A stretch of 63,217 bases of DNA, filler included, from Collodictyon triciliatum (taxonomy: Eukaryota), in NCBI GenBank assembly GCA_043381765.1. It is 12 parts of 11 records of this genome, joined end to end, with 100 filler letters (N's around TTAATTAATTAA, not from the genome) between each part and the next. Parts side by side here need not be neighbours in the genome. Positions count along the whole stretch, not along the records: positions 42,305 to 48,401 come from JBHJMP010004711.1; 11 more parts are not named here. One strand, 5' to 3'. The position numbers were made by a program, and so were the translations under genes. The notes under the pieces are model-generated. The model saw only the letters and a program-made list of their open reading frames with translations, did not search any database and was not told the origin of the DNA. Shown piece after piece: positions 1 through 63,217 of the stretch. How positions within the stretch are numbered: position 1 is the stretch's first letter; every line of letters starts with the position of its first letter.

Positions 1-460
1 TTTCATTTTCATTTCATTTTCATTTTCATTTTCATTTTCTTTTTCATTTTCACTGTCATTTTCATTTTCATTTCATTTTCATTTTTATTTTCATTTTTAT
101 TTTCATTTTTATTTTCTTTTTCTTTGTCATTCTCATTCTCATTTTCATTTTCATTTTTATTTTCATTTTCATTTTCATTTTTATTTTCATTTTCTTTTTG
201 TCATTTTCACTCTCATTTTCATTTTCATTTCATTTTCATTTCATTTTCATTTCATTTTCATTTTCTTTTTCATTTTCACTGTCATTTTCATTTTCATTTC
301 ATTTTCATTTCATTTTCATTTTCATTTTCTTTTTCATTTTCACTGTCATTTTCATTTTCATTTTTATTTTCATTTTCATTTTTATTTTCATTTTCTTTTT
401 GTCATTTTCACTCTCATTTTCATTTTCATTTCATTTTCATTTTCACTGTCATTTTCATTC
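1..460. repeat. Degenerate (TTTTCA)n simple repeat
   Basis: Directly visible; the source of the spurious FS/FH/FI ORFs. Confidence 0.95.
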
Positions 461-1307
461 TTTTACACTGCTTCAACTTTCTTTCTCTGTATCAACTCAC
501 TCTCTTTCGCTGTATTAAACCGCGTTGAAATCATAGCGCATAAGATAGTTATTTGTTCGTGATATCAGCCATTGACATGACTGGATATTGCCCAAAAGCA
601 GGTTTGATCAGCCCGAATTACCGAGGGAGCCATTTTTGTTCTGTTCATATCGACTTGACTTCGTTTGACTTGATTTGCTTCAACCTGTCTGGCTTTGGCG
701 ATAAATCAAAGCCTTCGCACTAAGCAGCAGAGCACTGGGAGTAGCTGCCCGGATCAAGGAAAAGCTTACACACAGCAAGACCTGCCCTTCCAAGATCGCT
801 TGTTTTAGTTTGCATGAGTCCAATACTGGCAAGGTTTACGTGTGGTTTCGACGTGCACCCCCTGTTTGCTGGGAAATGAATATGTATTTCCTGTCGAAGT
901 TTGTTTCCAAAGACTATAGGCTGGGAGGCCCTTAGTGCAACGCAAGACCTGTGTTCTCGTCTACACGTGGTCACGATTCCAGAACAAAAGATTAATTATG
1001 CTAAGCAGTTCCATCCTACTCGATGACTTTCCTATTTGCAATAACACATCAAACGACATACGATGGTCATCGTGTCTGGCGTTGAATCCAACTGATTTTG
1101 AAGCGATTGTGTTTAATACCAATCGCCACGATCAACCTTTCACCCTCAGATGCTTTATTCATCCCAGAGTTTAAAAATGGCCATTTCTTAATGTTGTGAC
1201 TTTATATTCTCTGGGCTACAGGTAAGGCGCAAGGTTGTTCACTTGTGTTTCGCATTAGTGCCATAATTGTGTCCACTGTCGAATAGTATTCTGGCGGCCG
1301 TTCTGTG

Positions 1308-4300
1308 ATGGCTTTGAACCTGCACATCGGTGGAAAGTACAAGCTCGTGCGGAAGCTTGGAGCAGGTTCCTTCGGTGAAATCTACCTTGGTATGCCTCCC
1401 TTAAGAACAGCGTTATGATAATCCCTGTTGATTAAATGTATTATATAGTATTTTGAATTTATTCATGCTCTTTCTTGGCATTTATTTTATGTCCTTTGTT
1501 TTTACGATCACGATCATGCACCTCTTCGCTTCATTGGTAGTATAACTCGCTTCGAGTCCATTTTTTTCTTCTGTTATATGTTTACTGACTGTCGTCAAGT
1601 AGTTACCAAAGTACAAAAGTTACTAAAAGAGATTATATGTTCTAGGTGTGAATGTCACAAACGGTGAGGAAGTTGCGATCAAATTGGAACCAAAAACATC
1701 CCCACATCCACAACTGCTCTTCGAATCAAGGCTCTATAAAGTGTTTCAGGGTGGAGGTGAGACATTTTACATTAACCAAAATTATTGTATCCTTTTAATA
1801 CCTATGGAAAGATGGTCTGATGAGAAACAATACAACAATTATTTTTATTTTTATTACTATTATTATTGCTGATAAAAGCTAAAGAAAGCACATATGATAT
1901 AAGTAAGCAACCAAGCAGCTGTTCTCTTAGCATGATTTCGTCTCAATCCACAAATGTATGATGCAGTTGGTATTCCTACGCTTCGCTACTTTGGCACAGA
2001 GGGAGATTACAATGCACTAGTGATTGACCTGCTTGGATCAAGTTTGGAGGATTTGTTCAATTACTGTGGTAGAAAATTTAGTGTCAAGACCGTACTGATG
2101 TTGGCGGACCAGATGGTTTTCCCTTCTTTTATTTGCCAGTTGTTTTTCGTTTATGCAGCAATCCCTTCCTCTCTCATGCACTATTGTATGCTTGCAAAAT
2201 ATCACTTGATAGTTCGTCACAAATATTTACAAGTGTATTATGTACACTACCGTATTCTCTTTTTATTAATTAAAAAAATTACCTATTTCTTAGCTTTGCA
2301 GAATAGAATACCTGCATTCTCGCCACTATATTCACAGGGATATCAAACCTGATAACTTTTTGATGGGTACAGGACGCCGACAATCAACGGTATGTCCTAT
2401 ATTTCTCTTCCTTTTATTTACTCTTATTTTTCGTTGTTGTTGTTCTCTCACTTGAAATATTAATTTCCTGCGTAAGGCTTGACCCAAAGCCATGAATCGT
2501 ATAACACACTAAATTATAGGTTTACGTAATCGATTATGGACTAGCGAAGCGCTATCGCGACCCTCGAACAGGGCAGCACATACCATACAGAGAGAACAAG
2601 AGTTTGACAGGGACGGCGCGCTATGCTGGAATCAATGCTCACATTGGACTTGGTAAGTCGGAACATCAGCTACTATTTACCAATTGATGGAATAAGTCCT
2701 TAAGCAGAATTTACAATAGAATTATCTTAATCGATTTGCATCATACATTCACAATTTTCACTATCAATTAGCGCAGGATGACATGATTTGGCCTTGTTGT
2801 TCTAACTTGTATTTCCTGTATAACCCTATATTGACTTTGCAACACATATTCTAGAGCAAAGCCGACGAGATGATTTGGAATCTCTAGGATATGTCTGGAT
2901 GTACTTTCTCCGAGGAAGTCTCCCTTGGCAAGGACTTCAGGCAGCCACGAAGAAGCAGAAATATGAAAAAATCAGTGAAAAGAAGATAAGTACTCCTGTT
3001 GATACCCTGTGTCAAGGAGCACCTGGTTTGTTATTTATTCAATCATGTGACTTATTCCCTTTTTCCAGACGTTGTTTATTTTTACTTTTCATTATTATTA
3101 TTATTCCTATTTTCTTCTGTGGCAACTCACGCGAATAACGGACTTCCAACAGCGGCATTTGCCACCTACTTTAACTACGTGAAAGGACTAAAGTTCGAAG
3201 AGAAGCCCGATTATTCCTACCTGCGCAAACTATTCCGTGACACACTATTTAGAGAAGGATATGAGACGGATTATGTTTTCGACTGGATGATTCTACAATC
3301 GGTACTTTGCCTTGCCATATGCGCCAAAATGTCACCTTATGCTTACAAATTGTAAAAATGTTAGCATAGTAGCGTCCGAATTTGATCTCCTTGATTTATT
3401 GAATTCATTCCTGAAGGCGGCATCATATTGCCCCACTCTTTCCATTACATAATGAACTAATTGGCTTCTGTGCCACAGCAACGCGGCCAAAGCACCTCTT
3501 CCACCGTCGAGAAAGATCAGCCTAATTCAAGCACCCGCCCTCAAACAACCGCTCGTGATGCCCAGCCACGTCCAAGTCCTGTGGTTGCAGTAGCCAGTCC
3601 CACACCCGCTCACGACATGCCCATCTCACCTCCACAAACACCAACCCCTCAAACCGCCTCTTCGCGTCATAATTCCAGAGCTGCGATTGACCCTCCGACA
3701 CCAGACGGTTTGTGCCTTTTGCAAAATCAGAAAATTGTCGAAACATTTATGATTATATTCACTCCAAATTGCTTCACCTATGTATGCATCTGTCTATCAG
3801 TCAATAATTTGGACATAATCATTGAGACGCATCATGCACTTACCACAGGTTCCGCGCAACTACGCTCCTCAGACCCAAAGACAGCAGCACTTACAAAGTC
3901 CGATTCAGCCCATAATTCTTCATCCCGCTATAATCTATTTGGGTTTGTGTAGCGTGCACGCCCTTATGTATCTGCCCGACTCGAGACCTCCTTCTCCTTC
4001 GCCACATCATTCCTTGCACAGAGATGCTTTTCTCTCTGCCATGGTGGATTATTCCCTCAACCCTCTCTCAATTTGCATTTCCATGTAGGCGTCAAACAGC
4101 CGGCACCGACACCGGTTCATCCAGGCAACTCCAAGCGCCAGAGGCGGGCGGCCAGTCCCAAGCGCAGCTCCAAGCACAAGGCCCCTCTGCATCCCAGTCG
4201 CAGATTCTGCCGTCCACGCAGGCGCAGGCCCAAACATCCACTCAAGCCCAAACCCAGCAGCCGCGTAAGTCGTATACATTCAGCCTGTTCTCGCGTCTCA

Positions 4301-4311
4301 AGAAAGGATAA
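1308..4311 (+). CDS. CSNK1: Casein kinase I (about 10 exons, apparently complete)
   Basis: Spliced translation: [28 protein letters not shown] / [18 protein letters not shown] / [13 protein letters not shown] / [34 protein letters not shown] / [19 protein letters not shown] / [18 protein letters not shown], then an S/P/Q-rich tail ending RLKKG-TAA (4309-4311). GT-AG introns throughout. Confidence 0.97.
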
Positions 4312-5855
4312 GTGACTCAGCGAAGCCAGCCGACACTATTGTGGGATTTCCAACCGCGGGATTTGCTCCACGAATCCAATCACCTCTACCCAATACTTTT
4401 TTTTTTTATTCTTTTTCAAGTTTCCTTTCTTTTTTTTTTTCTCTTTTTTTTTCTTTTTTCCAAAGACTTGAGTGATTTCGAATGAGCCATCAGTTTATCA
4501 ACCAAGTCTTATCGAACGACTGCACACTTATTCCCCTCTTATTTTTTCTGCCTTCCAACACCGTTATTATACCCGCAATGCAATTTTAATTCAATTTTTC
4601 TTTTCTTCTTTTCATCTCACTCATTCGTTCTCCCTATTGGATTGTGCTTGCATCCTTTTGGTTCTAACTCACACCCGTCTATTCGCGTGTGTTTGAGCTG
4701 TTGTGGGTATCAAGCGTGACCATCATCATCACCAGCACCATGTCGCACAGACTCTTCAAAAAAAAAAATAAAATAAAAACCAAAAATAATCATAAAAATA
4801 ATCACGAGCTTGGGAGGTTGGCTAGCAAATCAAGGCCAGGACTCTAAACCTCGCACACATTGCAAGCAATTACATGAATAGTAAAACGATGCAAAACATC
4901 CCGGCGTAATCCCAAAGGGCTGAAGCAGACAACCCGACCCCGACCCCGACCCCGAAAGCATGACCGTCTTTCCTTTCCTTTCTTTTTCTTTTCTTTTCTT
5001 TTTTATTTCTATTTCTTTTTTCTTTTCTTTTCTCATTCTTTTTCTTTTTCCTTTTTCCTTTTTCCTTTTTCCTTTTTCCTTTTTCCTTTTTCCTTTTTTT
5101 TCTTTTTCTTTTCCTTTTTCTCTCTGATGGTGGTGCGAAGTGTGGATTCTCTTTCTGGGCTAGTTATAAAAATAGTAAAAATTTACCTGTGCCTTTGTCC
5201 TACAAGACATAAAATATTATCAATTCCACAACAAGAAAGAACGAATGGTTTACATCAAGCTTGTTTCACCAGCGCAATTCTTGACAAGATCACACCGCCA
5301 TCCGTAGTACCAATTCCCAGCAGAACACAACTGAGTTATCGAATCTCAACGACGATCTTGATATTTTTTCCCCCACAAAACAAAAGCCAGATAAAAAACC
5401 CCACCGATCAACACAAGGCCAATCAAACTGAAAAACCTTACACGAAAACAACCTTTTTTTTTTTCTTTAAAGAAACCAAAGGCATGGCCAAGGGAAGTAT
5501 TTTACTTTTGTCGCAAAGCCAAAAGAGTTGATCGGCGGATAGTCCGCCGAATGCAGGCAAATATCATAAAAAATGAAAATGACATCAGGACAGAAAAGAA
5601 TACATAAGACCAGTTTATCTTGAGCGCTATTATTATTGTTCTATCTATATGCCACGTACGACCCCTGACATTCTCTTGATTCAATACCTTGCTTGCAATA
5701 CCTTTTCATTCGTTATCTTTTTTGTACATTTTTAAACGATTGCGAAATATGTATTTTTTATAATGGATAAAGTATATGACAATCGTGTTTGCGTAGAAAA
5801 ACCAAATCATATTTACTAAGGATTAGCAAGACTACCCGTGCTCCACAGCCGGAAT

Positions 5856-6103
5856 GAAAGAAGAAAGAAGAAAAAAGAAAAAAGAAAAAAGAAAAAAGAG
5901 AAAAGAAAAAAGAAAAAAGAAAAAAGAAAAAAAGAAAAAAGAAAAAAGAAAAAAGAATAAAGAAAAAAAGAAAAAAAGAAAAAAAGAAAAAAGAAAAAAG
6001 AAAAAAAGAAAAAAAGAAAAAAAGAAAAAAAGAAAAAAAGAAAAAAAAGAAAAGAAAAGAAAAGAAAAGAAAAGAAAAGAAAAGAAAAGAAAAGAAAAGA
6101 AAG
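5856..6103. repeat. A-rich (GAAAAAA)n/(GAAAA)n repeat at the contig end
   Basis: Directly visible. Confidence 0.95.
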
Positions 6104-6203
6104 NNNNNNNNNNNNNNNNNNNNNNNNNNNNNNNNNNNNNNNNNNNNTTAATTAATTAANNNNNNNNNNNNNNNNNNNNNNNNNNNNNNNNNNNNNNNNN
6201 NNN
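6104..6203. other. Artificial contig linker 44N-TTAATTAATTAA-44N
   Basis: The same 100-nt linker recurs at 12305, 18506, 21358, 23619, 29808, 36008, 42205, 48402, 54598 and 60793. TTAATTAATTAA gives stop codons in all six frames. Confidence 0.98.
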
Positions 6204-7173
6204 CAGGCAACAACTGAGCCCACAAGACTCACAGCAGATACGCACATACAGCGACAGGGACGATGACATGGAAGGAAATCTCGGTTCCTCCTCAGAATCC
6301 TCGCACTCGAGCCCTCCACCGCCAATACTGGACAAGCCCGCACATCGCAAGACCCAAGAGCAGCGCATCTCCAAACCCCGAAAGAAATCCCACTTAAACT
6401 ACCCATTCAGACTGACGTGAATATGGTTAACATAGGAGGCCTCAAAGCAGTCTTCGTCACTTATCCGAAAGGATACTCCAAAGCGAAGGCAACACAAGAA
6501 CCAGCGCCCACCAAAGATAGACCGTTTATCCTGCCCCAGCCCGTCGCACCGAGAACCAAGGAGCAAGAGCAAACAGCACAAGTCGAATCCAAGCTTGAAA
6601 CACCACATACCAATGACAGTCCGAGCAAGCAGGAGCGTATGTTTCTAAAACAAAAACGCATAGTTATACTCCGGTTAAGCAAAGTCCACTGCCGGCTACG
6701 CATGGTTCCGAAACCAGGGGACGGTCAAGCGCCACTTCCGATAATGCCAGACAAACAACGATATATCGCTTTTTGTCAGAATCTCCCAGCAAGAAACGCA
6801 AGGAAAGTGACCCATTGTCCCCTCAAAAGACTCATCTTGTGGAATGAAATAGGATGTTAACCTTGTCTGAGATAGATGGTTGAAAGGACTCGTCGGAATC
6901 GATTCTTGAAGTAACTGCCGTGTGCGTACTTTCAACAACCCGACAACTTTATCCGCTCTTCTGTCAGTCTCGAATCAACCAGAAATCGCGTTGGATTTGA
7001 ATCACTTCGGGTGGAATAATCTGTGTGTGAAGAACACTTTCTTTTCCTTTTCTTCTTTTCTTCCACCCAAAACACAAAACCTCCAACCACACAATCCGGG
7101 GTTTCCACTGTCTCATCCATCGCTCATTTTTGTCCTAGAGGCGAAAGGCGGTCTCCTCGGCTTTGTTTCCTCA
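6204..7173 (+). mobile_element. Dispersed repeat, copy 2 (3' part of the ORF1-like element; 5' end cut by the contig edge)
   Basis: Aligns by eye with 56984-57970, with substitutions and small indels, including the TGA-AT-ATG junction (6418-6425) and the roughly 350-nt tail. Confidence 0.85.
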
Positions 7174-7400
7174 TGACAAAATAATAATCGAGAAACAGCT
7201 TGAATAAAATTGTCGGCAATTGCATTTTTATTGCTTGTCGAAGTACAGCAGCATGTTTCGTAGACTAATTATTCAACACATACGCTTTCGGCCCTTTTCG
7301 TCTATTGTATTTTTTCATATTTTCAAAATGAACCTCAGTTGTACGCTGAATAATCGTGGGTTGCGCCTATCAATCACCCAAACCATCTGACTTCTGCATT

Positions 7401-8098
7401 TTATCGCCTCTTACGATTTGTTTTCTTGCTGATTGATAACATGGCAAAAATCACAGCCGAGGATATTCCCATCAAAACCAACAACCAGGATGGTGTGTTC
7501 TCCATAATGCCTTCTGCTTTCCTATATGAAAGAGAAAGAAATGCATCTTTATGGGGATGGCAAAGCCTTCATGCATCGAGAAAATAAATACAAAAAAAAA
7601 CAAAAAGAAAAAAAGCAACCCATTTAGTAAGAATAATATAATGTTTACTTGACGGGGATTTCGCATATAGAATTGAATTGATCCGTATCCAGTGACTTAG
7701 GTCTCAACAAGCTTAATTTTTTTTTTTGTTTTTAATACGTAGAAACGCTTCATTACATTTTTTCATGGACAATTTACATAAAGCTTCTTCGACTTACATA
7801 TAATACTGTAGTAATAATAAAAATAAGAATAGAAGTTCCTTGGACCAGAAAAGATACCTCATGAAGGTCTCAAACGGGCAAAAGTTCTGCCCGCATCCTG
7901 GGATGACGACATCTTGTTCGTTGTGCAAGGTACGGATATAATGCTGCTTTTGAGATGAGTTGGGAGCATTCCTATCTCGGCATTCATATAGAACAAAGGC
8001 CAGATTCGCAGAGAAAGGTATCATAAACCCTGTCCTGAACAATCTATCACCGTTCATGAAAGGTATGCTTAATTGAGTTGCATAGCACGTTTCTTATT

Positions 8099-8178
<80 letters not shown>

Positions 8179-10065
8179 ATAGATGAATAAAAAAGAACAT
8201 TCAAATGTAGCAGCAGAAAACAATTTGCATGGATGATAAAATCATTTCGCTTCAAACACAGCCACCTAGAATTTCGAAGGATGGGCGAAGCTCTGTTGTC
8301 AAAGACGAAATGGTCTCGATTCAAGTCCTGTCGCCAAAAGAAAAATTTAACAATAATAAATCAGTAAACACATCAAAAACCAAATCCTGAACTCAAACAG
8401 ACTCGTGGTTCCATAAATGCGCTCACAACTTCACCGAAGTTGGATATGAAATCAAACGAAAGGATGTATTTGAACATACAAGCAAACACATCAGTGGTAG
8501 CAGTGTTTCAGCATGGCTGAAACGTAGCCTCGAAGTGACTTCTTGAGACCTGGCATTTGAATATATTTGCACAACGGGCTGGTTTTTGCTTGCCTTCTGA
8601 TTTTCTTTTGACAGTGGACCCACCACTGAAGCTTGAAGAGCATCAAGCACATCCTTGAGAAGCACCCCAGCCATTTGATAATTCAGGCTCTCGCCATAGC
8701 CTTTTGTATGGTAGAACTCCAAGTCTTCAAAGTAAGATATAAGTTGCAAATCACCCTCATCAAACACCGTGCACCAAGGCGCTTTTCTCCAGTCTGAGAG
8801 AGCCTCCAGAGCCACGTGAAACCGGCATGCAGAATGCATCGAGAGCATATCAGCTATGTTCAGGTCCCACTCTGCTCCCAAAGCCAGTCTGTCCTTCACT
8901 CTTTTGACGATGGACGGAAAGTGCTCGGTTTTGAAGTCTTCGGCATACTTGAGATACTTTATTTTGTGGTGGACATTTTCCTGGAAAAAAAAGGGGGCAT
9001 TAATCTAGGCAATTATAGGTAAATATATGAAATGGTGAGATGATGAAAAAAAAATGTTAAAAGATACTAGGGTGAAAAAATTATGATTAAAAATTAAAAT
9101 GTAGAAATAAAAATAACGAAAAGGATGCCAAAGTGAAAATTGTAGACGAAATTACGGCATAATTGGGGCACATATTAAAAAAAGACAAAGTGTAGTCATT
9201 TGACGGCGAGTCGGTCACAGTAAAATATGGGGTGTATCTTTTTAATAAATTATAATGTTAAACCAAAACCATGGAAATAATTTTATGCTCAAAAGTGATG
9301 TATGTTTCATTTAAAGTTCTGGTGGAATAATCATGCCCGATAGCTTTGAGATTATAGAAAACAGACGACGATTTCATAGATGTGTGGTTGGATGAATACA
9401 GTCCGTGCATGAATGCCTGGGCACTCTGTCCAGCCCTGCGTATGAATGATTGTACTTTACATCAACTTTTCATTATGAATGGACCGGCTGTGACTTGATT
9501 AAAAAAAATTGACGTCACGGATGATGTTTATAGCAACAAGTATCACAAGGAAATTATACAGCAAACCATAGTTAAAGAATGATAATTTTATTAGAAACCT
9601 TGGGGATTGAGTGTGCTGCACATGAATGGCTTCGGGGTCATACAAGTCTGAGAATACTTTCTGAAATCTTTGCTTGAATCTGGCGCCAATACTGATGACT
9701 TCTTTTATCCCTGCCAGAACAAACAGCGATTACATTGAAGAGGTGCACAAGAAAATAAAAGATTCAATGGTTCATGTGGCGACAGAGACAAGACTTCATT
9801 TAGATATATATTTCACCAATCTTTATTTCGAAAAGAAAAAATCGAGATGCAGAAGAAATTAAAGAAGAAACCTTGTTCTGCAAGATACATCGCTTTATTT
9901 TTTTCATACGGTGACTTCCAACTGCGAATCCAAGCGTAAGCTAGATTTCCCACCGCATCACCCGCTTTTTCTGAGAGGATATCGTAATATTGTTCAGTAA
10001 ATTAAATGAATTTACTCACATAATTTTTTATAAGCACAGAGGCAGATGAGAAGACTTACATACAA

Positions 10066-10163
<98 letters not shown>

Positions 10164-10602
10164 TAAAGAATACATAAATGAATGGATGAATAGATGAATA
10201 GAAAGTAAATTATTTGATAATCCTATAGTATAAAAGATATCAGACGGAAAATAAATAAACACAATAATACCAACCGATCTTTTCCTGAAGCTTCAGTAAA
10301 CGTGTTGTCTCTCCGCGGCTGGGATAGCGCGTTCCGTGCCGAGCGGACAAATCCAGGTATCTCTCCGAGCAGTCGTTCTCGCGCAAAAAGCTCAGAATCT
10401 GCTCCGCGTCTCTCTGCCCGTTTGCCGGTGCGGGATAAAACTGCTTCGAACCAAAAAGGGTGGCTGCGGACTCTGTGGGAAACAGCCCGATGGCGACGAG
10501 AAGGGCGACCAGAAACCGCACGACGGGAGGCCGAGTTTGCAGAGTTTTCCGAAGCAGCAGCAGGGCTTTTTTGTATGTTGGCTCCATGTCTGAGGCTTCC
10601 AT
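7401..10602 (-). CDS. MINPP1: Multiple inositol polyphosphate phosphatase / histidine acid phytase
   Basis: RHGTRYP catalytic motif (exon near 10300-10330), FSHAETLLP proton-donor motif (about 8500-8525), IPFSANLAFVLYEC, an N-terminal hydrophobic segment, and last exons splicing in frame to ...WLLVLMGISSAVIFAMLSISKKTNRKRR-TAA (7401-7403). Confidence 0.9.
8101..8180. repeat. (AAAT)n intronic microsatellite
   Basis: Perfect tetramer run in a MINPP1 intron. Confidence 0.95.
10066..10163. repeat. (GATA)n intronic microsatellite
   Basis: Perfect tetramer run in the first MINPP1 intron. Confidence 0.95.
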
Positions 10603-11113
10603 AGGCTTACATAAGTAGAGAAGAACAAGAAGGAGAGGAAGGGAGAAAAAAAGTTTGCAAGGAGACAGGAACCTTGGCGGAGAGGATGGAAGAGCGAGTC
10701 ATCTTCGGAGGGAGAGAAGCTTGATGGAAACCTTCTTGTTTTTATTTTCTCATTTCTTTTTTCATTAACGCGGTTGGATGTGATGAACAAGGAAAGGAGG
10801 TGTTGAGAACTGCCGAGCAGACGCATAGAGGCAAGCAAGAGTCCGCTGCCTTTGTTTCTCTGGTGGAATGCCGTCAACTCAGCTCCAAGTTTATATCAAA
10901 CGAAAGAAGACCATAACGCGGGTGTCCTTTGTTTTGCGCGCTGCTTGCTTGACGCCCATGTCATGTCAATTGTACAGCTTGACTGGCTTGTTGTCTGCAA
11001 CTCTAATCGGTGTGCATGCAAGGCACAATATAATACAAGAAAATGTATAAATAAGAAACAAGAAAAATAAAATAAAATAAAAAAAGAAAATAACAAAAAA
11101 AGCAAGGCCTTCA

Positions 11114-12213
11114 TTACCGGGCACTCGCCATGCGCGGGGCGCTGTGTTCAAGTCCGAGGACAGCGTTGTTGAAAAGAAAGTCGTAGTCGAAGATGGTGCG
11201 GTCTGATTGAGCATCGAAGGGTGAGTTGAGGATAATCCGCGTATTGAAATATGGCGTGTCTATGTCAGTGTCGAAAACTTTGATGTTCTCTGGGTAAATA
11301 GAATAGATGGACAATGGAAAGAAAGGAGAAAGAAAAAAGAGCTAGAAGCAAATAGGCGAATGGCAAAGGTGGGAGGAAAGAAAGCATCACCTGGGGTTAA
11401 GTAGTCTGGCTTTCCAAACGAAACAATGGCGTATTTCCATCTATCGTAGTGTTCGGGTGGGTACCCAAGCTTGGAGTAGATTCGTTTTTGGATGCTGGAA
11501 AACTTTTCACCCTATCATAATAATCAATTAGAGTAAACACAAAAGAAGATAGAGAAGGAATAGGTAAAGAGCTACGAACACTAGGCTACTGAAAAGGCTT
11601 CAACACAAGACATCGGGTATGGAAATATAAACCACCTTATTAACGATGAACAAAAACGGATTTCCGAATGGATGGAGCAGAGTGGCAACGCGAGAAAAGT
11701 GCTGGACTGATGTTACATATTTCGATAGTGAATACAATTTTCGGTAGATATAAGAAACATAAAAGAGTAACATCAGGCTGCGAGAGAGTAACACCTTGAA
11801 TGTACTTTGCATTTCGTTCATCGAGCTCAAACTCCTCGGGTTCAATTTCCTATATGACCGCAGCATGAATTAAGTGGAAAAGAATAGATGGAAGAAGAAA
11901 AAAACATGGGAACTGCTCCTTTGATGTGTTGGAAAGTAAGTTTGCCACATAAATAAAAAAAATAATATTAATTTTCAGTATATTTTACAATCACCTCTGC
12001 TCGAATATTTGAATGCTCAGTTATCAGTGAAAGAGCATCGTGGTCTTGGAAAATGCGTGTTATCTTTGAATTCCACACTTCCATAACGCGGATGTACTTT
12101 GGATCTGTAATCATTTTCTCTTGGTTCAGTGTTTCAAAGGTCATATCACGATCGATAGATGAATGAATAATTGCACGAAAAATATTATTCGTTGATTTTT
12201 GAACGAGATTTTC
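11114..12213 (-). CDS. USP7: Ubiquitin-specific protease 7 (USP7/Ubp15/UBP12-like), C-terminal UBL region only, 5'-truncated
   Basis: Exons encode IRVMEVWNSKITRIF..IRAE, VQHF..PFGNPFLFIVNK, GEKFSSIQKRIYSKLG..RWKYAIVSFGKPDYL and LGLEHSAPR, matching the conserved USP7-family C-terminus (FGxPF...GE...LGLEH). Confidence 0.85.
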
Positions 12214-12228
12214 TGTTTGTTTTTTCTT

Positions 12229-12304
<76 letters not shown>

Positions 12305-12550
12305 NNNNNNNNNNNNNNNNNNNNNNNNNNNNNNNNNNNNNNNNNNNNTTAATTAATTAANNNNNNNNNNNNNNNNNNNNNNNNNNNNNNNNNNNNNNNN
12401 NNNNAAAATAGAAAATAAAAATAGAAAATAAAAATAGAAAATAAAAATAGAAAATAAAAATAGAAAATAAAAATAGAAAATAAAAATAGAAAATAAAAAT
12501 AGAAAATAGATAAATAGAAAACCAATCCGAGGAATTAGATATGAAAGTAT

Positions 12551-15500
12551 ACTTGTTTGTATGGTAAATATAAAAAGCCATATCGCGCCCCTGGTTCATA
12601 CCCAGGTCGATCAAACATTTTTCTCACTTTCCACCAAACGAATATTGGAAACCCGATCATGAAAAGAAAGAACACGACAATCGAAATTGAAAGCAGTTCT
12701 TTGTATTCAACTGAAAGGGGGGAACACTCAATCCAAGGGGCAAAGTTAAGAAACCATATACCAGTTCCAGAATCATATACAGTGCACCCAAATACACCAA
12801 AAACCTCTCTTGCGATCGAGTAGTAAATAAGAAACAAAAGATTCAAAGTAATGAAGACTGCCTAACCAAATTAGTCATGTGAGATATTATAAAGTATACA
12901 AAACATCTTAACATAACACTTGCCTTGTTTTGCATGCGTCCATATCCAAAGAAGTATGCTATTGCGCCAGATAGTATAAAAATGGGTATTCGAGAAAAAC
13001 TGAATATAATTGATTCAAAAACAGCATTAGAACCAATGATACATGCCAAATTTGGAAATGAGATGGAACCAAAAGACGAGGATATCTCGATAAAATTATT
13101 AAATTCCTCTGATTCAACGAGACCAGAGGAGATGACCGACAGAGTTTGCATGTGAAACATGATGATCCGAAGTTTCGCTTCAGAGAGAAAAATACAATAA
13201 ATAAAATAATAACGGTAGACAATTATTATTATTATTATTATTCATTTGGTTGATAAAAAGGAGATGTCACTATAAATGAAAAACATACCCGACTTTGGAG
13301 ATTCCGAAAAGTATAATTGTCCAATAAACAAACAGAATCCAATAGTACCTACTATGAGAGTCCAGTAAGCAGTTGTTTTCTCACATTTAATACACGACCT
13401 TCCTTGATTTCCATAACCCTCCTGGCATTTTGAACATGCATGGCCTTCATACCCATTCTCACATAATTTTATAGAATTAATGGATGAATTTTGGTTGGTA
13501 AGCACTGTCGGTATGACGGTTTTGCATGAATCAGGTTGAGGACATGGGAGAACCAATTTTATGTTTTCGATATTCGGGGAAGCGTAGCATTCTTTTAATG
13601 ACTTTCCATCCACACAGTCGCATTCTCCAGGGCATTGAATACAATTATTCCCGTAACCAAAATAATTTGGAAGGCATTGGCAGAATTCAAAATCATAGTA
13701 CATCGGATTTAAGTCAACGCGTGTTTCAACGAGACCTACGTTTGCAGTTGTAGAAGGGCACATGAAGAGATTCGTTTTGTCCTCTAAATTAAATGGTTCC
13801 TTATAGGACATATATGATGGAAGTAGATTTTCCTGTCCATGGTGCATACAGGTATTCTTAAATCCTAAATATTCAAGCTTAGAAAAGCGGCTATAAGATT
13901 CGGGGATGGTCCCTAAAATGGGGTTGCCGGAAAGATCTAGGCGAGTCCACTTTAAAAGTCTCGTCAAATCCCCTAACTTGGATATTTTATTGTTTTTCAA
14001 GCTTAAATCCTTTAAATTAGGGACATAATTAAAAATAGACCATTTTAGTTCCCCGTAAAGTCCATTATCATCTAAGTTGAGAGTCTCATAAGTATAGTTG
14101 TAGTACTTTGACGATGGCGATATAAAATCTCCGACTTCACCTGTGAATGAATTATTTCTCAAATCGACAGACACCAAATTGGCCAAATTCCAAAAAAGAA
14201 TGGGCATGTTCCCATGAAATCGGTTGTGAGATATTGACAAAGACTTGAGTTGGTACGTTGTTTCAAAGTACGTAGGTATCACACCACCCATTTTATTTCT
14301 TGATAAATCTATGTATTGTATGGAAGAAATACTCAAATCTGGAGATATGGAACCGCCTATATGATTCTCACTCACATCCAACGAAATCAACTTTGGTAAA
14401 TTTAAAGCAGGCAAGGTTCCATTGAGACGGTTTCTAAATGTTATGATTTCTTCTATGCAAAGACATCTTGTGAAGTCTGGGATCTCACCATGCAGTTCAT
14501 TTTCATATGCTGAAAAAGAAGTGATAGTATATAGGTGTTCGAATTGTGGGATATTTCCTATCATAAATTCATTTAGTTTTACTAAAGTGTCATTCGGGAT
14601 TATTATTATTTTACGAAAACTGGGCGTATGTAAATTTCAAATATTCTTTTTATTACCTGTAAAATAATTACGTGATACATCTAATGTATTTAAAATACTC
14701 AGCTGATCGAAGTTAATGATGCTCCCTGTAAAAAAAAAAGTATGAAATATAATATTGGATGATAAAAAATTCTTGAAAAGCTAATTATACAATTATAAAA
14801 ACAAACAAACAAACAAACAAACAAACAAACAAACAAACAAACAAACAAACAAACAAACAAACAAACAAACAAACAAACAAACAAACAAACAAACAAACCT
14901 GTGAACTCGTTATTCGAAAGGTTCAATATGTTGGCTTGGGTGATAAATCCGAAATTCGGAATTGACCCTTAAAAATCTTTCTTTCAAAATTTATCATATG
15001 CAGTTATTGTCTACATGTTTTCTTTTTTGTTCGATCATATGTTGTGGAAAAACAACTAAAACTACCACTAAAAAATAAATTAAAAGGAGGAATATAAATA
15101 TAAAAAACCATTCAGCTTGTTCCCGGATAGCTCCATTAGTGAAACAATTGGCATATTTGCAAAATCAGGAACAGTACCTGATATGATATGAAAGTGGGAT
15201 TTAATTTCTCTCTTTTTTCTTTTACACGCATGAGCGGTGACTCATATAATTTTATGATATACTTTATTTTGATAAAATATTCTAAATATTAAAAAATTCA
15301 ATCACCAGTGAGTTTGTTACTGNNNNNNNNNNNNNNNNNNNNNNNNNNNNNNNNNNNNNNNNNNNNNNNNNNNNNNNNNNNNNNNNNNNNNNNNNNNNNN
15401 NNNNNNNNNNNNNNNNNNNNNNNNNNNNNNNNNNNNNNNNNNNNNNNNNNNNNNNNNNNNNNNNNNNNNNNNNNNNNNNNNNNNNNNNNNNNNNNNNNNN

Positions 15501-17219
15501 NNNNNNNNNNNNNNNNNNNNNNNNNNNNNNNNNNNNNNNNNNNNNNNNNNNNNNNNNNNNNNNNNNNNNNNNNNNNNNNNNNNNNNNNNNNNNNNNNNNN
15601 NNNNNNNNNNNNNNNNNNNNNNNNNNNNNNNNNNNNNNNNNNNNNNNNNNNNNNNNNNNNNNNNNNNNNNNNNNNNNNNNNNNNNNNNNNNNNNNNNNNN
15701 NNNNNNNNNNNNNNNNNNNNNNNNNNNNNNNNNNNNNNNNNNNNNNNNNNNNNNNNNNNNNNNNNNNNNNNNNNNNNNNNNNNNNNNNNNNNNNNNNNNN
15801 NNNNNNNNNNNNNNNNNNNNNNNNNNNNNNNNNNNNNNNNNNNNNNNNNNNNNNNNNNNNNNNNNNNNNNNAAAGATGTAAACTTACCACCCAACGGATT
15901 ACTGTATATGTATACATGGGTCGCAAAATGAATGCAGCAAAAATCAGGCACTGTTCCTATTTTTTTTGGATGTATATGCTTTTAGCATATCTTTCAAATA
16001 TATTAATCAATTAAAAAGGATTAAATCGGTTCCGCTTCATATATACAACAGTGATTTGTCAACCTGTTAGTTGATTATCAAATAAGTAAAGCTTGTATAT
16101 ATTTGGCGTCTCATGAAATTCAGGAATGGTTCCTATTGCAAAGACGAAACCTCAAGTTAAAAGCCATAATTTCATACCGAATTTAAGCGATGCAAATATT
16201 TTTAAACCACATGATAGGCTATTATACCATAAATTTGAGTTCCTGTTATCGACAGCAGCTGAATATTTGGTATAAATGAAAACTCAGGTAATGAGCCTAC
16301 AAGATGAATTACGGTCAGCTATAAAAATAATAATATAACAATAAAAATGTTGATAGTTATAAAACCTGATATTTTTTTACTATATCCGATAACGAGGTTC
16401 GCAATCAAAGGAATTTCAGAAAAATTCGGAATGCTTCCATCAAGTGTGTTTCGATGAATTCTTAAATTTGTGACACATGGCAATCCCTTGAAATCAGGAA
16501 TGGTTCCAGTAATTTGATTAAGCCAAAGATCCAGATAAGAAAGATATGGCAAATTGAGGTCAAGTAAACTCCCATAAATTAAATTGTTTCCAAAATTAAT
16601 ATGTGTGAGGTATGGGAGTTGCTCCAATAGATCCGATAAATCCTGAATATCCCCTAAAAGATTATTCTTTTGCATTTGGAATCCTGTAACAGCACATGTA
16701 TTCTCCTAAAATATAAAATAATATCAGAGAAATATGCATTAATTTAAATACAAATAACATTTATCCGCGTACCAATATCGCTTCATAAGGACAATCTTTC
16801 ATGCAAATTACACCAAACCAATGGCAAACTGGCATGGTAGTATTATTCCACCCAGTATTATCAATCCAGTTCTCCCCATCAAAGGAATTAAAAATTTTGA
16901 GCAGAATGTCATATTGATCAGAAATTGTATTTTTAGACTTTTTTAAAGTGATTTCTCCTGCTTCATAAAAATCAATTTCATCGAACTCTTTTTCAAAATT
17001 GGATATCCTCACACCTTTCATTTTAGAATACCTTTGATTATCCAATTTTTCATTCAATTTCTTATTATCAGGCTCAGGAACGTTCTCTTGTTGATATGAT
17101 TGACTGCAATTCAAAATTGATGAATATCGTATGTATTCGCGATCCATTGGTATTTTGGAATGAAAGCAATGATGGTCGTATATCTCTAAAAGAATCTTAA
17201 AAGCATCGTCTTGTTTCAT
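12551..17219 (-). CDS. LRR ectodomain + Cys-rich region + multipass transmembrane receptor-like protein (3'-truncated, contains a gap)
   Basis: LRR N-cap (GENWIDNTGW..VCHWFGVIC), many LxxLxLxxNxLxGxIP repeats, Cys-rich CENGYEGHACSKCQEGY..CIKC, then several hydrophobic helices ending RYGFLYLPYKQ. An in-frame hydrophobic stretch (LLLLAFLFLF) lies just upstream of the ATG at 17219, so the true start may be in an unrecognised exon. Confidence 0.85.
14799..14898. repeat. (AAAC)n microsatellite starting at a splice donor
   Basis: Reads GTTTGTTT... on the minus strand immediately after a 69-nt LRR exon. Confidence 0.95.
15323..15871. other. Scaffold gap inside the LRR gene
   Basis: N run without a linker; LRR exons continue in the same orientation on both sides. 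Confidence 0.95.
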
Positions 17220-17474
17220 AGAAAGTAGGTCGTTTCGGGTGTAGTGACAACTATTTGAAAGGATAACTGGGTTATAAAAAAGAAATAAAAATGCAAGTAG
17301 TAATAATTCGTTTCTTTGTGAGCTTTGGCAAGGTTATGATCAAGTTCGACCTTTGGTGTGAAAAGCTATTGCGGGGGAAACTAACAACGATTAGCGATAG
17401 GATTATGAGCCAAAAGCTCCTTTTGAGAAGATTTCAGCAGGTTAATATACTTGTACTATTTTATGGTACATTAA

Positions 17475-17576
<102 letters not shown>

Positions 17577-18605
17577 GTACTAAATTGAGCATCATGGAGA
17601 CTTCTAAATATATTTGTACCTAATTTTCATCCATAATGTATAGATCTTGAAAGACTGAGATTTGTTAACGAACTTAGTCTGATATCATTTTTCTTGTAAT
17701 TTTATTTCCTCATTTATAACGAACATATTTTAAATTTGTAAAATGATTGAAGTTATCCATTTAGCTTTGTCCTTCTTATGATTTGTATTTACTTGTGTTA
17801 AAATAAATAAACATAATATTATTTTTCGAAAATGAACCTTTTTAATCAAGATCGGGGTTATGCGACCTATTTTTTTATTCAGTCATTTATTAAACATTCA
17901 AGTTAATCCTTTCAGACAAGAGCCTAGTATTTTAAATTGATTTTTTTTTATTATCGAGTTAAGTACATAAATATCTTTACCTATGTGTGAACGCGCCTAT
18001 CATGATATTTTGTTAAATTAAGATTTCGTCAGCAATTTCCAAAAATTAATCATTATTACTTCCTAAATTGTCTACCAGAGTGTATTTAAATATACCTCTA
18101 ATGCACTGGAGTCAAGTTTTTCTGATCTATGAGTTGAGTTGAAGTATTTTAGTATTTTTATCTTATTATTGAAATGTTAAAATGCAAGAAAAAAAAAACG
18201 TACGAACAAAAATCAAGTCGGTGCCATTTTGTAGTCGAACAAGCTTCTGTGGCACGGACGGATGAGGAAAGGAAAATATAGATAAGATTTAATGACATGA
18301 AAATGAACCCAATTTCCGCTAAAGGTAACGTATCCTCAAAGAGACTGATATAATTATATGTAAAATGAAGATGAAAAGGTGAAAAGATAAAAAAAATATA
18401 AAAAAATATAAAAAAAGATAAAAAAAGATAAAAAAGATAAAAAAAGATAAAAAAAGATAAAAAAAAGATAAAAAAAGATAAAAAAAGATAAAAAAAGATA
18501 AAAAANNNNNNNNNNNNNNNNNNNNNNNNNNNNNNNNNNNNNNNNNNNNTTAATTAATTAANNNNNNNNNNNNNNNNNNNNNNNNNNNNNNNNNNNNNNN
18601 NNNNN

Positions 18606-18771
18606 ATCAAGAGAAGCGCCAAAAGGAATACGAAAAGCAGCTTCGACAAGAAAAAGATTACTTGGATGCAAGGTTTCTTTCCTCTACATTTCCAACCAAC
18701 CCCATCCGCCCATTCTACCAAGCACCACTTCTATTTGTGATAAATACTCTATCATTATACGCATACATTTA

Positions 18772-18858
<87 letters not shown>

Positions 18859-20786
18859 CGTAGTCATCATCTGCACCCATCTTTTATGTTTATGCTTCAA
18901 TTATATCAAACTTTTTCATAAAGACTACCATAGACGAGCAATTTTTCTGTGCCCTTGTATAACCTTTTCGTATTTATTTTGCTCGCTCTTTAGAAAGGCA
19001 TTGTCAGGAAAGCTGGAGGAAGACGAAGGAAAGCGTGGAGTCAGCTTCATGTACGAACCGCCTCCTGGCTACTTAGCTGCGGTCGCAGCTGCGAGTATGT
19101 TTACCTCCTGGACAGTCCAATAAGATTAGATTCTGTTACATAGACATGATTATTTTGAAAAAGAAATTGTTTGTCGTCTTTTTGTTTATTTTGTATTGTT
19201 TTGATTCACACTCCACAGCAAAAGTGGAGGAGGAAAAAAAACCAGATGATCGCCCTGAATGGGCAAAAAATGCACCAGTTGCGGGAGCGTATGTCCCTCG
19301 CTTCATTATTTTTTTAAATAAAAAGATTACAAGAAGAAAAGAGAAATCACAATAGTGAAAATATTATGCCTTCAGAAATGTATCGTCGAGTTATATAATT
19401 TTTTTCATTTTTCGATGCATATTTCCATGGGTTTGTCAATCATAATGTTTAGTGGATGCGCGTTCTTAAGCATGTAATACTGATTGAGTGTTATGACTAT
19501 CTACCCCATCTTCATAATTAGCTTTACCGAGGGAATGAAAGTAAATTTTAGGCCTCTTGGAATTGAGGTAACTCTTGCTTATAATAGCATTTGAAGTTTT
19601 CATTTGCCTATGCGATTACTCAACAGTATTCTGCCCATATATATGCTTAAATCATGGAGATTCATGCACAATTATTATTGGTATCAGGTTCGCAACATGC
19701 GCTGTATTCGCTGCGGAGAACGAGGACATTCAACAGGAGACCGCGAATGCATGATGAAAGACCACAATCCGAACGGTATGATTGTTTCCTTATGTTCCTC
19801 AATTTAAAAAAAGTCTTTAGTGCGCTCTTTATATCACAATTTAAGAATGGAGAGGAACATAAAATTAAAATATAGATTTTGAAAGGCTCAATTGAAACCT
19901 CATTTTTAATTATTTTTAATAAAAAAAAAAAATTTCATGCAACGATGAAAGATTCTCAACGGATGCTCAGAGAAGACCCCATGTCCGCATTATATGCAGG
20001 TATTTGCATTTCATCGATTGGACCTATTTTGCTATGCGTTTTTTTGCCGTGGCTATCTTGTCTCAATTCCTATGTCAATGTCTAGGAAGTTTGACGAGAG
20101 TAAACTATTTTAATGTTAACTCTTTTTCGAATGATTTTAAGGGTCAAAGCCAGGCTCAACAAAATTTGTGATGAAGACTATGGACAGAGAAGTAGATCCC
20201 AGCGACCCTAACAGCGTACGGGACTTTATTTCATGGATTGAAATCAACAAACAAGAAAAAAAACCAACAATTAGTAGACTCGATATCTTTAATATGTTCT
20301 TTACTGATAAATTTGCAAATCACAGCAAATCTTGGCAGAGTCGGAGGATGAGGTAGACCCAGAGTATGAATTCCTTGCCAGCTTGTCAGAAAAAGAAAAG
20401 AAGAAGCTACTAAAGTAAAAGGATGATAATTGTAGTTTTATTGAATGATTGATGGTCTATTACTTTTCATGAACCTTTCATAACGGAGCTTTTGCATACA
20501 TAAGAGAATAGTTCTAGCGTCTGACTCAATCAACCCCCTATAAACCCTCAGAGAACTAAAGAAGAAGCGCAAAGAGAAAAAGCCCAAAAAGGACAAGGAG
20601 CGCAAACGCAGCGGTGGTTCAAAGGGGTCCAGAAAGTCAAAGAGCTCAAGGCGCGGTGATGAATCCGATGGTAGTGACAGCAGCAGCAGCAGTGATAGTG
20701 AAAAAAGTGATGATTCGCATCACAAGAAAAAGAAACATGCACACAAGAAGGACAGGGGCACCGAAAAGACTAAAGTCCGCAAATGA
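18606..20786 (+). CDS. CIR1: CIR1 (corepressor interacting with RBPJ)-like zinc-knuckle protein, 5'-truncated
   Basis: GVSFMYEPPPG, RPEWAKNAP, RPLGIEVRNMRCIRCGERGHSTGDREC, REDPM, DPEYEFLASLSEKEKKKLL, and a K/S-rich tail ending KVRK-TGA (20784-20786). Confidence 0.88.
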
Positions 20787-21829
20787 TAAATAAATCGCGG
20801 GTAGTGCACAGCCCGATGTTCTAGTCATGCAGATTTGGTTGGGAAGGTAAATTGCGCCTGATGGTTTTTTTTTAAATCGCTTATCTTTCTTCATTTGGTT
20901 CCTTGTTGTTATTGTTGTTTTTTCTTAATCTTGTTTGCTTTTCTTTGCAACTGGCAGCTGTTGACGATTCCGTTGTTGGGACAGCAGCGAAGCAAAGAAT
21001 CGGTTTTAATTCAAATGCGGAACTTACATATATAATACTTTTTGTTTGATTCAGGGCGAGCTATGCCATATGAATAAAAATAAATCATCAAAATTATTAA
21101 TATTGTGTCAAATAAAAGAAATCTTGTGTCACGAACTATCTGTGGCTAGGGTTCCTGTCTCCACGCAACCAACCAACGCAGGTGCCACCAAACTATATAT
21201 ATAATAGCTTTGTGACGCATCGCCCTTTTCTCCCAATGGAAACCGCATTTCTAAAACCCTCTTTTGTACGTGAAGCCCACTCAGTTGATCTGAATCCACA
21301 TCCTTTTTGGTCAATCGACCTGTTGGCACACCCACAAAACGCTTCAAAACGCCGTTTNNNNNNNNNNNNNNNNNNNNNNNNNNNNNNNNNNNNNNNNNNN
21401 NTTAATTAATTAANNNNNNNNNNNNNNNNNNNNNNNNNNNNNNNNNNNNNNNNNNNNTCAAGCTCACGTAAAAACCAAGACCTACACACCTTCACACCTT
21501 CACACCTTCGAGCCAAAAACTAAAGAAAAAACAAATTGAAAAAAAGAAAAAAAGAAAAAAAGAAAAAAAGAAAAAAAGAAAAAAAGAAAAAAACAAAAAA
21601 GAAAAAAACAAAAAAGAAGAAAAGAAGAAAAGAAGAAAAAACAAAACAAAAAACAAAAAACAAAAAAACAAAAAAACAAAAAACCAAAAAACCAAAAAAA
21701 GAAAAAAAGAAAAAAAGAAAAAAAGAAAAAAAGAAAAAAAGAAAAAAAGAAAAAAAGAAAAAAAGAAAAAAAGAAAAAAAGAAAAAAAGAAAAATCTAAT
21801 AACCCCACTTCGCTTCTTTGGACATGCAG

Positions 21830-23474
21830 CTGGAAGCTACTTCAATGCCGAAACGCTCACATACCCCGAGTACAGTGGCTTCGACTTCCACGGCTGCAAC
21901 GGCTGCACATCCACTTGTGAAATTAATAATTATCAGGACCGCTACCAGGTTTCCTATTGATAGACGTATTTCTTTGTCTACTATCACTTCATAGCGTGGG
22001 ATAACCAGCAAATCACACGATTGGAGCCAGACTAATGAGCGAGAATGCTTTTGCTCAGGTGCAATGGTGTAGGCTGAATCGTCTTCGTGACCTTGAGACT
22101 GAAGACCGGTCTTATGTCGCCCCTCGCATCGCTGGCTACATGAACGACCTCATCAGTATTGGTGTGGCAGGATTCCGGCTGGATGCCGCTAAACACATGC
22201 CTGTCGCTGATGTCTCTTACATCGTCTCCCTTCTCCGCGACCGCACAGACGGAAAGGGCCGCCCTTTCATCTTCTCGGTTTGTTTGCAACAATCACTTTC
22301 ACTTTTCAGCTTGGAAACAACCTTGTGAAGTTTGTATAGGTTGTATTCCCAAGACAAATAGCTGGATATCAACGTCAACATATAGGAAGTCATTGACCTT
22401 GGATACGAGCCTATTACCAGCAAAGAATATGTCGGACTTGGTCGTGTCACTGAGTTCAAATATGGTAATATCTGATAAAAAATGTGCATTGAATAACCTC
22501 GCTACACTTTGAATCGAATAAAGGAAAAAAAATGTGCATTGACATGGATACTATGCGCAATTGCAAGAGACTGTAGGAAATGTAGCTGTAATTAAACATG
22601 TTCTCCCCTCTCCTATGTTATCTTCTTTTGTTTGGAACATAAGGAATGGAGCTTGGCAAGTGCTTCCGCAACGTCAACGGACAGCGGATTGCGTATCTGC
22701 GGGAGTTTGGAGAGAAGTGGGGCTTCCTGCCCAGCCAGCAGTCCATGGCCTTCACGGATAACCACGACAATCAGCGCGGCCACGGAGCAGGAGGGTTCAG
22801 AGACATACACATACATATGCACACACGCACATACACACACATTCACACACATTCACACACACATCCATCCATCCATCCATCCATCCATCCATCCATCCAT
22901 CCATCCATCCACACACATATACACACATACACAGATATACTTTATTTTGAAATAATCGAGCTCATACAAGAAACAGCAGCCATGGTTAGGCGACGACCTT
23001 ATTTGTACTTCGAATATGTCTCTTGATGCATGAAGAGCAATATTTCTTAGGGTACTCTTTTTTTTTTTCTCTTTCAATTCTTGTAGCTATGAGTTCCTTG
23101 TCACCCACGCGATGCCGCGAGAGTACACACTAGCGAATGTAAGAGCATGGCTTAGTTGGTTGGATATGCACCAATTTATGCAACTCGCTTTGTGAACATA
23201 TCTGTGTGGTCAAGGGCACCAGAATGAGGCTATACATCATTTTTTTTTATTATTATTATTATTATTCTAAAAATCTTAGCTGCTGAGTCTGTCTCAACAA
23301 TCAGGGTTTACAACATATATCCGGAATTGAAGCATTTTCATCTCTCCCCTTTCTGATGTACTACACACATGCAGATTTTCATGCTCGCATGGGACTATGG
23401 ATACGTGCAAGTGATGTCCAGCTACTACTGGCCGCGCAACTTCCAAAATGGTGTGGACGTGAACGACTGGATGG
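21830..23474 (+). CDS. Animal-type GH13 alpha-amylase, internal fragment
   Basis: [13 protein letters not shown] (nucleophile Asp), FIFSEVIDLG (acid/base Glu), [24 protein letters not shown] and [33 protein letters not shown], spread over at least 6 GT-AG exons. Confidence 0.95.
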
Positions 23475-23860
23475 GTTTGTGCTTATGAGCTTGTCCTCTC
23501 CGCTCTATATGGAATGATAGTCTCGTTTCCATGATGTGTATCGCCGAGGGCGAAAGAAAAAATAGTGCGGTGTGAGGTATATGTAAGGGGGCTTGTTTGT
23601 GGGTTTCTCATATCCAACNNNNNNNNNNNNNNNNNNNNNNNNNNNNNNNNNNNNNNNNNNNNTTAATTAATTAANNNNNNNNNNNNNNNNNNNNNNNNNN
23701 NNNNNNNNNNNNNNNNNNTTTTATCTTTTTATCTTTTTATCTTTTTATCTTTTTATCTTTTTATCTTTTTATCTTTTTATCTTTTTATCTTTTTATCTTT
23801 TTATCTTTTTATCTTTTTATCTTTTTATCTTTTTATCTTTTTTTTTTTTTTTTTTTTTTA

Positions 23861-23916
<56 letters not shown>

Positions 23917-24131
23917 AAACCTCTTTTTTTATTTTTCCTCCAAAAAAAAAAAAAAAAAAAAAAACAACGTCAGTTTAGTATTTGAAGAGAGTCTGAAATG
24001 TAAATTACATCACAAGGTAGAGGAATTAATAATATCAATAGCAAAATGCAGAAACAGAAATACACACAAAAATCGACACAGTATCTTCGAATAATAAAAC
24101 TAAGAAAACGTGAAGAGGGGAGTTGAGATAC

Positions 24132-25853
24132 CCACCACCATTGCTGGGTGAATACTTCATGCGATTTATCATGTCCAAGAGTCCGAACGCTCAGGTATAT
24201 GCAAGTTACGGCCACATCGATGGCACGGTGTTTCAAGCAGAGAGGAGCAAATAAACTGTACATAAGCCGTGTTTTTTTTTTTTTTTTGGTTCAAATTCAA
24301 ACTAGCTTTATGTGGATATGTTTTTTTTTCTCTTTCTATCATTCGATTTGAAGAAATATGTATTTATAAATTTTCAATTTCAATATTCCATTGCATGGAA
24401 TGAAAGCAAGGAGGTGATTTTTTTTTTAAAATACAAAAGAAAAAAACATATGATAAGGAGTAAAATGAAACCTTTTCTTTGCGCATCCCCAAGCCTTACG
24501 TGATAGGATATGCAAGTCCTGATCGCCAAGGATACCTTGACAAATGTAGATATAACGTTTAGACGGCTGTTTGTGATGTTTCTTGGCGGTTGAATACGAT
24601 TGAAAAAAATAAATTAAAACACATATATTAAGTGAAGAACAAATGGGAGGAAATATCGGCGAAAAAATACATAAGGATGAACCACAAGAGCTTTATCACC
24701 TACCATGAAATCGCATCATTATTTTCAATAAGTATTGATAAGGATGCCGCACGTTTACTTCATAATTAATCACTTGCAAAATTAGCGTTTCGACATGGAG
24801 GAGGTGCTCAAGTATCTCATTGAACTCCTGGTATTGATGTAAAAAGCTTTAACATCAATCTTATTGGATTTGATAGGTTTGAGTTGAACGTAAAATGATT
24901 TTGTAAAACGATAATTGAAGCGACAGTCCATAAAGTGGATTATAAAAAAAAAGTACCCGACTGTCTTGGGGTAGTGTGGACTTCCATGGAGTCAGATGTT
25001 GTGATATGAGGAGGGTATCCATTTCAGATGCAATTTCTCTTAACCGGAACCGAGTGTCTTCAATTTTTCCAGCGAGAAACAAACACGATCCCATCACAAT
25101 CTGGATAGTCATACACGACGAAAACAAAGTGGGTATTTATCTTAATTGTTCGATTTAAATAAAAGCAAAACAAAAATAGGAACGCAGGGAATATAAGGTA
25201 TATGAAGAGGAAAGGAAACAAAGAAGCAGAAATAAAAATGCTTATAGGAGGTAAAATAAACTACAAGCTTGTAAGTAGCTACTTTTATCATGAGAATGGA
25301 AAATAGGAGAGTTCGAATGTAATTGTTGTTGCTTACATGTCTGTCGAAGATGAAAAAAGAATAGTTCTCAAAGAATTTGTGGAACAAAATACTCGCACAT
25401 GCAACTGTCCCGATCGGCCTATGAATTGAGCTGGTTAGAAATTATACTTTACATACATCGATATTGATTTATAAAACAGATATACATAATATCCATTGAA
25501 TATAAAAAACCAATCGCGTGATAAGGAGATTTATGATTTAAATATGATAAATTAGTTTACATGGTGTCGATGGTTTTGTTTTGGGAACAAGCAAATCGAT
25601 GCAACATAAATAAAAAAACAAAAAACAAAAAACAAAACAAAAAACACAAAACACAAAACAAAAAACAAAAAACAAAAACATAAATAAAATAAAAACAAAA
25701 AAACAAAAGACAAATAAAAATAAAAATAAAAATAAAAATAAAAAACAAAATAAAAATAAAAGCGTACGCTCGAAGCCTCTTTCCGATGGCCAACAGGAAC
25801 TCCACCCCTGCCTTATGCAGAATGAGCTTATTCTTTGTTGCAGGGGCATCCAT
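24132..25853 (-). CDS. Transcriptional cyclin (cyclin K/T/Q family, closest in feel to cyclin Q/FAM58), probably 3'-truncated
   Basis: PIGTVACASILFHKFF, SCLFLAGKIEDTRFRLREI, ETLILQVINYEVNVRHPYQYL and KAWG..SLFAPLCLKHRAIDVAVTCIYL..WW; the exons join in frame. Confidence 0.85.
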
Positions 25854-39424: not shown

Positions 39425-40286
39425 AGGCTATAACACCATGAAATAAAATTACACCTCATTATTTGTAATCGCCTTGTTAAGATAAGCAAAGTGGCAAACA
39501 TTCGATAACACGCATTCTCTTGCTATGAAATTGTTGCTTGATCTCTTCTTTAATATTCATGACTTTAAAGATCCGTTGGTGTGAAGATGATGATAATCGA
39601 TTTCCCATTTGCATATCGAGAGGCTTGCTATGCATCCAAGACTGTTGAAAAAAAAAAAAAATACACGATCGTAACAGTTTTTAATCTTCGAATTCTGAAA
39701 AGCACACGGACTTTGTTGTTTACTTTTCTTATACGAGAAAACGTATACAACATAGCAGTAAAATACACATTAGTGGGCAGATATAATACCTATTCACAAA
39801 CAATAAAGCGAGGTAGCTAATGAACCAATATATCACTAGTTAGTTAGTTGGCTGGTTAGTTGGTAGGCTAGTTGCATATTAAAATCGCGACTATTTTCTT
39901 TTTTTTTATCGCGGTGTACGAGGTTCATTCAATTTCCTTACTTCTGCCATCTGCTTATTTTGAAGCTGTGTATAATATATTCAATTTTCATTTATACATA
40001 TTTTACACAAGCCCAGGATTGGTATGTGTTGTTCCATTAGTCAAATTGTTTATTGTGTTTTTTTTTTCTCGATTGTTCGGGATGCTTAACACAGTGCAAG
40101 CAAGGTTACCCAACATGCTTGCCTGCCAGTCAAATATTAATGTGTGTTTACAGGCCATATAGCATGGTATCTCATCAAGAGAAAAAGAAATGAAAGGATG
40201 ATAAGAACAGTGAAAACACTACACATAATTAGAAATCAGATAAAGAGGTAATAAAAGGAAGATAGTGATAAATTATACTAACTTGT

Positions 40287-42010
40287 TTATTGTATCTGAT
40301 TGGAAATCCCAGAGAACCCAAAGCAGCCTCTCAACAAGGGTTCCTTTAGGACGCACCGTTCGTACTCTTCGTAGTTAATTTTCTGGTCCATGTCGAAGTC
40401 CATTTTAGATAAAATGAAATCCAAAGCTACCTTGATATCACCACCCTTAAAGACAAGATTTCAACATAAGTACGCTTTTAAGTGTGTGAATATTCAAAAG
40501 AAACACTTCGTGTAAGCTAAGGAATGTGTCACAAATTTATTACCAGGTTGACTAAGAATTGTTACAAACCTGCTCAATCACATTCTGCTCGAGCAGCATA
40601 GCAGCCTCTTTTCGTGAGATGAATGCATCCCCGTTTAAGTCATATTTTATAAATTGTTCTATATTTATATGTATTCAGATTATTTTTTTTTATTGAATTT
40701 ATCAGATAGCTATTAAAATGAATGCTTATTAGGTGATTAAAAGGACTGTTAACATATTTCAACAGATTCAACCGGATTCACATTTAAAAGATAGTGCAAG
40801 AAAGAACCTTTGATCAATTTTTTCAATGCTTCGTCTTCAGATGTCAAGGGAGGCAAAGGTTTTTTCTTTTTTTTCATGGCCATTTGTTGCATCGTTTCTG
40901 GGAATATAGTAACATATATCATAGCTGTTATATATGAATATTTGTGTAGAAGGCCCTCTGAAATATGAAAAAAATTTATAAACCAAAAAATAAATAAATA
41001 GATAACTAGCAAAGCTTATATCGGTGATGAGACTACTTAGAATGAAAGAATAGGCGAATGGTTGAATATGTAAAGGAAGTAGGCAGAGGCTATTAAATAA
41101 ATGCACAAATACCTTGAACTAACGGAATATCAGCATAATTTATCTTCACGTATGATGGCCTTAATCGACCTATAAATAAATAGAATAATGAGAATTTGGG
41201 ATTTACATGATGTAAAGGGCTCTTTTTTTTTTTTTACAGTATGGGTTCCCACAGTTACTTAATAGAGAATCAGACAAAGATTCACCTTTCATAGGTGAAA
41301 TCATTGGAGATTTGTTTTCCATCTTTTCTGGAGAGTCTCTATAGCTATTCTGGTGCGAGTCCATCCTGTGAGACCGCGATAAATCAGGTAATGAAACGGA
41401 TTGACCTTGATAACAGAAAATAATGTTATAATGGTATACACTTTATGCAAATATTTGAGTTTTTTTTAATTTAAATAGTATTATTAAGTTGCATTATCTT
41501 GAACACTGTGAAAGTGTGTACCCCTTGATTTATAACTATGTTCAGGGGGTCGTGAAGCCTTTATGGAAGAAATATGTATTAGCAGAGAGGAATATTGGTG
41601 AAGTAAAAAGCCATAAAGTATTGCAACAATATATTTAGAAATATATACAAATTATTTTCATATAATATGAAACATATAAGATAAAATTTTCAAATGAATG
41701 GCTATGACAATCAAAATGTATATAGTTCAAACATCACTGGCTTCAAAGGGAAAAATCAATATTATTCTGAACTATTCAAAATTGTGGCATAACTATTTTT
41801 TTCCATGATAATTATCACATCCGTCATTATTATTTCAGAACTTGTTTTTTTTTTAAAAAAAAAATTCATATTTATATCATGATAAATTTACAGATGATCT
41901 CCCGCGAACGAAAGATTTATGTGCAGGCTCTCTGGGTGACAGCATTGGCTTGCCCATCATCCTCGATGGAGACATAAAGTCATAGAGCCCATCCCCATGA
42001 TCAATCTGGC
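40287..42010 (-). CDS. EF-hand calcium-binding protein (calcineurin-B/NCS-like C-terminal pair), probably 5'-truncated
   Basis: FIKYDLNGDAFISRKE and MDFDMDQKINYEEY EF-hand loops in the last exons; stop TAA at 40287-40289. Upstream exon boundaries are less certain. Confidence 0.75.
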
Positions 42011-42062
42011 CGTGTAAATTGAAAATATGCAATTATTAGAACCAGGCCAATAATAAAAACTT

Positions 42063-42158
<96 letters not shown>

Positions 42159-42454
42159 ACTTTGAATTGAATACGTGAGAGATAAACGCGAGCTAGATCT
42201 AAAANNNNNNNNNNNNNNNNNNNNNNNNNNNNNNNNNNNNNNNNNNNNTTAATTAATTAANNNNNNNNNNNNNNNNNNNNNNNNNNNNNNNNNNNNNNNN
42301 NNNNATTGTTATGGGACACAGATGAAGGCAAAGCGGATGGGAGAGCATAAATTCCAGATTCTGCGACAGGGTTGAGCGAGTTGCCAATCAATCAATCAAT
42401 CAATGACGCTTTTTTTTTTTATTATATTTTGATCTCGGTGGGATGTGCTTCGTT

Positions 42455-45400
42455 TTAATGAAGGAGCCAGCGTAGGAGACCAGGGGGATTGTTAGCTGAT
42501 GCTCTGTTCTGGTTTGGTTGTCTCGTGTTTTGTTGATTGTGGTTAGATGAAATGCCATTGAAAAGATCGACATGCTCTTGGGAGATGGGAAATTGGCTGA
42601 TTAGAGCTGCCGAGGGATATCCCTGGTGATATCGGAGGTACTGTTGTGGGCCGAAGAATGTAACTCCAGGATAAATGCGGGTATCGGTGGCTTTGATTCT
42701 CCCACTCACAAAAGGCAGAATAATATCGCCAACACAAAACCAGTACCTCATTGTGCTGTAGTCAAAAACAAAACCAAAGGAACATGGCACCGCTCCAATT
42801 AGCTTCGTCAGATTTGCATCTACACTTCGAACTGTGGACCTGAAAAAAGTTAAAGGATAGTTTATAGCCAAATGAAAGAGTATTCGCCAGTTATAGGAGA
42901 GGAGCGCTGATATGTGGATGGTTCACGGGGCAAAACTCATGTGGCGCAAATAAAAACGCAAAAAAAAAAAAAAATGCAAATTAAAACGCAAATTAAAATG
43001 CAAATTAAAATGCAAAAAAAAAATGCAAATTAAAACGCAAATAAAAATGCAAATTAGAATGCAAATTAAAATGAAAAAATCGAAAGAAAAATAATAGGAG
43101 AAAAGAAGGAGGACTCTGTTTTCCATAATGATGTACCTGCAATCATTTTCGGTCAGATATGCTTTTCGTTTTCTCAAATCTACAACCATCCGCACACTGT
43201 CCTCTGTTTCTCCAAGAATGTGATTGCCTACTGCGCGGTTGTATGAAAATCCAAAAACTAAAATACCCTCTTTCCCTGGGTGGATTACCTCAAATTCAAA
43301 GAAATCAAACAGGAAGCCATCTCTTTTGTAAAATGGCTCAGTCCTTTGCCATGTGTAGAAATCAGGAGATTCGATGTATGAACAAAGAAAGAAAGGAAAG
43401 CTGACGACAAAAACTTTGGGATGAGATGACTGCGCAATCGTTGGACAATTTGCATACATGTGATGGCCTTTCTCATTTGGCGGACTCTTTAGGATGCGGA
43501 GAAAGAACGTTGCACAGGGACACATTATTCGAACGGCTGGTGTTAGCTGTAGATGTGGTATGAGGGATATCGAGACTGTAGTAGCTTGGGTTGGACTTGC
43601 AATTGTTAAACGGTTACTGTTGTAGTTCAAATGAAGAGTAAGTAGAGATTGAGGAGAGTTTTTGTAATCTGCTATGATGCCAATTGATTTACCATCAAAA
43701 AATATGTGTCCAGTTTTTGTATCAAATCCAAAAGAGTTGCGCCCAACACCCGGCACGATGTCTGGTTGTGAGTCGTATGGCACTAGGCCAATAATTGCAT
43801 GTCCATTCGAGACGTTGAAATAAAGGAATTCGTGGCCTGAAAACCCTGACCATGATACGTCGGAAAGGATGGTAAATTGTGGGATTCTTGTCGTTCCGCA
43901 AAGAATGTCGACGTAATCATGTGCCGAATCAACTAACAAATGAACGCCATCTATCACCGTGGGAGATAGAGCAGTGACTGGGGTAGCTGTGTTCGATGAG
44001 AAAGGTCACGTTAAATGCAAGTAACTTCTTTATTATTGATAAATATACCGAATGATAAGAAATAACGAGCATCACCATCTGCATGAAGAAATTGATTTGA
44101 ATGGTAGAATAAATCGATACACGCACCAGTAATAGCAACCGGTATCGGATTCGCTTGGCCATTTTCAACCTATGTATTTATAAAGAGGTAAACATTTTGA
44201 TAGTGACAACGACCATAATTTTTTTTAAACTGGCATGTGCACTGCGTATTTTATAGAAAAAGTGAAATAATTCACCGAAGCATTCTTTTTAAATGGAAAA
44301 AGATTTGCCTTTTCTTCCTCCTGGGTAACGTTGTATTTTATGTAAAGTAGCTCAAATGGATATACCATCACAAATAAAGCAAACCACACACAAAAGCTGA
44401 TTCCCCATATCAGTATGAGAATAACATATAGTAATAGCAATATAGCTTGCTCAGCAATCTTAAGACCTTGAGCCGATACCAGGTGGACAGCAAATAAAAA
44501 AGGTGCAGCGAAAATCAGAATGACTGTGGAAATAAGCCAGTGTATGGACAGAGCAAAAAAGTCAACAGCAAAGTAAATCACACCTCCTTTAGTTTTCAAT
44601 GGAGTGGACCACACAGAAAGCAGATTTGGCGTGGGAATGTATGTGACATACCAAGTCATAAAGTTTGAAGGCGTAATCAACTTCGACCAAAACGCTAACC
44701 TCTGGAGCCACGCTTCTCTCAGTAGCCATATAATAGGGAATAAGGCGTTGAGCGGGGGAGGGAGGGATACATTTTTCAGGGTAAAAACTGTTTCACAAAA
44801 GAGCATGTTGTATTGCTTCGACGACTCAGATTGCACGCTTTCGTAAGTGCCGCTCAGGATTGCAATTAGAAAATTCAGTAAAATAATCATTGTGATTAGA
44901 GAGAAGATATATGAATCTACTCTTCCCAGTATTTGTTGAACTTCAACAAACCCATTTGCATCAAATCCTCCAAAAATTGAGCTCATGGTTACATACAATG
45001 AATTCGAGTATAGGCTGTAGTCCGCCAAACGCTGCCCATAAATTGTGTAAAAATAGCTACAAAAAGCAACCAAAAATGCCAACAAAAAAATAAAGAAGCG
45101 AATAATATCACGGAACATGCTTTGTACTATGAATTGCATCGGACCTAAATTCGGGTCGATATTTGTGTAGAACAAAAGCCTGATGAAACTCAGCAGAACA
45201 ATCCACCCAACTAAAACCTTTTCAACAGACCAAAAATACGAAATGTCGAAATAGTTTTGCGTTTGGTCAATCCAGCCACTGGAAGAGCTACTAGATTGAC
45301 TAACAAGCAGGCTAAGTTCCGTTTCTACATAAGCCGTAACAGAAAATAGTACAAGTATCAGCATATCATAGAAAAACCAGGAATCATAAATGTCATTTCT

Positions 45401-47463
45401 CATGGTTAAGTGAAGTCGCTGGATTTGGTAAAGGAATAGAGATATTGCCCACACCAGCAAAACCAAATGGTAGCCAGCAGTTTTGATAGAGTCCTTGACA
45501 ATCCACTCTCTTGGTATTGACTCGACTGATACCCAAACATTGCACAAACCCGTGGGTAACACTTCTATATTGATTACTCCAATGGATAAGCATCCTATGT
45601 TGTCAAATGACACGACAAACTCGATGGCAACATATCTAGTCAGGTGGTCGATCCAGTAGTCATCCTTAAGTTCTTGCACTTTTTCTCGCATGAGCGATTT
45701 ATTTGACAGCTTAACAAACTCAACAAACCCGTCGCACTCGTACCAAAAGTTGGCCGGAGACACGGATGATAATCGATTTCTTGAACACAAATCTTTGAAT
45801 CGGAATTTTCCCTGGGGTCCAAACGGACTTTTGTCTTTGTGCTTGGTTATGTAAGGTGGAGAGCATTGTGGGAACTGAGATGGTGCGGGGTCAGTGCCAA
45901 TCGCATAAATATCTTGGCCACATCTCGTCTCTTGTACTCTCAACTGCCGCAAGCGCAAGCCCAAAATCGGTCGGTAAAAGGAATGAGAGATATTTTTTGA
46001 ATCTGAAGGAATGACACTCCAAAAACTGGCTGTATTATCAGCGTAGTTTTCGATTAAATCATCCTCGATGTAAGGCCAAATATGACCAACGTCGGATATA
46101 CCTGACGTATCGATTTTTTTCTCCAACGCACTTGATGCCGTGAATGCACTCACGTCCCCCGTTGTATTTTTATCTATGACGTATAGCAACAGGAGTGTCA
46201 AGAATAAAAGGTACAGAAAGAGTGACATAAAATATTTTGCTCGGATCGACCTGCAAAATCTTGGAATTATGTAAGCGTAATAAGCCAGTGCCCAGAACCA
46301 CGCCCAACTGAAAAATGAAGCATATGAATCTAATTTGGGCGGCACGGTTCTTGAATAATCCAAGTAATCCTTCGTACTTGCTTGATTACCCCACAATTTA
46401 TGTATGTAATCGTTTACGGCTGGCATCTCCAGGATAAGGAAGGCGCTATGTTGTATGCTGAGTTTTATGATCTCATCCAACTGCTCTTCGCCAAGATGGC
46501 TCAAACTGCTTATAAGGTTGCTCGCATGAATTTCGAAGGAGTCTCGCAAGGATGGAATAACCTTGGGTACACTGGAGAAGATGCCAAACAGTCTTAATGA
46601 ACGAATAAGCTGGTTCCGCTCCTTTATAAAAAGGGCACTAATTTCATCTGCCACAGTAACACTAATGTCATCGTTTCCAACTAAAACGATGGTGCACAAG
46701 GGGAGGCTGCATAATTCCACCGGAAAAGAATTCTCTGCAGTGTTGAGTGCATTTTAAGGCTGGTGAAATGAAAGCATGTTCTTCAAATGTATGAATATCT
46801 CTCTGGAGGCATAATAGATTCAATCAAACCTTGTGCTTTGATGTTGATATTTGAAGAATCAAGATTATCAAACATTTCCTTTTGAATTTGACAGTTGTCT
46901 TTTGGTAAGATATTGAGAGATGCGTCGTTAATCGTGTCATTCCTCTTGCTCCTTGATTTTCCATCACAAAGGCTGTTTTCTTGCAAAGCTAAGATATTGT
47001 AGCTAAAGTCAATTCGGTGAATACTTTGTAGACACCCAACATCGCTTGGAATAGATAGCAAATAATTGTGGGACATATCCAATGATTCGAGCAAAGCAAG
47101 CTGGCTTAGTCCTGGTGGAATCGACGATAAACCGCAATTCTTTATTGCCAGATCCCGGAGTTGAGTGAGCTCAAAAATAATCGATGGAAAGGCAAGACAG
47201 TGAGCCTGCTCGATGGAAAGCTTTGTCAAACCAGTCATCAGAGTCATCGAGGATGGTAGTGATACGCTGCTCTGGCCTCTGGAAAGCGCAAATGAAATAA
47301 AGAGTTCTTTCACATTGGTAAGCAGGCTGATCTCTTCTGGTATTACAGTTTGATCGATATGGTCGAGAACCAATCGCGTCATTTGCAGGAGCTGTGGGAC
47401 TGTGCATCCTTTCATATCAGCCAGGACATCCAGCGGATTCGTCGCCGTGCTGATAAACTGCAT
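42455..47463 (-). CDS. LRR - TRP/polycystin cation channel - SPRY - SPRY fusion protein
   Basis: LRR exon (47463-46830) splices in frame via a GT-AG intron (46829-46735) to the channel exon (46734-44276: LRLRQLRV..C, WIDHLTRYVAIEF, LGPMQ, SIFGGFD, IILLNFLIAILSGTY, LPPPLN). Further in-frame exons lead into two SPRY-like domains; stop at 42455. Confidence 0.88.
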
Positions 47464-47809
47464 GTCGCCTTTGCCCAACGGTGGCACCCTCTTTCTTTGG
47501 ATGAGTTCTTAACCTTTCTTTTCTTTTTCGCCTTTTTTTTTGGTCTTTTTGTCCGCGGCGATCTATTGTGTTGATTGTTTGTTCATTCACAAATGTAATG
47601 GTTTCAGTAGTGGTAACGCACTAAATGATGGGGCTGGTTTATTCAGAGTGTGTAGCCTTTGTACTTTCCCATTAAAAGAAAAGAACCTGATTCGCGTCAC
47701 CGATTCGTTTGCAGCTTTAGTTGGCCTTTGCGATGGGAGGTGGCCTCTTCTTTCAGACTTCGTCCTGTTATTTTTTTTTTTTTTCGTTTTTTCGTTTCTT
47801 CGTTTCTTC

Positions 47810-47906
<97 letters not shown>

Positions 47907-48501
47907 TTTTATTTTGTTTTATTTTGTTTTTTTGTTTGTTTTGTTGTTTTGTTTGCATAATCCCATAAGCTGCCATAGGCCACTCTTCCGTTGACATACA
48001 TCTAATTCTGGAAATTAAATAGTATTTGCCTTGGCAGAATTGTTTTTCTACAAAAAATCTACATGATGACTTATTATTGTAATATATAATCAAAAAATTA
48101 TAGTGTTTACACTTGCTGCACAATGAAGGTAATATCCCGATAGGATATAAATTCCAGCCACTCGCCACGCCCTTTGTGCATCGACCGAACTGTCATCATC
48201 AAAGGCATCGTTTTCATCTCATAAGTGACACCAGATTTATGCAAGGGATCCTTTCCAACGCAAGAAGCAAAAAACAAAACAAAAAACAAAAAAACAAAAA
48301 AAACAAAAAAACAAAAAACAAAAAACAAAACAAAAAACAAAACAAAAAACAAAACAAAAAACAAAACAAAAAACAAAACAAAAAACAAAACAAAAAACAA
48401 ANNNNNNNNNNNNNNNNNNNNNNNNNNNNNNNNNNNNNNNNNNNNTTAATTAATTAANNNNNNNNNNNNNNNNNNNNNNNNNNNNNNNNNNNNNNNNNNN
48501 N

Positions 48502-51500
48502 CATCATCCATCATCCACTTCGGCAACGTCTTCATGATTGGCGGAGGAATAAGGAGATTTTCCAAGAGAACCTCATCCATTTATACTCTTTCACTAAGTG
48601 AGATTTCATTTTAGTAAATTTTGACAACATATTGAAAAAAGTATTGAAACAACTCCCTGATTCAAATAGATGATTTTTGGTGCCGTGGATACGAAATTAT
48701 CGACAGCAGTATTGGATTCATTACAGATGGGAGTGGAGACTTTCAGTATTTTCCAGGGACAAATTGCGAATGGGATATTCAGAATACAAACTTTATGATT
48801 GTAATATTATCTCGTATTCAACATGTTGTCGATGAAATTTTAAACTGGGTTTCTATTTATATAAGGTGACCCAAGTAGATTTGACCGAAGGAGTATTATT
48901 GTCATTGGAATCACACAATGAGTGTGACATGGATATGATTTTGAACACTAAATATATTAGAAATGTAGGGCTGCAATATTTACACTCGATTTATTGAATA
49001 AGCAATTTTGTTAAATCACTTTCAAACCATAGATACACCTGCAACATGTAGATTATGGAACCCTCATTAAAATACCATCGGCTCAGTCTCGTTTGACATT
49101 CAAAGTTCCGTCCAGCGCATCAGCAAATCAGGGATTCCAGATTAAGTTATTGTGTACGTTCAAATTATATATGTTATAAAAAATTGAAATCTCGTGAATG
49201 GATGTCTTATCTTACACTCTCACTAGCATGCAACAAAGGATTTAGCGCAAACATAGAAGGTTGCTTTTGTGAGAAAGAAAATTACATAAACTTTCGAGGT
49301 GATTGTATCCCATGCCCTTCAGGAACGTACCAACCAAAGATGAACCAAGTAATGAAATAAATTTTAGTCCTAATATTTCACATTTATACATACTTTTAGC
49401 CTAATTAAAATTCTTTATTTGTTAAACCAGACATCTTGCATCGATGAGGCTGTAACCTCAAATATCAAGAAAGGTAATAACTGAGAGGTGATTAATATGT
49501 TCATCTCTATTGTAGGTATTTATTCGAAAATATTCATATATACGGCAGGTAAATACGAAGTGAGGCAAACCCAGTCGATCGATATGAGTATTGAGATACC
49601 TCCGACAGTTTTTGGTCAGATGGTTTCAATTAACGAAACGTTTTACCTTATTGGTGGGAGCACATCGGCAGATACTAGTGCCTTCGAGCATTACCACGCT
49701 ATGGACACGGTTTTTTCGACAAATAGACTTGGTAGTAGTTCAGTTCATGTATTTATTAACTTTTCATGCTTCGATTAATAATATGTCTTATTTTTTACGC
49801 TGCAGTCGAATCGAAATGGATTCAAAACGAATTTCATGGGGATGTACCGCATGGTCGAGTCCACTTTTGTGCAGCAGGGATGGATTCATATGCAGTCCTG
49901 TTTGGCGGTGAAATGAGCGCAAACGATGACTTTGTGTACTTTTTATTCCCTGATACAAAAAAGTGGGAAAGAATGAATCGTGCTCCTGAGAATCGAATCG
50001 GAGCTGCATGTGCAAGAGATAGAAATAAAGTTTACGTATATGGAGGAAAAAGTGTATGCATTTTTATGAAAATAATGAACTATTCTATCTTAATTTTTAT
50101 AAAAATGATATGGTAAATTCCTGATCCACTTAAATCAACTTAGAAAAATGGATTTGTCGAAAATTCAATGTTTTCTTATACCCCAGGTTCACTTAAATTA
50201 CATAATATGAATAAATTCCATAGATTACATTACATGTATGCTAATGAAAATATTTTCTCCAGAAAATGATTCATGGGATAAGCTTTATATCGAAGGAAGA
50301 GCACCTCCCCTTTCATTCAGTGTCATGGTCATTTACAAAGATATACTGATTGTATTTGGTGGATTTGATGGCGTATCAGAAAATAGTCACTTTTACCTTT
50401 TTAGCCAAGGTCACATCTCTATTTGATTAAAAAATATTGCCCTAATTATTTACACCATCATATATTCTAATATTTATACCATAGGAAAGGAAGATACATT
50501 TTATGTGAACAATACCATCGCATCCCTGAATGAATGTATTGTTTGCAATGAAGAGGGAGGCTTGTGTGATTTTTCTCGTCAAATATTCTCGCATGGAGTT
50601 TTTGGAAATGAAATTCAAATTTTCGGAGGTTTTAGGTAGGGAGAGGCTCTCGAAGATATCACTGTAATAAATCTAGGTAAACAACACAGCAGTTTATTGA
50701 ATCGAAAACCAAAATTGTTTTACTGTAATTAAATTTTTAATCGATTATTTTTTTGGTATTTTTAGATACCTTTCAAGTAGAGTTCCGCGAAAATTATGGA
50801 CTAGAGAACCCAAAATTACCATTAGCTTATCCGCCACCAAAATATGGTGCAGCTTTTGCTATGCAGAATTCTTCTCTGATGATTGTTGGAGGTGCAAGCT
50901 CAAGCAATATTGTTGGGAATGACAGATGGACATGGGATGCTGGTGATTTTGAAATGGATATACGCACAATAATCGATAGCTAGTATTATCTCATTATGGT
51001 AATCTTTATTAACACGCTCATGAAGGACTCCGAACATGGTCGGATACATCCATCAGAATGTCACCTGTGCATCGAAGTGACTCATCAGCAGTAAAGTTAG
51101 GTGAAGATACTTTCCTAATTTTCGGAGGTGCTACCGAATATCTGGAGGAACTATTGCTGAACGACATATGGCAATACAACATAGGTCGTAATGAAACTTT
51201 TTTTATGAAGAAATTAAAATTTTGGTATTTTGCTGCGTATTTGCATCAATTTAACGGAATGAAATTCTTAGTGGACCGAAAATGGGATTGCCTGTTTGCT
51301 GAATCCGATAATAATGGTCCTCCTCCGAGAGCTGGCGCTGTGATATCAGTACATAATTCAAAGCTGTACGTCTATGGGGGCAAAACAGATGTTTTAATTT
51401 TTGATGAAAACATTTGGTTGTTCAGCATTAGTAAGTGAACTGTAATGCCAAGTTGATTTCTTTTCACAAAATTATCACATATTCAAACTAAATGGCGTAA

Positions 51501-54500
51501 TTTTTGGAAAGATTCTCGCATATGGGAAAAAATCACGTTCAAAAATAGCTTATCGACATACCAGAGGCCTCTCAATCGTATCGGAATGGGATTTGCACAT
51601 ATGGGTAATCAAACATGGATGTGGGGTGGAGAGGTATTCTGTTTTCCATTATCCCAGTATATCTTGAAAAAATGATTGTGTAATAGCTTCTAAAATTATA
51701 ATTTTCATATCAGATTGTGGAGGGAACGAAAAAGAAAGAGTTCTACTCTGCCGTCCTGTATTTTGACCATCAAGACAAAGAATTATTACCCTCAAGAATT
51801 CTCGGAACTATTCCAGTAACGCAAAATATATCTTGTATCTAACCATAATAAATAATAACCAAAATTAAACAAAAAGAAACCTTTATTTTCCTAACAGACC
51901 CGGAGACAACACCATTCAATGTGCCAAATGGATGATGAAACCATTCTTATGCAAGGAGGATTTGATTTTTCAGGAAAGGAGTTGAGCGATATGTGGAAAT
52001 ATAACAAAAGTATATTTTCTTTTAAAGATATCAACATAATTTACCAGAAAATCTAAACATACATTTTGATTAAAGGTTCACAAGAATGGATGACTTTTGA
52101 ACTCTCAAAAAACACAACTGTCATTCCTTTGTCACATCACACATGTACTTCATTTGGAGACTATACCATTTTAAGTGGATTCAGTTCGACTTTAGGCACC
52201 AGCAAATCAATTATGGTTCAGAGAGGTCATTATCATAGATTAAATAAAATTCTGATATTCGTGTATTTGTATGAGCCTAATACTAATTATTCAACAATGA
52301 ACCAAAGATTTTCAGGTGCAGTCTCTTCTATTCCACTCAAATGAGGTCAAAGGATACGCATCTATGACAAAAAATAATGTTTTACGATTTGGAGACCTTT
52401 TGGTATACTTTGGAGGGAGAAATGCGCACTCTAGAACCAACCAAGTTATTTCATATTTGCCAGGTAATAATTGTAAAGAAAATTAAGAAATTTATTACAG
52501 CTCAAATTTATGATGCCGAAATATAGGGTTCTGTTCGTCCAACTCAGCCACTGAAATCGACAGTAAATTTGAACCATCCGTTTTTGATGATGGAAGTGGT
52601 GATGGGATGTATTTGGAAAATTCAAACTGTACATGGATTCTTCCAAAAGCCACCCATATTATTGTGGAAAAACGCATTCGAGATGAAGACAGGTTTTTTA
52701 TATTAAACTATACATGATTAATTAAGAATTACATTATTTATGATGCAAAATTATTAAAAATTTATCAGATTGGATATCTACGACCTAAAAACCGGCTCAA
52801 AGTACAAAGATGAAGACTTTACAAATAATAAATTCGTTCTATCGTCCAAAACTGGATTTTTGATTCGATTCTCATCATTTGAAACTAACCCGGCAAGTAA
52901 AAACAAGCCGTGCAAGGGATGTGAAGGATTCAGCATCACGCATACGAGTAATGAGCCTGGATTTGATTGCGTCATTTGACTATGGCGTTTTTCATCTATA
53001 TTTTGATGGCTCTTTTTTATATGATAGATTGCCCCCTGAATGGTTATCTTGACTTTGATAGTAAGACATGCTTATGTGCCGATGGATATAAACTTATTCA
53101 GGTTTTTTTCAAATACACCAGATAAAACAAATTGAATCGAAATAAATTCTATATTAACCATATGATTTTTGAGAATTGTAACAGAGTCGATTTTTTTACA
53201 GGGCGAATGCACCAAAGGTAAAAATAAAATAAAATGCAATTTCGTTATTCAACAAGGCTTTCATAACTTATTTTATTGAATATATTTACCTGCCGATATC
53301 GAAGACAATCCTGGCTCGGATTATATACCTATCATCGGCGGTGTCTTGGGTGGCGTTTTATTCGTTGGCTGCATTGCAGGATATATCTATCGAAAGAAAA
53401 TGGTAGAGAAGATGAAAGGAGCAGAAAGTAAGCTTTATGGATTCATCAATCCAAGGGAACTTCAGTATGGCAGGCTGCTTGGCTCAGGGAGCTTCGGAGA
53501 TGTGAGTTAAAACCTCAATTAACCATGAGAATTTATGATCAAACAAAAATAATCACAGAATTTCAAATATAGGTCTACTGCGGTGAGTGGCGAGGAACTG
53601 AAGTGGCAATAAAAAACTTGCTCCAGAAAAAAATTACGACGCACCAAATAGAGGCATTTAAAAGAGAAATATCCCTTATGGTGTAAGTATTTCACTGTAT
53701 GCAAGTTTTTAATCGCTATTTAAATCTATAAATTGCTTTAATATCCAGTGAGATGAGGCATCCAAATATCGTACTTTACATGGGAGCATGTTTCGAGAAA
53801 GAACACCTATGTCTTGTGTGCGAGCTGATGCAACAAGGAAGCTTATATGATGTCTTGCATTCCGAAAAATCAATTCCATTCGTACAAAGGCTACATTTTA
53901 TGTCTGATATTGCCAAGGGTATTTTATTCTTGTTCATTTAGTATTTTAACCACGTATTATTTTTATGATTTGAGTCCATTTAAAAACCATAATGCTAGGA
54001 ATGAAATATTTGCACATGTCAAACCCTCCTATCATTCATCGAGACTTGAAAAGCCTAAACATACTTGTAAGCCTCATATTCAGCTATTTGGAATTTATTT
54101 TCTCATTACTTTTTTCTTAAATCACAAAGGATCACTATAAATTCAATATTTACTAGGTTGATGATAGGAGCAAACTCAAAGTCAGGTAAAAATAATGATA
54201 ATGACAGGGCAGGAATAATTTGCAATTGAAACCTATGATAAAAAAAATTATTCCGAATCCAATTAAATTTGCTTTGTAAAAACAGCGACTTTGGCCTCAC
54301 AACAATCCAAGGCTCAAAAAAAATGCACGAGAACATGGGAAGTCTCTTATGGCTTGCTCCAGAAGTTCTCGGAGGTGCAGAATACACAACTAGATCTGAT
54401 GTGTTTAGCTTTGGAGTCATTGTATGGGAAATAATTGCAAGAAAGGACCCCTATTTTGACCTAGAAAGTACCGCTGTTGTAACAAACCTAGTTTTGAATG

Positions 54501-54597
54501 CAAATCTTCGTCCAACAATACCATCAAATACCTCTGAAGAATTAAGGAACTTGATGCACGAGCTATGGGCACAAGACCCCAGCCAAAGAATAACATT
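48502..54597 (+). CDS. Single-pass receptor kinase: Kelch/CUB/Cys-rich ectodomain, TM, TKL-type kinase (both ends truncated)
   Basis: CUB-like starts (CRG..GFITDGSGDFQYFPGTNCEWDI; FDDGSGDGMYLENSNCTWIL), CIPCPSGTYQP, many Kelch GG repeats and TM IIGGVLGGVLFVGCIAGYIYRKK (about 53330-53400). Kinase motifs GSGSFG, VAIK, RHPNIV, IIHRDLKSLNIL, SDFGL, WLAPEVL, SDVFSFG. Confidence 0.92.
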
Positions 54598-54697
54598 NNN
54601 NNNNNNNNNNNNNNNNNNNNNNNNNNNNNNNNNNNNNNNNNTTAATTAATTAANNNNNNNNNNNNNNNNNNNNNNNNNNNNNNNNNNNNNNNNNNNN

Positions 54698-55215
54698 CTC
54701 GACCTGATGATGCAGAAGCCTTTTGCTCTATCCCAGCAAAGTTGGCCCGTAACAGCATGTAGCTGGGTAGACTCACACATTTCACAGTTTTCATACAGAA
54801 TCATCCACCGCGCTTGTAGCGGCTCGGGCGTGTTTGGCAGGGGTGATGGGATTCTGCTCTCACAGAGCTGTACCTTGAAGCTCGGGCATAAGCGATGGAT
54901 AAGATACCACATTCTACGCTGCCAAAATCCTTTCGGATGGGTGAGCATATCTGTCCACCATCTCATCGTGAGCGATGTCCATGCAATACCAGGCGTTATG
55001 AGTCCCATCCCTCCCTCTGCAGGTGGCTTAGAGAGCGTCTTGATTTTATATTTTTGATTATTCGTTGTGATGAAGTTGCGGCAGTTGTCTTTCAGCTCCT
55101 TCAGCCTTTGGGGATTCATCACAGTGCCTTTCATGTTGTAGACAAGAGTGCTTTGAAATTTTTTCGGTAACAATATATGGAGCCCTACATGAGTGTGGAG
55201 ATCGAAAACGCAAGC
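54698..55215 (-). mobile_element. Fragment of a non-LTR retrotransposon (L1/Tx1-like) ORF2, post-RT region
   Basis: G.HILL..FQSTLVYNM...L...CRNFI...LSKPPAEGGMGLI..SLTMRWW..L...FW matches the conserved L..P..GG(L/M)G region downstream of the RT core in L1-clade ORF2. No YxDD in the fragment. Confidence 0.7.
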
Positions 55216-56295
55216 TTTAGACAAACACACTTGAATGCACGAGAATCGAGGACACAACTCGACCAAGGCCCCTCGGCAACACAGATTTGTCGATCAAAGA
55301 GAGCCCAGGAGCAGAACCTGTACGGAGCTGGCTGCTACGTCCGCCTTCGAGGTAAGCACAAACTGCCCCAGAACCATGAAGCCCGCAACCAAGGGAAGAG
55401 AGAAATCACTCAAGTCCTTAAAGAATTCAAGTGCTACGAGGAGAACGTGAACATGCAACTGTACGATCAACCCCAAGGATACACAGTAGCCTTCCTGCAC
55501 CAACAAAACGCCGCAGAGTTTGCCAAAGCAGGACAGTTTAAACTGCTCAATCGTTCTTTCCACCCATACCAAGAAAGGCCACCTATCCACTCTGCTATCA
55601 TCGGCGATATTCCCCCAAGCTTCACCAATGAATATATTGAAGAGGCCTGCAAAGCAATATTTTCGCCTACCATAGTTTACTATGAAGCTGTGGACAGTAT
55701 CTGGACCAATGACGCGCTGGTCAAGTTCCCGGCATCAGAAATATCCACAGTGCCAAAAAAGAAAATAACCCTGCTAGGATTCCTCGTCCCCTTTATACTC
55801 CTCTCCGAACGGAAGGAGAAGCCTAAACACGATACCAAACACAACAAGCACCAGGGCAAATACCATGGGAAACCCAAACTCAAACCCTCGCAACCCACGC
55901 AGTCCAGGGGTGAAAGACGGGCCCAACCCTCCCGGACACCATCACCCGAAGCCATGGAAGACGAGGACGATGAACCACCTCAGCCCACTACCGCCACCCA
56001 ACCAAGAAGCTCCTCTCGCAAGGAACTCCCAAAGAAAGAAATGAGACTTTGGGAAATGCGCGTCATCCTGAAACCAACCGAACATACAGACCAAGGCACG
56101 GCTTTTTCGTCTGGAAGAACCCTTGAGAGGAAGACGACTACAGCAAATAAACCAACAGTAAGCCTGAGCTCCAAACCCCAATATAGACCACCGAGAGTGG
56201 AAAGGCCTACATCAGCGCCCGCGCCTGATTTTCAATCAAGCTTCCCGCACCTGATAGAAAACACGAGTCGAGATCTGGATATCAGGTCTAGTTGA
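55177..56295 (+). CDS. ORF A: LINE ORF1-like (tandem RRM-like) protein with disordered tail; true start uncertain
   Basis: TVAF...NAAEF...AIIGDIPPSFTNEYIEEAC...TNDALVKF...PKKKITLLG resembles the tandem-RRM pattern of L1/Tx1 ORF1. The annotated ATG lies outside the repeat boundary. Confidence 0.55.
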   Translation: MEPYMSVEIENASFRQTHLNARESRTQLDQGPSATQICRSKRAQEQNLYGAGCYVRLRGKHKLPQNHEARNQGKREITQVLKEFKCYEENVNMQLYDQPQGYTVAFLHQQNAAEFAKAGQFKLLNRSFHPYQERPPIHSAIIGDIPPSFTNEYIEEACKAIFSPTIVYYEAVDSIWTNDALVKFPASEISTVPKKKITLLGFLVPFILLSERKEKPKHDTKHNKHQGKYHGKPKLKPSQPTQSRGERRAQPSRTPSPEAMEDEDDEPPQPTTATQPRSSSRKELPKKEMRLWEMRVILKPTEHTDQGTAFSSGRTLERKTTTANKPTVSLSSKPQYRPPRVERPTSAPAPDFQSSFPHLIENTSRDLDIRSS

Positions 56296-56360
56296 GACCC
56301 TGTCTTAGTAATGTGCAGCCAGTTCTTCTGGTTCCAACGCCGGGTGCGAGAAAAATATGA

Positions 56361-57197
56361 ATCGCTCGTGAGTTCAGGAAGACCCGTGCAAGGAAGCCGC
56401 CGGCAAGTCTGTCTGATCGGACAGTATTTTTGCACAAAGTCGAACAAGTTGATTACAACAAGAACAAGGCATGCAGACTCACCGATGCGCTCGCCTCCTT
56501 CTTGAAAGCGAACAAACTTTGGGAAGAGTCTATCCAATTGCGCTTACCGGACAGCGAAGGCCTTTGCCTGATTGCCTTCCGCACTGCAGAAAACGCCCGA
56601 AAGCTTCTGAAGCTGAAGCAGGTAAGTTTGGGCGATATCATAACCAGCTTCAGCAGAAGTAAACCAACAGAGACCTCGGTGATGATCTACCAACTACCGC
56701 TGGACGTGTGGCCGCAACTTATTCGTGAGGAGCTGAAGCCGTTCAGACCGACCCACGTGGACATCAAAAAGGAAAAAGGCTTACTCACAGACACGGCTGT
56801 GCTGAACCTTCTTTGCCACAAGAACCAGCTCCCTGCAAAGTTTACGGTCACGGGAAAAAAGTGTCCAAAGCGCATCCCCAAAAAGCGTCCGCCAGCCGCG
56901 AATAACGAACGACAAGTAAAAGCCCCGCAAAAGAATACACCTGCCAAGCAGACAAGCAGCAACGGGGTCAAGGAAGCCAAGGCCAGGCAACAACAGAGTT
57001 CGCAACACTCACAGCAGATACGCGCATACGGCGACAGCGACGATGACATGGAAGGGCAATCTCGGTTCCTCTTCAGAATCCTCGCACTCGAGTCAACACC
57101 AACACCGGACAAGCCCGCACATCGCAAGACCCAAGAGCAGCGCATCTCCAAACCCCGAAAGAAATCCCACTTAAACTACCCATTCAGACTGACGTGA
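56361..57197 (+). CDS. ORF B: second ORF1-like (tandem RRM-like) protein; no ATG start, possibly degenerate
   Basis: LIAFRTAENARKLL...SVMIYQLPLDVWPQLIREELKPF...GLLTDTAVL...LPAKFTVTG has the same motif spacing as ORF A. The frame is open from the TGA at 56358-56360. Confidence 0.55.
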   Translation: MAREFRKTRARKPPASLSDRTVFLHKVEQVDYNKNKACRLTDALASFLKANKLWEESIQLRLPDSEGLCLIAFRTAENARKLLKLKQVSLGDIITSFSRSKPTETSVMIYQLPLDVWPQLIREELKPFRPTHVDIKKEKGLLTDTAVLNLLCHKNQLPAKFTVTGKKCPKRIPKKRPPAANNERQVKAPQKNTPAKQTSSNGVKEAKARQQQSSQHSQQIRAYGDSDDDMEGQSRFLFRILALESTPTPDKPAHRKTQEQRISKPRKKSHLNYPFRLT

Positions 57198-57199
57198 AT

Positions 57200-57622
57200 A
57201 TGGCTAACATGGGAGGCCTCAAGGCAGTCTTCGTTACTTATCCGAAATACTCCAAAGCGAAGGCAACACAAGAACCAGCACCCACCAAAGATAGTCCGTT
57301 TCCCCTGCCCCAGCCCGTCGCACAGAGAACCAAAGAGCAAGAGCAAACACCACAAGTTGAATCCAAGCTTGGAACTCCACACCCCAAAGACAGTCCGAGC
57401 AAGCAGGAGCGTATGTTTCTAAATCCACAAACGCGTATCCTTACTCCGGTAAAGCAAAGTCCACTGCCGGCTGCGCATGGTTCCGAAACCAGGGGACGGT
57501 CAAGCGTCACTTCCGATAATACCAGACAAACAACGATGCATCGCTTTTTGTCTGAGTCGCCCAGCAAGAAACACAAGGAAAGTGACCCGTTGCCTCCTAA
57601 AAAGACTCATCCAGTGGAATGA
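57200..57622 (+). CDS. ORF C: short disordered P/Q/K-rich ORF with a PIP-box-like motif
   Basis: ATG lies 2 nt after the ORF B stop; contains QTTMHRFL (57527-57550). The homologous ORF in copy 2 starts at 6423 but is frameshifted. Confidence 0.45.
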   Translation: MANMGGLKAVFVTYPKYSKAKATQEPAPTKDSPFPLPQPVAQRTKEQEQTPQVESKLGTPHPKDSPSKQERMFLNPQTRILTPVKQSPLPAAHGSETRGRSSVTSDNTRQTTMHRFLSESPSKKHKESDPLPPKKTHPVE

Positions 57623-58458
57623 AATAGGATGTAAATCTTGTCTGAGATAGATGGTTGAAAGGACTCGTCGGAATCGATTTGAGAAGTAACTGCCATGTGC
57701 GTACTTTCATCGACCCGACAACTTTATCCGCTCTTCTGTCAGTCTCGAATACAACCAGAAATCGCGTTGGAGCTGATTCACCTCGGGTAGAATGGTCTGG
57801 GTGTGAGAACACTTTCTCTCCTTTCTATTTTCTTTCTCTCTTTCCTTTTCATTTTCTTTCCACCCAAAACACAAAATCTCCAACCACACAATCCGGGGTT
57901 TTCCACTGTCTCGTCCACAGCTCATTTCTTTTCCTAGAGGCGAAGGCGGTTTCCTCGGCTTTGTTTTCTCTCAATAAATTGTTGAAAATAAACCAAAATA
58001 AACCACCGCAACCCAGGATAAAGTAACAGTGATTTCCTGGGAATTGGGCTGGCCTCTTTAGCAACTATATTACCCTCATGATACGGAATGCGGAAATAGT
58101 TGATTAGAATTGTGCTCATTAATTGCTGTAGACGTATACTGATAAAGGTCTCAAAATTTCAGAAATTTACAGATTTCAAATTCACACAAATATTTAATAT
58201 GACCAAATAGACTCTGCCCACCTTCCCAGGCGCTTGGATGGGCGAGTACTACATCTCTAGAACTTACCAGATACGGTGGTGGTTGAAGATCGTGTGCATA
58301 ACAGAATCGCCATTAGACATGTCCTTTCTTGAAACATCATAATCCAAGAAATTGACTTCGGCTACATGCAACTTTGTAGGAAAAACTCGTAATTTGCGAA
58401 CTCACACAGAATACATATCGGCCAGCTAAGACTTGGCCTTTGAGTTTTGATAACGTAA

Positions 58459-59569
58459 ATGAGGTCGTTAGTGCAGCTTCTTCTGTTTCTTTTTGCAGTG
58501 TGTGTGATTGGTCCTAGTATAAGGTTAAGATCATCAATAGAAAGCAATAATATGACTAAAGGGGAAATACTCGAAGTAGAGAATGTCAAGTCACTTAGCA
58601 TGGACTATTCTAGTGTTAATATGGAAGACAGGTACAGTGCAGTTGATCTTCGACTTCCGAGACTTAGTGATGACCAACTTTTAGACTTGATAAGAGGATG
58701 TAAACCGGAGCGTCCTTTGATTATATATTACAATCGCGTGCCCAAGTGCGGTTCAACATCAATGCAGTACTATATTAGACAAAACTCACAGTTATCGATT
58801 ACTTTCGGAAAAAAATATGTTCCTTTTACTTATTCTCCGCATAATACTAAGGATCATCCAATAGCAGATCCTTACTCGTTATATATAAATGATGAAGAAG
58901 CTGAGGTACGAAAAAATGAAATTATGTCGCTTGGTCCTGCAGTTGTGGACAGTCATACCTCCTTCTATCCTTACTTCCCTGTTAACTCACACAACACTGC
59001 ATCAGGATATGGGGACATAGGTTACATTAATGTGGTCCGCGAACCTTTTGAAAGATATCAGTCCTTTAAGTCTTTCAAGTGTCGTAATACTGCTAAAATG
59101 TGCGATACTTCTATCAAGGAAGACATGGTTTCATATTCCAATCAGCAAATGACCTACATATGTGGACATCAGCCCGAGTGTATGCCGAGAAACCTGGATT
59201 CTCTATACATCTCCAAAGTTAGACTGATTCAGACGTATGCCGTTGTCGGTTTAACAGAATACTTGAACCAAACCTCACAACTACTGACCAAGATTTTCCC
59301 TGAATTCTTTTACGACGTAAGAAATCTTAGAAGCTTGCATCATAATCATATAATGAAGCTAATATCATTTTAAAATATTTATTCCGTTATGCAAGGTCAT
59401 AAAAGATGAAAAGCGTAATCAAGGCATGTCCAACACTTCATATTCTTCCAATTCTTCCGCCGAAGATATATCCTACTTCAAACGCACGAACGAGTTTGAT
59501 ATTATGTTCTATGAATTTGCCAAAGAAGTATTTAAGAAGAAGCTAGAGTCCTGTGGTATCTCTGAATAA
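58459..59569 (+). CDS. Heparan-sulfate/uronyl 2-O-sulfotransferase-like Golgi type II protein (2 exons)
   Basis: N-terminal signal anchor, 5'-PSB motif IYYNRVPKCGSTS, 3'-PB motif YINVVREPFERYQS, YICGHQPEC and YAVVGLTE. Exon 2 ends D..FYEFAK..F..KLESCGISE-TAA (59567-59569). Confidence 0.88.
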
Positions 59570-60464
59570 AAATTACAAATAGATGAGGAAGTTATTCTCT
59601 AGGCATTTTTCTTAACTTGTCCTTTTTGTTACTCCGTTATATATTCTCAGGTTTCACCGAATCCTTGATTCGGATCTAACTTATGACAATATCATATATT
59701 ATGTTTCAGTTGGGATGCCCACCTGAACAGGCCACTATTATTGATTTATTTCCAGTGCCAAGCCTCCTTATTAGTGTCTTCTACTCGCTTTTGCTCTCTG
59801 ACATGCGCATCTCTCTTTTGTATGGCATAACCTCGAGTCACTTTGAATCGAATAAAGAAAAAATATAAAACTTTTTCGACAGGATAAATATAGTTTGACA
59901 ACAGGCCCATTATAATGATATAGAGTCTGTGCTGTTATAATATCCTGCTTTTATTAATTACAAATCAAGGACTATTTACAAAAATGGGTTATGATAGAAT
60001 ATCTTTTTTTATCCAAATTTTGTATCGACAACTATATATTATGAACTTATCAATAGAACACACATTGTGTTTACTCCTTCGCGCTACAAGTACGAGATGC
60101 CAAAATTACCAAAATTTAAAACAATTAATGCTGTGGAATCTTTAACTCCATACTATATATTTTTTTATTCTAAAAATTTTGGCTGTTGAGCCCGTCTCAA
60201 CAATCTTTCATTCAACTATCAGGCAAGTAGTTCCAAAGTAGGCGGGAAAGTTTTGTAGCTCCGTGTTACTTGACTTGTCGATACTAATCCTAGGGTATTT
60301 AGCTGCAATTATTTTCTCAGTTTGACTAGCTGGGATATTTCTTTATATTCTATGTAACGAGAATAGTTATATCACTGCGGTTCCTCCTGATGCCGCTTAG
60401 TTTTTTGGATCCAATTCAATAAATTTTATGAAAAGAGAAAAGCCTCTATTCGATCTCGTCAGAA

Positions 60465-60790
60465 ACAACACACTCGAACGCACAAGAATCGAGTAAAAAC
60501 TCGACCAAAGCCCCTCGGCCACACCGAACCGCCGATCAGAGAGAGCCCAGGAGCTGAACCTGTACGGAGCTGGCTGCTACGTCCGCCTTCGAGGTAAGCA
60601 CAATTTGCCCCAAAACCACGAAGCCCGCAACCAAGCGAAGAAAGAACTCGCCCAAGTTCTTGAACAACTCAAGTGCTACGAGGAGAACGTGAACATGCAA
60701 CTGTACGATCAACCCCAAGGATACACAGTAGCCTTCCCGCACCAACAAAACGCCGCAGAGTTTACCAAAGCAGGACAGTTTAAACTGCTT
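60465..60790 (+). mobile_element. Dispersed repeat, copy 3 (5' part; cut by the contig end)
   Basis: High similarity to 55222-55548, encoding LYGAGCYVRLRGKH.LPQNHEARNQ..YEENVNMQLYDQPQGYTVAF. Confidence 0.85.
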
Positions 60791-60892
60791 GGNNNNNNNN
60801 NNNNNNNNNNNNNNNNNNNNNNNNNNNNNNNNNNNNTTAATTAATTAANNNNNNNNNNNNNNNNNNNNNNNNNNNNNNNNNNNNNNNNNNNN

Positions 60893-60986
60893 ATGTATGT
60901 ATGTATGTATGTATGTATGTATGTATGTATGTATGTATGTATGTATGTATGTATGTATGTATGTATGTATGTATGTATGTATGTAT
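60893..60986. repeat. (ATGT)n microsatellite at the contig start
   Basis: Directly visible. Confidence 0.95.
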
Positions 60987-61009
60987 TATTTTCTGATAAA
61001 TGTTTTTAG

Positions 61010-62381
61010 ATAGCCCCACCAGACGAGAAGGAGATGCGATTTTTTGATTTTCAAATTCGACTCCCGAAAACATATGGAGGCATAAAAGAATACATAGCGC
61101 GATTTCCGAAACTTAAGCCTGGCGAGAATAAGGTGATTTTTTTTCACAATTGTTTCTTTTGGCATTGCAAAGATCGACTAGATGGTTGTGTTTGCTTAAA
61201 CACATTTTTTGTGGCTACATTGCAGATGACCTACGAAGCAACTCCCTGGTACATATTCATGCCGATGACCGCACGTCTCATTCGACATTATGTGCCGAAT
61301 GCGAAGATTGTTGCCGTTCTTAGAAATCCAATTGACCGTGCATGGTCCCATTACCATTTCGACCACCTGAATAAACAAGGAGTGAATGTATCATTTTCTG
61401 AAGTCGCTGAGTAATTCTTTTTGATTGATTCTGCGTATAAAACAAGCCATTTTACTTACCCACCGTCCTGCACAAAAATTGAAAGGAAGAATAAAAAAAA
61501 AAGAAGCCATTTTACTTAATTTCGTCTTTAATTTCTCATAGAATGGAAATGTCAACGATTAAGTCGTGCAGAGAAAAGTTCGAGGCCTATGGTAAGCTAC
61601 CCTTTTGTTCATATTTGTTCTTCTTTTCAGCAGTTTCTCGACAACAAGATGCTTTTTTTCATTTATACATCGCCCGTGAGAAAAATATTCATGTCTCGGT
61701 ATTTAAAGACCTCCTTCATAATGAAACCTTAAATAGGGTTTACGGAGTATATTTGGAACTGTTTTCTGTTCTCTTATCCAAAGAGTGGACCATATGCAAC
61801 TTTTACCGGAAATGCACATTGGCACACACTAATTATCAATGGAGTCTATTCAGAACTAATTCAAACCTACTACAAAGTAATTTGCTACGATTAAATCCAA
61901 ATATCATTTCCTGAACATGACTACGCGCTCCCTTTATTTGTATAGCGCGCCATATTGTTTTTATTTATCTTACACCTTTCATAGTTTTTTGACAGGAATG
62001 ACATCTACGTAGTGAAAAGCGAAGACTTTTTCGAAAATACTCCTAAGATCATGGACGAACTCATTGAGTTTCTGGTATGTTCCACTTTATGAAGCCTGAT
62101 TTGTTTTCTTTACTCTGCACAAACATTAGTCCTTATTGTTTCTTTTCAACATCACTTGTAACCCTTCTACCTCGATTTTACGTGGATTTTAACGTACGCA
62201 GGGTCTGGATCCTTACGATTACTCATTCTTGGAGGGACGTGGAAACATGAATATTTTAAACAACGATTATGAAGATATGCCGGCATCAATACGGAGGAAA
62301 CTGGTTGAATTCTACAGAGAGTACAACGATGATCTTTCTAAATTAACGGGTATTGACACAGCGTCATGGAATGAGATGTAG
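61010..62381 (+). CDS. Sulfotransferase of the HS 3-O-sulfotransferase/NDST type, 5'-truncated
   Basis: KEMRFFD, YEATPWY, PNAKIVAVLRNPIDRAWSHY, IYVVKSEDFF..P..IMDELIEFLGL and LVEFYREYNDDLSKLTG..W; stop TAG at 62379-62381. Confidence 0.88.
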
Positions 62382-63131
62382 CATGCTGCTTATAGTGTGA
62401 TTCAACTGAATGACAGCTCTCATCACGAATGCTCCGCTTCAAACGTATTCCTCCCACAATTTTTTTTTTTTTTTTGCCATCACAAAAAGATAACGCACAA
62501 GGTTGATATCATCCGTGGACACAATCATATCCACAGATAATGTAATTAAATCGCTTCAGCTTCTTTTTCTTCTAGATGCTTCTATATCTACGTGTTGCAG
62601 TATTATGCTGGGTTTCTTGGCTCAGCCAAGATGTGAAGTTGCTGCGCTCCCATCCTTAGCCATCTCTCTCCTCTTTTCTTTTTCTCCTTTTCTCTCATGG
62701 CCTTGTAAAGCCAGTGAGAATATCTATTGTGCCTTTTTAATTTAAAAAAAAACGTATAAAATGGGCTCTATATGCGAGGCCACTGTTGCTAGAAATCGGA
62801 TAGTATCGAACGATTGAAGTTTTTGTGTGCGCTCAACTATAATATCACGCAGGTTTTCCTCACACGAGATCATGAGGGTTGGCATTTTGTGCTTTGTTCT
62901 GCTTTTTTTTTCTTTTTCCTTTCTTTTTTGCTTCCTTACTTTGGTCTTTATTTTGATCTTGCTTTTCTTATTTTCTTGGCCAAGAGTATAAAAAGTAACG
63001 AGCAGGTATCTGCAGCTCTCCTCTCCTCTGTACTCTACACAGCGCAAAAGTATCCTCGAGTAAAGTCAGGTTGGGGCGACCTATAGAAAACACAACTTGC
63101 AGCATACAGTTATTATCATTATTATTATTAC

Positions 63132-63217
<86 letters not shown>

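What the first reader, a model, noticed from the sequence alone, without database searches (positions are those of the whole stretch)
14657..16296. One-LRR-per-exon cassette: six exact 69-nt phase 1-1 exons
Seen (minus strand): exons 16296-16228, 16132-16064, 15956-15888, 15177-15109, 14967-14899 and 14725-14657 are each 69 nt, bounded by AG/GT. Each splits the Gly codon of LxG|xIP and encodes one 23-aa LRR (e.g. GTIPEFHETPNIYKLYLFDNQLT, GTVPDFANMPIVSLMELSGNKLN). A seventh exon end (SNKLTG|GT at 15306) emerges from the gap, which could hold more. Flanking LRRs sit in long uninterrupted exons. Known: single-repeat symmetric exons occur in plant ERECTA-type kinases and in brown-algal LRR-ROCO genes, where exon shuffling was proposed as immune diversification. 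Inference: any exon can be skipped, duplicated or swapped without a frameshift, giving a combinatorial ligand-binding surface. The ORF track misses this entirely.
Basis: partly seen in the sequence, partly recalled or inferred. Interest (0 to 1): 0.75.

Follow-up and report, generated by a model that had tools for sequence, protein, structure and literature searches.

The report
One-repeat-per-exon block in LRR receptor gene
A protist receptor-like gene builds the middle of its leucine-rich-repeat sensor domain from at least seven 69-base exons, each coding exactly one repeat, which is a tidy example of a gene layout already known from plants, brown algae and vertebrates and shows no sign here of being used to generate diversity.

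Summary
All six minus-strand exons are 69 nt, AG/GT-bounded and phase 1-1, and each encodes one 23-aa LRR starting at the Gly of GxIP. A seventh exon end (15322-15306) leaves the 549-N gap.

A 23-column LRR profile built from Diphylleia homologues scored all 119 AG-69nt-GT open segments in the window. The six exons scored 14.4-27.3 bits; the best segment outside this gene scored 7.6.

The gene (17219 to contig end 12405) encodes:
- LRRNT_2;
- at least 22 plant-type LRRs;
- a Cys-rich stalk;
- a multi-pass membrane domain distantly tied to Pfam TRP (PF06011).

Its nearest relatives are a family of at least 13 genes in Diphylleia rotans transcripts.

Nothing supports programmed diversification:
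- the exons are only 33-57% identical in nucleotides;
- the introns are unrelated to each other;
- no relic exons lie in the visible introns;
- 0 of 43 Diphylleia isoform pairs differ by a whole repeat.

No RNA data or whole genome were available. My verdict is a real but ordinary new member of a known kind. The window is a chain of unlinked contigs.

The parts
16773..17219 (-). First modelled coding exon, holding the N-terminal region and a plant-type LRR N-terminal cap. The true 5' end is probably further upstream.
   Evidence: Pfam LRRNT_2, E 2.3e-5, 25 bits against a cutoff of 20.7. The frame stays open upstream to 17333 and there matches the homologues' CxxxxxELLSM...C motif, but it holds no ATG. 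A GT donor follows 16773.
16366..16705 (-). Uninterrupted 340-nt exon with about 5 LRRs. It ends in phase 1.
   Evidence: Pfam LRR_4, E 2.9e-6. Has AG acceptor and GT donor. Its units are collinear with the N-terminal units of the Diphylleia homologues.
16228..16296 (-). Cassette exon E1: 69 nt, phase 1-1, one LRR (GSLPEFSFIPNIQLLSITGTQIY).
   Evidence: Scores 18.0 bits.
16064..16132 (-). Cassette exon E2: 69 nt, phase 1-1, one LRR (GTIPEFHETPNIYKLYLFDNQLT).
   Evidence: Scores 27.3 bits, the best in the window.
15888..15956 (-). Cassette exon E3: 69 nt, phase 1-1, one LRR with a Cys-Cys pair (GTVPDFCCIHFATHVYIYSNPLG).
   Evidence: Scores 14.4 bits. Its best match is the Cys-Cys unit GPIPNFCCIPNLVYLYVNGNQLS of Diphylleia P0126.
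15323..15871 (.). Run of 549 N inside the intron/exon series. It hides the start of the seventh exon and possibly one or two more.
   Evidence: The estimate of hidden exons is an inference from the visible intron sizes of 69-173 nt.
15306..15322 (-). 3' end of a seventh cassette exon (...SNKLT + G), followed by a GT donor.
15109..15177 (-). Cassette exon E4: 69 nt, phase 1-1 (GTVPDFANMPIVSLMELSGNKLN).
   Evidence: Scores 19.5 bits.
14899..14967 (-). Cassette exon E5: 69 nt, phase 1-1 (GSIPNFGFITQANILNLSNNEFT). Its donor GT is the first unit of a (GTTT)n microsatellite.
   Evidence: Scores 20.0 bits.
14657..14725 (-). Cassette exon E6: 69 nt, phase 1-1 (GSIINFDQLSILNTLDVSRNYFT).
   Evidence: Scores 23.2 bits.
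13289..14557 (-). Long 1269-nt exon holding 10 LRRs (periods 23, 23, 22, 23, 24, 24, 29, 25, 22, 24), the Cys-rich stalk and the first membrane helix. It starts and ends in phase 1.
   Evidence: Pfam LRR_1, LRR_8 and LRR_4. DUF7630 is weak, E 0.02. It is 38-41% identical to Diphylleia P0001-P0003 over 95-98% of its length. Paralogue-like fragments P0140 and P0141 share its two boundaries. Its units match those of P0001 one to one.
12924..13177 (-). Exon of the membrane domain, followed by a GC-AG intron (12923-12862).
   Evidence: tblastn with P0001 aligns across it.
12553..12861 (-). Exon of the membrane domain (...REVFGVFGCT...RYGFLYLPYKQ), followed by a GT donor. The gene is then cut by the contig end at 12405.
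   Evidence: It is 53% identical to P0001 residues 1066-1167. The Diphylleia isoform P0134 shows a retained intron at the same place.

Best explanation
This is a real block of at least seven single-repeat exons in the middle of a protein-coding gene of an AT-rich eukaryote.

The gene encodes a type-I-like receptor protein with four parts:
- a plant-type LRR N-terminal cap;
- at least 22 extracellular LRRs of the LxxLxLxxNxLxGxIPxF kind;
- a Cys-rich stalk;
- a C-terminal domain of about nine membrane helices.

Each 69-nt exon supplies one 23-residue turn of the LRR solenoid. All introns of the block sit at the same place in the repeat, after the first base of the Gly codon.

I infer that this layout is an inherited feature of the repeat unit. 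An exon-plus-intron unit was multiplied long ago, or one intron per repeat was ancestral, and the introns at both ends of the array were later lost.

The practical result is that repeat number can change between paralogues over evolutionary time without frameshifts. I take the exons to be spliced constitutively, giving one long ligand-binding surface. I see no evidence for a programmed or combinatorial diversity mechanism.

What is shown: exon bounds, phase, open frame, LRR identity, protein architecture and relatives. What is inferred: constitutive splicing, origin by duplication, and the receptor function.
For: Exon anatomy and open frame.

LRR signal: the six exons score far above every other candidate segment outside the gene. 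The 14 best six-frame matches all lie on this strand of this contig.

Domains: Pfam finds LRRNT_2 and LRR families.

Relatives:
- Full-length relatives with the same architecture occur in Diphylleia rotans transcripts. P0001-P0003 are 38-41% identical over 95-98% of the long exon.
- Eight further Diphylleia gene groups and one Dictyostelium discoideum protein share the membrane domain.

Intron positions look old and shared:
- P0140 and P0141 (53-56% identical fragments) begin and end their homology at the long exon's two boundaries.
- Diphylleia isoform P0134 reads into an intron exactly where the window has its donor, after LYLPYKQ.
- Isoform P0224 runs from non-LRR sequence into the first Gly of a unit.
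- Isoform P0124 lacks 12 residues starting at the first Gly of the Cys-Cys unit.

Age of the block: exon pairs are 33-57% identical in nt and 13-48% in aa, and the introns share only 8-16-nt AT-rich words.

Repeat order: the N-terminal and the ten C-terminal LRR units match Diphylleia units one to one, while the central 23-aa units vary in number between paralogues.

Fold: in the model of homologue P0219, the LRR part matches plant receptor-kinase ectodomains (Foldseek E 1.8e-5; VIA Z 12.2, rmsd 3.3 over 134 residues).
Against: - There is no transcript evidence from this organism. Constitutive splicing, and even use of each exon, is inferred from frame, splice sites and homology only.
- The gene is incomplete. 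Its 5' end is unresolved, there is a 549-N gap, and the contig end removes about 140 C-terminal residues. An inactivating defect outside the visible part cannot be excluded.
- The Diphylleia isoforms are Trinity assemblies. These handle repeats badly, and only those kept in the protein collection were seen, so 0 of 43 pairs is weak evidence against exon skipping.
- The intron positions in Diphylleia are inferred from protein isoforms, not from DNA.
- The central units show no clear one-to-one match between paralogues. That is also what unit turnover would give.
Confidence: 0.72

Rival explanations
1. One reading: the cassette is a diversity generator. Regulated skipping, or evolutionary or somatic shuffling of the frame-neutral exons, yields many receptor variants from one gene, as proposed for brown-algal ROCO genes.
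For: - All block exons are phase 1-1, start with G and end with G, so any subset splices in frame.
- The number of central units differs between paralogues of the family.
- The family is expanded in Diphylleia, with at least 13 clusters at 90% identity, as expected for recognition receptors.
- Brown-algal ROCO LRR exons do show alternative combinations, according to PMC11378527 (abstract and passages read).
Against: - The exons and introns of the block are strongly diverged.
- No relic, inverted or inactivated LRR exons lie in the visible introns on either strand.
- 0 of 43 Diphylleia isoform pairs differ by a multiple of 23 residues. The only internal LRR change is a 12-residue deletion.
- Frame-neutrality follows automatically from any one-repeat-per-exon layout and is not evidence of use.
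Confidence: 0.08
2. The introns were gained independently at the same site of already existing repeats. The repeat junction (...CAG|G, ...ATG|G) resembles a proto-splice site, so the layout says nothing about exon duplication.
For: - Four junctions read CAG|GT: three of the six full cassette exons plus the exon before them. The others read TG|GT.
- The exons are no more alike than LRR units in general, so there is no trace of a duplication history.
- LRRs in the flanking long exons lack introns.
Against: - Seven or more independent gains at exactly the same codon position and phase in adjacent repeats is unparsimonious.
- Introns at the same in-repeat place are inferred in Diphylleia paralogues, which points to an old shared position.
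- Brown-algal and vertebrate one-LRR exons are generally explained by duplication (passages in PMC11378527).
Confidence: 0.12
3. The locus is a pseudogene or an assembly artefact, and the apparent exons are decaying remnants.
For: - The assembly is highly fragmented. The window is a chain of roughly 6-kb and shorter contigs, the locus contains a 549-N gap, and it is cut at 12405.
- No start codon was found for the conserved N-terminal region.
- No RNA run was listed, though a blank there is not evidence either way.
Against: - All 11 modelled exons join in one open frame with canonical GT-AG sites, plus one GC-AG site.
- Conserved residues of the family are kept along about 1000 residues.
- No in-frame stop occurs in any exon.
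Confidence: 0.06

Closest known systems
Brown-algal LRR-ROCO genes (Ectocarpus type I LRR exons): Zambounis et al. 2012, PMC3341825; Teng et al. 2024, PMC11378527 (passages read)
   Same: There is one LRR per exon. Exons are of identical length and the same phase on both sides. The exon starts at the Gly of a GxxP motif, so the boundary falls at nearly the same place in the repeat.
   Different: - The algal exons are 72 nt and phase 2 (PMC11378527); here they are 69 nt and phase 1.
- The algal proteins are cytosolic LRR-ROC-COR GTPases. This one is a membrane protein with an extracellular plant-type LRR array.
- The algal loci carry closely related noncoding or inverted LRR exons in their introns and show alternative exon combinations. 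Neither was found here.
Plant LRR receptor kinases and receptor-like proteins (PSKR, MIK2, ERL1, FLS2, BRI1 ectodomains)
   Same: - It has an LRRNT_2 cap and the LxxLxLxxNxLxGxIPxx repeat of 23-24 residues.
- The modelled LRR part of homologue P0219 matches these ectodomains best.
One search found no paper.
   Different: There is no kinase domain. The LRRs are followed by a Cys-rich stalk and about nine membrane helices. Sequence identity to plant proteins is 25-33% over roughly half the long exon, that is the LRR part only.
Vertebrate NLR genes and gonadotropin-receptor genes with exon-modular LRRs (PMC6642158: abstract and passages; gonadotropin receptors as cited in PMC11378527)
   Same: Strict exonic modularity of LRRs (one 28-aa LRR per exon in NOD/NLRC genes) keeps the frame when exons are dropped. 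In NLRP3 this is used for one regulated isoform.
   Different: They have a different LRR class and length, and cytosolic or GPCR contexts. Alternative splicing is documented there, but nothing is documented here.
Diphylleia rotans LRR / Cys-rich / multi-pass membrane protein family (EukProt transcripts P0001-P0005, P0197-P0204) and Dictyostelium discoideum KAM9958212.1 (P0205)
   Same: - The Diphylleia proteins have the same whole architecture. They are 38-41% identical (P0001-P0003) in the long exon and 47-56% in the membrane exon.
- At least one intron position is shared.
- This is the family the gene belongs to.
   Different: These are uncharacterised proteins known only from transcripts or automatic annotation. 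Some carry extra N-terminal domains: NIDO in P0123 and FG-GAP in one family member. I found no paper on them (Diphylleia + leucine-rich repeat, 0 papers; DUF7630, 0 papers).
Pfam PF06011 'TRP' membrane domain (fungal Flc1/TrpR-type proteins; PMC9600462, start of abstract seen in the listing)
   Same: The membrane domain finds 2595 representative clusters at E <= 0.001. I picked 28 of the more distant hits. Six carry PF06011 in the matched region, four of them above Pfam's cutoff, and many of the 28 have LRR or Ephrin_rec_like ectodomains.
   Different: The window's gene and its close relatives do not themselves reach the PF06011 threshold (best E 0.19, in 2 of 15). No solved structure matches the modelled domain. 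Channel or carrier activity is untested.

Membership tests
One-repeat-per-exon LRR cassette (symmetric exons) | Each exon has exactly the length of one repeat, and all have the same length | tested here: met
   Six exons of 69 nt equal one 23-aa repeat each. The 23-aa period is the strict period of the central LRRs in the homologues.
One-repeat-per-exon LRR cassette (symmetric exons) | The intron phase is the same on both sides, so exons are frame-neutral | tested here: met
   Phase 1 on both sides of all six exons, of the seventh exon's 3' end, and of the two flanking exons.
One-repeat-per-exon LRR cassette (symmetric exons) | The exons are actually spliced into mRNA | not testable with these tools
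   No RNA run was listed for the locus and no genome is held. Support is indirect: an open frame across all junctions and profile matches bounded by the exon ends.
Brown-algal type dynamic LRR exon shuffling (Zambounis 2012) | 72-nt LRR exons, phase 2 | tested here: not met
   Here the exons are 69 nt and phase 1. The 72 nt and phase 2 come from passages of PMC11378527 and PMC3341825.
Brown-algal type dynamic LRR exon shuffling (Zambounis 2012) | Closely related noncoding, inactivated or inverted LRR exons lie within the introns of the LRR region | tested here: not met
   In the six-frame profile scan, no match above 5 bits on the plus strand of the contig or in the visible introns. The 549-N gap could not be examined.
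Brown-algal type dynamic LRR exon shuffling (Zambounis 2012) | Recently duplicated, highly similar exons and introns within or between loci | tested here: not met
   Within this gene, exon pairs are 33-57% identical in nt and introns share no similarity beyond short AT-rich words. Comparison between loci was not possible because no genome is held.
Brown-algal type dynamic LRR exon shuffling (Zambounis 2012) | Transcripts with different combinations of LRR exons | tested here: inconclusive
   This could not be tested in this organism. In the related Diphylleia family, 0 of 43 isoform pairs (11 Trinity groups) differ by whole units, but de novo assemblies are a weak test.
Brown-algal type dynamic LRR exon shuffling (Zambounis 2012) | Positive selection on solvent-exposed LRR positions | not tested
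   No coding DNA of orthologues or close paralogues was available. Per-position variability within the gene is the usual LRR pattern: G1, P4, F6 and N20 are conserved.
Plant-type extracellular LRR domain (LRRNT_2 + LxxLxLxxNxLxGxIPxx) | N-terminal cap LRRNT_2 | tested here: met
   PF08263, E 2.3e-5, 25.0 bits against a cutoff of 20.7, on 16770-17219.
Plant-type extracellular LRR domain (LRRNT_2 + LxxLxLxxNxLxGxIPxx) | 23-24-residue repeats with the GxIP motif and a fold like plant receptor ectodomains | tested here: met
   The model of homologue P0219 matches PSKR, MIK2 and ERL1 ectodomains. The fold was tested on the homologue, not on the window's own protein.
Plant LRR receptor kinase | Cytoplasmic protein kinase domain after a single membrane helix | tested here: not met
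   No kinase family appears in the window's exons or in the full-length relatives. The C-terminus is a multi-helix membrane domain.
Pfam PF06011 TRP membrane domain | Match to the family profile above the curated cutoff | tested here: inconclusive
   The window exons give no hit. In the close family, 2 of 15 members hit, best E 0.19. The link is only transitive: 6 of 28 picked distant relatives carry PF06011 in the matched region, 4 of them at or above 28.5 bits.
Pfam DUF7630 (Cys-rich module) | Match to the family profile | tested here: inconclusive
   The window piece scores E 0.02, 15.5 bits, below the cutoff of 27. Eight of 15 family members match at E <= 1, best 3.6e-7.

The most novel reading that the evidence does not exclude
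The single-repeat exons are a working diversity device in a little-studied protist lineage with affinity to Diphylleia. Regulated skipping or exchange of the frame-neutral 69-nt exons would tune the ligand-binding surface of an LRR sensor. That sensor is coupled to a TRP/Flc-like membrane domain, giving a recognition-receptor system that arose separately from plant receptor kinases, brown-algal ROCOs and animal NLRs.
Probability: 0.07. Interest if true: 0.7.

Novelty: new member of a known kind. Interest (0 to 1): 0.3.

Why it matters
One-LRR-per-exon layouts are already described in brown algae, vertebrate NLR and hormone-receptor genes and, by recall, some plant receptor kinases. The exon pattern by itself therefore adds an example, not a principle.

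The example is useful in two modest ways:
- It shows the same layout, with the boundary at the Gly of GxIP but in another phase and with a 69-nt unit, in a lineage far from those. This bears on whether such layouts arise repeatedly.
- It draws attention to an uncharacterised and apparently widespread receptor architecture: an LRR or other ectodomain, a Cys-rich stalk and a TRP(PF06011)-like multi-pass domain. That architecture is expanded in Diphylleia and present in Dictyostelium.

For annotation, the case is a reminder that ORF-based tracks miss 23-codon exons, and that this window's neighbouring genes are not physically linked.

Tried and rejected
- RNA evidence: the look-up of sequencing runs on 13242-17300 listed no RNA holder. 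None was listed, which is not evidence either way.
- Whole genome: none is held for this window, so no genome-wide census of paralogues or of 69-nt exons was possible.
- Earlier notes of this scan: nothing for this genome or this sequence. A word search gave one analogous rotifer coiled-coil case only.
- Metagenome scan with the long-exon alignment A1: 161 pattern matches, none confirmed.
- Second metagenome scan. It first failed because alignment A3 had no conserved stretch. Rerun with A4, it gave one locus, L001. L001 is 56% GC and shares only a 31-residue stretch with P0001, with no LRR array. I rejected it as not a family member.
- Fold of the membrane domain (model of residues cut from P0219, pLDDT 79.4, pTM 0.77): Foldseek against PDB gave no match at E <= 0.001. 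VIA wide gave a best Z of 6.7, below the noise level stated for helical bundles. phmmer against PDB sequences gave only E 0.65. No known fold is assigned, and this does not show the fold is new.
- The whole-model searches of P0219 were filled by LRR matches and tested only residues 1-148.
- ESM Atlas on the C-terminal part of P0001: best score 0.88, below the 0.9 line. I used it only as a lead, which one search then partly bore out.
- Unit-by-unit orthology of the central repeats: best matches scatter, so no per-exon tree was attempted on 23-residue units.
- Literature: no paper for ERECTA + LRR + 72 bp + exons, Diphylleia + leucine-rich repeat or DUF7630.
- The weak LRR-like peptide upstream (17689-17645, 9.3 bits) was translated and left as probably chance.

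Full report
**What the window is.** The 63-kb window is not one stretch of genome. Eleven identical joints (44 N, TTAATTAATTAA, 44 N) cut it into 12 pieces. The finding lies on the piece 12405-18505, which also holds a 549-N run at 15323-15871. Only this piece can serve as context. The genes on the other pieces are not neighbours. No whole genome is held and no RNA run was listed for the locus.

**The observation.** On the minus strand the six stated intervals are each exactly 69 nt, preceded by AG and followed by GT. Each starts with G and ends with G, so every intron sits after the first base of a Gly codon (phase 1 on both sides). Each exon reads as one 23-residue leucine-rich repeat of the form G-[ST]-[IVL]-P-x-F ... 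L-x-L-x-x-N-x-[LF]-x. The 3' end of a seventh such exon (...SNKLT, G, then GT) is visible at 15322-15306, next to the N run. The gap can hold the rest of that exon. Judging from the visible intron sizes of 69-173 nt, it may hold one or two more (inference).

**Is it more than chance?** Splice dinucleotides and length alone are weak evidence: 119 AG-69nt-GT segments open in phase 1-1 exist on the two strands of the window. I built a 23-column profile from 92 LRR units of five homologous Diphylleia proteins and scored all 119.
- The eight best are all in this gene.
- The six exons score 27.3, 23.2, 20.0, 19.5, 18.0 and 14.4 bits.
- The other two of the eight lie inside the long exon.
- The best segment outside the gene scores 7.6.

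In a six-frame scan of the whole window, the 14 best of 1677 reported matches lie on the minus strand of this contig, 12 of them in modelled exons. Five of the six exons rank 1, 2, 4, 5 and 6, and the profile's ends coincide with the exon ends. The sixth was missed there only because my filter dropped the N-rich frame.

**The gene.** Guided by homologues (tblastn) and by reading the sequence, the exons are:
- 17219-16773;
- 16705-16366;
- the cassette exons;
- 14557-13289;
- 13177-12924;
- 12861-12553.

They join in one open frame. All sites are GT-AG except one GC-AG intron at 12923-12862. The conserved N-terminal motif continues upstream of the first ATG in an open frame without a start codon, so the 5' end is unresolved. 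After 12553 a GT donor follows and the contig ends at 12405, which cuts off about 140 residues (compared with P0001).

Pfam finds LRRNT_2 in the first exon and LRR families in the long exons. The product has four parts:
- an N-terminal cap;
- about 5 LRRs in one exon, at least 7 LRRs in single exons and 10 LRRs in one exon;
- a Cys-rich stalk with a weak DUF7630 match (E 0.02);
- a multi-helix membrane domain.

**Relatives.** The long exon's best full-length relatives are five transcript-derived proteins of 1309-1806 residues from Diphylleia rotans (EukProt). P0001-P0003 are 38-41% identical and P0004-P0005 are 28-29%, over 95-98% of the exon. Below them come plant LRR receptors that match the LRR half only.

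Two unnamed fragments, P0140 and P0141/P0196, are 53-56% identical and sit on contigs of 1.1-1.8 kb. Their homology begins and ends at the boundaries of the window's long exon, and the predicted proteins run on into what would be intron sequence.

The membrane domain of P0001 finds eight more Diphylleia gene groups, one Dictyostelium discoideum protein (E 9.2e-9) and one unnamed protein. Diphylleia therefore has at least 13 clusters of this architecture. The family's central LRRs have a strict 23-residue period. The last ones have periods of about 24, 24, 29-30, 25, 22 and 24, exactly as in the window.

**The membrane domain.**
- Folded alone with 14 relatives, it gives a confident bundle of about nine long helices (pLDDT 79.4, pTM 0.77).
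- It has no convincing solved counterpart: Foldseek finds nothing at E <= 0.001, VIA's best Z is 6.7 and sequence search of the PDB gives E 0.65.
- An exhaustive phmmer search finds 2595 representative clusters at E <= 0.001 and 182 at <= 1e-10.
- Of the 150 hits listed, I picked 28 long, more distant ones. Sixteen carry LRR repeat families, four carry Ephrin_rec_like, and six carry Pfam PF06011 'TRP' in the very region matched. Four of those six score above Pfam's cutoff.
- The window's close family itself does not reach that profile (2 of 15, best E 0.19).

I therefore call the domain a distant relative of the fungal Flc/TrpR-type TRP domain, by a transitive link only. PF06011 proteins are described as regulating calcium homeostasis and flavin transport (start of the abstract of PMC9600462 in the listing). 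The LRR part of the modelled homologue P0219 resembles plant receptor-kinase ectodomains.

**Is the cassette used or shuffled?** Five tests were possible.
1. Recent duplication. The 15 exon pairs are 33-57% identical in nucleotides and 13-48% in residues. The introns share only 8-16-nt AT-rich words. The block is old.
2. Relic exons. Ectocarpus ROCO loci carry closely related noncoding or inverted LRR exons in their introns (passages of PMC3341825). Here nothing above 5 bits lies on the plus strand of the contig or in the visible introns. The gap is untested.
3. Isoforms in relatives. Among 35 Diphylleia isoform proteins in 11 Trinity groups, I compared 43 pairs.
   - None differs by a multiple of 23 residues.
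   - The differences are 5' truncations, C-terminal intron retention or alternative ends, short substituted blocks, a 5-residue insertion outside the LRRs, and one 12-residue deletion (P0124).
   - Trinity assemblies of repeats are a weak test.
4. Intron positions. P0224 runs from unrelated sequence into the first Gly of a unit. P0124's deletion starts at the first Gly of the Cys-Cys unit, which is the best match of the window's third cassette exon. Both fit introns at the same in-repeat place in Diphylleia. P0134 reads into an intron exactly where the window has its donor after LYLPYKQ. These are inferences from proteins, not DNA.
5. Order. The N-terminal units and the ten C-terminal units match Diphylleia units one to one. 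The central 23-residue units do not, and their number differs between paralogues.

Repeat number has therefore changed in the middle of the array during the family's history, which is common to LRR families with or without introns.

**Conclusion.** The block is real and each exon is one turn of the LRR solenoid. The identical phase makes the exons frame-neutral by construction. The evidence fits an old, inherited one-intron-per-repeat layout with intron loss at both ends, or an old exon multiplication. It gives evolutionary flexibility in repeat number. Nothing found here points to programmed or combinatorial use, but the decisive data (transcripts, paralogue loci) could not be had.

**Comparison with what is known.**
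- One LRR per exon with equal phases is described for brown-algal ROCO genes. Those exons are 72 nt, phase 2, with alternative exon combinations (PMC11378527 and PMC3341825, passages read).
- It is also described for human NOD/NLRC genes (PMC6642158, abstract and passages) and for gonadotropin-receptor genes (as cited in PMC11378527).
- The ERECTA example is recalled, not checked (one search found no paper).
- This case differs in unit length (69 nt), in phase (1), in lineage, and in the protein it serves.

It is a new member of a known kind. The more interesting by-product is the uncharacterised LRR / Cys-rich / TRP-like membrane receptor family itself.

Noticed in passing
window 6104-6203, 12305-12404, 18506-18605, 21358-21457, 23619-23718, 29808-29907, 36008-36107, 42205-42304, 48402-48501, 54598-54697, 60793-60892: Eleven identical joints (44 N, TTAATTAATTAA, 44 N) show that the window is a chain of 12 separate contigs of about 2-6 kb. 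Genes on different pieces are not genomic neighbours.
   Followed up: yes
window 44228-47508, minus strand (contig 42305-48401): A second LRR membrane protein of another kind. An ORF with LRRs (46786-47508) lies just upstream of an 842-aa ORF with Polycystin_dom and PKD_channel (44228-46753). Its LRRs lie in one long ORF, not in single-repeat exons.
   Followed up: partly
window 14726-14898, minus strand: The intron after exon 14967-14899 begins with a (GTTT)n microsatellite of about 100 nt. The first GT of the microsatellite is the splice donor.
   Followed up: no
window 12862-12923, minus strand: A 62-nt intron with a GC donor (AAG|GCAAGT ... TAG) lies in the membrane-domain part of the gene.
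   Followed up: partly
window 12552 (donor), minus strand; Diphylleia isoform P0134: The intron after ...LYLPYKQ is at the same place as a retained intron in a Diphylleia isoform (...LYLPYQK then VILISII). The position is therefore conserved between the two organisms.
   Followed up: partly
window 17645-17754, minus strand, upstream of the modelled first exon: Two weak LRR-profile matches (9.3 and 8.7 bits) lie in AT-rich sequence upstream of the gene. One reads ...IRLSSLTNLSLSRSI... They are probably chance, but could be a decayed repeat.
   Followed up: partly
window 17475-17570 and 18380-18505: Long simple repeats flank the gene: (TTA)n of about 95 nt upstream, and (TATCTTTTTT)n running into the contig end. 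A similar (TTTTCTATTTTTA)n runs into the other contig end at 12405-12500. The contig probably ends in these repeats for assembly reasons.
   Followed up: no
window 8426-9004 minus; 58459-59370 plus: Other pieces of the window carry a histidine-phosphatase (His_Phos_2) ORF and a Sulfotransfer_2 ORF.
   Followed up: no
Diphylleia proteins P0123 and P0005/P0135 (not in the window): Some family members carry extra N-terminal modules before the LRRs. P0123 has a NIDO domain, and one of the 15 members scanned has FG-GAP repeats (precomputed for P0005). More distant holders of the membrane domain have CUB, beta-helix or Ephrin_rec_like ectodomains.
   Followed up: partly

Follow-up and report, generated by a model that had tools for sequence, protein, structure and literature searches.

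Positions 47463–42455 on the minus strand of the DNA analyzed here from Collodictyon triciliatum, a freshwater microbial eukaryote (the window, 63,217 nucleotides at its full length), hold one gene of five exons, whose product carries leucine-rich repeats (LRRs) and a PKD2 fold and belongs to a family of Diphylleia rotans proteins with a SPRY tail. We consider it probable, at roughly 0.6, that the gene encodes a TRPP cation channel subunit with the layout LRR-PKD2-SPRY-SPRY, and that the added modules dock or regulate the channel through partner proteins.

Gene Structure

All parts of the gene lie on the minus strand of a single 6.1-kb contig (42305–48401), which is flanked by N44-TTAATTAATTAA-N44 spacers. 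The original prediction began with ORFs of 234, 831, and 344 aa; all three are listed as it stated, along with another of 138 aa, and its claim that the three join in frame through canonical introns on one contig held. Four GT-AG introns, in phases 1, 0, 1, and 2, connect the exons into a 1482-aa reading frame, and the 4449 nt of spliced exons contain one stop codon only, at the end. The elements of the gene are given below, where P0001 is the D. rotans protein (1478 aa) that best matched exon 2 (E = 2.8e-83).

46830..47463, minus strand: exon 1, aa 1–211, start codon at 47463–47461; about six leucine-rich repeats, without a signal-peptide-like hydrophobic stretch
46735..46829, minus strand: intron 1, 95 nt, GT..AG, phase 1; conserved family sequence directly follows the acceptor, and the P0001 tblastn match begins at 46732
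44276..46734, minus strand: exon 2, aa 212–1031; helical linker, pre-S1 helix, S1, TOP domain, S2–S6 with the pore, cytosolic helices, and two more hydrophobic helices
44170..44275, minus strand: intron 2, 106 nt, GT..AG, phase 0
44049..44169, minus strand: exon 3, 121 nt, aa 1032–1071; linker into the first SPRY domain, in frame only if spliced and within the P0001 BLAST HSP
43987..44048, minus strand: intron 3, 62 nt, GT..AG, phase 1
43137..43986, minus strand: exon 4, aa 1072–1354; SPRY 1 and the N-terminal half of SPRY 2; tblastn places P0001 1101–1134 at 43792–43691
42840..43136, minus strand: intron 4, 297 nt, GT..AG, phase 2; rich in short direct repeats
42455..42839, minus strand: exon 5, aa 1355–1482; second half of SPRY 2, Q/N-rich tail, stop codon at 42457–42455
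42418..42423, minus strand: AATAAA hexamer, read from the sequence 32 nt past the stop; a possible polyadenylation signal

The GC content was 0.28–0.37 in the introns versus 0.40–0.46 in the exons. Retention of any one intron leads to a stop within 12–71 codons; with intron 3 retained, the frame ends ahead of the SPRY domain, and the SPRY part has no start codon or frame of its own. When the spliced model was compared with P0001 by BLASTP, a single HSP (model 14–1346, P0001 7–1318, E = 9e-104) spanned three of the four junctions, and the two proteins were collinear across the fourth in a MAFFT alignment. A tblastn search of the raw window with P0001 gave minus-strand matches to exons 1, 2, and 4, in that order, the exon 1 match placing P0001 7–182 at 47424–46921 (E = 5.6e-15). 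The in-frame joining of the gene parts is far beyond chance.

A Family in Diphylleia rotans

In an exhaustive HMMER search against 1.84 billion representatives, 8 of the 1077 matches at E ≤ 1e-3 reached E ≤ 1e-30, and all eight were D. rotans Trinity transcript proteins. Four of the six D. rotans proteins that were scanned have the LRR, Polycystin_dom, PKD_channel, and SPRY domains above the Pfam cut-offs; P0003 has the other domains and a SPRY match under the cut-off (E = 0.005), and P0006 has none. P0001 to P0005 (EukProt EP00002, unannotated) share with the gene model the domain order, a similar length, the linker domain, and the helix pair after S6. They differ from it in being 23–30% identical to it (26–30% for the nearest relative), in having SPRY and LRR regions that pass the Pfam thresholds, as those of the model do not, and in LRR number: P0003 (2106 aa) has six matched LRR_8 stretches and P0001 has one. 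The D. rotans paralogs are <50% identical to one another.

The predicted order LRR-channel-SPRY-SPRY is right, with P0001 aligning collinearly from LRR to SPRY. As judged from these comparisons, the fusion is a real, transcribed, and lineage-restricted family and not a gene-model artifact, because the D. rotans transcript proteins share the layout and the best of them is collinear from end to end of the architecture. The original prediction had also called the combination unfamiliar. It was indeed not found in the literature searched, but it is no one-off, given that at least five diverged D. rotans clusters share the layout of the gene model; among the sequences searched, the LRR-polycystin-SPRY combination appears otherwise confined to D. 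rotans transcripts.

Leucine-Rich Repeats and Helical Linker

The repeats of exon 1 lie in tandem, each about 23 residues long and built around an LxxLxLxxN core. The exon's Pfam matches are significant, but all lie under the curated cut-offs (LRR_14, 2e-7; LRR_4, 1.7e-5; LRR_8, 4.1e-5), and homologs exceed those cut-offs. By phmmer against the PDB, the exon matched LIC11098 (1e-31), LRRD1 (4.8e-28), SHOC2 (2e-27), and LRRC8A (3e-16), so that by sequence match the repeats are of the SHOC2/LRRC8 type, nearest to the cytosolic SHOC2, LRRD1, and LRRC8. No hydrophobic segment was found upstream of residue 375 of the model, and the model N-terminus corresponds to the start of P0001 in both the BLASTP and MAFFT comparisons. 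The suggestion that the protein has no signal peptide and that the LRR is cytosolic is plausible in light of these observations.

The domains between the LRR and the C-terminus are as follows.

46343..46732, minus strand: helical linker domain from the LRR to S1, exon-2 residues 1–130; family-specific
45518..46099, minus strand: TOP (Polycystin) insert separating S1 from S2; Pfam PF20519, 2.5e-10, 40.7 bits (cut-off 23.6)
44834..45463, minus strand: PKD_channel, S2–S6 and pore helices; Pfam PF08016, 1.5e-12, 47.9 bits (cut-off 22.4)
44345..44587, minus strand: pair of hydrophobic helices following S6, interpreted as TM7 and TM8; model aa about 928–1008
43415..43918, minus strand: SPRY domain 1, divergent; model aa about 1095–1262

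The linker consists of helices only in the AF2 model, with a block at pLDDT 85–96. An HMM of this region matched 16 of 159 stored proteins as well as the model itself (E = 1.4e-41); at least 15 of the 16 are from D. rotans, and P0072 matched marginally (E = 0.0012).

Polycystin Channel Core

The TRP-type pore of the original prediction was borne out and can be specified as the polycystin-2-type TRPP by Pfam, phmmer, and Foldseek. The AF2 model of exon 2 had a mean pLDDT of 83.0 and a pTM of 0.80, and Foldseek matched it to PKD2 and PKD2L1 at E of about 1e-18, with a target TM of 0.76–0.83. With residue alignment, phmmer gave PKD2L1 (3.5e-19) and PKD2 (8e-18); the match to PKD1L3 was weak (E = 1.3e-4). 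The TOP insert is beta-rich in the AF2 model and matches PKD2 structures, and its C271 and C290, the only invariant columns in a 66-sequence alignment, presumably form a disulfide as in PKD2. These cysteines and the S6 motif N-F-L-I-A-I-L-S-G-T-Y are invariant family residues that the model retains.

The selectivity filter reads F-G-G-F-D, compared with L-G-D-F-D in PKD2L1 and F-G-D-F-D in P0001: the acidic residue of the L-G-D motif is absent from the gene model, where glycine replaces it, and the second Asp is retained. Ion selectivity may differ from that of PKD2 because the filter has G-G-F-D in place of the G-D-F-D of PKD2L1 and of the best D. rotans paralog, and conduction would not be assured because the filter is without the Asp of L-G-D. 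Among expressed D. rotans paralogs, this filter position is D, N, E, or G.

Two hydrophobic segments follow S6 in all seven family members examined. In the gene model, their Kyte-Doolittle peaks are 2.37 and 2.93, and the AF2 model has helices at 717–753 and 759–804 (pLDDT 57–73), which probably span the membrane. No EF-hand was matched by Pfam in the window or in any of the six family proteins scanned.

SPRY Tail

A Pfam scan of exons 3, 4, and 5 matched no family even at E ≤ 10, SPRY included; a phmmer search of the SPRY region against the PDB gave no match at E ≤ 10, and the AF2 model of exon 4 was poor (pLDDT 43.3). A profile built from exon 4 and five D. rotans segments matched SPRYD3 (3.4e-12), RanBP9 (6.5e-11), and RyR2 SPRY (3.5e-9) in the PDB, and RanBP10 was matched too. 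The aligned regions of P0001, P0002, P0004, and P0005 are Pfam SPRY (37–78 bits against a cut-off of 26.3), and SPRY is assigned to the gene model only through the family profile. An HMM for SPRY, derived from D. rotans, matched the model with a whole-sequence E of 1.3e-6 in two places, 1130–1172 and 1298–1413 (domain E = 0.033). The latter, SPRY-like domain 2, straddles the junction of exons 4 and 5. When its profile was aligned with that of domain 1 by hhalign, the probability was 97% (E = 7.8e-11, 113 columns), which points to a tandem second SPRY copy; P0004 has two Pfam SPRY stretches.

Proposed Function and Alternative Readings

The channel would assemble as a tetramer in the manner of PKD2, with the TOP domain extracellular or luminal, and each channel would carry four LRR arcs and eight SPRY domains. 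Because the two extra helices probably cross the membrane, LRR and SPRY modules alike would face the cytosol. From there, the modules could tie the channel to cytosolic partners, either cytoskeletal or flagellar structures or signaling proteins, and partner binding would be coupled to the gating or placement of the channel.

The original prediction instead suggested that the LRR gates the pore by binding an intracellular ligand, much like an immune sensor coupled to a cation channel. Read as such a cytosolic ligand sensor, the LRR, perhaps with the SPRY pair, would recognize an intracellular molecule, for example a pathogen or damage signal, and thereby open the pore, combining sensing with cation influx in a single polypeptide. 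LRR and SPRY are recognition modules and probably cytosolic here, and the wide variation in LRR content between paralogs such as P0003 and P0001, at <50% identity, would suit a receptor family. We nevertheless regard this as unlikely: SHOC2-type LRRs and RanBP9- or RyR-type SPRY domains mostly act as scaffolds to which protein partners bind, and the Pfam matches in the window and the scanned D. rotans proteins included no immune-type signaling domain (NB-ARC, TIR, or death domain). A bolder version, which we hold to be quite improbable, is that these proteins are diversifying single-polypeptide intracellular receptors, the LRR and SPRY surfaces of the paralogs binding differing cytosolic ligands or partners and directly gating the polycystin pore; if true, this receptor-channel logic would be new for any TRP channel and would have originated in the CRuMs lineage of protists.

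The replacement of the filter Asp by Gly, where P0001 retains Asp, raises another reading, that of a decaying or non-conducting copy, a divergent paralog that has lost its channel function or yields no mature mRNA. Its role would then not go beyond that of a scaffold, or of an auxiliary subunit that forms heteromers with further polycystin-like proteins. This reading would also fit a SPRY region beyond Pfam detection, a nearest relative so distant, and a run, X1, that shows the unspliced form only. The 1482-codon frame, however, runs unbroken through five exons to its one stop, both TOP cysteines and the motif in S6 persist, and the filter position varies in expressed paralogs as well, which makes decay distinctly unlikely. 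X1, the only run that may be RNA (a status that we only guessed), likewise bears on a further reading, in which the LRR, channel, and SPRY segments belong to different, adjacent genes and join in frame by coincidence: no spliced read or transcript from the source organism was seen, and the X1 contig (43759–44217) crosses intron 3 unspliced and ends inside intron 2 with 24 loose letters, which we take to resemble a template-switch oligo. If RNA, this contig would represent a molecule that was unspliced or had been started internally. Such a gene-model artifact is highly improbable against the transcript-derived D. rotans proteins, which contain every part, identically ordered, and are of about equal length (1478 vs. 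1482 aa), and against the single HSP over three junctions, the dependent SPRY frame, and the stops that follow intron retention.

Polycystin channels have been studied chiefly for kidney disease and ciliary sensing, and their gating and tethering are still debated. The family would be a naturally occurring variant that joins two well-characterized protein-binding modules to the cytosolic ends of a PKD2 core and adds two membrane helices, and it is amenable to studies of how a polycystin pore is controlled by what is attached to it in the cytosol. SPRY would join the list of accessory domains on TRP channels, and the family could serve as a marker for diphylleid-like protists, a deep lineage of eukaryotes with poor sampling so far, with the caveat that protists commonly shuffle domains onto channels.

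Comparison With Known Channels

Like polycystin-2 and PKD2L1, the model has a TOP domain with a cysteine pair between S1 and S2, a six-helix pore module, and the S6 motif; unlike them, it has the N-terminal LRR and helical linker, the two hydrophobic helices after S6, two SPRY domains, and the filter G-G-F-D. Polycystin-1 (PKD1), which the original prediction does not mention, has N-terminal LRRs that are extracellular behind a signal peptide, 11 helices, and REJ, GPS, and PLAT domains. A PKD1-like identity was rejected, as REJ, GPS, and PLAT had no Pfam match and there is no N-terminal hydrophobic segment.

The first SPRY domain of the family matches, by profile, those of the ryanodine receptor (RyR), SPRYD3, and RanBP9/RanBP10 (E = 3.4e-12 to 3.5e-9). 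As in RyR, a cation channel of four subunits would have its SPRY domains on the cytosolic side, given the proposed topology. The pore, in contrast, is non-homologous beyond the general six-helix class, and SPRY follows the pore here and precedes it in RyR. No RyR, RIH, or IP3R domain was found in the model, in which only the SPRY profile matches RyR and the pore matches PKD2. LRRC8 (VRAC) and SHOC2 share the LRR type of the model, and in LRRC8, too, the LRRs of a channel face the cytosol; however, LRRC8 forms hexameric, pannexin-like anion channels whose LRRs are C-terminal, and the LRRs of the model are N-terminal and on a TRPP cation channel. The proposed docking would have an analog in Chlamydomonas PKD2, which is attached to axonemal microtubules (PMC7265326). 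SPRY domains are likewise borne by the ryanodine receptor.

SPRY was found on none of six long matches scanned. Two environmental LRR-ankyrin-PKD2 proteins, P0024 and P0044, resemble the model in having an N-terminal LRR on a PKD2-like core, but ankyrin repeats replace the family linker and the proteins are much more distant, with E values of about 1e-14 to 1e-16.

Gene Structure and Genomic Setting

The contigs in the window, most of them about 6.1 kb long, are separated by spacers of the form N44-TTAATTAATTAA-N44 (6104-6203, 12305-12404, 18506-18605 and eight more), so genes on different pieces are not genomic neighbours. The gene analyzed here lies wholly inside the contig at 42305-48401, and the rest of the window is therefore not its genomic neighbourhood. 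The surrounding DNA is AT-rich (GC 0.37-0.39). The listing of minus-strand ORFs, made with bacterial start rules, gave reading frames of 234, 831, 344 and 138 aa, the first three of which had been named in the original prediction. The exons were joined by coordinates in a script, as follows.

Exons and introns of the gene, from sequence reading and joining
47463-46830, minus strand, exon 1; then intron 1 (95 nt, phase 1, GT..AG)
46734-44276, minus strand, exon 2; then intron 2 (106 nt, phase 0, GT..AG)
44169-44049, minus strand, exon 3; then intron 3 (62 nt, phase 1, GT..AG)
43986-43137, minus strand, exon 4; then intron 4 (297 nt, phase 2, GT..AG)
42839-42455, minus strand, exon 5

The joined exons comprise 4449 nt, or 1482 codons, and the sole stop is terminal. 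The junctions and phases proposed earlier are correct, because all introns have GT-AG ends and join the exons in one frame, their GC content is low (0.28-0.37 vs 0.40-0.46 in exons), and retention of any one of the four brings a stop within 12-71 codons. Intron 4 is full of short tandem repeats, about 16-18 nt in size (42948-43100). The gene is preceded upstream by a poly-A/T run of some 100 nt and by microsatellites rich in A and C (47758-47959 and 48264-48401); these three repeat places were skipped in read placement.

Channel Core and Leucine-Rich Repeats

Exon 2 encodes specifically a polycystin-2-type TRPP channel, as indicated by Pfam, solved chains, structure prediction and the cysteines of the TOP domain. 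The Pfam scores of exon 2, 40.7 bits for Polycystin_dom and 47.9 bits for PKD_channel, exceeded the curated cut-offs. Among solved chains, the best matches were PKD2L1 (3.5e-19) and PKD2 (8e-18), and TRPC6 and others matched at E 5.7e-5 or weaker. An AlphaFold2 model of exon 2 built on a 66-row alignment had a mean pLDDT of 83.0 and a pTM of 0.80, and its top Foldseek matches were PKD2 and PKD2L1 (E ~1e-18, target TM-score 0.76-0.83, ~490 columns). Two TOP-domain cysteines are the sole invariant columns in the 66-sequence alignment. Residues 1-130 of exon 2 make up an all-helical domain (block pLDDT 85-96), which links the LRR to the channel. After S6 come two long hydrophobic helices (aa ~928-1008 of the spliced protein; Kyte-Doolittle peaks 2.37 and 2.93, pLDDT 57-73), and this pair of hydrophobic segments was present in 7/7 family members examined. 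An aromatic-rich segment before S1 (aa ~350-373) was considered as a transmembrane helix and rejected; it is below the hydropathy threshold and polar in homologues.

In exon 1, which has about six LRRs counted by eye, the Pfam LRR matches (E 2e-7 to 4e-5) were significant yet under the curated cut-offs. A phmmer search of solved structures matched exon 1 to Leptospira LIC11098 (1e-31), LRRD1 (4.8e-28), SHOC2 (2e-27) and LRRC8A (3e-16).

Relatives in Diphylleia rotans

A word-index search with exon 2 gave zero matches because the relatives are too distant to share common 5-mers. When 1.84 billion representatives were searched exhaustively with HMMER, 1077 proteins matched at E<=1e-3. Their number falls to 106 at E<=1e-10 and to 8 at E<=1e-30, and these last eight (P0001-P0008) all derive from Trinity transcripts of Diphylleia rotans (EukProt). 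The nearest sampled relative for the gene is a diphylleid (CRuMs), at only 23-30% identity. The best match, P0001 (1478 aa), aligns with exon 2 from its residue 194 and has about 500 residues left after the alignment, the same proportions as in the spliced protein. When the alignment of six D. rotans proteins was used in the word-index search, P0001 was the sole family member among the 120 matches listed, the rest being unrelated LRR proteins, and the ESM Atlas queried with P0001 returned no usable match.

Pfam, with the first six proteins scanned, found LRR, Polycystin_dom, PKD_channel and SPRY above cut-offs in P0001, P0002, P0004 and P0005, with two SPRY stretches in P0004. The layout of P0003 is the same, with SPRY under the cut-off (E 0.005). 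P0006 has no SPRY, and its longer isoform P0154 is also without a Pfam SPRY; P0008 consists of LRR and channel, and P0007 of the channel alone. BLASTP of the spliced protein against P0001 gave a single HSP spanning three junctions (14-1346 to 7-1318, E 9e-104), and a MAFFT alignment with six D. rotans proteins was collinear across the last junction, with no large gap at any junction. On the raw window, tblastn with P0001 recovered, in their order, exon 1, exon 2 and the exon 4 SPRY core, and the match to exon 2 began with the first complete codon that follows the acceptor (46732). Since the D. rotans transcript proteins carry all the parts collinearly, the fused layout stands on single mRNAs in this cultured relative. 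The possibility that LRR, channel and SPRY belong to separate genes is thus not borne out at the family level, where D. rotans transcripts hold the three together.

The selectivity filter reads G-G-F-D in the window vs G-D-F-D in PKD2L1. At the residue after the conserved Gly, P0001-P0005 and P0154 have D, N, D (in an F-A-D context), E, E and D, respectively, and the window has G. This variation (D, N, E, G) among paralogues suggests that ion selectivity probably differs among members of the LRR-PKD2-SPRY family.

Tandem SPRY Tail

Exons 3-5 were empty in Pfam even at E<=10 and likewise without a match in a phmmer search of the PDB, so the SPRY assignment needs more than the window sequence. 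An HMM of five D. rotans SPRY segments matched 7/159 proteins, namely the five seeds and two seed isoforms, and matched the spliced protein at E 1.3e-6, in the stretches 1130-1172 and 1298-1413. When exon 4 and five tail segments from D. rotans were combined in a profile, this matched solved SPRY domains of SPRYD3 (3.4e-12), RanBP9 (6.5e-11) and RyR2 (3.5e-9), as well as those of RanBP10 and DDX1, all in the first half of the profile. The second family domain matched the first in hhalign with a probability of 97% (E 7.8e-11, 113 columns), copy 2 being compared with copy 1 alone and copy 1 being the one compared with solved structures. The second copy straddles the exon 4/5 junction, which supports intron 4. 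When exon 4 alone was modeled by AlphaFold2 with a 6-row alignment, the pLDDT was 43.3, too poor for a fold search.

Distribution of the Family

The matches after those of D. rotans (E 3.2e-22 and weaker) were PKD2-like proteins of the ordinary kind, from an amoebozoan, insects, a nematode and metagenome contigs. An HMM of the linker domain matched the spliced protein and 16/159 proteins, of which 15 were from D. rotans and P0072 was marginal (E 0.0012). Within the best 150 of the 1077 matches, the family marked by the linker, the pair of post-S6 helices and the SPRY tail is limited to D. rotans, besides the window itself; members with a weakly conserved channel could escape this sampling. Six long non-family matches scanned with Pfam carried ankyrin in 5/6, LRR with ankyrin in 2/6 (P0024 and P0044) and SPRY in 0/6. 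N-terminal LRRs on PKD2-like channels thus recur in uncultured eukaryotes. The environmental PKD2-like proteins P0024 and P0044, both from ENA metagenome contigs, and P0010, P0013 and P0029 have N-terminal LRR and ankyrin, or ankyrin alone, and protist polycystins seem to have acquired cytosolic repeat domains of several kinds. A metagenome scan, with results for three of seven queries (the spliced protein, P0001 and P0004), gave 13 loci, all short, of which 0/13 extended beyond the channel part (aa 637-949 at most).

A full-text literature search, judged from listings and the openings of abstracts, yielded no polycystin with SPRY and no LRR-PKD2-SPRY layout. Within the literature so searched, a TRPP channel with this set of accessory domains is undescribed, and it belongs to a small family confined to diphylleid-like protists.

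Sequencing Runs Matching the Window

Four sequencing runs cover small shares of the window, the parts left uncovered being uninformative, and no run recorded as RNA in the run listing matched it. Three freshwater-metagenome runs contained short pieces, some at >=99% identity, and the source is therefore a freshwater microbe. The fourth, X1, a run whose RNA status is a guess, gave two contigs of at least 99% identity (43120-43734 and 43759-44217) without a splice joint. In the latter, intron 3 is unspliced and the end lies inside intron 2; as its reading frame meets a stop 12 codons into intron 3, this molecule is unable to code for the SPRY tail. At 44217 the contig ends in 24 loose letters foreign to the window, which seem similar to the template-switch oligo used in SMART-type cDNA libraries. 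If this likeness is real, the contig would be a sense-strand molecule, unspliced or internally started, with its 5' end at 44217; it may stem from pre-mRNA, from DNA carry-over or from an internal start.

Proposed Function and Alternatives

The gene model, the PKD2 fold and the family profile for SPRY together uphold the observation of an LRR-channel-SPRY-SPRY gene. The interpretation as a candidate cytosolic sensor-channel stands in part: its TRP pore is now specified as polycystin-2-type TRPP, and the family is found in D. rotans transcripts as well. Judging from the family, the channel subunits would assemble as a tetramer, and hydropathy suggests an eight-helix topology. Both ends would be cytosolic, given that no hydrophobic segment occurs before aa 375 and that all seven members share the post-S6 pair. 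Because the two added modules are scaffold-type folds that bind proteins, we propose that LRR and SPRY would tether the channel to partners in the cytosol, and that this docking may couple attachment to gating or placement. As a precedent, Chlamydomonas PKD2 is described as attached to axonemal microtubules (abstract of PMC7265326). SPRY domains also adorn the ryanodine receptor, whose RyR2 SPRY is matched by the family profile.

A less likely reading than docking, and the most novel one, is a ligand-gated sensor, in which the cytosolic LRR and SPRY parts would bind a ligand and gate the pore. The main sober alternative is a non-conducting or unexpressed copy. The filter glycine and the unspliced X1 contig speak for it, and the unbroken reading frame and the conserved residues of the TOP domain and S6 speak against it. 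What the analysis shows is a PKD2 fold whose TOP domain and S6 are intact, preceded by LRRs and followed by two SPRY domains in tandem. Docking is the reading that we prefer.

Other Reading Frames in the Window

Pfam matches in 16 other ORFs of the window were limited to LRR, LRRNT_2, His_Phos_2, Kelch and sulfotransferase. Three ORFs of 441, 374 and 278 aa with unusually high GC (0.43-0.49) had zero Pfam matches and may be mobile-element or orphan genes:
26759-28081, minus strand, 441 aa
55171-56292, plus strand, 374 aa
56361-57194, plus strand, 278 aa

On another contig, two ORFs may together form an extracellular LRR receptor-like gene; the channel part is absent from them, the family tblastn having matched LRRs only (E 0.001):
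13245-14636, minus strand, 464 aa, strong LRR_8, LRR_1 and LRR_4
16764-17333, minus strand, 190 aa, LRRNT_2 cap

The remaining matches were in exon-sized ORFs:
58459-59370, plus strand, Sulfotransfer_2
61010-61411, plus strand, Sulfotransfer_1 (weak)
8426-9004, minus strand, His_Phos_2
51013-51435, plus strand, Kelch repeats

Follow-up and report, generated by a model that had tools for sequence, protein, structure and literature searches.

A polycystin-type TOP domain and group-1 TRP-like gating parts in one predicted channel of Collodictyon triciliatum

Introduction

The locus considered here raises the question of how a polycystin-type S1-S2 loop came to share a single exon with features resembling those of group-1 TRP channels. 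It lies on the minus strand of a window of 63,217 nucleotides (the whole stretch of DNA that was analyzed), and a first-pass annotation had suggested that it encodes either a chimera or a lineage retaining an ancestral combination. We propose that it is probably the channel core of a protein of ~1,400 residues, with leucine-rich repeats (LRRs), channel, and SPRY region in that order, which unites a TOP domain with group-1 gating parts and belongs to an old diphylleid family with amoebozoan relatives. In the literature that we searched, no description of a TOP plus group-1 TRP combination was found; its presence in a small protist gene family offers a way to ask about the origin of the two TRP groups.

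Gene organization

The motifs quoted in the first-pass annotation all sit at the positions claimed for them on a minus-strand open reading frame, 44225..46753 (P0001, 842 amino acids [aa], hereafter the query), and are confined to one exon, 46734..44276, whose limits match splice sites (a GT-AG acceptor at 46734 and a GT donor at 44276). The gene model has the following parts.

46830..47463, minus: exon 1, with the start codon and N-terminal LRRs (Pfam, tblastn, donor site)
46735..46829, minus: intron 1, 95 nt, GT..AG, phase 1 (read from the sequence)
44276..46734, minus: exon 2, the whole channel core from pre-S1 linker to S8, open throughout (open reading frame and tblastn)
44127..44169, minus: proposed mini-exon 3, VENGQANPIPVAIT (phase-compatible path)
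42455..43986, minus: C-terminal SPRY-like region (blastp of the spliced model, tblastn)

The LRRs of exon 1 match Pfam LRR families with E values of 2e-7 to 4e-5, every one below the curated cut-offs, and tblastn with the Diphylleia relatives covers 47433-46876. The exon ends at a donor AAG/GT at 46830/46829, and its start ATG probably lies at 47463-47461, judging from alignment with the N terminus of the relative P0003. Removal of the predicted intron 1 recreates the family motif FPVELC, the counterpart of the relatives' IPPEVC, and exon 2 is covered by a tblastn match to P0003 over 46732-44486 (E 5.7e-76). For the putative mini-exon 3, bounded by GT-AG introns 44275..44170 and 44126..43987, no other phase-compatible path was found; including it keeps the frame open and lets blastp align the model with P0003 in a single collinear match. 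Exon 4 starts at 43986, with at least one further intron before an open reading frame at 42455-42922; the SPRY region of P0003 has a tblastn match at 43792-43691 (E 4.7e-5), and the query open reading frames themselves gave no Pfam match to SPRY. The spliced four-exon model, which has no internal stop and is open for 1,399 codons, aligns by blastp with P0003 (14-1320 versus 7-1318, E 6.7e-104), collinear over 1,366 columns.

The channel core

Within exon 2 and its frame, the following features were delineated, all on the minus strand.

46259..46615, minus: cytoplasmic linker helices and pre-S1 block (aa 47-165), including AFLILEMPAVNDYIHKLW with W121 (family profile A2)
46388-46432, minus: LEMPAVNDYIHKLWG (aa 108-122 of P0001)
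46163..46246, minus: S1 (aa 170-197; hydropathy, AF2 helix)
45488..46162, minus: TOP/polycystin domain in the S1-S2 loop (aa 198-422; Pfam, PKD2 fold match)
45920-45964, minus: LGLRLRQLRVQETRC (aa 264-278 of P0001)
45617-45670, minus: LKDDYWIDHLTRYVAIEF (aa 362-379 of P0001)
45158..45487, minus: S2, S3, and S4 (aa 423-444, 458-484, and 506-532; hydropathy)
45134..45148, minus: S4-S5 linker LGPMQ (aa 536-540) with the group-1 fingerprint glycine G537 (family alignment)
aa 549-553 of P0001, minus: DIIRF
44834..45133, minus: pore module of S5 (aa 541-573), pore helix and filter SSIFGGFD (aa 583-598), and S6 (aa 608-640, LNFLIAILSGTY) (Pfam PKD_channel)
44771..44833, minus: TRP-like helix (aa 641-661), with Y648 at the TRP-box Trp position (HMMER, AF2)
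44747..44764, minus: box-2-like proline motif LPPPLN (aa 664-669; HMMER alignment)
44678..44752, minus: post-TRP helix (aa 668-692; AF2 helix, model 655-679, pLDDT 81-85)
44336..44587, minus: extra hydrophobic helices S7 and S8 (aa 723-806; hydropathy, AF2)

As had been claimed, the S1-S2 loop qualifies as a genuine polycystin/TOP domain, the hallmark of group 2. It is recognized by the Pfam Polycystin_dom model (PF20519, aa 219-412, E 2.5e-10), the PKD_channel model (PF08016) also matches (E 1.5e-12), and the best overall sequence matches of the query are PKD2-type (phmmer: PKD2L1 3.5e-19, PKD2 8e-18). Two cysteines of the domain, Cys278 and Cys297, are nearly invariant in alignment A1 and presumably form the counterpart of the PKD2 disulfide.

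The membrane core nevertheless differs from that of PKD2 at diagnostic positions. The group-1 fingerprint, including the S4-S5 position, is defined in Table 1 of PMC9242649, where hPKD2 has serine at that position; the glycine is found in 7/8 family rows, 9/9 mixed rows, and 7/7 TOP-less rows, and canonical PKD rows have S/G/N/A/K. S6 reads N-x-L-I-A, with N627, L629, I630, and A631 of the group-1 type, versus N-x-F-L-A in the PKD2 of the same table. By our own count on this tabulated fingerprint, the query scores 9/12 strictly and 11/12 if Tyr is accepted for Phe/Trp, against the table's 6 for hPKD2. Over the stretch from S4 to box 2, PKD2L1 scores slightly above TRPC3 (34.2 versus 30.7 bits).

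Beyond S6, the segment aa 596-700 finds group-1 channels first in the PDB (CrTRP1, E 7e-4; NOMPC, 2.7e-3; TRPM2-like, 0.01), with PKD2 at just 0.14-0.19 and reaching aa ~650 at most. HMMER places Y648 under the W of NOMPC EWKF and TRPM2-like VWKF, and aligns LPPPLN to NOMPC APSPLN and CrTRP1 CPPFN. The classical TRP box WKxxR is absent from the query, which reads QYNMLF, with no Lys/Arg at the box positions. The distance from the S6 Asn to the proline motif is 38-40 residues in the query and in all of the listed relatives P0003-P0010. The post-TRP helix may be the equivalent of the TRPC/TRPM re-entrant helix. The additional hydrophobic helices that had been noticed after S6 prove to be two segments (aa 723-764 and 761-806, hydropathy peaks 2.37 and 2.93), alignable across the relatives and modeled as helices by AF2 at a low pLDDT of about 41-62. 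A 55-aa profile built from the family alone, covering the tail beyond S6 but not S6 itself, performs weakly, matching 1/111 TOP-less TRPs at 1e-3; at 0.1 it matches 10/111 TOP-less TRPs versus 0/109 canonical PKD rows.

The cytoplasmic side provides a further line of evidence. A search of the pre-S1 region with the single query sequence returned no matches, and the signal needs the family profile A2, which retrieves TRPC3 (1.6e-4), TRPM5 (4e-4), and also TRPC1/6 and TRPM2/8/4 from the PDB; solely TRPC/TRPM chains, and no PKD2, stand among the best 60 of 85 PDB rows. As a local check, the profile was run with a cut-off of E<=1e-3 and matched 67/116 TOP-less TRPs, 1/117 canonical TOP-bearing rows, and 2/15 mixed rows. 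The proposed TRPC/TRPM likeness of this segment needs to be recast: the bare "LWG" Trp is not discriminating, because TRPP channels, as described in PMC6483072, also carry a functional pre-S1 Trp along with a "TRP-like domain," and the group-1-like feature, as judged from the profile searches, is the entire linker-helix/pre-S1 block.

Predicted fold

The predicted structure was compared with both TRP groups. Foldseek matches the model to PKD2 with E 1e-22, and VIA gives Z scores of 25.6-27.8 to PKD2, with matches ending at model residues 622-637 (the ranges record first and last residues only); the best of these is 6t9n (Z 27.8, rmsd 3.2, 452 aligned, model 154-634). Confidence is high in S2-S4 (pLDDT mostly 86-96 per 10-residue block, with a single block at 80) and 81-87 in the TRP-like helix. 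A second model, covering aa 418-700 and built from an alignment of TOP-bearing proteins only, with no TOP-less sequence (pLDDT 88.9), superposes on TRPC3, TRP helix included, with 267-272 columns at 3.8-4.0 Å (7dxb: TMq 0.71, with an rmsd of 3.8 for 270 columns), versus TMq 0.59-0.69 over at most 225 columns for PKD2 and PKD2L1. Similarly, its match to TRPM7 (Z 14.4, rmsd 3.0, 236 aligned) runs up to residue 260 and that to the TRPM2 chanzyme (Z 14.6, rmsd 4.1, 242 aligned) up to residue 271, whereas that to PKD2 (Z 13.8, rmsd 2.8, 226 aligned) stops at 230. In both models DSSP assigns S6 and the TRP-like segment to one unbroken helix, a result that by itself is also compatible with a straight extension of the PKD2 kind, and AF2 may be biased toward the TRP structures in its training.

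Family and distribution

The eight best relatives (P0003-P0010, EukProt transcripts) are all from Diphylleia rotans. LRRs, TOP domain, and channel are present in 8/8 and a Pfam SPRY match in 5/8; feature order and mixed hallmarks are the same throughout, and the number of LRRs varies. Since identity to the query is just 24-30%, they are paralogues or distant orthologues. Beyond this family, mixed proteins with a TOP domain and a TRP helix were found in Pyxidicula, Flabellula, Difflugia, Cavostelium, and metagenomes; the related amoebozoan channels carry other N-terminal domains (ankyrin), and precomputed Pfam lists place PF20519 and PF23317 together in four mixed proteins. Among 150 TOP-bearing rows, both N-x-L-I-A and the proline motif are missing from 119, the canonical PKD2-type, and the 23 rows that carry the proline motif are all family or mixed-set members.

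In "quick" unrooted trees of 134 and 201 columns, with modest supports and groups named after the data were seen, the family lies outside canonical PKD2 by both modules: it forms one clade (91) beyond the main canonical cluster in the TOP tree, and in the S4-S6 tree the main split puts it with group 1 (SH-aLRT 87). AU tests disfavor a single clade of the family and canonical PKD (p-AU 0.017); a clade that unites every TOP-bearing channel is not rejected (p 0.121).

Origin of the combination

Several separate regions, namely, pre-S1, S4-S5, S6, and tail, agree on the group-1 type with conserved spacing, and the motif and domain resemblances exceed chance. The coexistence of both sets of hallmarks in one protein, as first noticed, is thus borne out by motifs, profiles, and predicted fold. 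It is highly improbable that the query is an ordinary homologue of polycystin-2 in which chance or convergence has made LGP, LIA, and PPPxN look like group-1 motifs: PKD2 is the top overall match by sequence and fold, the tail-only profile is weak, and TRPP has its own pre-S1 Trp and "TRP-like domain" (PMC6483072), but the concordance of the four regions, the confinement of the proline motif to family and mixed rows, and the preference of the pre-S1 profile for TOP-less TRPs all speak against it. That a PKD2 piece was fused to a TRPC/TRPM piece in a recent chimera of this gene only, by exon shuffling, or through an artefact of assembly is scarcely credible. Because the window strings short contigs together artificially, misassembly is a reasonable concern; however, the channel exon is uninterrupted within one 6.1-kb contig with no N run inside it, freshwater metagenome contig pieces match portions of it at 95-100%, and its layout is collinear with the eight Diphylleia transcripts and recurs in similar amoebozoan proteins. 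Nor does either tree nest one module of the family in a crown clade, so the "chimera" of the first-pass annotation is not supported as a recent or gene-specific event. Given the diphylleid family and the related amoebozoan channels, the combination appears inherited and old rather than a local fusion.

An ancient domain gain is a more substantial, though still unlikely, alternative: recombination that far predates the diversification of diphylleids and Amoebozoa would have given a group-1-like protist TRP a TOP domain in its S1-S2 loop, or a TRPP its group-1 cytoplasmic parts, the mix being derived. It would accord with the grouping of family and mixed proteins with group 1 by S4-S6, the AU result against family plus PKD, and three amoebozoan mixed proteins (P0089, P0108, and P0117) that nest in the crown with TRPC/TRPM by S4-S6 (SH-aLRT 92) while their TOP domains lie on long branches. 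Conversely, the TOP and S4-S6 trees are broadly congruent, with family and amoebozoan mixed proteins outside canonical PKD in both, a single clade of TOP-bearing channels stands unrejected, and the TOP domain has no nameable donor clade. As the trees are unrooted and weakly supported, they do not polarize ancestral combination versus ancient gain. On these sequence comparisons, the retention of an ancestral TOP plus group-1 combination is plausible, as had been suggested, and the combination occurs in more than one lineage.

Whether this particular copy conducts is a separate matter. A decaying or nonconducting copy, that is, a pseudogene or a subunit dependent on partners, seems improbable, if less so than the ordinary-homologue reading. 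The fingerprint aromatic of the pore helix is Met590 in the query, and its filter has Gly (FGGFD) in place of the relatives' D/E/N (FG[D/E/N]F); hence, conduction may be different or absent altogether. Further, the best relatives are merely 29-30% identical, and the only cDNA-like contig found is unspliced across the proposed introns, including mini-exon 3, and stops short of the channel exon. Against decay, the 2.5-kb exon and the whole four-exon model are open, and the TOP cysteines and fingerprint residues are retained.

Proposed mechanism

Returning to an inherited LRR-channel-SPRY protein, we infer a TRP-superfamily cation channel subunit, presumably tetrameric like its relatives, with six core transmembrane helices and two extra ones, and with cytoplasmic gating parts of the TRPC, TRPM, and TRPN type. 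As in PKD2, the TOP domain would form an outer cap over the voltage-sensor-like domain and the pore. The TRP helix beneath the S4-S5 linker would couple the S6 gate to the pre-S1 block, which in turn would tie it to the protein-binding LRR and SPRY modules in the cytosol and any ligands that these might recognize. SPRY is also a module of ryanodine receptors (RyR).

Comparison with known systems

Polycystin-2 and PKD2L1 share with the query the S1-S2 TOP domain, its two nearly invariant cysteines, the six-helix core, and the pore. They differ from it in the S4-S5 and S6 positions (Table 1 of PMC9242649), in matching no further than aa ~650 of a tail that aligns to group-1 TRP domains, and in the query's TRPC/TRPM-like pre-S1 block, LRR and SPRY modules, and two extra transmembrane helices. 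Conversely, TRPC3/TRPC6, TRPM2/4/5/7/8, and NOMPC resemble the query in the linker-helix/pre-S1 block, the S4-S5 Gly, N-x-L-I-A in S6, and a post-S6 helix with an aromatic at the Trp position, followed by a PPPxN-type motif and another helix. They have a short S1-S2 loop where the query has a TOP domain of ~225 residues, and the query lacks the WKxxR box, ankyrin repeats, and TRPM homology regions, with a matched-core identity of 16-20%. CrTRP1 of Chlamydomonas reinhardtii (PDB 6pw4), the top PDB match for the S6-to-box-2 segment, is likewise a protist channel of the TRP superfamily; its TRP domain is of the group-1 type, with Phe in place of the Trp and CPPFN as box 2. Its structural match to the query model reaches only Z 11.4 (rmsd 3.9, 215 aligned), and to our knowledge it is without a TOP domain.

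The oomycete PKDRR, in which a PKD channel is joined to the "R" domains of RyR (PMC7399828), is a precedent for protist polycystin-type channels with cytosolic modules otherwise known from ryanodine receptors. By its description there, PKDRR is set apart by added R domains rather than LRR/SPRY, and that paper uses none of the terms "TRP box," "TRP domain," or "SPRY." The closest counterparts are the Diphylleia rotans LRR-polycystin-SPRY proteins, which share the domain order and all of the mixed hallmarks and differ in their low identity and in a filter residue that is mostly Asp/Glu/Asn versus Gly in the query.

Gene model of the channel and its place in the assembly

The 842-codon open frame on the minus strand at 44225..46753 (P0001, hereafter the query) encodes a channel core in which a polycystin (TOP) domain is combined with features of the group 1 TRP channels, namely, TRPC, TRPM, TRPV, TRPA, and TRPN. 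All of the motifs from which the first-pass annotation had read such a mixture were recovered by a position check, in one and the same minus-strand frame.

Quoted motifs located in the channel frame
45920-45964, minus strand, LGLRLRQLRVQETRC
45617-45670, minus strand, LKDDYWIDHLTRYVAIEF
46388-46432, minus strand, LEMPAVNDYIHKLWG
45134-45148, minus strand, LGPMQ
44747-44764, minus strand, LPPPLN

The limits proposed for the channel exon coincide with a splice acceptor (46735/46734) and a GT donor (44276/44275). In tblastn, the relatives mark three parts of the locus: 47433-46876 as an LRR exon, 46732-44486 as the channel exon, and 43792-43691 as a short match to SPRY. These are joined in a predicted four-exon GT-AG model that is open for 1,399 codons.

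Predicted exons and introns
47463-46830, minus strand, predicted exon
46829..46735, minus strand, predicted intron
46734-44276, minus strand, predicted exon (channel)
44275..44170, minus strand, predicted intron
44169-44127, minus strand, predicted exon
44126..43987, minus strand, predicted intron
43986 onward, minus strand, predicted exon
before 42922, minus strand, at least one more predicted intron

The spliced model gives a single collinear blastp alignment with the Diphylleia rotans transcript P0003 (14-1320 versus 7-1318, E 6.7e-104). By blastp and the family alignment, the query shares the collinear layout of its family: LRR, pre-S1 block, TOP, 6TM, TRP-like tail, two extra TM helices, and SPRY. 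A Pfam search for SPRY in the query's own ORFs returned no match at E<=0.1, including in the SPRY-like ORF at 42926-44005 (minus strand), even though the SPRY regions of the relatives align with it collinearly. The SPRY domains here are very divergent.

The one cDNA-like sequencing run covers only 43032-44217 in three pieces, unspliced, with the channel exon lying outside the coverage. One contig of run X1 is unspliced over 43759-44217; its end, at 44217, lies 8 bases beyond the channel ORF's stop and carries 24 loose letters that resemble a cDNA-amplification (template-switch) oligo. This contig may derive from unspliced RNA as a truncated cDNA, or the SPRY part may have its own transcript start here. 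Freshwater metagenome contigs match scattered pieces of the locus at 95-100%. No splice joints were seen in the cDNA-like and metagenome contigs over the locus, which neither confirm nor refute the predicted introns. We considered a pseudogene and a true protein end at the 44225 stop; because a phase-compatible GT-AG path reaches the SPRY region, a predicted channel-SPRY fused product is the preferred reading.

The gene lies wholly inside the contig at 42305-48401, and DNA beyond the spacers is therefore uninformative about it. The window is a pseudo-molecule of mostly ~6.2-kb contigs in nearly descending order of size, separated by N44-TTAATTAATTAA-N44 spacers that put stops in six frames and render gene neighbourhood across them meaningless.

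Spacers (N44-TTAATTAATTAA-N44)
6104-6203
12305-12404
18506-18605
21358-21457
23619-23718
29808-29907
36008-36107
42205-42304
48402-48501
54598-54697
60793-60892

Many contig ends carry long poly(A)/poly(T) tracts or short microsatellites, with (GAAAA)n, (AAAACA)n, (ATA)n, and (TGTA)n among the units seen, and are probably points where the assembler stopped.

Examples of repeat-rich contig ends
12230-12304
35950-36007
36108-36190
47770-47900
48300-48401

The next contig holds exons of a Kelch-repeat (beta-propeller) protein, with best Pfam E values of 8e-10 and 1e-10, and, truncated at the contig end, the C-terminal half of a protein kinase domain of TKL type (PK_Tyr_Ser-Thr, E 7.8e-22).

Coding regions on the next contig
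49760-50116, plus strand, Kelch-repeat protein exon
51013-51438, plus strand, Kelch-repeat protein exon
54242-54592, plus strand, kinase domain, C-terminal half

The polycystin side of the channel

The TOP domain that had been suspected in the S1-S2 loop is confirmed by a Pfam match to Polycystin_dom (PF20519, aa 219-412, E 2.5e-10) and by structural correspondence with PKD2. The full AlphaFold model (aa 14-842) has pLDDT 74, with values >90 over most of the TM core and a large part of the TOP domain; it matches PKD2 in Foldseek (E 1e-22) and in VIA (Z 27.8, rmsd 3.2, 452 aligned, model 154-634). Among solved structures, phmmer places PKD2L1 first (3.5e-19), with PKD2 at 8e-18. Two cysteines of the S1-S2 loop are conserved almost without exception across the alignment, and a TOP profile had 0 matches among the fetched TOP-less rows. 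PKD_channel (PF08016) also matches, over S2-S6 (aa 431-640, E 1.5e-12), but it is a poor discriminator because precomputed Pfam lists assign it to many TRPC and TRPM proteins. The group 2 side of the query is thus real, and the short S1-S2 loop of group 1 is replaced by the TOP domain (Pfam, PKD2 match).

The query does not carry the PKD2-type fingerprint. For human PKD2, Table 1 of PMC9242649 lists S at the S4-S5 linker position, N-x-F-L-A for S6, and nothing at the TRP Trp, while the query has G537, L629, I630, A631, and Y648. In canonical rows, by which we mean ordinary PKD2-type TOP-bearing proteins, F occupies position 629 in 56/79 and L position 630 in 42/79, with S, G, N, A, or K at 537.

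The group 1 side of the channel

A single-sequence search of the PDB with the pre-S1 region gave no meaningful match; only the family profile succeeded. This profile, A2 (aa 47-196 aligned with eight relatives), retrieves TRPC3 (1.6e-4) and TRPM5 (4e-4), followed by TRPC1/6 and TRPM2/8/4, with only group 1 chains among the best 60 of 85. Its alignment spans TRPC3 223-390: it starts at the linker helices, takes in the conserved Trp, and continues to S1. Among fetched proteins at E<=1e-3, it matches 67/116 TOP-less TRPs and 1/117 canonical TOP-bearing proteins, along with 2/15 mixed proteins, i.e., other TOP-bearing channels with group 1-type features. The single canonical match, P0042, has an atypical S6 and is placed outside the canonical clade. 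Profile A2 hence assigns TRPC/TRPM-type linker helices and a pre-S1 block to the query. In TRPP channels, Zheng et al. 2018 (PMC6483072) report, the pre-S1 Trp is functional and a "TRP-like domain" is present, and "LWG" alone is therefore no mark of group 1.

As a yardstick, we used the twelve group 1 fingerprint positions tabulated by Cabezas-Bratesco et al. (PMC9242649, Table 1), the S1 and W positions being placed through our own mapping, by HMMER alignment to TRPC3 plus spacing. On the positions as tabulated there, the query scores 9/12 strictly (W121, Y181, G537, F564, F617, N627, L629, I630, and A631); Y174 stands for Phe and Y648 for Trp, leaving M590, at the pore-helix aromatic, as the sole miss. 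By the same table, human PKD2 scores 6.

The segment aa 596-700 has its best matches in CrTRP1 (7e-4), NOMPC (2.7e-3), and a TRPM2-like protein (0.01), versus 0.14-0.19 for PKD2, where the alignment reaches only ~aa 650. Y648 falls under the TRP-box Trp in these alignments. The proline-rich motif of group 1 channels is named box 2 and has the TRPC consensus LPPPFN. In the query, LPPPLN lies under APSPLN of NOMPC and CPPFN of CrTRP1, at an offset kept across the family. The classical TRP box, described as WKxxR in PMC6483072, is absent: the query has Q-Y-N-M-L-F at the aligned place, and the family consensus is x-Y-x-x-[LI]-F-A. From S4 to box 2, PKD2L1 (34.2 bits) scores slightly above TRPC3 (30.7 bits). 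A short and weak family profile of the tail without S6 matches 1/111 TOP-less TRPs at 1e-3 and 10/111 at 0.1, against 0/109 canonical rows.

In the full model, PKD2 matches end at model 622-637, whereas those of group 1 (Z 15.7-17.0) extend to 649-673 (e.g., TRPV1 712-714). A second model (aa 418-700, pLDDT 88.9), built from an alignment of TOP-bearing proteins only, leaves PKD2 and group 1 tied in VIA: TRPC1/5 (15.2) and TRPC3 (15.0), both with very high rmsd; TRPM2 chanzyme (14.6, 4.1 A, 242 aligned, to 271); TRPM7 (14.4, 3.0 A, 236 aligned, to 260); and PKD2 (13.8, 2.8 A, 226 aligned, ending at 230). In Foldseek, the same model reaches TMq 0.71 with TRPC3 (7dxb; 3.8 A, 270 columns) and 0.59-0.69 with PKD2/PKD2L1 over <=225 columns. 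The TRPC3 superposition and the TRPM matches to 260-271 support a putative membrane-parallel TRP helix, yet DSSP assigns S6 and the tail to one unbroken helix.

The group 1 side is real and goes beyond short motifs. Of the likeness claimed in the first-pass annotation, what stands is borne by the pre-S1 profile, the fingerprint, S6 with its tail, and the fold; the bare "LWG" falls away, the functional Trp being shared by TRPP.

Relatives and origin of the combination

An exhaustive HMMER search recovered 1,074 proteins at E<=0.001, the eight best all being Diphylleia rotans transcripts (E 1e-83 to 1e-36, 24-30% identity). A word-index search with the entire ORF, which draws its words from the first 500 residues and has a length window that most relatives exceed, yielded no homologue. 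LRR, TOP, and channel are found together in 7/8 of these (P0009 has no LRR match), Pfam SPRY in 5/8, and the same tail in 8/8. Beyond this family, TOP-bearing proteins with a group 1-type S6, mostly with the proline motif, occur in Pyxidicula, Flabellula, Difflugia, Cavostelium, and metagenomes; some mixed proteins have ankyrin repeats, and four carry both PF20519 and PF23317 in precomputed Pfam lists. Among 150 TOP-bearing rows with near-complete S4-S6 (isoforms counted), 119 have neither feature, 21 both, 8 the group 1 S6 only, and 2 the proline motif only; LPPPxN, whose frequency in ordinary PKD2 homologues had been raised as a caveat, is thus uncommon there.

We computed separate unrooted trees ("quick" IQ-TREE) for S4-S6 (79 rows, 134 columns) and TOP (45 rows, 201 columns). 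The S4-S6 tree divides 28 canonical PKD rows from 51 others (SH-aLRT 87). With the 51 go the family, the mixed proteins, and the protist TOP-less TRPs, as well as named TRPC, TRPM, and TRPV6 and two ankyrin-rich proteins without a name. The family forms a single clade (support 76) and lies across this main split from canonical PKD, not inside the canonical PKD2 clade. In the TOP tree, it again forms a single clade (91), which falls outside the main cluster of canonical rows. With groups named after the data had been seen, AU tests on S4-S6 did not reject a single clade of all TOP-bearing rows (p 0.121) and gave p-AU 0.017 for a clade of the family plus canonical PKD.

The first-pass annotation had offered either a chimera or a lineage retaining an ancestral combination. 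With the family outside canonical PKD in both trees, their similarity argues against a recent chimera and is compatible with either polarity. The unrooted S4-S6 tree, if rooted on the polycystin side, suggests a grade of channels with both TOP and a TRP helix, lying between the canonical polycystins and the crown of TRPC, TRPM, and TRPN. The first TRP would then have had both features, group 1 would have lost TOP, canonical TRPP/TRPML would have degraded the TRP domain, and the family would be a living example; we regard this scenario as tentative and rather unlikely.

Predicted mechanism

Going by the families involved, the product is most likely a tetrameric cation channel, with the extracellular TOP domain predicted, as for PKD2, to rest on both the pore and the S1-S4 domain. 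The channel's S6 gate would be coupled through the TRP-like helix to the S4-S5 linker as well as to the TRPC/TRPM-type pre-S1 block. The LRR and SPRY modules would bind partners in the cytosol, where the C-terminus would be kept by a hairpin of two helices (aa 723-806). At the selectivity filter (44966-44974, aa 594-596), the query has F-G-G (FGGFD) and its Diphylleia relatives F-G-D/E/N, so that the filter acid is missing in the query; the corresponding place in PKD2 is L-G-D. With this filter, the query channel could have a different selectivity or depend on partners.

Significance and comparison with known channels

TRP channels are usually split into group 1, with a TRP helix and a short S1-S2 loop, and group 2, with a TOP domain and no TRP box. 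The two feature sets meet in a conserved protist family, which, together with its amoebozoan relatives, indicates that they are not mutually exclusive. In the sampling described in PMC9242649, most protist TRPs fall near group 2. Added to rooted phylogenies, the family and its amoebozoan relatives would break up the long branch that separates the TRP groups. The family also lends itself to experiments on whether one pore can be gated by both a TOP domain outside the cell and a TRP helix in the cytoplasm, and its LRR and SPRY ends suggest control through protein partners that animal polycystins are not known to have. In the full-text literature searched, we found no description of TOP joined to a group 1-type TRP domain or of an LRR-polycystin-SPRY channel. 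Among the nearest precedents for the query channel are CrTRP1 and the oomycete PKDRR fusions (PMC7399828).
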